From a virus (taxonomy: Duplodnaviria; Caudoviricetes), in the IMG/VR virus record IMGVR_UViG_3300031953_000062, positions 1-37,984 of that record: a DNA stretch of 37,984 nucleotides; one strand, written 5' to 3'. The notes under the pieces were generated by a model. It worked only from the letters and a program-made list of their open reading frames with translations, made no database searches and had not been told where the DNA came from. Both the position numbers and the translations under genes were made by a program. Every line of letters starts with the position of its first letter. Position 1 is the first letter of the stretch. Of this stretch, positions 1-37,984 are shown piece by piece.

Positions 1-127
1 GCGATGGCGCGCAAGTCTCGCTTTTTGGCGATGATTTTGATATTACTGAAACACTGTTCAAGGAACGGGCCGAAGTGCTATCAAAGGCGCTGGCCCAACT
101 GCGCAATGATAAGCGCGTATTCGCAAC
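1..127. repeat. Terminal direct repeat copy 1 (circular assembly overlap)
   Basis: Identical to 37858-37984. Falls in the middle of a CDS that reads through the junction. Confidence 0.97.
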
Positions 128-956
128 ACTCGTGCGCGAGCGCGACCGTATCAAAGAGGCCGGAAATGAAACCGCCGACGCCAGCAACGCCGCAAGGGTC
201 AACACCGACGAAACCGCCCTTGCCCTTATCGAAAAGCTCGTCAACCGGGCCGGACCCCTCGACGACGCCCTCAACGACGCCGCCCGCACCGCAAGATCCG
301 GCACCGTCGCAGGCGGCATCCGCGATTTCCTCGCCACTGTCAGATCCACAATTGAAGGAGGCGATATCGGTAGGCTCTTGGATGGCGGCGATGGAAGGGC
401 GCGGGATGCTGCAACGCCGGATGGTCGCGCGAATGAAGGCGCAGCAAGCCGAGCGGGCGACGGACGAGCGCCGGATGGACCGGCAGGACGCGAGGCACCA
501 AGCGAAGCTGGACGGCAAGGGGAGGGGCGCGCCAGCGAGCGCACCGATGCGGGCGACCAAACCCTAATAGACGGCGTGGCGCCGGTCACGGAGCGCGACC
601 GGCTAGAGGCGGCGCAGGGCGCGCCCCTGCGCGGCGGCGATGCGGCCAGCGATGGCGGGCTGTTTGATCTGGGCGCGCGCGATCAAGACGATATGTTTGC
701 GCCAGATCCGGCCCGCGCAAGTGTCGGGCTGGGCGATGCGTTTGACGATCCTTCCCCGACCAGCCCCGCCATAGCCGCGCAAGTGGATGCCGCCGATAAT
801 GAGCTGCGGCGCGGTCTGGCCGAGGGCGCCGATTTCTTCCTGCCAACTGGCCGCATTGTCGATGGTGAGGCCGAAGTGATCAGCGCCGAAGATATCCTTG
901 CCGATCTGGACGCCGACGATAATTTCATGGAAATTCTCAATGTCTGCAAACGATAA
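3..956 (+). CDS. C-terminal part of the large ejection (internal virion) protein starting at 35259
   Basis: In frame with 35259..37857 across the circular junction (...KQSDGAQVSLFGDD...). Low-complexity G/R/A/D-rich stretch typical of podophage ejection proteins. Confidence 0.85.
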   Translation, partial: DGAQVSLFGDDFDITETLFKERAEVLSKALAQLRNDKRVFATLVRERDRIKEAGNETADASNAARVNTDETALALIEKLVNRAGPLDDALNDAARTARSGTVAGGIRDFLATVRSTIEGGDIGRLLDGGDGRARDAATPDGRANEGAASRAGDGRAPDGPAGREAPSEAGRQGEGRASERTDAGDQTLIDGVAPVTERDRLEAAQGAPLRGGDAASDGGLFDLGARDQDDMFAPDPARASVGLGDAFDDPSPTSPAIAAQVDAADNELRRGLAEGADFFLPTGRIVDGEAEVISAEDILADLDADDNFMEILNVCKR

Positions 957-969
957 GCCAAAAGGCACT

Positions 970-1152
970 ATGACGGTTTATGCGCCGGGCGATTTCAAGC
1001 CAACGGCGCAAGCTCTTATGTATCACTGCGCCATGTGCAGCCGTGTCGTGCTAGGCCAAGCGGTCTGGATCGATGAAGCCGGGCAGATATCCTGCACCGA
1101 ATGCCATGCGGTCGATGATCCTGATTGCTTTCATGCTAGCATGATAGGTTGA
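970..1152 (+). CDS. Small putative zinc-binding protein (60 aa)
   Basis: CAMC...CTEC motifs; AAAGG just upstream. Alternative start at 940. Confidence 0.5.
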   Translation: MTVYAPGDFKPTAQALMYHCAMCSRVVLGQAVWIDEAGQISCTECHAVDDPDCFHASMIG

Positions 1153-1159
1153 TTGCATC

Positions 1160-1351
1160 ATGGTGCCGTTCAAATGTTGCCAGATATACCGCAAGAGCCG
1201 GTTTGATCTAATGCCCGCCTTGCAGCATATCTGGCAGGCCGATACCGCGCTAGATCCGGTCGAATGTCTGCAAAAAGCTATCGAGTGCCTGCACCATGAA
1301 ATTGCCCAAGAGCGCGCCCGCGCGGGCCAGCAAAAGGATTTAGACCAATGA
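1160..1351 (+). CDS. Hypothetical protein (63 aa)
   Basis: Fills the gap; stop overlaps the next ATG (ATGA). Confidence 0.45.
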   Translation: MVPFKCCQIYRKSRFDLMPALQHIWQADTALDPVECLQKAIECLHHEIAQERARAGQQKDLDQ

Positions 1352-3831
1352 GCCTTTGGGATTGTATTCAAGAAGCGGTAGACGGCAATGAAATGAGTGC
1401 TGAGCGCGGGCGCGAGGCGCAGGATCTCTTCAACCGGCTGCGCGCGGATTATGAGGCGCGGGTGGGTCCAGAGGCCGCGCAGGCGCAGGCGGCGGATGAT
1501 GTAAAGAAAATCATGGGCGCGCGGGCCGGTGAAAAGCGGCGGCAAATGACGCTGCGCCTGCGCACGGCGCAGCGCAATACCGCGCGCCTTGCGCAGCATC
1601 GCACCTTGAGCGGCAAGGCCAACCCGGCGGATGCGCTGCGCGTCTTTATTGAGGGCGACGAAAACAGCGCCATTCAAGGCATTGTCCCGCTGTCGAAAAG
1701 TCTCAAGGGATTTTACCATGCGGAGCTGGTCGGGGTTCTGCAAAGTTTTGGCCGCAATATCTTCGGCACTGTGCGCAACAAGGCGAAGCTCGCCAGTGTT
1801 GTTGACGAGCTGTTTGGCAAGGCCAGCGGCGACGAGGCCGCAGCGGAAATGGCGGGCGCGGTGCGCAAAGTGCTGAACATGGCGCGCAAGGAACATAACG
1901 CCGCCGGGGGCAATGTCGGCTTTCTGGAAAACTACGGGCTGGCGATGAACCACAATGGCCGCAAGATCCTTGATACCGGCTTTGAGGCTTGGCGGGACGG
2001 GATCTGGAACCGGCTCGATTGGAACCGGATCATCGACCATGACACTGACCAGCCCTTTGCAATTGCCGGGGGTGTGCCGCCACGCGGCGCGCGGGCCGAA
2101 GAGTTCCTGACCGATATCTACCGCTCGATCACAACCGAAGGCTGGTCAAAGCGCGAGGCGAATTTTCATGATCGCGGCCTGACGGCGACCAAGCGCCGCG
2201 ATACATCGCGCGTGCTGCATTTTAAGGATGGCGAAAACTGGCTGGCCTATAACACTGAATTCGGCTCGGACGATCCGTTTACAAATATCGTCACGACGCT
2301 GGACGGATACGCCCGCGACACTGCCGCAATGCGCGTGCTGGGGCCGAACCCGCGCGCCGGTCTGTCCTATCTGGCGCAAGTGGTCGACAAGACCGCGCAT
2401 GAAACCCCATGGGACACGCCGTCAACGGCGCGCAAGCAATCGACCAAGGCCAGCCATAAGGCCAAAGCGATGCTCGATCTCTATTCGGGCGCGGCGCAAA
2501 CACCGGTGGATGGCCTGCTGGCGGAATTTCTGGCCGGGACGCGCGGCGTGCTGGTATCGGCGCAGCTCGGCGCGGCGGCAATCTCTGCCGTCACCGATGT
2601 AGGGTTTCAGGCGGCGGCGGCGCGCAAGATCGGGATGGACCCCGGCAAGGTCATTTCCCGCATTGGTAAAGAGCTGAAAGGCGATAGCGCCAATGCGCTG
2701 CGCAAAGGGCTTATCTCTGACCAGCTCGCCAATGTCGGCGCGGCGCAAGCCCGCTATATGGGCGACGTGTTCACGCCCGAGATTGCCGCGCGTCTGTCGG
2801 ATTTTGTCATGCGCGCGTCTGGCTTGTCGAAATGGACTGAGGCCGGGCGCCATGCGTTCCAGCTCGAATTTATGGGCTTTCTGGCTGACAATGTGCGGCA
2901 CGGATTTGAGGCTATGAACCCGAGCTTGCGCAAAGTGCTAGAGCGTAAAGGGTTCACGGCGGCGGAGTGGGACACGGTACGCACCGCAGATCTGCACAAT
3001 GAGGATGGCGCCACCTTCCTTGTGCCGCAAATGATGCGCTACCGCACCGATATTCCCGAGGATATGGCCGATGATCTGGCCGCGCGCCTTATGAGCGTTA
3101 TTCACGAACAAACCGAATTTGCCATTCCGTCTGCATCGCTTGAGGGCCAGGCCATTGCGCTCGATGCCACGCGGCCCGGCACGTTGATCGGCGAGCTGGC
3201 GCGCTCGGGGTTCATGTATAAAACCTTTGGGCTGTCGGTCCTGTTTAATCAGGCGCGGCGCACCATGGCCCAAGATACCAAATGGGACCGCTTTGCATAT
3301 GCTGCCGGGATGGGCGCGATGGTGACAACCATGGGCGCGCTGTCGCTTCAAATGAAAGAAATGGTCAAGGGCCGCGATCCGCGCCCAATGGGCAATTGGG
3401 AATTTGTGGGCGCCTCAGTCCTTCAGGGCGGCGGGCTGGGGATCTTCGGCGATTTTCTGTCGTCTGAAACAAACCGCTTTGGCGGCGGTCTGCCTGCCAC
3501 CTTGGCCGGGCCGGTGGTGGGGCTTGCCAGTGACTTGACCAGCCTTGGCGTCACAGCGGCGCGCGCGCCCTTTAGCGGCGAGGGCAATCTGGGCCGCGAG
3601 GCGGTCAACCTCCTGCGCTACAATACGCCGGTGACGGGTATTTGGTATTGGGGGTCAGCATTCCAGCGGTTGCTTTTCGACAACCTGCAAAAGATGGCCG
3701 ACCCTGACGCAGAACGCGCATGGCGCCGCGCAGAGCGGCGCCGTGTAGAGGCAAACGGCAATCCGGCATGGTGGGGTGCCGGTGAGATGTTGCCGCAACG
3801 TGGGCCTGATCTGGCGAACGTCGCGCGATAA
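1348..3831 (+). CDS. Ejection / internal virion protein (827 aa)
   Basis: Long helical protein with a Gly-rich hydrophobic C-terminal part (GGGLGIFGDFL). Last core gene before the tail fibre, as in epsilon15/BPP-1-like phages. Confidence 0.75.
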   Translation: MSLWDCIQEAVDGNEMSAERGREAQDLFNRLRADYEARVGPEAAQAQAADDVKKIMGARAGEKRRQMTLRLRTAQRNTARLAQHRTLSGKANPADALRVFIEGDENSAIQGIVPLSKSLKGFYHAELVGVLQSFGRNIFGTVRNKAKLASVVDELFGKASGDEAAAEMAGAVRKVLNMARKEHNAAGGNVGFLENYGLAMNHNGRKILDTGFEAWRDGIWNRLDWNRIIDHDTDQPFAIAGGVPPRGARAEEFLTDIYRSITTEGWSKREANFHDRGLTATKRRDTSRVLHFKDGENWLAYNTEFGSDDPFTNIVTTLDGYARDTAAMRVLGPNPRAGLSYLAQVVDKTAHETPWDTPSTARKQSTKASHKAKAMLDLYSGAAQTPVDGLLAEFLAGTRGVLVSAQLGAAAISAVTDVGFQAAAARKIGMDPGKVISRIGKELKGDSANALRKGLISDQLANVGAAQARYMGDVFTPEIAARLSDFVMRASGLSKWTEAGRHAFQLEFMGFLADNVRHGFEAMNPSLRKVLERKGFTAAEWDTVRTADLHNEDGATFLVPQMMRYRTDIPEDMADDLAARLMSVIHEQTEFAIPSASLEGQAIALDATRPGTLIGELARSGFMYKTFGLSVLFNQARRTMAQDTKWDRFAYAAGMGAMVTTMGALSLQMKEMVKGRDPRPMGNWEFVGASVLQGGGLGIFGDFLSSETNRFGGGLPATLAGPVVGLASDLTSLGVTAARAPFSGEGNLGREAVNLLRYNTPVTGIWYWGSAFQRLLFDNLQKMADPDAERAWRRAERRRVEANGNPAWWGAGEMLPQRGPDLANVAR

Positions 3832-3842
3832 TTCTTTTCTTA

Positions 3843-3879
3843 CTATCCAAACTGTAGTATTTCACTCCAAAATGGAGTG
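3843..3879. promoter_or_regulatory. Two tandem copies of the 17-bp palindromic operator upstream of the tail fibre gene
   Basis: CTATCCA-AAC-TGTAGTA (3843-3859) and CACTCCA-AAA-TGGAGTG (3863-3879) match the sites between cI and cro. Confidence 0.7.
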
Positions 3880-3887
3880 GAAACCGC

Positions 3888-5627
3888 ATGACTGTCCTTA
3901 GCGATCCAATTGACAAAGTATCGGACGGCGATGGCGTCACAACGGCGTTTCCCTATACGGGCCGCAACGCTGATCCGAACGACATTTTCTGTTATATCAT
4001 TGCGCCAAATGGCGCGCGGCGCATTCCAAGCTATACCGTGACCGGCGATGGCAACGGCGTGACGGTCACGATCACGTCAGAGGTTCCCCAGGTCGGGGAT
4101 AAAGTCGTGCGGTTTCGCGATACGTTGCTGCGCCAGGATGTGAATTACGAGGGCGGCAATTTCCCCTCAAGCACACATGAAAACAATGCCGATAAATTAA
4201 TGATGGCCTCGCAGGACCGGCGCGCGACCGAGGGGCGCAGCCTGCGCCTGCGGCGCGGCGCCGCTGCTATTCCCGAATTGGAGCCATTTTCCGCGCCGGG
4301 CTTGGCTATGGTGTCAACGCCAGAGGGCGGCTTTGGCGAAGGCCCGGCAGCAACCGAGATTGCCAACGCCCAAGCCTATGCGCTCGATGCGCAAGGATGG
4401 GCGGAAAGCGTCACCGAACCGGGCGCGCCGGGAACCAAGAGCGCAAAAACATGGGCGGGGCTTTCTGGCGGGTATTCTGATGCGGCAGAGGCGGCGCGCG
4501 ATGCGGCCCAAAGCGCCCAAACTATGGCTGAGGTTATCTTAGATAGCTTTGATGATAGTTATCTCGGCGCAAAGGCGGCAGATCCGGCCCTTGATAATGA
4601 CGGCGATCCGCTTGTGGTCGGCGCGCTGTATTACAATACGACCGAAAACGAAATGCGGATCTATGACAGCGTGAACTGGGCGGCGGTGTCGGCTGGTATT
4701 GAGCTGGCACTAAAGAAAGCAAACAATCTAAGCGACCTGTCGAACCTCCTTACCGCGCGGGCAAACCTTGAGCTGATCAAGCAAACCGCGCGCGACGATT
4801 TCACGGCGGGCCGCATGGTTGTGATGGAAGGCGCGCGCGGCGCGGCCCTCGCGCAGTTTGGGGGCAATTACTCGGCGTCCACCTTGGATATCGATGCTGT
4901 TGACGCGGGGTTTTCGGGTCTGGTCAGCACGACAAACGCAGGCACTATCCCTAGCGGCGGCGGCTCATTCTTTTATCTAGAGTGCCAAGCGGCCTTTTCG
5001 GGCGCGGCGGTAATCCAAACGGCCACATTCGGATATGCGGGCAGCGGCACGCCCAGCGAAACAAAGATCTTCATCAGGCAGCGGGCAAATAGTGGCGGCG
5101 TCTGGGGCGCATGGCAGCGGCTTGTCGTCGCGCCGGAAGCTGACAATGGCGGCTGGAATTACCACCCTCTCGGGGCGGTGGGTACGACCGCCGGGACGGT
5201 TTATGATTTTACTGGCATTCCGGCATGGGCAAACGAAATCAAACTTATCTTTCGCGGGGTGTCTCTGACCGGCAATAGTTACGGGCTGGTGCAAGTGGGC
5301 GCTGGCGCGATAGCTGATACCGGGTATGCCTCGGCCAGCGGCGGGATCACTGGCGCAAATCTTTGCACCTTTGACACGGCAACTAACGGCTTCGTGATTT
5401 TCAACAATAACGCGGCGTCTTATTTCGACGGCGAAATGATGTTGATGCGTACCGCGCCGCTCGCAAATTCTTGGGTCGCGAGCCATGCAATCGGGCGCGG
5501 CGCATTCGGCGTATCACAGGGCGGCGGCGACACGACCCTTGGCGGCGCTCTGGACCGCGTGCGCCTGACGCGGGTTGGCGCCCATACTTTTGATACCGGC
5601 AATATCTCTGTCGCGTGGCGGCGGTAA
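3888..5627 (+). CDS. Tail fibre protein (579 aa)
   Basis: T7 gp17-like N-terminal anchor (GDGVTTAFPY), KANNLSDL fibre motif, WGAWQR knob-like motif, beta-rich C-terminal domain. Confidence 0.85.
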   Translation: MTVLSDPIDKVSDGDGVTTAFPYTGRNADPNDIFCYIIAPNGARRIPSYTVTGDGNGVTVTITSEVPQVGDKVVRFRDTLLRQDVNYEGGNFPSSTHENNADKLMMASQDRRATEGRSLRLRRGAAAIPELEPFSAPGLAMVSTPEGGFGEGPAATEIANAQAYALDAQGWAESVTEPGAPGTKSAKTWAGLSGGYSDAAEAARDAAQSAQTMAEVILDSFDDSYLGAKAADPALDNDGDPLVVGALYYNTTENEMRIYDSVNWAAVSAGIELALKKANNLSDLSNLLTARANLELIKQTARDDFTAGRMVVMEGARGAALAQFGGNYSASTLDIDAVDAGFSGLVSTTNAGTIPSGGGSFFYLECQAAFSGAAVIQTATFGYAGSGTPSETKIFIRQRANSGGVWGAWQRLVVAPEADNGGWNYHPLGAVGTTAGTVYDFTGIPAWANEIKLIFRGVSLTGNSYGLVQVGAGAIADTGYASASGGITGANLCTFDTATNGFVIFNNNAASYFDGEMMLMRTAPLANSWVASHAIGRGAFGVSQGGGDTTLGGALDRVRLTRVGAHTFDTGNISVAWRR

Positions 5628-5631
5628 TCCT

Positions 5632-5961
5632 ATGACCCCAGAAAATCCAGATCCTTGGTACGAAATCTTTAATCAGCGCACGGCGTTGCTGGCGTTCTTT
5701 GGTGCGCTCGGCGGCGCGGTGCGCTCGGCTGCGCTCAAGACAACATGGCGCGAAAGTCTGCGCGTCGTGTTCATCGGCTCGGCCACGTCCTTTGGCGTCG
5801 GCACGCTGGCGCCTTTCTTGATGAAACCATGGATCGGCGATTTGCCAGAGGGGATGCAGACCGCGCTTGGCACGCTCTGCGCCGCTGCCTTTCTGACCGG
5901 CCTTGTTGCCGTGACGTTGATCGAACGGATGATCGATAAAAAGGAGGTTGACGATGTTTAG
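5632..5961 (+). CDS. Probable holin (109 aa)
   Basis: About three hydrophobic segments and a charged C-terminus. First gene of the lysis cassette. Confidence 0.6.
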   Translation: MTPENPDPWYEIFNQRTALLAFFGALGGAVRSAALKTTWRESLRVVFIGSATSFGVGTLAPFLMKPWIGDLPEGMQTALGTLCAAAFLTGLVAVTLIERMIDKKEVDDV

Positions 5962-6433
5962 AGCATGTAAAGGCACTCCAAATGAAAACGCATTCCGCAC
6001 GTTGATGGCCGGGTGCGTTCTGACAATCCCGATACTTTTGTCAATTGATCCTGCCTTGCGATTTTATGAACAACATATCGCGCCGAAACCGTGGGTTGTG
6101 GCGACGGTTGAAATTGTGCCGGTCGCGGGCGCGGCGCGGCCTGCCGTGCTTTATGGGGTCGATGCAAAGTCACTGGTTTCTGGGCGCTGGAAAGCCTGGG
6201 TCGAACCAAAATACGGTGATGTGTTTGTGCGCGGGTGCCGGGGATCTGGCCCCGGTAACTACAGCCCAACCCAAACAGAAAAGCGGCTTTGGAAATGGGG
6301 TGATTGGCTGGGCCGCGATTGCGCGTTGCCGCCGCGCCCCTTCCGGCTTTGCGTCTCTTATTCCCTCGAAACCCCGCGCGGCGCCCGCGAAGATTTTGGC
6401 CCCTATTGCAGCGAAGAATGGAGCGACAAATGA
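5954..6433 (+). CDS. Membrane-anchored lysis-cassette protein of unknown function (159 aa)
   Basis: AAGGAGG RBS; one N-terminal hydrophobic segment, then a Cys-containing domain. Overlaps both neighbours. Confidence 0.65.
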   Translation: MFRACKGTPNENAFRTLMAGCVLTIPILLSIDPALRFYEQHIAPKPWVVATVEIVPVAGAARPAVLYGVDAKSLVSGRWKAWVEPKYGDVFVRGCRGSGPGNYSPTQTEKRLWKWGDWLGRDCALPPRPFRLCVSYSLETPRGAREDFGPYCSEEWSDK

Positions 6434-7095
6434 CGTATTCTATCCGCGACCAGCAAGCGCGCGTTGCCGCGCTCGGGTTTAGTCCCGGCGCGATTGATGG
6501 CATGATTGGGCCGCTGACGCGCAAGGCCACACGGCTTGCATTGCGGGTGCGCGGCGGGCGATCTGTCGCTGACCTCTTCCACCCTTCGGGCCTGCATCGC
6601 ATCCACTTGCACTGGACGGCGGGCGCTTATGGCGTGATCGATCTTGAGCGCCGCGCCTACAATGAGCTGGTCGATCAAGAGGCCAATGTGCATAGCGGGA
6701 TCTTCCGGCCCGAGGCGCAAGCCAATTACCGCGTCGGACACGCGGCCAGCCATACGCTCAATGCCAATACGGGCGCCATTGGTCTGGCCCTCGATGCCAT
6801 GGCCTACGCCAAAGAGCGGCCTTTTGATGCCGGATCTGCGCCGATCACGCCCGCGCAGCTCGATGCGCTTTGTGAGCGCGCCGCGCATCATGCCATGCTC
6901 TACGATATTCCGGTGTCGCGCTGGTCGATCCTGACCCATGCCGAAGTGCAGCAAACGCTTGGCATCCGCCAGCGCAACAAATGGGATATCACTTGGCTGC
7001 CGGGCATGGCCGCGCCGGGCGATCCGATTGAAGTGGGCGACCGGCTGCGCGCCATGGTGCGCGAGCGCCTGCAAGATTGGCAGGTAGCAGCATAA
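6430..7095 (+). CDS. Endolysin: peptidoglycan-binding domain plus N-acetylmuramoyl-L-alanine amidase (Amidase_2)
   Basis: LGFSPGAIDGMIGPLT PG-binding motif; IHLHWTAG, ASHTLNANTGAIG and LTHAEV amidase motifs. Confidence 0.85.
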   Translation: MTYSIRDQQARVAALGFSPGAIDGMIGPLTRKATRLALRVRGGRSVADLFHPSGLHRIHLHWTAGAYGVIDLERRAYNELVDQEANVHSGIFRPEAQANYRVGHAASHTLNANTGAIGLALDAMAYAKERPFDAGSAPITPAQLDALCERAAHHAMLYDIPVSRWSILTHAEVQQTLGIRQRNKWDITWLPGMAAPGDPIEVGDRLRAMVRERLQDWQVAA

Positions 7096-7163
7096 TGGTT
7101 ATTTATTATGGGGCCGTCTCTTGCATCATCACACTCACGATTATCGTGATGTGGTTATCATAA
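7095..7163 (+). CDS. 22-aa hydrophobic microprotein MVIYYGAVSCIITLTIIVMWLS
   Basis: TAATG overlap with the endolysin stop and TAATG overlap with the i-spanin start. Entirely hydrophobic. Confidence 0.65.
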   Translation: MVIYYGAVSCIITLTIIVMWLS

Positions 7164-7486
7164 TGGGCAAGCTCGCCACTCCCGCCTTGATCGCCGCGCT
7201 CTTGGCCTGCCTTGGTTTGGGCGGCGCGCTTTGGTGGAAGTCCGGCGAGCTGGTCGATCTGCGCCAGGACAAGATCGATCTGACGCATGAGCTGGCGGTA
7301 AAGGAAACGGCCATTGCCCAAGCCAAGGAAGCGCGCGCCGTCGCCGATGCCCGCGCCGCCCGCCATGCCGCCGAAGTGGTCGAGCTGGACGCGGTGAGAG
7401 AATGGATTAACCGGAGTGGAAACGATGCACCGATGCCTGATTTGCTGCGCCTTACTCTTGACCGGCTGTACGGCCCCGCGAATTGA
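7163..7486 (+). CDS. Inner-membrane spanin (Rz-like)
   Basis: N-terminal transmembrane segment followed by a coiled coil; overlaps a lipoprotein ORF. Confidence 0.75.
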   Translation: MGKLATPALIAALLACLGLGGALWWKSGELVDLRQDKIDLTHELAVKETAIAQAKEARAVADARAARHAAEVVELDAVREWINRSGNDAPMPDLLRLTLDRLYGPAN

Positions 7487-7721
7487 GACGCGGTTTGTGG
7501 TTCCCGATGTGCCGGCCGATCTGCGCGCGCCATGTGTATCCAAGACGCGGCCATATCAAAGCGTGGCGGATGCGGCGTTGATCATCACGGACCTGTTGCA
7601 AGATCGCGCCTGCGCCAATGGCAAGATACTGGCAACGGACGAGATACTGACAGCAGCAGAGCGCCGCGCCAGTGGCCCTTCTAAGCAATCTGCGCACCCT
7701 CCCCCGCCGGGCGTGCCGTAA
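7425..7721 (+). CDS. Outer-membrane spanin lipoprotein (Rz1-like)
   Basis: Lipobox LLTGC and Pro-rich PDVPADLRAPC; overlaps the Rz 3' end in another frame. Confidence 0.75.
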   Translation: MHRCLICCALLLTGCTAPRIETRFVVPDVPADLRAPCVSKTRPYQSVADAALIITDLLQDRACANGKILATDEILTAAERRASGPSKQSAHPPPPGVP

Positions 7722-7783
7722 CGCGCCTGTAGCGCGCTAAATTCCAACTGTCCCAAGGGGGGCAATACCGCGCCTCCCCAACT

Positions 7784-7812
7784 GGCCCCGCATCACGCGG
7801 GGTCTTTTTTTT
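7784..7812 (+). terminator. Intrinsic terminator of the late/lysis operon
   Basis: GGCCCCGC-ATCAC-GCGGGGTC followed by a T8 run. Confidence 0.8.
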
Positions 7813-8042
7813 GCGCGCGCGTAGATCATAGAACAATGGCCCAACCGGCTGCATGGCCGCGCGCATTCCATCGGGCCGAATCGCATGGCGCGTTCAATGA
7901 GAAAAAAATCACACAACGCGGCGGGGTGCGCTTGCGTTATAGGCGCCGCGCCCCCCTTGGATGTGTGTTTTTTTTGGTAGTGCATATAGATCATAAGAAG
8001 GGGCAAAATTAAAACGCAGCAATCCCAGCATGTTGCGAGGGG

Positions 8043-8137
8043 GCAAATGGACAGCACGTGTCCATTACAATGGACAGCACGTGTCCATTTGCGTTCCCTA
8101 TCCGTTCGCGCGACCGATGTGGCCATTAGTATGGCCA
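8043..8137. repeat. Palindromic iterons / Rep-binding sites of the plasmid origin
   Basis: AATGGACA-GCACG-TGTCCATT occurs twice exactly (8046-8066, 8069-8089). Related TGGCCAT-TAGT-ATGGCCA at 8120-8137. A/T tracts upstream; directly 5' of rep. Confidence 0.75.
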
Positions 8138-8206
8138 GACTTGACACTATACCTGACGCCGTGTCACTTGGACGGACAGGCACCGCAGGCAAAGAGGGCA
8201 TACCAG

Positions 8207-8773
8207 ATGGAGCATATAAGGTTGAACAAGACGCAGGCCGATATGGTTGACGGGCGCAAGCCATGGCTCAAGTTGACGCGCATTGGCACGATTGAAATGT
8301 CGCGGCTGATCGGGGAAACTCCGAGAGGCGCGCGATTGCTTGCGGCCTTGTTCGCAGCAATGGACGATAACAACACAGTAGTGGCAACGCTCGACACGCT
8401 GGGCGAGCTTTCGGAAATGTCGGGGCGCACGGTTCAACGCGCCGTTGATGATCTGATGGAGCGCAACATTCTTGAGGTTCTGCAAATTCAGAAGCGTGGC
8501 GCGGCCCATGCCTACCGGATCAATGAGCGGGTTATCTGGTCGGGCCGGGGGCCGAAGGCGCGCGCCGTGGTCACTGCGCGGTTGCTCTTGCGCGGCGATG
8601 ACCAAACACAGCCCGAGTTGGTTGGCACGCCGCAGGCACCGCTGCCCAATTTAGACCCTGACGCGTTGACCTTGTTCAAGAATGTGCATCAACCCGAGGG
8701 GTGGAATGATCCTCACACAACGCTGGATCAGCTCGATATGGACGCGCTGATGCGGCGCCCCGCCGAAGAGTAA
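8207..8773 (+). CDS. Plasmid replication initiator, pBBR1-Rep / RepL family (188 aa)
   Basis: ARLLAALFAAMDDNNTVVATLDTLGELSEMSGRTVQRAVDDL...AYRINERVIW resembles pBBR1 Rep as recalled from memory (winged HTH). AGAGGG RBS. The ORF-track start at 8030 would run through the iterons. Confidence 0.8.
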   Translation: MEHIRLNKTQADMVDGRKPWLKLTRIGTIEMSRLIGETPRGARLLAALFAAMDDNNTVVATLDTLGELSEMSGRTVQRAVDDLMERNILEVLQIQKRGAAHAYRINERVIWSGRGPKARAVVTARLLLRGDDQTQPELVGTPQAPLPNLDPDALTLFKNVHQPEGWNDPHTTLDQLDMDALMRRPAEE

Positions 8774-8783
8774 ACAAAGGAAA

Positions 8784-8813
8784 GCCCGCAAGATATCAAA
8801 GTATCTTGCGGGC
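8784..8813. terminator. 12-bp hairpin between convergent rep and par genes (likely bidirectional terminator)
   Basis: GCCCGCAAGATA-TCAAAG-TATCTTGCGGGC. Confidence 0.65.
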
Positions 8814-8817
8814 CTTC

Positions 8818-8837
8818 TATCTTGCTAGCTTGCTAGG
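8818..8837. repeat. Downstream centromere-like repeats of the par locus
   Basis: TATCTTGC TAGCTTGC TAGG; same units as 10214-10269. Confidence 0.55.
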
Positions 8838-9065
8838 TTAGACTTCGCCAGCATCCGCGCGCAGCAATTCAAGCGCGCGCTCGACGAGCTGGTATTGCGG
8901 CGTGCGCGTCTTGGCCGATAGCACGCGCACATAGCTGGCCAGATCCGCATTGATCCGCACATTGAATGGCACTTGCGCGCTATCCTTTACGGTGTCCGTC
9001 GCGGGTATCGTGGGCGCCCGGCGCGGCGGCGGCGCGATGCCGCCAAGGCTGGTTGGCTTTTTCAT
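8838..9065 (-). CDS. Ribbon-helix-helix centromere-binding protein (ParG-like, 75 aa)
   Basis: Disordered N-terminal tail, then PFNVRINADLASYVRVLSAK...QLVERALELL (RHH pattern). Downstream of parA. Confidence 0.75.
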   Translation of the reverse strand: MKKPTSLGGIAPPPRRAPTIPATDTVKDSAQVPFNVRINADLASYVRVLSAKTRTPQYQLVERALELLRADAGEV

Positions 9066-9265
9066 AGCTGTTCTTTCTCTTGGTTGTCGTCCGGCATCAA
9101 TATGTAGCGCGGCGGATACGCTCTTTTGATATTGGCCATCGCGTTGCAAATTGGCTCTGCCGCCATATGAAAATCGCGCTGGATCTGGACAAGCTGGCGC
9201 TGGTACAGGTCCATTAACTGCTGGTCGTCAACGCTCAGATCGGGCGGTAAGGTGACTACTTTCAT
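9062..9265 (-). CDS. Hypothetical protein (67 aa) inside the par operon
   Basis: ATGA overlaps with both neighbours. Confidence 0.65.
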   Translation of the reverse strand: MKVVTLPPDLSVDDQQLMDLYQRQLVQIQRDFHMAAEPICNAMANIKRAYPPRYILMPDDNQEKEQL

Positions 9266-9906
9266 GCGTCTGCCCCTTGTCCTGCCATCATCACGGCGGC
9301 AACCTCTGCCGCCAGTGCCTTGGCCTCTTCATTGATCCGCTTGTGTGCGGTTTCGGATGCGGCGCGCCCGATAGTGTGGGCCTGCCGGATGGTGGGCAGC
9401 TCGCGCAGCTCGCCATCGAGCGCGATCAGCCCGGCGCGCTTGATGTAGTCGCAGACCTCTGCCCGCTCTCTGGCCGATCCTCTGACGCGGCCAAGGCCAA
9501 GCCGGATCTTGCCGGGCGCGATGCCTGCCTCTTCCAGCTCGAACGCAACCCGCATTTGCGGTTCCAGATCGTCCAAGCTGTAGCCGGTCGGCAAGATAAC
9601 CAGATCTGACTTGCGCGCCATGGTCAGCCCACCGCGCTCGGCATGGGCTGGCCCGTCCAGAATGAGCAGATCAAACCGCGCGGCTTCGGCAAGCGCGCGT
9701 TCAACGCTGCGGAATTTCTGCACGTCCAGATCCGGCTCGATGCCGTCGCGGTCGCGGCGCAGCTTCCAGATTGTTGACGTGCCTTGCGCCGCGTCCAGAT
9801 CCGCGATCATCACGCGCCAACCGGCGCGCGCCATTTCAACGCCCATGAGGCGGGCGAGGGTGGATTTGCCGACCCCGCCTTTCTGACTGATAAGCGATAG
9901 GATCAT
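9262..9906 (-). CDS. parA: Type Ib ParA Walker ATPase (214 aa)
   Basis: SQKGGVGKST deviant Walker A, ADLDAAQG, ILDGPA. No N-terminal HTH. Confidence 0.92.
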   Translation of the reverse strand: MILSLISQKGGVGKSTLARLMGVEMARAGWRVMIADLDAAQGTSTIWKLRRDRDGIEPDLDVQKFRSVERALAEAARFDLLILDGPAHAERGGLTMARKSDLVILPTGYSLDDLEPQMRVAFELEEAGIAPGKIRLGLGRVRGSARERAEVCDYIKRAGLIALDGELRELPTIRQAHTIGRAASETAHKRINEEAKALAAEVAAVMMAGQGADA

Positions 9907-10169
9907 GCTGCGGGTTCCTCTTCGGCTGGCGCTTCCTCGTCATAAAGCGTCTCAACAATGGCGGCGCAGAATGTTTTGAGCGCGTCTTGCTGGTCGGCGT
10001 CCAGTTTGCGCATGGCATTAGCAAAATCATCATAACGGGTCATTGATCCGCCCCCGAAGTGCGCCGCCAGCTCGGCCAGGACATAGGGCGTCTGCTCGCT
10101 GTCGTCCTCGGCCAGCATTTCAACCATGCTGTCCCGCGATATCGTTAAGTGTGCGTTGTAGTCTGCCAT
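9903..10169 (-). CDS. Acidic hypothetical protein (88 aa), first gene of the par operon
   Basis: AAAGGAG RBS before MADYN; ATGA overlap with parA. Confidence 0.7.
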   Translation of the reverse strand: MADYNAHLTISRDSMVEMLAEDDSEQTPYVLAELAAHFGGGSMTRYDDFANAMRKLDADQQDALKTFCAAIVETLYDEEAPAEEEPAA

Positions 10170-10213
10170 TGGTTTAGCTCCTTTGCTGCGGCGCGTTCGC
10201 TGCGCCTGAAAGG

Positions 10214-10269
10214 TAGCTTGCCAGATTGCTAGCAAGGTATCAAGCAAGATTGCTAGCTAGCTATCTTGG
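10214..10269. repeat. Upstream centromere-like array (seven degenerate 8-bp units)
   Basis: TAGCTTGC CAGATTGC TAGCAAGG TATCAAGC AAGATTGC TAGCTAGC TATCTTGG, directly upstream of the par operon. Confidence 0.65.
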
Positions 10270-10436
10270 CGTATATCTGCCAGTGCGGGCAAGCGGTCTG
10301 GCTCGTCAAGTAGATCATCCATATTATCATGCATACTTAGGGCCGGGCGGATAAGCCTGATAGCCCGCATCTTGGCATTGTGCTGCCGCCGCGTTTTGAT
10401 CGCCGATAGGATGGTTTTGATTGAGCGGGTTTGCAT
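10257..10436 (-). CDS. Small protein (59 aa) directly after the recombinase; not in ORF track
   Basis: GGAGG RBS; ATG abuts the recombinase TAA; MQTRSIKTILSAIKTRRQHN...IRQDS. Confidence 0.55.
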   Translation of the reverse strand: MQTRSIKTILSAIKTRRQHNAKMRAIRLIRPALSMHDNMDDLLDEPDRLPALADIRQDS

Positions 10437-11591
10437 TTATGCGGCCTCCAACATGGTGAGTGCGATATCTTCCAGCGCCGGGGTGCGTATCATATTCAGG
10501 CGTCCAACGGCGCGATCTGCGAGTAGGCGCTGGCGGGGCAGGTAGGTTTCCAGAATTTCCATACCGCGCTTGATCGAGTGGCCCGATACTGAACAGATAT
10601 CAGGAATGAGCGCGCCCGATTGTGCGGCCCAAACCATGCCGGTGCGGCGCAGATCCGACGCGCATAGCGGGCCTTTCAATGTCGCCTCGCGCACGGTGCC
10701 ATCCAGCCCTAACAGCGACGGCATATCCTTTGCCGCCTCGGCGCGCACAGCGGCCCATGCCCGTTCAAAGCTGCGCTCGCCATAGCCTGCGCCGGTGGTT
10801 TCGCTGGTGATCAGCGCGCCGGTGCCGGTGATCGGGCCAAGGCGATCCGCTGCGACGGGATGCAAAAGAAAGTTCAGCTCCGCGCCGGTCTTGCTCTGCG
10901 TGAAATAAAGCGCGCCATCCTGCACTTGCGCGGCGGTAAAGGATAGCGCATCGCCGGGCCGCTGCATGGTGGCGGTGATCAGAATGGCGGCGACGGCCAC
11001 GGACGGGCGCCCGATCCGGTCGGCGGCGTTCACCATGGCCCAAAGCTCGTCTCTTGTCCCGACGCGCTTGCGCCGGGCTGGGCTATCAATGCGCAGCGAT
11101 GCGGCGGGATTGCTGCGCGCTTGGCCCAGCTCAATCGCCCAAGTGAAGAGGGCGCGCAGGGTGCCAAGGTGGTTGTAGGCATCGCGCGCGCTCGATGCGG
11201 CCAGCTTGGTGTGCCAGCCGCGCACAACGCTGGCGGTGATCTGCTCGATGCGCTTGGCGCCCAGATCCGCGCGGGCGCGGGCAAGGTGGCGCGCATAGTG
11301 GCGCCGCGTGCTGGCGCGGATGCCGGTGAGGTAAGCGGGGTGCGCCTGATACCGCTCGATCATGTGGCCAAGCGTGGCGGGCGCGCTGCTGGCCGCGCCA
11401 TCTGCGAGCTGCGCATCTGCGGCGGTGTTCAGCTCGTCGGCGGCGTTGAGATTTTCCGAAGATAAAAGGCCAAGGGCCGCGCCCTTAAACCCGAGCTTGC
11501 GCAGGGATTTTGACGGCTCCCAAAAGATCCTATCTTTCTTGATCTGGACGCGGGGCGTGGCTTTAGCACGGCGGATTAGGCTGGCGGTCAT
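10437..11591 (-). CDS. int: Tyrosine recombinase / integrase (384 aa)
   Basis: TMQRPGD (R), QSKTG (K), SDLRRT (R), SGHS (H), LETYL (Y); core-binding domain upstream. Confidence 0.9.
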   Translation of the reverse strand: MTASLIRRAKATPRVQIKKDRIFWEPSKSLRKLGFKGAALGLLSSENLNAADELNTAADAQLADGAASSAPATLGHMIERYQAHPAYLTGIRASTRRHYARHLARARADLGAKRIEQITASVVRGWHTKLAASSARDAYNHLGTLRALFTWAIELGQARSNPAASLRIDSPARRKRVGTRDELWAMVNAADRIGRPSVAVAAILITATMQRPGDALSFTAAQVQDGALYFTQSKTGAELNFLLHPVAADRLGPITGTGALITSETTGAGYGERSFERAWAAVRAEAAKDMPSLLGLDGTVREATLKGPLCASDLRRTGMVWAAQSGALIPDICSVSGHSIKRGMEILETYLPRQRLLADRAVGRLNMIRTPALEDIALTMLEAA

Positions 11592-11627
11592 GGTGGTATC
11601 CTTTGCATGTGGCGGCGCTGGTTCGCA

Positions 11628-11963
11628 TTAGCGCGCTGCTTTGTTTTGATTGGCCATCACTTCGGCCAGGCTATAGATCGTCTGTTGCTGGTCTGGTGTG
11701 AGGCTGCGGTAATAGGTCAGTAGTTTCAGCTCTTGCAGGTTTTGGGTTTCGGGTTGCGGCGTCATGGCCAGCGCGGGCATTAATTCCGCCGGCCGACAGT
11801 CCAGAATTTCCGCAAACAGCACGGCCTTTTCAGGCTTCATATTGATCTTTCCACTTTCCAATTTTGACAAGAGCTGCTGCGAAATACCAGCGGCTTCGGC
11901 CAGATCGGCTTGCGTCATGCCCTTCGCAATACGCCTTAGGCGAAGCGGGCTAACTGATTGCAT
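11628..11963 (-). CDS. XRE-family immunity repressor (CI-like, 111 aa, no S24 peptidase domain)
   Basis: GMTQADLAEAAGISQQLLSKLESG HTH; divergent from a cro-like gene. Confidence 0.88.
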   Translation of the reverse strand: MQSVSPLRLRRIAKGMTQADLAEAAGISQQLLSKLESGKINMKPEKAVLFAEILDCRPAELMPALAMTPQPETQNLQELKLLTYYRSLTPDQQQTIYSLAEVMANQNKAAR

Positions 11964-11995
11964 TTTCTATTCCTTCCAAGCGTGGCCGCGATCTT

Positions 11996-12077
11996 TACTC
12001 CAATTTGGATTAGCCCAATTGTTTATCGTTGTAATCCATTTTCTGACTGTTACAACCTTTTACTACAAAATGGATTA
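11996..12077. promoter_or_regulatory. cI/cro switch operators
   Basis: TACTCCA-ATT-TGGATTA (11996-12012) and TACTACA-AAA-TGGATTA (12061-12077); half site TAATCCA at 12032. Confidence 0.75.
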
Positions 12078-12092
12078 ATCAGGGGTTGTGAT

Positions 12093-12326
12093 GTGACATT
12101 GGGTGAATGGGCGGATGCTCACGGTTTAACGGATCGTGAGATTGCCGAGCGCATGACAAAATGGCAGGAAAAACAAGGCATTGATGATAGTGTAAGTGTT
12201 CCAGCGGTGCAGAAATATCGGACGGGCAGGGTGCCAAAGTCTGACCGGATGCTGGCGATCTTCGGCATCACTGATGGCTGGGTAACGGCCAATGATTTCT
12301 ATGATCTGCCGGTGGTGGTTGCATGA
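12093..12326 (+). CDS. Cro-like regulator (77 aa, GTG start)
   Basis: TLGEW...VSVPAVQKYRTGRVP...ITDGWVTANDFY pattern; divergent from the repressor. Confidence 0.8.
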   Translation: MTLGEWADAHGLTDREIAERMTKWQEKQGIDDSVSVPAVQKYRTGRVPKSDRMLAIFGITDGWVTANDFYDLPVVVA

Positions 12327-13402
12327 CGAACCCCGCTTATGAAGAGATTCGCCGCGCGCGGAGTGAAGAGGCATCGCTGATTTCGGCCATGCTAAAAGAT
12401 CGGGTCGATGCTCTGGCGCCGCTGCTGCTGCCCGAAGGGCGCCGCGAGGGTGCCAATTGGCGGGCCGGGTCCAAAGGGTCCAAGTCAATCGTTCTGACCG
12501 GCCCTAACCGGGGCGTGTACCGGGATTTTGAACAAAGCTCTGACGGCATGGATATGCTGAAAGCGATTGCAGAATTGCTGCATAATGGATCTTTGCGCGA
12601 GGCTGTCGCATGGGCGAAAAGCTATCTTGGCATGGCCGATATGGATGCGGGCGCCATCGAGCTGGCGCGGCGCAAATCCGAAGAGCGGGCCGCAAAGGAT
12701 CGCAAAGACAAGGCGGCGCAGGATCTAAAGCGCCGGTCGCAGGCGGGCGGGATCTGGCATAGCGCCGCGCCGCTGGCCGGGACCATGGCGGAAACCTATC
12801 TGCGCGATGCGCGCGGCATTCATCTTGACCGGCTGGCCGCGCCGCCGAACGCGCTGCGCTTCTCGCCAAAGGTCTGGTGCAAGGATCGGCGCGGCGAATA
12901 TCCGGCGATGGTGTCGAGCCTCTGGCGCATGGGCGATCCGAAGCTGGTGGCGGTGCATCGCACCTATCTGGATGCCGCGCCGGATGGATCTGTTGACAAG
13001 GCTAAAACCAATACGCCGCGCTCGATCCTTGGATCGTGGCCCGGCGCGGTTATTCCCATTCAGCGCGGCGAAGCTGGCACGCGCTGGAAGGATATCGAAG
13101 AGGGCGAGCTGGTCGCGCTCGGCGAGGGCATCGAAGAGGGGCTATCGGTGGCGCTGGTAAAGCCAACGTGGCGCGTGGGCGCGGTGGGGTTCGTCGGCAA
13201 TTTCAGCAAGATCGCCTTGCCTGTGTGGTGCCATCTTATGATCTGCGCAAACAATGATCCGCCCGGTAGTGAGGCGGCGATTGCGATTGATAGGGCGGTG
13301 CCTGCCTTGGAAGAGCGCGGCCATGTGGTGCGCGTCCTGCGCCCGCCAAACGAGTTCAAAGATTGGAATGATTTTTTGCGCGGGGTGAAACGTGGCCGAT
13401 AG
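12323..13402 (+). CDS. Toprim-domain primase-like protein (359 aa)
   Basis: YLRDARGI, AVHRTYL, LGEGIEEGLS, CANND and KDWNDFL motifs. Confidence 0.82.
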   Translation: MTNPAYEEIRRARSEEASLISAMLKDRVDALAPLLLPEGRREGANWRAGSKGSKSIVLTGPNRGVYRDFEQSSDGMDMLKAIAELLHNGSLREAVAWAKSYLGMADMDAGAIELARRKSEERAAKDRKDKAAQDLKRRSQAGGIWHSAAPLAGTMAETYLRDARGIHLDRLAAPPNALRFSPKVWCKDRRGEYPAMVSSLWRMGDPKLVAVHRTYLDAAPDGSVDKAKTNTPRSILGSWPGAVIPIQRGEAGTRWKDIEEGELVALGEGIEEGLSVALVKPTWRVGAVGFVGNFSKIALPVWCHLMICANNDPPGSEAAIAIDRAVPALEERGHVVRVLRPPNEFKDWNDFLRGVKRGR

Positions 13403-15347
13403 TGATTTTAAAGACAGTGAAGAGGCGGTGCGCGCGGCGCTCGATGCGCAGGCAGATCCTCAAGGCCCGCGCGTGATTGTCGCCGGGGCGGATAAGTCGC
13501 TGCGCGTTGATGATCATGGGCGGATGATTGTGAGCGCCGCGCCCAAGCTCAGCCAGTTGCCCCCAGATGCGCCGGTGCGGGCGCTCGGGACGCATGGCAA
13601 TAAGTGCTATTTTCTCGATGCGCATTCGCAGCTCAGAGAATTGCCTGCCAAAGAGGTCAACCGCACGATGGTCTTGCATATGTTCGGCGACGAAACGCAA
13701 TGGATCTATGACCTATGGCCGGTGCTGCGCAAAAGCGAGGATGATCTATGGGTTATTACCGGATGGGATGCCAGCAAGGCGCAAGAAAGCATGTTGCGCG
13801 CCGTCGCGCGGCGCGGCCTGTGGCGCCCGCAAGATCATGTGCGCGGGCGCGGGACGTGGGACGTGGGCAAGGGGCGGCTTGTGGTTCATGCGGGTAATTG
13901 CTTGCATTTTTCCGATGGAAAGGTCGAGCGGCCCGGCTTGATCGGCGCCGATGTTTACCCCGCCTCGACCCTGGCCCTTGCCCCCGCGAAAAAAGGCGAA
14001 GGGCCAAGCGCCTCTGAGGCCGTCGAAGAGCTGCTGGAATTGTTCGGCCTGTGGAATTGGGCGCGTGAGTTTGATGGGCGTTTGCTCTTGGGCTGGGTGA
14101 TCGCGGCCATGGTGGCCGGTGCCTTGGGCATCCGCCCGCTGGTCTGGGTGACGGGCGAAAAGGGAACGGGTAAATCATCCTTGGTCGGCGAGGATGGTAT
14201 CATTCATAAGATCTTCGGCGATGGTATCCTTATGACGGCCAACACCACGGCGGCGGGCCTTTATCAAAAGATCGGCTATGACGCGCTGCCGGTGGCGATA
14301 GACGAAATTGAAGCCAAGCGCGGCAACCAGAAAACCGAAGCTGTGATCGAGCTGGCGCGGCAAGCCTATTCGGGCGGCATGGTATTGCGCGGCGGCGCTG
14401 ACCATGAAGGCAAAGAGTTTCGGGCAATGTGTCCGGTGCTGTTTGGCTCGATCCTGATACCGCCCTTGATGCCGCAAGATCTATCGCGCCTTGCGCTGTT
14501 GAACCTGCGGCCCTTTGATATTGACGCGCAGGAACCAAAGGTAGAGCCGGGCCGTCTGGGCGAGCTGGGCCGGGCCATGCTGCGCGGGATGCTGGATATG
14601 TGGCCTAAATGGCCGGAGCGACTGACCGTCTGGCGCGATTATCTGCAAGGGCTTGGCCATGATCAGCGCGCCAGCGGCCAGTTTGGCACGCTCTTGGCGA
14701 TGGTCGACCTGCTCATGCATGACACGCCGCCAAGCGAAGAGAATATGGAGCATATCGCGGGCCGCATGACGCCGGTGACATTGCTTGAAACGCAATCTGC
14801 CAGCTCGAACGCTGAGCGGTGCGTAGGCTATGCTATGTCGCGCCCGCTGCATTCGTCGCGCGGCGGTGAGCAAATGATGGTGTCCGAGCTGGTCGCCTGC
14901 GCGGTGCGGCGCTACGGCGGCGAAATGGAAAACCCGATAAAGCCGCTCGATGCTGTGCGCTATTTGGAGCGCGCCGGGGTGTCGGTTCTAGTCCAGCAAT
15001 CGGACGGCGGCGAGCTGAAATTAACCAAGCCGGTCAGAGTCGCGCCGCATGACCTGAAAGATATTCTCGATGCGGAATTTGACGGCGGGGATCTGGGCGT
15101 GTTCGTCGCGTTCTCGCCCGATGGTGACGGCATTTTGGAGCTGTTCAGGGGGTCCGATTGGGAAGGCGTGGCGGGCGCGCACAACCCCTATGTGCAGGCG
15201 CTTGAGCGCGTGCCGGGCGCGCGGCGGGCTGCGAATGTTGTGCGGGTTGGGGTGAGATCCTGCCGCCCGATTTTGGTGCCGATCAAGCAATGCGTTGATG
15301 TGCCAAGCGCGGCGGAAGTGGCGGCGGGGTCTGGCAATGACAATTGA
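13392..15347 (+). CDS. Replicative helicase / P-loop NTPase partner of the primase (651 aa)
   Basis: Walker A GEKGTGKS, Walker B VAIDE; coupled to the primase gene. Confidence 0.8.
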   Translation: MADSDFKDSEEAVRAALDAQADPQGPRVIVAGADKSLRVDDHGRMIVSAAPKLSQLPPDAPVRALGTHGNKCYFLDAHSQLRELPAKEVNRTMVLHMFGDETQWIYDLWPVLRKSEDDLWVITGWDASKAQESMLRAVARRGLWRPQDHVRGRGTWDVGKGRLVVHAGNCLHFSDGKVERPGLIGADVYPASTLALAPAKKGEGPSASEAVEELLELFGLWNWAREFDGRLLLGWVIAAMVAGALGIRPLVWVTGEKGTGKSSLVGEDGIIHKIFGDGILMTANTTAAGLYQKIGYDALPVAIDEIEAKRGNQKTEAVIELARQAYSGGMVLRGGADHEGKEFRAMCPVLFGSILIPPLMPQDLSRLALLNLRPFDIDAQEPKVEPGRLGELGRAMLRGMLDMWPKWPERLTVWRDYLQGLGHDQRASGQFGTLLAMVDLLMHDTPPSEENMEHIAGRMTPVTLLETQSASSNAERCVGYAMSRPLHSSRGGEQMMVSELVACAVRRYGGEMENPIKPLDAVRYLERAGVSVLVQQSDGGELKLTKPVRVAPHDLKDILDAEFDGGDLGVFVAFSPDGDGILELFRGSDWEGVAGAHNPYVQALERVPGARRAANVVRVGVRSCRPILVPIKQCVDVPSAAEVAAGSGNDN

Positions 15348-15618
15348 AGGTCGGGCAGTGACAATTGAAGAGCGCCGGGAAATGCTAGACGCAATGCGCC
15401 GGCCGCAGCGGCTTATGCTCAAGCGGGCCTATGCTAAAACGCAGCGGCATCCGTTGATGATGGACGGGCCAAACATGGCCCGCGTTGCGCAAGAAATGGT
15501 GCGCCTTGGCTATCTGAAACAATGCCGCGCCGGGTATGTTCTGACGGGCGCTGGCTTCAAGCTGGCCTTCGCGCTGCGCGTGGATGGCTGGCCGAATTGT
15601 GAAAAGGGAAGGGGTTAG
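15337..15618 (+). CDS. Small basic protein, possible winged helix (93 aa)
   Basis: VAQEMVRLGYLK...GYVLTGAG resembles a winged-helix end; overlaps the helicase stop. Confidence 0.55.
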   Translation: MTIEGRAVTIEERREMLDAMRRPQRLMLKRAYAKTQRHPLMMDGPNMARVAQEMVRLGYLKQCRAGYVLTGAGFKLAFALRVDGWPNCEKGRG

Positions 15619-15621
15619 ATT

Positions 15622-15807
15622 ATGATGATGTCACTAAAGCGGGTAACGTGGAAACGCGACCCGACCGAAGAGGAATATGAGCAATTGAAGAGGGCAATAT
15701 TTTTTGGCCCTTCTGTTTTTGAAAGGGGCCGTGAATGGCTGTTTCTCTGGGGTGATGATCCTGAAATTCACGCTGACACGCCGCCCGGCTACCGCCGGAT
15801 TAACTAA
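15622..15807 (+). CDS. Hypothetical protein (61 aa)
   Basis: Follows 3 nt after the previous stop; purine-rich RBS. Confidence 0.5.
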   Translation: MMMSLKRVTWKRDPTEEEYEQLKRAIFFGPSVFERGREWLFLWGDDPEIHADTPPGYRRIN

Positions 15808-15880
15808 ACGATAAAGCGCAACCGACTATGCCGACTATGCCGATTGCGCTGCGGATCTGCGAGCTGGTGAGGGCGTGCGT

Positions 15881-16120
15881 TTACCGCTTCCAGCGATCCG
15901 GCCAAAGGCGGCGCGGCGTTGCGGCCAGCAGCTCGGCGGCGGCTTGTACGCCAATGGGCGGCGCGTCGTCGCGGCCCTTGGGCGGGGTAAACCAGCGGCG
16001 CACCTGCTGGCCGGGCATATCCAGCGCGCGCGCAACCTCGACACGCCAATGCGGTCCGAGAACGCGGGCGAAGAGGGCGGCGGTGCGCTCGCGCGCGGCG
16101 ATTTTTTCTGCTGTGGTCAT
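15881..16120 (-). CDS. Small HTH DNA-binding protein (79 aa)
   Basis: GAGGAG RBS; WRVEVARALDMPGQQVRRW HTH pattern. Confidence 0.7.
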   Translation of the reverse strand: MTTAEKIAARERTAALFARVLGPHWRVEVARALDMPGQQVRRWFTPPKGRDDAPPIGVQAAAELLAATPRRLWPDRWKR

Positions 16121-16217
16121 GGCCTGAGTTCTCCTCTATATCGAAACTTGTCCTTTGCGGACAACAGGGGCGGCGCTGGTTCGCAAAATCATAAAGTGCC
16201 GCCCCGACCCTTTCCCC

Positions 16218-16964
16218 TTACTCTTCAATTCTTTGCCTTAGGGATTTGCCGTTAAACATTGTCCAGCCGGTGCTTTCCTCTAGGTCCAGATATTTTTGGT
16301 AAAGATCGGGCCTTTGATTCGCGCCATGTTTTAGGTCGCGGCTGCATCCCATAATGCAAAATACGCAAGAAAGCCGTTCGTTGCCTTCGTATGCCCAGAA
16401 GGGCTTTTGTTCCGCATTCTTGATAATGGCAAAGACATGCTGCGTCGTTAGGTGATGAATGGGCATGTATTCATAAACCTCGCGCCCCGCCTTGCTTAAA
16501 ACCGCGTTGATTTTTAACGGTTCTTTTTTGGCACGGCTGGGGCTTTCTTCTGAGCGAATTCCGGTGCAATTCAGGGCCAGCGTTGCGCCGCGTAACTTCA
16601 TATCGTTTCTGATAAATTTGTGTATTGGGTTGCGCTTCAAGTCGCTGGTGCATTGGCGGGTTGCGCTGGATGGCCAGGACGGCACGTCAGGCCGGGTTTT
16701 GGCGCGCTGCTCCACCATTTCAAAGAAAGTTTTGCCCGCGCTGACTACGTGCAGCCGGTGGGCTATTGTCGCGCGAATGTGGTCTTGCACGCCGGTCCAT
16801 TCGATTTCGCCTAGATCTGCGTGAACAGCGATGATTTGCGCATCGGGAACAAAGCGCCGGATTTCTGAATACATTGCTTGGCTATCTTTGCCACCGCTAT
16901 GCGACACGTAAAACAGGGCGCCGCGCGCAACAAACTGCGCGATCTTTTCTTGTTCCAAAATCAT
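16218..16964 (-). CDS. Phosphoadenosine-phosphosulfate (PAPS) reductase family protein (248 aa)
   Basis: SHSGGKDS PP-loop, RQCTSDLK, GIRSEESPSRA, RLSCVFC. Visibly more AT-rich than the flanks. Confidence 0.88.
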   Translation of the reverse strand: MILEQEKIAQFVARGALFYVSHSGGKDSQAMYSEIRRFVPDAQIIAVHADLGEIEWTGVQDHIRATIAHRLHVVSAGKTFFEMVEQRAKTRPDVPSWPSSATRQCTSDLKRNPIHKFIRNDMKLRGATLALNCTGIRSEESPSRAKKEPLKINAVLSKAGREVYEYMPIHHLTTQHVFAIIKNAEQKPFWAYEGNERLSCVFCIMGCSRDLKHGANQRPDLYQKYLDLEESTGWTMFNGKSLRQRIEE

Positions 16965-17044
16965 ACCCCGCACCCCACTGCAATAAAGACCATTCCGAAA
17001 AGCGTTGTGATAAGCGCCAGCATGGCGAGAATGTCGCGGATCAT
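16961..17044 (-). CDS. 27-aa membrane microprotein MIRDILAMLALITTLFGMVFIAVGCGV
   Basis: ATGA overlaps at both ends; hydrophobic. Confidence 0.6.
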   Translation of the reverse strand: MIRDILAMLALITTLFGMVFIAVGCGV

Positions 17045-17169
17045 ACCCCCAGCCCCCCTGCAATGAAGATCAGGGCGCTAGTCAGCATGGCAAAGACGGC
17101 AATTGCGATCACAAGCGCGCCGATCAGCATGGCCAGAATGGGCCTTTCGCCGAAAATCGTTTTAAACAT
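17041..17169 (-). CDS. 42-aa membrane microprotein MFKTIFGERPILAMLIGALVIAIAVFAMLTSALIFIAGGLGV
   Basis: AAAGGA RBS within the conserved leader; ATGA overlap with the next gene. Confidence 0.65.
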   Translation of the reverse strand: MFKTIFGERPILAMLIGALVIAIAVFAMLTSALIFIAGGLGV

Positions 17170-17176
17170 GGTTCGT

Positions 17177-17274
17177 TCCTTTGCGTTTGTCGGCGGGTTC
17201 GCGTGTCGCCGATAGTCTGGCCGGAATTGGCGCAGGGTGCAGCGGCCCGAGCTGGGGCCGCTGGCGCTGCGTCA
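17177..17274. repeat. ~100-bp structured intergenic repeat, copy 1
   Basis: 8 substitutions and 2 indels versus 18624-18723 by manual alignment; two hairpins. Confidence 0.92.
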
Positions 17275-18033
17275 CGCGGCGAGCTGGTGCGCCTCTGCGG
17301 CCCCGCCCCATTGCAGCGCCATGGCCTGCGCTACGCCGGGAAAAAACCGGCTGCGCTCTTTCCAGCGGTTTTTGCCGGGGCTGGCCTTGTGGACGCTATC
17401 GCGCGCCGTGGTGCCGTCGAGCGTGCCGGTGCGGTCCAGCTTGGGCAGGCCGCGCAGCCAAAGGCATGTGCGCTTTTTCTCATTGTCGGGGCCGTGTTCG
17501 TCGGTCCCGAATTGCCACGGCTGGACGCTCTGCGCGGCGGGCTGAAAGTTGCGAATGCGCTCTTTTGCGTGCGGGTGCATGACCGGATTTTCTACCGCGA
17601 TCATGGGAATATGCGGCACGTTCCACACGTCCGAAAACAGCGCCGCGCCCGCGTCTAGGTGCCGCCAGATCATCGCCAAGCGATCTTCATGCGATAGCGT
17701 CGGCCAAGCTGCCGCCTCGTCGGGCGTGCAGTCAGCGGGCGGGTTTGTCGGTGGCGTTGTCAGCCAACGCACGCCGGAATTGCAAAGCCGGGTGCAAGGC
17801 GGGTGCATCACGGCCAGAATGTCCCAATCATCCTGCATCATCACGTCGCGCACGTCGCCGGTGATATGGCGATTGCTGGGCCGCTCGGCTGGCAGTAGGT
17901 CGCAGCTCCAAGCGTCATGGCCTAGAGCGTTGAACGCATCGCGCACAACGCCGGATTGCTCGCACCCGATCAGCACTTTAAGCGCGCGCTGCGGGTGGGC
18001 ATCGAAGAGGGGGAAAAGGCTGGTTTGCAACAT
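17272..18033 (-). CDS. C5-cytosine DNA methyltransferase-like protein (253 aa)
   Basis: VLIGCEQSG (motif I variant), SCDLLP, HPPC (motif IV), VENP (motif VI), QPWQFG...KRTCLW. Confidence 0.7.
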   Translation of the reverse strand: MLQTSLFPLFDAHPQRALKVLIGCEQSGVVRDAFNALGHDAWSCDLLPAERPSNRHITGDVRDVMMQDDWDILAVMHPPCTRLCNSGVRWLTTPPTNPPADCTPDEAAAWPTLSHEDRLAMIWRHLDAGAALFSDVWNVPHIPMIAVENPVMHPHAKERIRNFQPAAQSVQPWQFGTDEHGPDNEKKRTCLWLRGLPKLDRTGTLDGTTARDSVHKASPGKNRWKERSRFFPGVAQAMALQWGGAAEAHQLAA

Positions 18034-18239
18034 CAAACCGCCTCCCCGTTGACTTCGTACAAGTCGCCGTCGCCGTCCATGCTGGCTTCGCCCAAGATCG
18101 GGCTGCCATCCGGCCAAGCGCCGAAATTGCTATCAGCGCAATCGAGATTGTCGCGCAAAATGCGGCGCGCGTCGGCCTCGCTATCGGCGGTCACTGTAAG
18201 CGCGACCAGCATTTTCACGTCAAAAGAAAAAGTTTTCAT
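18033..18239 (-). CDS. Acidic hypothetical protein (68 aa)
   Basis: TGATG coupling to the methyltransferase-like gene. Confidence 0.6.
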   Translation of the reverse strand: MKTFSFDVKMLVALTVTADSEADARRILRDNLDCADSNFGAWPDGSPILGEASMDGDGDLYEVNGEAV

Positions 18240-18243
18240 TGGT

Positions 18244-18615
18244 TCAGCCCTCGCCCTTTTCTGCGGTTTCAAGATCCTCGGTAATCCATGCCATCGCGGT
18301 GCAAATGTCGCTCCATTCCTCGTCATGCTCGGGCGTGCCTTCGGGGATGCAATCCTCGCGGTAGCCTGCCAGCGCGCTCCAGATCGTTTCAAGGTGGCTG
18401 GCCCTATCGTCGCGCGTCAGTGTGGTTTCATGCGGCCAGCGCGCCGCGTTGAGCGCGGTCAGCTCCGCGTTCAGGATCACGGCCCTATCTGCGGCGCTGG
18501 CCATGCGGCGCAGCTCGGCGAAAGCCTCTTTGACGCCCTGCGGGGTGCCGTCTGCATAAACGGCCAGCAGGGGCAAAAGGTTGTTGCTCCAAGTCATTGA
18601 GATATTGATTTCCAT
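18244..18615 (-). CDS. Acidic hypothetical protein (123 aa)
   Basis: AAAGGA RBS within the conserved repeat. Confidence 0.7.
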   Translation of the reverse strand: MEINISMTWSNNLLPLLAVYADGTPQGVKEAFAELRRMASAADRAVILNAELTALNAARWPHETTLTRDDRASHLETIWSALAGYREDCIPEGTPEHDEEWSDICTAMAWITEDLETAEKGEG

Positions 18616-18623
18616 GGGTCTAG

Positions 18624-18723
18624 TCCTTTGCGGTTTTCGGCGGGTTCGCATGTCGCCGGGGGTCTGGCCGGGATTGGCGCAGGGTGCAGCGGCCCCGAGC
18701 TGGGGGCCGCTGGCGCTACGTCA
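18624..18723. repeat. ~100-bp structured intergenic repeat, copy 2
   Basis: See copy 1. Begins at the ardC stop and ends at the next RBS. Confidence 0.92.
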
Positions 18724-19602
18724 CTCTGCGGCGATTGCGATATCTGCCATGCTGGCGCATTCCTGCGCGTAGTTGCTGGCTTTCTGGGCTGCGCTGGCGG
18801 CGCGGAAAATAAAGCGTTTGTCGTCCTTCAAGGCTTTTAACCAGCTCGCAACGTAGGCGGCGGAATTGTCAAAGTCTGGTTCTGCGCCGATATGCGCGCA
18901 AAGGAATACTGACCCAATTTCTGCGACCAGCTCTTCGAGCGCGCGCCCGGCGGTCGTGTCATATTTCTTGTCGCGGTCCAGACGCTTGGTTGCGCCGGTC
19001 CAGTGGATCAGCTCATGGGCAAGCGTGCCGTAAAACTCATGGGCGGTTTTGAAATTTTTGACGGGCGGCATGTGGATGCTGTCAGAGGCCGGGCGATAGC
19101 AAGGGTTTGTACCATCGATCTTGATCGCCGCGCCGGTCGCGGCGAAGAACGTCTCTAGATCCTCGATCGGGCGCGCGCCGGTGTCGATATCGTCGGCCCC
19201 GGTCCAGCTCCAATTGTCGGGCAGATCGTCAATTTGCTGGACGTTAAAAACGGTGTATTTTTTTAGGAAAGGGATTTTCTCAACCTTGCCCGCGTCGTTT
19301 TCCTTCTCAAAGGCTGAGGCAAAAACGACCGTTGTACCCTTAGACCCTTTGCGCACCATGCCGCCGAGCTTCTTGGCCTGCTGAAATGTCATGTAGCTGG
19401 GGCAGCTCCAGCCGTTTTCCTCTGCGGCCATCCACAGCAGCAGCACGTTAATGCCCTGATACGCCTCGCCGGTGACGCGCAGCGGCAATGCGCCGCCGGT
19501 GCCGCCGGTCCAATCCTTCGACCATGGGCGCGTACCGCTTTCCAGTGCGTCAATGAATTTATCCGTGATCATCTGGTGAATGTCGATTTTTGGCTGTGCC
19601 AT
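18721..19602 (-). CDS. ardC: ArdC-family antirestriction protein (ssDNA-binding domain plus zincin-like domain, 293 aa)
   Basis: GTRPWSKDW, YQGINVLLL, MTFQQAKKLGGMVRKG, YTVFNVQQ, TLAHELIHWTG, EELVAEIGS, AAYVASWLKAL. Confidence 0.93.
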   Translation of the reverse strand: MAQPKIDIHQMITDKFIDALESGTRPWSKDWTGGTGGALPLRVTGEAYQGINVLLLWMAAEENGWSCPSYMTFQQAKKLGGMVRKGSKGTTVVFASAFEKENDAGKVEKIPFLKKYTVFNVQQIDDLPDNWSWTGADDIDTGARPIEDLETFFAATGAAIKIDGTNPCYRPASDSIHMPPVKNFKTAHEFYGTLAHELIHWTGATKRLDRDKKYDTTAGRALEELVAEIGSVFLCAHIGAEPDFDNSAAYVASWLKALKDDKRFIFRAASAAQKASNYAQECASMADIAIAAE

Positions 19603-19669
19603 GGGTCTATTCCTTTTGCGGGTTGGCCGGGTTCGCAATCCGGCGGGGCCATCCAGCGGCCTTGGATCA

Positions 19670-19698
19670 TAGATAGAAACCAATGGTTGCGCAGTCAA
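19670..19698 (-). promoter_or_regulatory. Sigma70-like promoter of the leftward ardC operon
   Basis: TTGACT-17 nt-TATCTA on the minus strand; the spacer contains the palindrome AACCA-T-TGGTT. Confidence 0.6.
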
Positions 19699-19838
19699 GG
19701 GGGTAAAATGCAGATAATTTGCGCGCGGCGCGTCTCGATATGCCAGAACACAACCCCGCACCCCAGATTTACCCCTTCCCCCGACCCCATCGGGATGATA
19801 GCTAATCGGGGCCATAGCGCGGCGCAGCGCGGGCGATT

Positions 19839-20120
19839 TGTTACAGCGCAAGGCGGGATTGTAACGCCGATGTAACAACGCCAAGCCATTGATCACACGG
19901 CATAAATCCACATTCTGTTACAATGTTACAATGTTACGCGATGCCCTATCGTGATCACATACACGCGCATACATGCGGGCAAAGTAATGTAACAACGTAA
20001 CATTGTAACAGAGATGTATATTTAGATGCAATTTCAACGGTTTAGCTATGTTACATCGCTGTTACATCGCTTCGACCATTGTAACAGCATCGACGTTTAG
20101 GAAGGCTTATCAATGGCTTA
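19839..20120. other. Putative lytic replication origin: 12 TGTTACA/TGTAACA-type iterons in mirror symmetry with IHF-like sites
   Basis: Iterons at 19839, 19860, 19871, 19916, 19924, 19932 and at 19988, 19996, 20004, 20049, 20060, 20080. IHF-like sites at 19882, 20032 and 20108. Confidence 0.7.
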
Positions 20121-20135
20121 GCCTATATTCCGCTT

Positions 20136-20152
20136 TACTACATTTCGGAGTT
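20136..20152. promoter_or_regulatory. 17-bp operator upstream of the terminase operon
   Basis: TACTACA-TTT-CGGAGTT matches the switch operator. Confidence 0.6.
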
Positions 20153-20257
20153 GAATTGTTGTAAACCTCGCGGCTATCTTGCGAGGGCATCGGGGCGCGC
20201 CATCGGCTGCGCCTCGCCCGGCAAGATCGATTTAAATAATAGGCTGATATTCGCGCT

Positions 20258-20857
20258 ATGGCTGATCGCTTCCCTCCTGACCCTTCCGGCCTTGTGACCG
20301 GCGCGGCGCTGGCCATCGATGCCAGCGATTGGGGCGACGATGCCGGGGCCAGCCAGCCGCAAGGATCGCTATTCGGCGCTGATCCGGCGGAGCCAGACGG
20401 GGCAGGCGCGCTGCCAGAGATGGAAGCAGCGCCGCGCGGGCGGGGCCGTCCCGCCGGATCGCGCAACAGGTCGACCGAAGAATGGTCGCGTTTCATCCTG
20501 ACCCGCTACCGCTCGCCGCTCTTAGGGCTGGCTGAGCTGGCGCAGGCAACGCCCAAGGATCTGCAAACGGATCTAGGTGGCGCGCCGGTCAAGGATGCGC
20601 CCGGCGGCTGCACACTGGTGGAGGCGGTGCGCCTGATCATGGCGGCGCAGCAGGCCCTTGCGCCCTACCTGCACCAGAAACAGCCGTTGGCCATCGATGC
20701 GGGCGGGGTCGGCATGATGCAGGTAATCATCCAGACCGGCAACGCATCGGATGCGGGCCAGACCTTCGACATTCAGCCAATCGAAGAAACTGAGGAATTT
20801 CAACAGCTTACAGCCGAGGGCGTTGACCTGTCGGAAAGCGATGGTCGGAACGAATGA
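20258..20857 (+). CDS. Probable terminase small subunit (199 aa)
   Basis: RGRGRPAGSRNRST and ALAPYLHQK motifs; upstream of terL. Confidence 0.7.
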   Translation: MADRFPPDPSGLVTGAALAIDASDWGDDAGASQPQGSLFGADPAEPDGAGALPEMEAAPRGRGRPAGSRNRSTEEWSRFILTRYRSPLLGLAELAQATPKDLQTDLGGAPVKDAPGGCTLVEAVRLIMAAQQALAPYLHQKQPLAIDAGGVGMMQVIIQTGNASDAGQTFDIQPIEETEEFQQLTAEGVDLSESDGRNE

Positions 20858-21166
20858 CACAAGCCATTGAAACAATGCAGAAATTTGGCAACCTGTCGGC
20901 GGGTACAACACCCGCCGACACTGGCGCGCCGGTGGCCAAGCGGTCCAGCCTCGCTGCCCTTCTCGGATGCGCGGCCAGCGCGGCCAGCGCGCGCGCATGG
21001 GTGGGGGGTCGATCCGGCCAGCGACCCCCCCTCCCCCCTTGCCTGAACAGCCTTCCCCCCTCCCTGAGACAAGAATTGGTCGGTGCTAAAGGGTCGATCA
21101 TGGGGTGTGGGGGGCTTGGCCATATCGGGGTGTGGGGAAAGATCACAAAACGCAAAGGACGAAACG

Positions 21167-21514
21167 ATGATGGATTTCAGTTTTCAGGGGAAAAAGAACC
21201 TCTACCTATGCCAGACGTGCGGGCATGGGTTTGTCAGTCAGGATATGGCCGAGGGTACAACGCCCGATATGACGCCCTGCCTCAATCGCAATTGCACGTC
21301 CATGGCGCACAGCATGATGTATGCGGCGCCGCAGGAGATGCTTGCGGATATGGAACCCGCCGTGACGTGGCACCGGCCCATGGTGCGGCAGCTAGAGACG
21401 ATGAAACCGGCCATGGTCGAGTATGTCAGGCAAGGCGGTTTAATCCGCAGCGTCGTGGCTGTCAATTCGGCCTTGGGGCCGCAAAAGAAAAAACGGCCAG
21501 CCTTCCAGGCGTGA
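21167..21514 (+). CDS. Putative zinc-binding protein (115 aa)
   Basis: AAAGGA RBS; CQTC...CLNRNC. Confidence 0.65.
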   Translation: MMDFSFQGKKNLYLCQTCGHGFVSQDMAEGTTPDMTPCLNRNCTSMAHSMMYAAPQEMLADMEPAVTWHRPMVRQLETMKPAMVEYVRQGGLIRSVVAVNSALGPQKKKRPAFQA

Positions 21515-21532
21515 TCAGCGGGGGAACCTGCA

Positions 21533-23110
21533 ATGCTTGATCGCCTGCGCGATGAAACAATAACGCGCCGGTTCACCAAGCCGGGGCCGGTCGGCGCGGC
21601 GTTTATGAATGCGTCGGGCCGGATCGTCGGCATTATGGGGCCGCAGGGCGGTGGTAAAACCACAATCATCGTCAACCGGATCTTGACCAAGGCGGCGCAG
21701 CAGCCGCCGTCGCCGATCGATGGCATCGCGCGCTATCGCTGCGTGGTCTGGATGCGGACCTATCGCGAGCTTTGGGCCAAGGTTATTCCCGATTGGCTGG
21801 AATGGGTGCCTCAGAAGAACAAGGCGTTTGGCATCACTTGGACGGGCGGCGTCGATAACCCCGCTGAACATAAGTTCAAGTTCGTTGCGATCCAAGACGG
21901 CAAAAAGAAGATCGTTCACGCCGAGGTCTGGTTTCGAGCAATCGGCGAGCAAACCCCGACCGAGGCGGCAAAGGGTCTGCACGCGACCGATGGATGGTTG
22001 CCAGAAAGCACGTCTGCCAGCGTGGAAATGCGCAAGGCGCTTTATGGCCGTCTGGGCCGCTACCCGTCGCGCGAGCATGGTGGCGCGCCCTTCCGGCAGC
22101 TCTTTTGCGATTGGAACGCGGGTGATCCATACAACTGGACAACGGAGTATTTCATAACCGAGCGCCCGCTTGGCATCGATGATGCCGGGCGCCCGATTGT
22201 CGAGTTTTTCCGCCAGCCCGGCGGGCGCGAAGCCGCAGCCGAAAACATGCACAACCTGCCCGAAGGCTACTACCGCGACCAGATCGCGGCGAACGCGGAT
22301 GATCCTGATTGGATCAGGCGGATGGTCGACAATGAAATTGGCTTTATGCGCGACGGTAAGCCCGTCTATGAGAATTTCAGCGATCATTTGCACGTCTCGG
22401 ATATCGAGCTGGTGCCATGGCGCGGCGTCAAGTTGATCCTAGCGGCGGATGCGGGCCTGACCCCGGCGCTGGTGATCATGCAGCGCAACCAGTTCGGCGA
22501 AGTGCAGATCTTGGAAGAGGTCACATCGCGGCGCGCGGATGCGGAAACCTTTGCGGATGCAGTGTTGCTGCGAATTGATAGCCCGCGCTATGCCGGGTGC
22601 CAGACGCCTACGGAAATGTTTGTTGATCCGACCGCCTTAAATGCCGGTGAGGCCAGCGCCAAGGGTGAGGCGGCGGAGCTGTCGAGCTGGGCCAAGATCG
22701 TGGCCAAGACTACGGGCCTCGCCGTGCGCCCGTCGCGCTGCAAAAACGATATCGTGACGCGCGTTGGATCGGTCCAGCAAATGTTTAAGCGCCGGATCGG
22801 CAACCGCGCCGCCTGCAAGATCGACCGCAAGCATTGCCCCGAGCTGATCAAGGGCTGCGCGCGCGATTACAAATATGAAAAAACCGCCGTTATGACTTCG
22901 GGCGGCATCGATTATCGCGACAAGCCAACCAAGAATTTTGCAAGCCACGTCTGCAACGCGCTGGAATATGGCGCGGCGAACGCGGGCGAACAAGACATGC
23001 TGACCGGCAAGGCCGACCGCAAAGCGGCAGCGCAGCAGGCAGCGGCGGCGCGCGCCAAGCAAGCCACCGGGCGGGCCAGCGATCCCCTTTCATCTTATGG
23101 AGGACGATGA
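21533..23110 (+). CDS. terL: Terminase large subunit (525 aa)
   Basis: GPQGGGKTT Walker A, WLPE, DWNA coupling motif, AADAGLTPA and FVDP nuclease motifs. Confidence 0.9.
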   Translation: MLDRLRDETITRRFTKPGPVGAAFMNASGRIVGIMGPQGGGKTTIIVNRILTKAAQQPPSPIDGIARYRCVVWMRTYRELWAKVIPDWLEWVPQKNKAFGITWTGGVDNPAEHKFKFVAIQDGKKKIVHAEVWFRAIGEQTPTEAAKGLHATDGWLPESTSASVEMRKALYGRLGRYPSREHGGAPFRQLFCDWNAGDPYNWTTEYFITERPLGIDDAGRPIVEFFRQPGGREAAAENMHNLPEGYYRDQIAANADDPDWIRRMVDNEIGFMRDGKPVYENFSDHLHVSDIELVPWRGVKLILAADAGLTPALVIMQRNQFGEVQILEEVTSRRADAETFADAVLLRIDSPRYAGCQTPTEMFVDPTALNAGEASAKGEAAELSSWAKIVAKTTGLAVRPSRCKNDIVTRVGSVQQMFKRRIGNRAACKIDRKHCPELIKGCARDYKYEKTAVMTSGGIDYRDKPTKNFASHVCNALEYGAANAGEQDMLTGKADRKAAAQQAAAARAKQATGRASDPLSSYGGR

Positions 23111-23442
23111 TGAACACCGCAGAACCGGCAGATCTATACACGGCATCGATGATGGACGCGGACGTCGCCAAAAAGCGCGAGCTGGCCCGCGAGGCGCGGA
23201 TGGAGCGCAACCGCGCGGCGACCCTCTTCTTGAGGCGCCGTTTGAAGGCGGGCGATAGAATACGCGCCACGCGCGGCCAGTGCTGCGCCGGGCCGGAAAC
23301 CTACACATTCCTGAAATGGGACGGGGGCTGGATCGTGTCGGCCAGCCTTATCGATGATATCATTCCGGCATCCGTCACCAAGATCAACCGCGTGCCGGTA
23401 GATCCATGCGCCGCTGCGCCCGATGCCGGGGCGCGCGCCTGA
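23107..23442 (+). CDS. Hypothetical protein (111 aa)
   Basis: GGAGG RBS; overlaps both neighbours. Confidence 0.65.
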   Translation: MMNTAEPADLYTASMMDADVAKKRELAREARMERNRAATLFLRRRLKAGDRIRATRGQCCAGPETYTFLKWDGGWIVSASLIDDIIPASVTKINRVPVDPCAAAPDAGARA

Positions 23443-23954
23443 TGGTTTCCTTTCATCCCCTCACGCCCTGGACGCTCGATGTGCGCTATCAGATCGAGCA
23501 GATCGCGGCAGGCATGGCCGATATGGACGCGCTGGAAATCTTCGGCCTGCGCCCGCTCGACCATGACGGGGAAAACGTGGTCAGCGATATCGCGCAGATC
23601 ATCAGAAACGGCGCGCTAATCGATGGCTTTGTGGCAACCCGCGATGTGGACGGCGCGGCGGTGCCGTTTGCGGTGGCGCTCGCCTTCAGGGGAACCATGC
23701 CAAACGTCGCAGATCTGGCGATGTTCGGGCGCAAGGGCCATGCCCGCGCGATGCCGGCCGTTTATCGCGAGCTGTTTTCACGCTCGATCACGTTTGGCCC
23801 GCGTCACGATATCAAAATGGCGCAAGTGCCGGTGCTGGCAAAGCATCGCGCGGCGCGCCGGATGCTGCGCAGTGTCGGGGGCCGCGAGGTCTTTGATTAC
23901 GGCCCGATTGGCCCTTACCGGCTGTCCTACATTCACACCATTTGGAGTTTTTAA
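23442..23954 (+). CDS. Possible GNAT-fold virion-associated protein (T7 gp13-like, 170 aa)
   Basis: TGATG coupling; HRAARRMLRSVGG resembles the GNAT C-terminal motif. Confidence 0.5.
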   Translation: MVSFHPLTPWTLDVRYQIEQIAAGMADMDALEIFGLRPLDHDGENVVSDIAQIIRNGALIDGFVATRDVDGAAVPFAVALAFRGTMPNVADLAMFGRKGHARAMPAVYRELFSRSITFGPRHDIKMAQVPVLAKHRAARRMLRSVGGREVFDYGPIGPYRLSYIHTIWSF

Positions 23955-23955
23955 T

Positions 23956-24180
23956 ATGGGTTTTCTAAAGCCAAAAATCCCGGCGCCGGTAGTGGTGGAT
24001 CAAAAGCCCGCGCCGACAATGGATGATGATGCAGTGCGCCGCGCGGGTGATGAAGCCGCGCAGCGGGCAGCGGCGCGGCGCGATAGCACAGATACAATCC
24101 TGACGGGCACGGTAAAGCGCCGCGCGGGCGGTCTGGCGCAGGCCAGCCGCACCACAACCGGGGGGAACCCAAATGCTTGA
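23956..24180 (+). CDS. Small pre-portal virion protein (74 aa)
   Basis: MGFLKPKIPAP...DTILTG pattern; position immediately before the portal gene. Confidence 0.65.
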   Translation: MGFLKPKIPAPVVVDQKPAPTMDDDAVRRAGDEAAQRAAARRDSTDTILTGTVKRRAGGLAQASRTTTGGNPNA

Positions 24181-25786
24181 TAATGGCGATGATGTAAAGC
24201 GCGCGGTCAGCCGCGCCGAATACCGCAAAACATTGCGCGAGCCGATAGTGGCGCGCCGTCTTGAAGTCTCTGAATTGATGCGCCCGCTGCGCGAGGATTG
24301 GGAACATGAAAGCGAGGGCCGGGCGCGCGGCGTGCGGCGCTATGACGGCACGGCGGTCTTGGCCCTCGATCAAGCGGGCGCCTCGATCTACTCGATGCTG
24401 ACCGCGACGGATAACATTTGGGCGCCGCTCGATTTTGAAGAGGAATGGCGCAAAGAGGATGCCGACGCGCGGGCATGGATCAATGAGGTCAGCCGCATCG
24501 TGTTCCGCTCGCTCGATCCGGCGCGCGACAACTTCTATAACGATGCGCCCGAGGTCATTCTGGACAGTATCGGGCTTGGCGACGGGGTGTTTTATTCCGC
24601 CCGCCCGCCCGGCGCTGATTTTTTCCACTCCAAGGCAATCCCATGGCGCGAGTGCGTTTTTGATATCGGCAATTTCGGCGAGGTTACGCATTTTGATCGC
24701 TGGTATTCCGAACCGATTTGGAACGTCGCGGATCTGTTTGGCAAAGATAAGCTGTCGGAGCGGATGCAAAAGAAGCTAGCCGATACGCCGAATGAAAAGG
24801 TGCGCTTGCTGCATACCTGCTACCCAAACGATGGCTCGAACCGGATCAGCTCGGTGCATCGCTACGTCTCGCTCTATGTTTTGCTGGAAGATAAAAACAG
24901 CGCCGTGAGCTGGGGCGGCTATCGCGATATGCCCTATTATGTCAGCCGGTGGGGCGTGGGATCTGGCCAGACTTATGGCATGGGGCGCGGCCTCTTCGCT
25001 CTGCCCGATGCGCAGGTTCTCAATGAAATGTCGCGCACCTCGATCTTGGCCGCGCAGCGGATCGCTGAGCCACCACTGGCCGCGCATGACGAGCTGGTAG
25101 GCTTGGTCAGTATGGACCCGAACGCGCTGAATTACGGCGCGGTCGATGATGCGGGCAATCAACTGGTGCGCCCGATCACGACCGGCGCAAATGTCGGCAT
25201 CACTCTGGAAATGCAGGATCAGCGCCGCCAGCAGATCAAGGATATCTTCTATCATGCGATGCTGTCGCTGGTTGGTTCACCGACGCCTTCGGTTGTCGAG
25301 ATCCTCAAGAATGACGAGCGCCGCGATCAGTCGATGGGGCCGAACCTTGCGCGCATTATTTCCGAGTTTCTGGCGCCCTTTATCGAAGGCCGCTACCGCG
25401 AGCTGAAACGGGCGGGCCAGATCCCGCCCGCGCCGCCGGTCGCACAATCGGCAAAGCTCAAAGTGCGGTTTGTCTCGCCGCTGGCAAAGGCCCACAAAGC
25501 CCAAGCGGCGCAGGCCACCATGCAGGCGGTGCGCGGCGTGACAGAGATTGCGCAGCTCGATCCGCGCGCGGCCATGATGATCAACGGGATGCGCGCCGCC
25601 AAGCGCGTGATCGATGGTCTGGCCGCGCCCGACGATATCATGGCGACGAAAGAAGAAATTGACGCCTTGATGCAAGCCCAACAGCAAAAACAGGAAAATG
25701 CGCAAGGTCTGGAAGTGGCCGAGCGCGGCAGCCGTGCTGTTGAAAGTCTGGCCCGCGCCGAACAGGCAACGGCAGAACCACAATAA
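24173..25786 (+). CDS. Portal / head-to-tail connector (537 aa)
   Basis: YDGTAVLA, PYYVSRW...YGMGRG, VRFVSPLAKA motifs of podophage connectors. Confidence 0.9.
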   Translation: MLDNGDDVKRAVSRAEYRKTLREPIVARRLEVSELMRPLREDWEHESEGRARGVRRYDGTAVLALDQAGASIYSMLTATDNIWAPLDFEEEWRKEDADARAWINEVSRIVFRSLDPARDNFYNDAPEVILDSIGLGDGVFYSARPPGADFFHSKAIPWRECVFDIGNFGEVTHFDRWYSEPIWNVADLFGKDKLSERMQKKLADTPNEKVRLLHTCYPNDGSNRISSVHRYVSLYVLLEDKNSAVSWGGYRDMPYYVSRWGVGSGQTYGMGRGLFALPDAQVLNEMSRTSILAAQRIAEPPLAAHDELVGLVSMDPNALNYGAVDDAGNQLVRPITTGANVGITLEMQDQRRQQIKDIFYHAMLSLVGSPTPSVVEILKNDERRDQSMGPNLARIISEFLAPFIEGRYRELKRAGQIPPAPPVAQSAKLKVRFVSPLAKAHKAQAAQATMQAVRGVTEIAQLDPRAAMMINGMRAAKRVIDGLAAPDDIMATKEEIDALMQAQQQKQENAQGLEVAERGSRAVESLARAEQATAEPQ

Positions 25787-25806
25787 CCGCAAGGGAATAT
25801 AACAAA

Positions 25807-26118
25807 ATGTCTAGCACTTTTACACGCGCCACGGTCGGCTTTCTGGCTCTGGTATCCGCCGTCAGCGGCATCGCAATGGTCGCGCTCTGGTCTATTGAAC
25901 GCTACACCAACGGCGTCTGGTGGGCCTCGCTTCTGGTTGTGATCATCGCCCTTGTGGCGGTGATGATGATTTACGCCTCAACGCTGCATGATCCGATCTA
26001 TCGCTGGATCAAGGAACCCGCCGAAAAGGCCAAGGCCGACGAAGCACACCGGCGCGCATTGGAGCGGGACGCCTCAGTTGCCAAGCGCGATGCGGCCAGG
26101 AAAGGAGGTGGCGCATGA
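25807..26118 (+). CDS. Two-TM membrane protein (103 aa)
   Basis: Two hydrophobic segments and a charged tail; AAGGGA RBS. Confidence 0.65.
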   Translation: MSSTFTRATVGFLALVSAVSGIAMVALWSIERYTNGVWWASLLVVIIALVAVMMIYASTLHDPIYRWIKEPAEKAKADEAHRRALERDASVAKRDAARKGGGA

Positions 26119-26300
26119 ATTACGAGATCCTAAAATATTTCGCCTATGAGCATCTGCCGCCGCATCTGCAAAAAATCAGCAAGCCATTTCACGATATGGC
26201 CTATGAGGTCTTTGGCGCGTTGCCGCCTTGCGCTGAAACATCGGCGGGCTTGCGCAAGCTGCTAGAGGCCAAGGATTGCGCCGTGCGGGCAGCGGTATGA
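26115..26300 (+). CDS. Conserved small phage helical-hairpin protein (61 aa)
   Basis: AGGAGG RBS; FAYEHLPPHLQ...LRKLLEAKDCAVRA is a recurrent phage family pattern. Confidence 0.8.
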   Translation: MNYEILKYFAYEHLPPHLQKISKPFHDMAYEVFGALPPCAETSAGLRKLLEAKDCAVRAAV

Positions 26301-26599
26301 CTGCGCCTAGCAATCCTTATGGGCCGCTCGGGCTGATTAAGTCCGTGCTGCGTTGCGACGACGACACCGCCTTGGCTGTGAAAAACAACCTGGGCGGCGT
26401 GCTGTCGCATGAACCAACGCGGGCATTCATCGCGATTGCTTGGCACCTCGCAAACACCACTGCCACCAGCAAGGGTGGCAGTGATAAATCCGTTTACATC
26501 AATGAGGGCAAGCGCATGGCCGGGCTGTTTCTAGTGCAGTGTGCCGGCCGCGGGCTTGACCTATCCACTTTCAGCGAACCAAAGGACGAATCTAAATGA
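26297..26599 (+). CDS. Bbp19-like head-module protein (100 aa)
   Basis: INEGKRMAGL motif; lies between portal and scaffold. Confidence 0.65.
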   Translation: MTAPSNPYGPLGLIKSVLRCDDDTALAVKNNLGGVLSHEPTRAFIAIAWHLANTTATSKGGSDKSVYINEGKRMAGLFLVQCAGRGLDLSTFSEPKDESK

Positions 26600-27606
26600 A
26601 TATCTATCAACTTTTGAACCTGCCCCGCCCTGTATTTGCGCCCGAAGGTGGCGCGGGCGGCGGCGATGCTGGCGGCGGCGATGCCGGTGCAGGCGATGCT
26701 GGCGCGGGCGATGCCGGTGCGGGCGATGCCGGTGCGGGCGATGCTGGCGCGGGCGATGCTGGCGCGGGCGATGCTGGCGCGGGCGATGCTGGCGCAGGCG
26801 ATGCAAACCCCTATGCGTGGTTCGGCGACGAGCTGGCGGCGGATGAACAAAAATACCTTGAGGATAAGAGTTTCACCAAGCCGCGCGACCTGTTCAAATC
26901 CTTGCGCGCCGCTGAAACCATGATCCGTGGCGACAAGATCAGCGGCCCGCCCGAGGACGTAGAAAAGCAGGGCGAATGGTTCAAGGATAGCGGCCTAGCC
27001 AAACGCCTTGGCATCCCCGAAGAGCCGAAGGATTACGGGGTCGAAAAGCCCGCCTTTGATGAAGATATCGCCGCGCATATCCCCTATGACGACGACCGGC
27101 ATGGGCGCTTTCTGGATGCCGCCCATAAGCTGAACCTGACCCCGGCGCAGGCCAAGGGCGCGCTGGACTTCTACGCGCAGGAAATGGGCGGCGATGCCAA
27201 GAGTTTCACCGATGCCGCGACGGCGGATGAAACTGAAATGAAATCTACGCTGACAAAGGAATGGGGCGACAGTTACGATACCAATCTGCGCGCCAGCTTG
27301 GAGGTTGCGCAGGAGGTCGGACTTGACGAGCAAGCCATTGAAAGCCTGCGGGTTGGTAAGGTGGCCGGATCTGCGACCCTGACCAAGATCCTGCACGAGC
27401 TGGCCGTGGTGCGCGGCAATGACACGCTCAAAGGCGGCGGCGGTGGCGGCGGCGGTCAAAGCAAAGAAAGTGCGCAAGCGGCCTTGGACGAGTTCACCGG
27501 GAAAAACGGTAAGGCACTGACGACGCGGGATCATCCCGAACATGCGTCTGCGATGGCCAAGCTGCAAGAGTTGAAGCGGGCCGCTGGCCGGGGCAGCTCA
27601 AGCTAG
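26596..27606 (+). CDS. Capsid scaffolding protein (336 aa)
   Basis: LGIPEEPKDY, AHKLNLTPAQA, LTKEWGDSYD and DHPEH motifs; low-complexity N-terminus. Confidence 0.85.
   Translation: MNIYQLLNLPRPVFAPEGGAGGGDAGGGDAGAGDAGAGDAGAGDAGAGDAGAGDAGAGDAGAGDAGAGDANPYAWFGDELAADEQKYLEDKSFTKPRDLFKSLRAAETMIRGDKISGPPEDVEKQGEWFKDSGLAKRLGIPEEPKDYGVEKPAFDEDIAAHIPYDDDRHGRFLDAAHKLNLTPAQAKGALDFYAQEMGGDAKSFTDAATADETEMKSTLTKEWGDSYDTNLRASLEVAQEVGLDEQAIESLRVGKVAGSATLTKILHELAVVRGNDTLKGGGGGGGGQSKESAQAALDEFTGKNGKALTTRDHPEHASAMAKLQELKRAAGRGSSS
26662..26805 (+). repeat. In-frame 15-bp tandem repeat encoding ~10 GDAGA units
   Basis: GGCGATGCYGGYGCR units every 15 nt from 26662 to 26797. Confidence 0.95.
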
Positions 27607-27683
27607 ATTTGGCCTAGATTTAGGTTGTCAACACAAGCAATGGTAGCTAGTCGGTAGAGTGCCACAACGCAAAGGATGGGACA

Positions 27684-27971
27684 GTGAATATTCATGTAGC
27701 GCGAGATTTAGACCCAGATTTTAGGGCGGGCGGGGCAGAGGCTCTTATCAAACGGGCCTCTGGAAAGCCTGTCACGAACCACGAAAACCATATCATGCAG
27801 GCCGCACGCGATCTTGCGACCGATACCGTGGCGCTGATAAAACTCCAAGATGATGGCGCCCCGCTGGCCAGTGTGGCGCTGGCGATCACAGATCAGCGGA
27901 TGAAAATTGCCTTTCTTGAAGGGGTCGGCGAGCTTTTACGCTTTACCGCGCCCAGGCTCGCCGCCGGATAA
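27684..27971 (+). CDS. Moron-like hypothetical protein (95 aa)
   Basis: GCAAAGGA RBS, GTG start, own terminator. Interrupts the usual scaffold-capsid adjacency. Confidence 0.55.
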   Translation: MNIHVARDLDPDFRAGGAEALIKRASGKPVTNHENHIMQAARDLATDTVALIKLQDDGAPLASVALAITDQRMKIAFLEGVGELLRFTAPRLAAG

Positions 27972-27997
27972 CCCCATATCTGACGCGCAATCGGAAC

Positions 27998-28027
27998 ACA
28001 GCTCGCCTTAATCGGCGGGCTGTTTTT
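27998..28027 (+). terminator. Intrinsic terminator
   Basis: ACAGCTCGCC-TTAATC-GGCGGGCTGT-TTTT. Confidence 0.75.
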
Positions 28028-28046
28028 CATTTCGGGGGTTGTATTT

Positions 28047-28063
28047 TACTACAAAATGGAGTG
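28047..28063. promoter_or_regulatory. 17-bp operator in the capsid promoter region
   Basis: TACTACA-AAA-TGGAGTG, between TTGTAT and GATAAT. Confidence 0.75.
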
Positions 28064-28228
28064 GATAATAAACCCACGCGGTCGCCCTGCCCCTAGCAGG
28101 CCCGCTGACGGTGAGCAAAGACCCATGGGCGCGCGGCCCCTAAATGCGCAGATAGGGTCTAGCATCCGCTGGCCGCCCCTGTCGCCCCGCTTTCAAAACG
28201 AGAAACTTGGCATCAGGAGAAAATAACC

Positions 28229-29143
28229 ATGCCGGATAACAGCAAATATGAGGGCTACGCCGACGATTTCAAAATCGGCTATGATCTGGCCCTGCAACAA
28301 AAGCAGTCGCGGTTTCGCGATAAGGTGAAATGGGCAAGCCCCGTCAAGGGCGACGGCGCGCAGATCGTGGATCACATTCTGCCATTTGAGGCCGAAGTGG
28401 GTGGCGACGACTACGCCGATACCAAATGGACCCACCCCGAAATGATGCCCCGCTGGGCCTTCCCGATCAGCCTGACCGTCTCGGTGCCTGTCACCACAAC
28501 AGACCGGCTGTCGATGCTGGCCGACCCAAGCAATGATCTGACGGCCTCGATCCTCGCGGCGCAAAACCGCGCGCTTGATGGCAAGATCATCGTGCCGTCG
28601 TTTTTCCGCGATGTGACCGGCGGCAAAGACAAGGACAAGACGCTTGTTTTTGATCCGGCGCAGATCATCGGCAAGGATATCGGCGGTGTCGATAGCGGCA
28701 TCAACCGCGACAAGATCGATTTTGCTATCGAGAAGTTCGAGACAAACGAAGTCGATCTGGACGAGGAAATGCCGTGGATGGCGATTACGCCGCGCCAGCA
28801 TCGCTTGCTGCGCAACTTGGCCGAAGTCAAAAACCGCGATTTCGACAAGCTCGGCGGCGTCGTAGAGAAGGGCCGCGTCACGCAATTCCTTGGCTGCTAT
28901 GTGTTCGTCTCGAACCGTCTGATCAAGGTGACAATCGGCGGCAAAGTCTTTGTCCGTATGCCGATTTGGGTGCCGTCTGGCATGGCGGTGCAGCCATGGC
29001 TTGAGCCAAAGGTGCGTATCAGCGAACGCCCTGACAAAAACTATACCACGCAGCTCTGGTGCCAGGCTCGCTACGGCGCGATCCGCACCGAAGAGGGCCG
29101 CGTGATTGAGGTTCTTTGCAACGAAGAAGCTCTGCCCGCCTAA
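28229..29143 (+). CDS. Major capsid protein (304 aa)
   Basis: AGGAG RBS; LALQQKQSR, TQFLGCYVFVSNRL and YGAIRTEEGRV motifs; follows the scaffold. Confidence 0.9.
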   Translation: MPDNSKYEGYADDFKIGYDLALQQKQSRFRDKVKWASPVKGDGAQIVDHILPFEAEVGGDDYADTKWTHPEMMPRWAFPISLTVSVPVTTTDRLSMLADPSNDLTASILAAQNRALDGKIIVPSFFRDVTGGKDKDKTLVFDPAQIIGKDIGGVDSGINRDKIDFAIEKFETNEVDLDEEMPWMAITPRQHRLLRNLAEVKNRDFDKLGGVVEKGRVTQFLGCYVFVSNRLIKVTIGGKVFVRMPIWVPSGMAVQPWLEPKVRISERPDKNYTTQLWCQARYGAIRTEEGRVIEVLCNEEALPA

Positions 29144-29160
29144 TCGGCGCGCCGCTAACG

Positions 29161-29186
29161 GGATCGGCCTGCGGGCCGGTCCTTTC
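29161..29186 (+). terminator. Hairpin after the capsid gene (probably leaky terminator)
   Basis: GGATCGGCC-TGCG-GGCCGGTCC-TTTC. Confidence 0.55.
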
Positions 29187-29223
29187 ACCTTTCCCCTACA
29201 AGCTAGAAAGATAGGAAAATATC

Positions 29224-29691
29224 ATGGCTGTTGAAAATAAATCTGCCGCCGGTCTGCCTGACCTGACTTCGGCAAAGCCCGGCTCTGTCGATGTGCGCAA
29301 AAACCATGGCGTGCTGCGCACGTCCTGCTTTATCGCCGCGATCACAAACGGCGATAGCATTGGCTCGACCTTTGAAGTCGCGCGGCTTCCCTCGCACGCC
29401 CGTATTTCCAAACTGTCGGCGCTGCACAGCGAAGGCATTGCGGGCGCAACCGATTGCGACCTTGGCCCAGAAGGCAACCCCGATGCGTTCGTAGACGGCC
29501 AGACACTCGCGGCGACGGCCACAGTCGATGGCGCCTCTGCAATTACGGTCGCCTTGATCGATAAGCCGATTTGGGAGCTGGCCGGTCTGGCCAAAGATCC
29601 CAAGGCTGAAATGCCGATCTTTCTGACCTTGAATGCCGCCGCAACGGCGGCAGGCTCAGTCGTGGCCGATCTGGTCTATATCGTAGACTAA
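29224..29691 (+). CDS. Probable capsid decoration/cement protein (155 aa)
   Basis: Small beta-rich protein directly after the capsid gene (GSTFEVARLPSHARI). Confidence 0.6.
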   Translation: MAVENKSAAGLPDLTSAKPGSVDVRKNHGVLRTSCFIAAITNGDSIGSTFEVARLPSHARISKLSALHSEGIAGATDCDLGPEGNPDAFVDGQTLAATATVDGASAITVALIDKPIWELAGLAKDPKAEMPIFLTLNAAATAAGSVVADLVYIVD

Positions 29692-29704
29692 AGGGGATAG
29701 CCCG

Positions 29705-30319
29705 GTGACAGCGTATATTCCCAGCGAAGTAGGCATCGCATCTGCCGCAAGTGTTCATTTGGGCCGTGATCCGATCGTGGATTTCGGCGATCTTGAGGAC
29801 ACGCACGCGCAGATCTTCAAAGAGCGATACCCCGCCGTGCGCGATGCATTGCTGCGGTCCTACCCTTGGAATTTCGCCATGCACTTTGCATCCCTTGCGG
29901 GATCGGTTCTGCCGGTCCCGCAATTTGGCTTTACCCATAAATTCGAGCTGCCAGCGGGCGGCGATCTGGGGTGGTGCCTGCGCCTTTGGGCGGTCGAAGG
30001 CAGCGCCAAGTATGCCGTGCGGGGCCGCGATATTTTCAGCACGCAAGCGCCGCCCTTAACGGTTAGCTATGTGAAGCGCGAAGAAAATCCCGAGATTTAC
30101 GACCCTATCTTTTCGGAGCTGCTGGCCGTCGAGCTGGCACTGGCCCTTGTCAACCGCATCCCTACGGATGAAGTGCGCAAGCGCACGCGCGAAATAATGG
30201 CCACGCGCAAGGAATTGCGCCGCTCTGGCAAGCTGACCGATGCAATGGAGCAATCCGCCGGAACCTACGCCACAAATGGCGGTCAAGGATCTTGGCTCGA
30301 TGCGCGGAGGCCCGCATGA
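29705..30319 (+). CDS. Tail adaptor (tubular protein A, T7 gp11-like)
   Basis: RDALLRSYPWNFA, FELP and DPIFSELLAVELA motifs. Confidence 0.82.
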   Translation: MTAYIPSEVGIASAASVHLGRDPIVDFGDLEDTHAQIFKERYPAVRDALLRSYPWNFAMHFASLAGSVLPVPQFGFTHKFELPAGGDLGWCLRLWAVEGSAKYAVRGRDIFSTQAPPLTVSYVKREENPEIYDPIFSELLAVELALALVNRIPTDEVRKRTREIMATRKELRRSGKLTDAMEQSAGTYATNGGQGSWLDARRPA

Positions 30320-32499
30320 TTATCGGCGCGGCCAAACGGTCCCTTATCGGCGGCGAGATAGATCCTGACCTGCATCACGCCTCGGATCTTGTGCCGGTGC
30401 GGATCGGCGCGGCCATCTGCCAAAACTTCATCGTGCGCGCCCATGGCGGCATCGAGCGCACGCCCGGCACCGAACATCTGGCGATTGCAAAGGGCAGCGG
30501 CAAAATCCGCCTTGGTTCTTTCAAGCGCGCCTCTACTGCGGCCTATCTTGCGGAATACAGCGCCAATACCGTGCGCCTGCGCAGCTCGGATATACTCGCC
30601 GGTGACGCGGGCTTTGATGAAGTCGCAACCCCTTGGCCCGCCGATGATCTGGCCAAGCTGCAATTCACGCAATCCAACGATGTGCAATGGATTTTCTCAG
30701 GCAAGCCAATCATGGAGCTGCAACGCTCGGATGCGAGCGGTTCGATATCTTTTAATATAGTAAATTCAGCGGTCAAAAACGGGCCGTTTCTGGACGCCAA
30801 TACCGACAAGGCGCACACAATCTATGTCAGCGGCGGGTCTTATGGCGAGGGCAACATTGTAACCCTGCATAGCAATTTGCCGCTTTTTCAGGCGGGGCAT
30901 GTTGGGGCGTTCTTTAGGCTTGAGGAAAAGGATTTTTCATCGATCCCAAAATGGGAACCGGCCAAAGGCTTGGGCGCACTTAGCAAGGTGCGCTACAATG
31001 AAAATGTCTATCGTTCGATCAATGAGGGGCGGACCAGCGCGAACCCCCCGACGCATACGGTTGGCAGGCAGACGGATGGGGTCGGCGAAGTAGATTTCGC
31101 GCCCGTAACATTTGATTATCTGCATTCGGGTTTTGGCATCGTAAAGATCACGGCCATAACCAGTGCAACGCAGGCCACGGCGCAGATCGTGAACGGGAAC
31201 TTGCCCGAGTATTTGGCGGGCGTTGCAACATGGCGCTGGTCCGAAGGCGCATGGTCAGACGTGAACGGATATCCGGCGGCGGGCGCGCTTTACAAAAATG
31301 CGCTTTGGGCGGCGGCGAGTGAGGCCGAACCGTTCAAGCTCTGGAAGTCTGCGCTAGAGGGGTTTGATGATTTTGAGCCGGGCATAAATGACGATAACGC
31401 CCTGACACGCGGGCTTTACGGCGCCAATACCGAAGCGATCCGCTGGCTGGCCCCGGCCAGCTATATGGCTATTGGCACCGATGGGCCGGAATGGGTGGCG
31501 CGGCCCGATGAAAAGGGCGACACGGTTAGGGTCAACAATCTGATTACCGAAGAGGCCACCGATCAAGGGTCCAGCTATATCCCCGGCATCGTTCTTGCTG
31601 GCACCACGATCTTTGTTGATGCATCCCGGCGCGCCCTGTTCGGGATGCGCTATGATTTCCGAAATGATAATTGGTCGCCGCGCAATCTGTCCTTGCTGGC
31701 CGCGCATATTCTTGGCCAAGGCGTTGTCGAAATGGTCTATCAGCGCAACCCTTGGCCGCTGATATGGTGCCTGTTGGAAGATGGCACGCTGGGCGCGCTG
31801 ACCTATCAGCCCGAGCAGGAAGTTTTGGCATGGCATCGCCATGATCTTGGCGATCCGGTCGAAAGCATCGCGGTCCTGCCGGTCGAGGGCGGGCGCCGCG
31901 AAACCCTCTTTCTGGCGGTGCGCCGCAAGCCGGATGAAGTGCATATCGAGCGCATGGTTGATCGCTTCCGCCCTGAGCGCGGCCAGCAATCCGACGAGGC
32001 GCGATATCTCTTCGGCGGCGTCTCTTATGATCTGGCCGATCCGCAAACCACATTTGCCGGGCTGGATCATCTTGAAGGGCGCCAAGTGATTGCCTTGGTC
32101 GATGGCAACAGCCATCCGCCGATCACGGTGGAAGGCGGCGCCGTCACGCTCAACTTTGCCGGGCGGCGCGTCTTTATCGGCCTGTCCTATAAGAGCCGTT
32201 ACAAAACGCTGCCGTTTGATTTTGGCCAGCCTGACGATTTCCAATCGGGCAAGCCAAAGCGGATTTCTGGGCTGGCAATTGCCTTCCGCGATACGCTGGG
32301 CGGCGTGGTCAAGATGGGTAAAAAGATTGAGCGGATCTTTCGTCTTGGCGCCGCGCCGCTCGATCAAGCCCCGGCGCTCTATACCGGCGTGCGCAATGTC
32401 AATCCGCCGGGGTCCGAAGATAGCGCGCAATTGGAATACATCACCGAAGAGGCATGGCCCGCAACCATCGTGGCGCTCTTCCCAGAATATGAGGTTTGA
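30316..32499 (+). CDS. Tail nozzle (tubular protein B, T7 gp12 / P22 gp10-like, 727 aa)
   Basis: GGEIDP, GAWSDVNGYP, EQEVLAWHRH and GLDHLEG motifs. Confidence 0.87.
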   Translation: MIIGAAKRSLIGGEIDPDLHHASDLVPVRIGAAICQNFIVRAHGGIERTPGTEHLAIAKGSGKIRLGSFKRASTAAYLAEYSANTVRLRSSDILAGDAGFDEVATPWPADDLAKLQFTQSNDVQWIFSGKPIMELQRSDASGSISFNIVNSAVKNGPFLDANTDKAHTIYVSGGSYGEGNIVTLHSNLPLFQAGHVGAFFRLEEKDFSSIPKWEPAKGLGALSKVRYNENVYRSINEGRTSANPPTHTVGRQTDGVGEVDFAPVTFDYLHSGFGIVKITAITSATQATAQIVNGNLPEYLAGVATWRWSEGAWSDVNGYPAAGALYKNALWAAASEAEPFKLWKSALEGFDDFEPGINDDNALTRGLYGANTEAIRWLAPASYMAIGTDGPEWVARPDEKGDTVRVNNLITEEATDQGSSYIPGIVLAGTTIFVDASRRALFGMRYDFRNDNWSPRNLSLLAAHILGQGVVEMVYQRNPWPLIWCLLEDGTLGALTYQPEQEVLAWHRHDLGDPVESIAVLPVEGGRRETLFLAVRRKPDEVHIERMVDRFRPERGQQSDEARYLFGGVSYDLADPQTTFAGLDHLEGRQVIALVDGNSHPPITVEGGAVTLNFAGRRVFIGLSYKSRYKTLPFDFGQPDDFQSGKPKRISGLAIAFRDTLGGVVKMGKKIERIFRLGAAPLDQAPALYTGVRNVNPPGSEDSAQLEYITEEAWPATIVALFPEYEV

Positions 32500-32502
32500 G
32501 GC

Positions 32503-32964
32503 ATGGGGTTCGATCCGATATCAATGGTAATGCTGGCGGGCGCCGGTCTTTCCGCCGCCTCTCAAGTGTCGGGCGGCATGGCCGTAGACCGCGCGGCGGG
32601 CGTCAACGCGCGTATTCAAGAGGGCCAAGCTGACCAGATCGACAGTCAGACGGGCGCGCGGGTTGGTCAAAACCGCCGTGATTTCCGCAAGTTTGCGGGC
32701 CAGCAGCTCGGGGATCTGGCGGCGCATGGTGCCTCCGCATCCGGCGGCACCGGGCTATTGCTGGCCCAAGAGGCGGCGCGCCAAGCAAAGCTCGATCAGC
32801 TCAACCTTGTGACAGACGGCGCCAATGCGGCCAGCGCCGCCCGCATGGGCGCGCAAATGACGCGTTACGAGGGCAAGGCCCGCAAGAAGCAAGCCATTCT
32901 AGGCGGGCTGGGTACGGCGGTCAGCGGCGTGTCGCAATGGTATTCAATGACGCAAGAGGAATAA
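32503..32964 (+). CDS. Small ejection protein (T7 gp14-like, 153 aa)
   Basis: MGFDPIS start, Ala/Gly/Gln-rich; follows the nozzle gene. Confidence 0.7.
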   Translation: MGFDPISMVMLAGAGLSAASQVSGGMAVDRAAGVNARIQEGQADQIDSQTGARVGQNRRDFRKFAGQQLGDLAAHGASASGGTGLLLAQEAARQAKLDQLNLVTDGANAASAARMGAQMTRYEGKARKKQAILGGLGTAVSGVSQWYSMTQEE

Positions 32965-32968
32965 CGGC

Positions 32969-35257
32969 ATGGCCATTCGCGACTATAGACCATCGACACA
33001 AGCGCCCGGTCCCGCATCAGCGCCGCAAATCAATCTCAGCGTGGCGGGCGATAGCAGCGGCGGGCAGAAACTTGGCAATGCGGTGCAGGGCGCGGGTATC
33101 ATGCTGGAAGAGGCCAGCCAAGCTGTTGAGCTGAACGACGCGCGCTTTGAGCTGGGCGAAGGCTTGGGGCAGATCAATCGCGCGCTGAACGACGATACCG
33201 ATTTTGCCACTATGCAGGATCGCTATGACGCGCAAATGGTCGATCTGCAACGCAATGTGATGGATAAGGTGACGACGCCGCGCCTGCAAAGTCAGATGCT
33301 TTTGGAAATGCAGCGGGGCCGGATCGGCGCAGAGGCGCAAGTGATGCGCCGCCAGCAAGAGCTGGAAGGCTCTCACGCCCGCGCCACCCTCACGCGCACG
33401 CTGCGCCAAACCGCCAGCTACATTCCAACCGCCGGTAGCCCCGAGGCCCAAGGCGAAAGCTACAATCGCGCGCAGGTATCAATTGACCAGCTCGAAGCAT
33501 CCGGCCACCTGACCGCCGAGGGCGCCGAAAAGATGCGCAGCGATCTGGATAAAGACGTATCCACCGGGCTGGTTCTGGGCGCGATCAACGCCGATGCGGC
33601 GGCGGCGGCGGCGCGCCTGGCCGAGCCGGGCGCCTTTGGCTTGGAAGAGATTGACCGCCAGCGATACCTTGCATCAGCAACAAGCAAGGCCGAGGCCAGC
33701 GCGCGCGCCGGTCGCACGGTTTTGGAACGCCGGGTAGATACCGCGCGCGGCGTTCTGGTGCGCGGCGGCATGCTTGCGGGCGAGGATCTGGACATGCTGA
33801 AAGGCGACGTCAAGGGTACGGATCTGGAAGTGCCTTTGAATGCGGCCATTCAGGCCAGCGCCGAATTAGGCCAGTTTTCATCAGCAACGCCAGAAAAGCG
33901 CGCCGCCCATATGGCCGAGGTGCGCGAACGCGGCGTGCGGATCGATGATGCGACAATCGGCACGGCGCAGATTGCAACGCTGGAAGCGGTAGATGCCGCC
34001 ATTGGCCGCGCTGAAACCGACGCCCTGCGAACAACCGGCGAGACGGTGCGCGCTGCTGTGATCGCCCTGGGCGATGGCCGCGCCGTTGCCGATATCGATG
34101 CCGTGCGCAAAGCGGCAAAAGGCACCGAATTTGAGGGCGATCTGGATCTGGCCGTGCGCCGCCAAGAGTTTGTGACGCAATACGAAACCGCCGACCGCAA
34201 GACGCAAGCGAAGCTCTTGAGCGATGCGCGCGAAAGCGGCGTCCTTACATCAAACCGCACCGCCGACGAGGCGTTTTTAGATGCGCTTGAAAGCATCGAT
34301 ACGGCGGCGGAAACGGCCATTGCCAAAGATCCGATAAAATACGCGATGGATAACCGCGTGACCGGCGCGGCCCCGCTCGATCTGGGCGATGCGGATAGCG
34401 TCAATGCGCGCATGGCGTTGGTGCAGGAAATGACCGGGCAGTATGGCGCAAAGCCAAAGATCTTCTCGGATGAAGAGCGCAAGCAATTTAAGACGATGGC
34501 CAATGACGGCACGCCCGAAGAACAGCTATCGTTTGTCGTCAGCGTGATCGATGGCTTTGGGCCAGCCTCAGAGGCGGCATTCAAAGAGATTGACGGGCTA
34601 GATCCTGTCGTGCGCCGGGCGGGCGATCTGGTTTTTGAAACTGGAAGTGACGAAGTGGCCGGCATCATTTTGCAGGGCCGCAAAGCGATGGCCGCAGGCG
34701 ACGAGCTGGCCGCGCCGTCCGAAGAGGCGCTGCAAGTATTTTCCGACAGCATCGATGGCGTTCTGCGCTCGATGCCGGGGCGCCGCGAGGAAGTCATTGA
34801 AGCGGCCAAAGCCTATTATGCGTTCATGGCGCCGGGCCGGATCACAGCAGATGGCCGGTCGCGTGATCAATCGGACCTTTTGGCCGAAGGCGTCCAGCGC
34901 GTCATGGGCGGCGTGCGTGTCGATGGCCAGCTTTATGGCGGCATCCAGCCGGTGAACGGCAAGCGGGTGAAACTGCCCGCCACGCTCGATGGCGCGTCTG
35001 TCGAGCGCATGTTTGGCGATGCCACGCTTGACCATTGGAAGGCCGGATCTCTGAGCGGCAAAGGCCCGCATGAGGGTGACGCTGAAACGCTGCCCGAGGG
35101 CGCCGTTTTGCAATGGGTCAAGGGGTCGACCTATCGCGTTGGCGTTCAGTCGCGGCGCGGATCGGTCGAGTGGTATCAAGATCCCGCCATGAGCAACGGG
35201 TTTTTCTATGTGGATCTGAACAAGATGGCGGAAACCTTTTTAAAGTCGGGTGAATAA
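32969..35257 (+). CDS. Ejection protein (762 aa)
   Basis: Long Ala-rich helical protein in the internal-virion block. Confidence 0.7.
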   Translation: MAIRDYRPSTQAPGPASAPQINLSVAGDSSGGQKLGNAVQGAGIMLEEASQAVELNDARFELGEGLGQINRALNDDTDFATMQDRYDAQMVDLQRNVMDKVTTPRLQSQMLLEMQRGRIGAEAQVMRRQQELEGSHARATLTRTLRQTASYIPTAGSPEAQGESYNRAQVSIDQLEASGHLTAEGAEKMRSDLDKDVSTGLVLGAINADAAAAAARLAEPGAFGLEEIDRQRYLASATSKAEASARAGRTVLERRVDTARGVLVRGGMLAGEDLDMLKGDVKGTDLEVPLNAAIQASAELGQFSSATPEKRAAHMAEVRERGVRIDDATIGTAQIATLEAVDAAIGRAETDALRTTGETVRAAVIALGDGRAVADIDAVRKAAKGTEFEGDLDLAVRRQEFVTQYETADRKTQAKLLSDARESGVLTSNRTADEAFLDALESIDTAAETAIAKDPIKYAMDNRVTGAAPLDLGDADSVNARMALVQEMTGQYGAKPKIFSDEERKQFKTMANDGTPEEQLSFVVSVIDGFGPASEAAFKEIDGLDPVVRRAGDLVFETGSDEVAGIILQGRKAMAAGDELAAPSEEALQVFSDSIDGVLRSMPGRREEVIEAAKAYYAFMAPGRITADGRSRDQSDLLAEGVQRVMGGVRVDGQLYGGIQPVNGKRVKLPATLDGASVERMFGDATLDHWKAGSLSGKGPHEGDAETLPEGAVLQWVKGSTYRVGVQSRRGSVEWYQDPAMSNGFFYVDLNKMAETFLKSGE

Positions 35258-35258
35258 G

Positions 35259-37984
35259 ATGGCCGAAAAGATCGAAGCGCCCGAAGCCTTCCCCGTCGAT
35301 GCTGCGCCGCGTATGCAGCCCGATGTAAACACCTTTGACGTGATCGGCGCCGGGGCCGAGCAAGAGCGGATCGAAAGCGACTATTGGTTTTTGACCCAGC
35401 GCGAGCAGGCGGGCTATCACGACAAGGCAAACGCCGTCGCCGCCGATCTGGGCTTTGAAGTGGACCCCGGCCAATCGACCGGCAATTCGCCTATGGGCGC
35501 AATGTCCATGGAAGCCTTTGGATATGAGACGCGGCGCATGGATACGCTGCGCCGCGCGCGCGAGGCCAACCCAGAGGCGTTCAAGGGTGTGCCTGTTACG
35601 CAAGAAGAAATTATGGCCGATATCAACGGGCGGCTTAAATCCGAATGGGAAGATGCCGGCCGCACATTGCAAAATGCGCCGGATGGCTTTTGGTCGCGCA
35701 GCGTGCCGGAATTTATTGGCCGCATGGGGCCAGCCGCGACCGATGAAGTCGGTTTGCCACTGGCCCTTGCAACTGTCGGTGTCGGCACTGCTGCCAATTT
35801 GGGGCGCCTCATGCTGGTGGAGGGCGGGCTATCCGTGATCGGCGAAGGCGCCACCCTGCCCAAGCGGATTGATATGGCTGACCGGCTGGATATCGATGCG
35901 CCAAACGTGCCGTTGCAGCTCGCCTTTGCGGCCACAGTCGGCGCCGCTATTCCGCTGGGCATACGCGGCGCGCAGAAAGGCGCCGGTGCTGCCGCGCGCG
36001 GCGTTGTCACAACCAACCGCGAGCTGGTCAAGAAATTCCGCGCCCGCGCCTCTGAGTTGACCGCTGACCAGCGCGCCGCCGTCAATGCGGTAGAGCGCGA
36101 AATTGCCGAACAAGACGTCGGGCCAGCCGCACGCGGCACGGATCAGGCCGCCACCACGGACGCGGCGCTTGACGATATCGCCGCCGGTCGCCAGCCGTCC
36201 GAGGATATCCCGGCGCCCGATCCTGCCAAGGTAGCAAGCCTGACCACGCCGCGCCCGGCGCCGAAAGTAGAGGTTGCCTTTGATCTGGGGCCCCGCCGTC
36301 CCTACGCGCCAGATCAGCCGGTGATTGATGTTGTGGCAAGTGCTGTTGAGGACGTGCTGGGGCCAAATGCGCGCGTTGTCATTACCAGCGGGCAAGAGGG
36401 CGATTTACCGCAATTCGGCGCTGACCGGCACATAACCGGCGATGCCGCCGATGTGCGTATCATCGATGGCGATGGCCGCGAAATTAACATGGCCGACAGT
36501 CCCGAAGTGATGGAAGAGATTTCCCGCGCGGCGGCGCGGCGCGGCGCCAAGGGGATCGGCTTTGGCGCCGAGTATATGGACGGGCGCCATATGCATATCG
36601 ATCTTAAAGACCCCGACCCCGCGCAGGGCCAGGCGAATACTTGGGGAACGGGCGGCACCGCGATGCGCGAAGAGCTGGTCGCGTTGATGAATGGCGAGCT
36701 GACAGTCCCGGCGCGCGCCCCGGCGCTGACGCTCGATCAAAGTCTGCGCAACCTTTTGCGCGACGGCGAAGGCGCGGGCTATGATACCGCGTCAGATTTT
36801 ACGATTATTGCGCCCCCTGCCCGCCTGTCAGATATGACGCTGGATGAAATTGACGCATGGCAGATGGCAAACCAGCAAGCCGGGGCCGAGTCCACCGCCG
36901 CTGGCGGCTATCAGATCATCCGCGATACAATGCTGGGCCTGCGCGAGAAAATGGGCCTGACCGGATCTGAAAAATTCACCACGGAAGTGCAGGACCGCAT
37001 GGCCGATGCGCTCTTGGAAGAGGCCGGGCTATCGCGCTATCAGGCGGGCCAGATCGATGCCGATAGCTTTGCCGACAATATCGCCGGTGTCTGGGCGGCG
37101 CTGCCTTTGGCTGATGGCCGGTCGCGCTATGCGGGCGACGGTCTGAACGCCGCGCAAGTCGGGCGCGATACCGTCATGGACGTTCTGGGCGGCGCGCCCT
37201 ACCAATCCGCCGGCCGCCCGCCGCCAACCATGACGCGCTTTGCCGCATCCGGTATCAATGTAGATCCGCGCACCTATCAATTCCGCTCGGACGTAAACGC
37301 CGAGGGTGTTGGCACGTCTATGAGCCGGGTGAATGAATGGGATGAATTGCTGGCGGGCGATTTTATCGTGCATGAACGGCTGGACGGCACCCGCTTTGTC
37401 GCTGACGGGCATCATCGCCGGGATCTGGCCAACCGGCTGGAAAACGAAGGCCATGCGCCGATTGAGCTGAATGGCTTTATTCTGCGCGAGGCCGATGGCT
37501 ACACGGTCGAGCATGTGCGCGCCATTGCGGCGGTCAAGAACATCGAGGCGGGAAACGCGACGGCGATTGACGCGGCCAAAGTGCTGCGCATCGATCCGGC
37601 GATGCTGGAAAAGCTGACGCTGCGCAACAGCCATGCGCGCGATGCGCGCGGCCTGATGCGGCTATCGGATGAAGGCTTTGACATGGTGACAAATCGCCTT
37701 GTTGCGGAGCCGCACGCGGCCTTTGTCGGCGAGCTGACCAGCGATGGCCAGATGCAAGATGCCATTCTGCGCACGCTGGTATCTGCCAAGCCGCGCAACC
37801 TGGCCGAAGCCCGCCAGATTGCGCAAGACGCCTACCGCGCCGGGCGCGCCAAGCAAAGCGATGGCGCGCAAGTCTCGCTTTTTGGCGATGATTTTGATAT
37901 TACTGAAACACTGTTCAAGGAACGGGCCGAAGTGCTATCAAAGGCGCTGGCCCAACTGCGCAATGATAAGCGCGTATTCGCAAC
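35259..37984 (+). CDS. Large multidomain ejection protein (~1184 aa, continues to 956): M15 peptidase, lambda-lysozyme-like and ParB/Srx-like domains; absent from ORF track
   Basis: Manual translation is open to the window end. Motifs RHITGDAAD...HMHID, STAAGGYQ...WAALP and FVADGHHR. Confidence 0.85.
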   Translation, partial: MAEKIEAPEAFPVDAAPRMQPDVNTFDVIGAGAEQERIESDYWFLTQREQAGYHDKANAVAADLGFEVDPGQSTGNSPMGAMSMEAFGYETRRMDTLRRAREANPEAFKGVPVTQEEIMADINGRLKSEWEDAGRTLQNAPDGFWSRSVPEFIGRMGPAATDEVGLPLALATVGVGTAANLGRLMLVEGGLSVIGEGATLPKRIDMADRLDIDAPNVPLQLAFAATVGAAIPLGIRGAQKGAGAAARGVVTTNRELVKKFRARASELTADQRAAVNAVEREIAEQDVGPAARGTDQAATTDAALDDIAAGRQPSEDIPAPDPAKVASLTTPRPAPKVEVAFDLGPRRPYAPDQPVIDVVASAVEDVLGPNARVVITSGQEGDLPQFGADRHITGDAADVRIIDGDGREINMADSPEVMEEISRAAARRGAKGIGFGAEYMDGRHMHIDLKDPDPAQGQANTWGTGGTAMREELVALMNGELTVPARAPALTLDQSLRNLLRDGEGAGYDTASDFTIIAPPARLSDMTLDEIDAWQMANQQAGAESTAAGGYQIIRDTMLGLREKMGLTGSEKFTTEVQDRMADALLEEAGLSRYQAGQIDADSFADNIAGVWAALPLADGRSRYAGDGLNAAQVGRDTVMDVLGGAPYQSAGRPPPTMTRFAASGINVDPRTYQFRSDVNAEGVGTSMSRVNEWDELLAGDFIVHERLDGTRFVADGHHRRDLANRLENEGHAPIELNGFILREADGYTVEHVRAIAAVKNIEAGNATAIDAAKVLRIDPAMLEKLTLRNSHARDARGLMRLSDEGFDMVTNRLVAEPHAAFVGELTSDGQMQDAILRTLVSAKPRNLAEARQIAQDAYRAGRAKQSDGAQVSLFGDDFDITETLFKERAEVLSKALAQLRNDKRVFA
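37858..37984. repeat. Terminal direct repeat copy 2 (circular assembly overlap)
   Basis: Identical to 1-127. Confidence 0.97.

Follow-up and report, generated by a model that had tools for sequence, protein, structure and literature searches.

What ties six stem-loops with the loop sequence GCGAAC to the leftward genes of a phage, and what might read them? The window, by which we mean the whole stretch of DNA analysed, is the 37,984-nucleotide record IMGVR_UViG_3300031953_000062. It is a complete temperate podophage genome of about 38 kb and likely a phage-plasmid of Rhodobacteraceae, and its portal, capsid and tail genes (PHROG) mark a tailed phage.

Six hairpin copies and their genes

The first-pass annotation had listed six minus-strand stem-loops, and we found each with exactly the sequence and at the coordinates given there. 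The first G of GCGAAC lies at 19636, 18649, 17202, 16184, 11626 and 10200 (minus strand), and the copies are arranged as follows (SD, Shine-Dalgarno sequence):

19603..19644, minus strand: copy 1, before ardC; hairpin 19626-19644, GCAA box and SD 19611-19619
18616..18658, minus strand: copy 2, before the 123-aa gene; hairpin 18638-18658, box and SD 18624-18631
17170..17212, minus strand: copy 3, before the 42-aa gene; hairpin 17190-17212, box and SD 17177-17184
16148..16205, minus strand: copy 4, a double hairpin in the HTH79 leader; GCGAAC hairpin 16167-16205, then a second hairpin 16148-16164
11592..11634, minus strand: copy 5, before the tyrosine recombinase; hairpin 11615-11634, box and SD 11599-11606
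10170..10206, minus strand: copy 6, heading the par operon; hairpin 10190-10206, box and SD 10179-10186

The genes concerned are these:

18721..19602, minus strand: ardC anti-restriction gene, 293 aa (Pfam ArdcN and MPTase-PolyVal; PHROG anti-restriction)
start 18615, minus strand: 123-aa gene directly behind copy 2
17272..18033, minus strand: DNA methyltransferase-like gene with a putative start (PHROG 757)
start 17169, minus strand: 42-aa gene directly behind copy 3
15881..16120, minus strand: HTH79, a 79-aa four-helix HTH protein and candidate regulator (predicted model, homologues)
11628..11963, minus strand: CI-like repressor (profile matches)
10437..11591, minus strand: tyrosine recombinase gene (profile matches)
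10210..10235, minus strand: putative par promoter (TTGCTA ... TACCTT), read by eye among GCAAG/CTAGC repeats
8838..9906, minus strand: parA, a small ORF and a ribbon-helix-helix parB-like gene (profile matches)

The stop codon of the CI-like repressor falls within copy 5, and the repressor's own leader is free of the hairpin element. In copy 4 the GCAAA forms the loop of the second hairpin, and the element ends about 11 nt before a separate downstream SD. A number of the small early genes match no Pfam family.

Within the window, GCAAA(A)GGA follows 6 of the 17 GCGAAC hexamers within 34 nt. Such pairs are far rarer in shuffled sequence (mean 0.03 and maximum 1 in 200 dinucleotide shuffles), and when a stem of at least five contiguous Watson-Crick pairs is added, five are observed against 0.005; the sixth copy (16184) has a longer stem with interruptions. 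The box had been placed no more than a few nucleotides from the stem, which describes five copies (2-7 nt); in the HTH copy it stands 8 nt away. A further six GCAAA(A)GGA boxes in the window have no hairpin, and three of them come directly ahead of a rightward start or candidate start (1330, 21152 and 27669). The longest shared repeat is 72 nt, or about 110 nt including an adjoining stem described below as module A. A model scan found no further copies in the window or in the related genome G001, although this model also misses the long-loop HTH copies. Folding of single copies is modest (z of +0.5 for the first leader and -0.4 for par), and the evidence for structure is comparative and not energetic.

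Conservation in related genomes

Five relatives contribute 19 more copies in the same slots as in the window, namely the first early leader, between early genes, the HTH-gene leader, the recombinase and par. Among the GCGAAC-type genomes covering each slot, the element is kept in the first leader in 5/5 and in the HTH leader, recombinase and par slots in 4/4 each. Both the recombinase and par slots are kept in G001, G002 and L126, with the loop variant GCGACC at the L126 recombinase; the recombinase copy of L119 likewise keeps its stem with the loop GCGACC. All four GCGAAC-type genomes covering the HTH slot have a second hairpin there, with stems of 6, 3, 3 and at least 4 bp that differ in sequence. 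A GC(A/G)(A/G) box lies 10-24 nt before ATG, always in sense orientation, in all 21 non-HTH copies, which were chosen partly on this box.

Across the window and its relatives, a copy's own stem arms form a mean of 5.4 Watson-Crick pairs, against 3.2 for swapped arms. The own-arm pair sum of 114 exceeds the maximum of 98 in 20,000 permutations, a test that ignores relatedness, and at least five pairs are reached at 2 of 59 other GCGAAC sites. By this comparison the stems have been rewritten between copies yet still pair. RNAalifold returned zero pairs on a sequence-only alignment and a fixed-register pairing count did no better than shuffles, because copies differ in register by 1-3 nt. That the loop is fixed while the stem is free suggests a partner that would read sequence.

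The genes behind the element (ArdC, ArdA, DUF932, LPD29) swap among genomes and, together with DUF3560 and a methyltransferase, are of anti-defence or leading-region types. The element is a leader hairpin conserved across the clade, its GCGAAC loop fixed and a GCAA box after it, and the slots and stems bear out the earlier view of one conserved, covarying cis-element before establishment-type genes. L130 carries an altered loop and box (TCTGCAAT, GACGCAA). In distant relatives and three Rhodobacterales plasmids the element was absent, the best match scoring 17.7 bits against 27-55 for true copies, and all nine matches inspected there lacked the loop. Pattern scans of IMG/VR (117 loci in 13 of 64 parts; 90 stretches in the full scan) found no clade member carrying repeated hairpins, and we rejected these loci as further carriers and treated them as chance. 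The window has no Rfam 15 match at gathering score, and the seven matches at E<=10 all lie outside the copies. Resemblances to 5S rRNA loop C, LexA boxes and SAM-II were set aside on account of a short match only, wrong spacing and no Rfam match.

It had also been supposed that GCAA is more than a Shine-Dalgarno sequence. This held up, since relatives keep CCGCAA before differing SDs (CGGAG, AATGGAG, CTAGGAG) and the HTH slot keeps GCAA away from the start codon. The GCAA-SD combination occurs without the hairpin at 4/18 rightward genes, at 15/99 host-plasmid genes and at early genes of G001 and L127.

HTH79 as a candidate partner

The early leftward operon opens with two further features:

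19670..19698, minus strand: predicted early leftward promoter, TTGACT-17-TATCTA (from sequence; layout recurs in relatives)
19678..19688, no strand assigned: palindrome AACCATTGGTT in the promoter spacer, a candidate DNA operator with a conserved core

The promoter layout is the same in G001, G002, L127, L232 and L130, and its pattern occurs once in the window; a strict sigma-70 scan did not pick it up. The core CCA(T/A)TGG lies in the predicted spacer of all six distinct genomes or contigs that cover this region. The palindrome and the hairpin loop have no sequence in common, and the int and par promoters are without the palindrome. To the first-pass annotation we add this palindrome, the further hairpin in the HTH leader and a separate stem, processing-like, that precedes two copies.

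HTH79 is the final gene of the early leftward operon in 5/5 genomes covering it, with homologues in G001, G002, L127 and L130 and in 13 clusters at E<=0.001. From its predicted model (pLDDT 95.7; helices 3-21, 25-32, 37-44, a long loop, then 56-67) it is a family-specific four-helix HTH protein with an Arg-rich N-terminal helix. The model helices lie close to those of Aca1, as given in the accessible text of PMC8633003. A fold search placed Aca1, with Z 5.8, third of 48,161 chains (rmsd 3.0, 63 aligned, 21% identity) and among the best prokaryotic matches, though within the generic HTH range, with two POU domains above Aca1 and several other HTH proteins, C.EcoT38I among them, level with it. 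Sequence comparison by hhalign gave no significant homology to Aca1 (E 0.22) or Aca2 (E 0.32), an HMM of the HTH79 family scored both at shuffle level, and PADLOC returned nothing for HTH79. The recognition helix reads VSR in L130, uniquely among five genomes, and (V/I)RR elsewhere, so that the VSR change coincides with the loop and box change in this one case.

For Aca1 and Aca2, control of anti-defence operons at both the DNA and the RNA level has been described (accessible text of PMC13551039; structures in that of PMC8633003 and in PMC12658196), with RNA motifs also in intergenic positions and at adjacent operons. As far as that account goes, the phage resembles these systems in that a small HTH gene closes an early anti-defence operon, an inverted repeat lies in the operon promoter (here predicted), a covarying hairpin follows shortly after the predicted promoter and ends about 20 nt before the start, and further copies stand between genes and at nearby operons. 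Hairpin, A/C linker and AAGGA are similarly laid out in the JBD30 acrIF1 leader. In contrast to Aca1/Aca2, the RNA and DNA motifs differ (as compared through the descriptions in the accessible text), the cargo recognised is anti-restriction, what is conserved is the fixed sequence of the loop, and recombinase and partition genes have the element in front of them too. The sequence ATTGCGAAC in the Aca2 DNA operator is half of an inverted repeat that is absent here.

Our preferred reading, to which we give somewhat less than even credence, is that the element is an RNA operator that HTH79 would bind, damping translation of anti-defence, recombinase and partition genes. For this reading we infer that the element folds in RNA, where the start sites lie, which partner is involved and in which direction the effect goes. 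By analogy with Aca2, HTH79 would likely also repress the early promoter through the palindrome, for which a CI or Cro site is an equally good reading. Upon phage entry the unrepressed early promoter would give a burst of ArdC, methyltransferase and other products; HTH79, made last, would build up and close the promoter, and would next bind the loop on existing messages, perhaps with a second subunit on the loop-like GCAA motif beside the SD. RNA operators would extend control to int and par, whose promoters have no palindrome. Among the options raised earlier, a protein-binding site fits best, with the HTH protein as the best candidate; the antisense and single-stranded DNA options are not favoured. 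Two observations in the accessible text of PMC13551039 count against the HTH79 operator: Aca10 and Aca12 failed to bind the RNA motifs predicted for them, and Aca1 bound RNA without translational silencing. The generic fold match, the want of significant sequence likeness to Aca1 or Aca2, the dissimilarity of palindrome and loop, the gap before the SD in the HTH79 leader and the GCAA-SD occurrences free of the hairpin weigh against it as well.

The published cases of RNA binding by HTH regulators that we found are Aca2 and Aca1, as covered by the accessible literature. New here are the HTH79 protein family, apart from both by sequence, and a 45-nt candidate target in six natural versions, with L130 as a natural variant pair for a specificity swap; the generality of the Aca mechanism is therefore directly testable. 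If the operator reading is true, control of this kind is not confined to anti-CRISPR operons but takes in recombinase and partition genes as well. A fuller version is possible though doubtful: HTH79 may represent a new HTH repressor family, one that binds both DNA and RNA and is set apart from Aca1/Aca2 by sequence, with a genome-wide RNA regulon in a phage-plasmid. It would read the fixed single-stranded loop and the GCAA at the ribosome site, and would tie anti-restriction, recombinase and partition into one translational establishment switch, its own leader acting as a loop-loop kissing autoregulatory sensor.

Alternative readings and other repeated leaders

The element may instead be a self-contained structured leader in which the loop GCG pairs with a box CGC (a small pseudoknot or kissing contact), setting ribosome access alone or with a host factor; we consider this unlikely but worth weighing. 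Linkers are A/C-rich, at least three loop-box pairs are possible in 20/25 copies, and at the HTH slot 7, 7, 6 and 6 nt of loop (UUUGCG) and box are complementary in 4/4 genomes. However, 5/25 copies allow only two pairs, the linker of the G001 par copy is 1 nt and too short to cross a 6-bp stem, and there is no loop-box compensation, because the base 5' of GCG varies (T 12, C 8, A 5) whereas its would-be partner stays A.

Rather less probable is a processing or stability signal that doubles as a gene-swap joint, with an RNase III- or RNase P-like cut at module A, after which hairpins would cap the new 5' ends. Module A has two copies in the window:

18675..18723, minus strand: module A copy 1, a candidate processing site with a long interrupted stem, from stop codon to CCA
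17228..17274, minus strand: module A copy 2 (repeat comparison)

Module A covaries (two-sided changes at 7/16 pairs among eight copies in four genomes) and stands before many middle copies, and the first and par copies would lie near transcript 5' ends. Between co-occurring relatives similarity stops at the elements and the genes between differ, with a joint at 18734-19620 and loose ends at 16206, 17176, 17215 and 19620. A joint at 17274-18661, seen in one run, was rejected as an excision since its 21-nt side falls inside the repeat. Against a processing signal, a protective hairpin does not need a fixed loop, and any leader that is repeated brings gene swapping with it as a side effect. Furthermore, module A occurs without the hairpin in G001 and L127 and the hairpin without module A at the int, par, first and HTH slots, so that the two are separate modules.

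Antitermination signals of the nut/boxB or put type are a model for a transcription antitermination or attenuation signal, whose partner would be the arginine-rich first helix of HTH79 or else a Nus factor of the host. In favour of this reading are a loop that stays fixed while its stem varies, close to a promoter, GC-rich hairpins between early genes and that Arg-rich helix, but we judge it improbable: copies recur before single genes and adjoin SDs, the predicted HTH79 fold is an HTH bundle, and module A has no U-tract. The terminator scan found no terminator at module A and none on the minus strand at any hairpin copy.

C4/CI-type antisense RNAs offer another model, in which a phage antisense RNA, possibly the HTH-leader loop in trans, would pair with loop and box. 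Two short single-stranded motifs would suit a two-site antisense RNA, and an anti-box followed by an anti-loop lies at 8088-8109 (plus strand), with one such site elsewhere in G002. The 8088-8109 site is, however, absent from an 83%-identical relative, and longer seeds gave no candidate at the orthologous place in three complete genomes, leaving this a very improbable account. Least credible is a DNA-level hairpin, a single-stranded promoter or recombinase site: 5/130 stem pairs are G-U, so that folding alone does not fix RNA over DNA, and ArdC is typical of plasmid leading regions, but orientation and distance track the start codon, the 48 ORFs scanned include no RNA polymerase family, and a single-stranded element is unlikely in a tailed double-stranded DNA phage, to which the portal, capsid and tail genes point.

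Our searches of the literature on phage early-gene leader hairpins and GCGAAC loops found no description of a GCGAAC-loop/GCAA motif. The SAS/ESAS repeats of Cluster K mycobacteriophages, whose function is given as unknown in the accessible text of PMC3203893, are likewise oriented, SD-containing repeats with extra conserved bases at non-structural genes; according to the same text, ESAS inverted repeats are conserved in sequence and form no RNA hairpins, whereas the stems here vary and stay paired. EGeRS1 and EGeRS2 of pLS20-family plasmids (accessible text of PMC8708921) are also repeated leaders of establishment genes, including ardC and methyltransferases. EGeRS1 is 420-750 bp long, 62-95% identical and blocks read-through, and EGeRS2 is a promoter with RHH operators; the present element is about 45 nt long and in a phage, with no near-identical leader of at least 400 bp. 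PeSL cassettes of T4-type phages (accessible text of PMC2839356) similarly border swapped early genes as repeated intergenic cassettes, but consist of a promoter and a terminator, neither of which most copies here have. Whatever its mechanism, the motif flags the swappable early genes of this clade, several of them without a known family, as anti-defence candidates.

Leader hairpins in the window and its relatives

All six minus-strand stem-loops with a GCGAAC loop that had been described in the first-pass annotation were found in place. GCAAA(A)GGA follows within 34 nt at six of the 17 GCGAAC hexamers in the window, whereas 200 dinucleotide shuffles averaged 0.03 such pairs and never gave more than 1. 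In five copies the stem consists of 5-6 contiguous pairs; at 16184 it is longer and interrupted. The hairpins matched no family when the window was compared with Rfam.

We compared the window with two complete relatives, G001 and G002 (helicase identity 63-65%), and the partial relatives L126/L119, L127, L130 and L232. In total, 25 copies were found (six in the window, seven in G001, six in G002, two in L126, three in L127 and one in L232). The element occupies the first leader after the early promoter (5/5), the leader of the gene for HTH79, a 79-aa helix-turn-helix protein (4/4), and the recombinase leader (4/4, one with loop GCGACC), and heads the par operon (4/4). It also lies between early genes, in the same slots across relatives, and the genes behind early copies vary, being ArdC and a methyltransferase in the window.

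Features of the early region and genes behind its elements in relatives
19670-19698: predicted early promoter
18675-18723 and 17228-17274 (-): module A, a long interrupted stem that begins in each case at the stop codon preceding copy 2 or copy 3
L232: ArdA, behind an early copy
G001: DUF932, behind an early copy
G002: LPD29, behind a copy
L127: DUF3560, behind module A

Contigs of co-occurring relatives are alike at the elements and divergent between them. The more distant L130 has a variant at its first and HTH slots, with loop TCTGCAAT and box GACGCAA. The element was not found in more distant phages or in three host plasmids, and is thus clade-specific.

The stems were also said to differ in sequence yet stay paired. 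In 21 non-HTH copies, own arms formed a mean of 5.4 Watson-Crick pairs versus 3.2 for arms exchanged between copies, and the own-arm sum of 114 exceeded all 20,000 permutations (maximum 98), with relatedness ignored. Pairs flip freely, the third stem position being C-G in 10 copies and G-C in 10. The three complete genomes contain 59 other GCGAAC sites, of which only 2 have at least five pairs. Some results point the other way: RNAalifold predicted no pairs from a sequence-only alignment and one register applied to all copies did no better than shuffled sequence, because the 5' part of the loop varies by 1-4 nt; folding z-scores of single leaders were weak.

A late-gene leader of the window, 26558-26595 (+), carries GCGAAC directly 5' of the Shine-Dalgarno sequence (SD) with CTTGACCT ahead and no clear hairpin. 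The same arrangement is conserved in L235 (about 4670-4708).

The GCAA box, HTH79 and possible modes of action

The suspicion that the GCAA box is more than an SD is borne out in relatives, since CCGCAA is kept constant ahead of unlike SDs. The box is not exclusive to the element: GCA(A/G) stands at its position ahead of 4/18 rightward genes and 15/99 host-plasmid genes, and it also precedes early genes lacking a hairpin.

HTH79 (15881-16120, minus strand) closes the early operon and is family-specific, with 13 clusters among 1.84 billion representatives. Its confident model has four helices, the recognition helix being followed by a long loop; the recognition helix differs in L130 (one case). 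Aca1 was the best-ranked prokaryotic match in fold comparison (Z 5.8, tied with others), and sequence comparison of HTH79 with Aca1/Aca2 gave no significant homology.

Because the loop is fixed while the stem changes freely beside the ribosome site, a partner would read the loop, and the variant loop and box of L130 suggest that it co-evolves with the phage. HTH79 is a concrete and easily tested candidate. We tentatively favor the element as an RNA operator for HTH79, a reading with somewhat less than an even chance of being right: the early operon would burst first, and HTH79 would then damp translation via the hairpins. This rests on the Aca1 fold rank and on the match with the layout of Aca control, despite the non-significant homology. 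According to PMC13551039, Aca systems have an inverted repeat in the promoter, a hairpin lying closely downstream of the start site, with its end some 20 nt short of the start codon, and motifs between genes and extending to neighbouring operons. The whole layout is matched here. The same source also gives reason for caution: neither Aca10 nor Aca12 bound its predicted RNA motifs, and binding by Aca1 left translation unsilenced. If the model holds, the element would work like Aca1/Aca2 control; it is not classed as Aca because HTH79 showed no significant homology to Aca1 or Aca2.

SAS/ESAS (PMC3203893), EGeRS (PMC8708921) and PeSL (PMC2839356) were ruled out by their defining features. A text-only search of openly accessible literature found no description of the motif. 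Judged from sequence comparison, the leader element is real, clade-conserved and undescribed in that literature, and would represent a known sort of control in a new form, with HTH79 as candidate partner.

A structured leader acting on its own is unlikely. At the HTH slot the box serves as the loop of another hairpin, with a stem that varies among 4 genomes, and a 6-7 nt stretch of the first loop is its complement; elsewhere, however, the loop-box complement is only 2-5 nt, with no compensation. A processing and stability signal is rather less probable still. Module A is presumably similar to the substrates of RNase III or RNase P; it runs as an interrupted stem to a conserved CCA, has a fixed A-C mismatch and covaries (8 copies, 4 genomes), but it is a separate stem that occurs both with and without the hairpin. 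In G001, G002 and L127 the 3' strand of module A has a second possible partner immediately downstream, and this alternative pairing could form a switch that responds to the ribosome as it terminates. Antitermination is improbable, and an antisense target more so, as no conserved antisense candidate was found in the three complete genomes. A DNA element is very improbable: we infer that the element acts as RNA from its orientation and its spacing to the start codon, and not from G-U pairs (5/130 in stems).

The early promoter and nearby DNA

The spacer of the early promoter contains the palindrome CCA(T/A)TGG in 6/6 genomes, and the promoter-type pattern with this palindrome occurs once in the window. 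G002 has a second early-promoter-like site at about 5515 (-), after parB, and in its late region (36154) an anti-box, an anti-loop and the promoter palindrome adjoin. A G-rich block at 19750-19805 (-), with TATCAT then GGGG runs, appears G-quadruplex-like and is kept in all six genomes covering the region. GTTACA/TGTAAC repeats in both orientations at 19830-20090 are origin-like and kept in relatives (GTCACA/GTGAC in G002).

The phage and its probable host

The window encodes portal, capsid, tail and internal virion proteins, endolysin, primase, a helicase-like protein, a CI-like repressor, a tyrosine recombinase, ParA, a ribbon-helix-helix protein and a weak Rep-like ORF. Both ends overlap within one large gene, so the window is a complete circle. 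About 30 close helicase homologues were found, many on 36-40 kb contigs, and those named are from Ruegeria and Roseivivax. No close cultured phage was present in the GenBank collection. We infer a temperate podophage of Rhodobacteraceae, which probably persists as a plasmid.

The tyrosine recombinase, 10437-11591 (-), has an N-terminal extension, belongs to a family of its own with about 25 members and may serve plasmid-dimer resolution rather than integration. The Rep-like slot, 8030-8773 (+), has a weak RepL/HTH match; beside parB in G001 and G002 it holds ORFs that are unrelated and have direct repeats of their own, which suggests replicon swapping. GCAAG/CTAGC repeats flank the par operon (8780-8840 and 10210-10270) and are perhaps parS or autoregulatory sites; the early regions of L127 and G002 contain similar repeats. 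A 16-bp stem at 8780-8817 is terminator-like in both directions. A small-RNA-like stretch at 7750-7811 (+) has a CCUCCCC motif, an intrinsic terminator and a weak SorX match (E 0.012, under the gathering score). The 40 kb Phaeobacter plasmid L238 (NZ_CP010594.1) is an unrelated phage-plasmid, whose repressor is adjoined by a LuxR and acyl-homoserine-lactone synthase pair.
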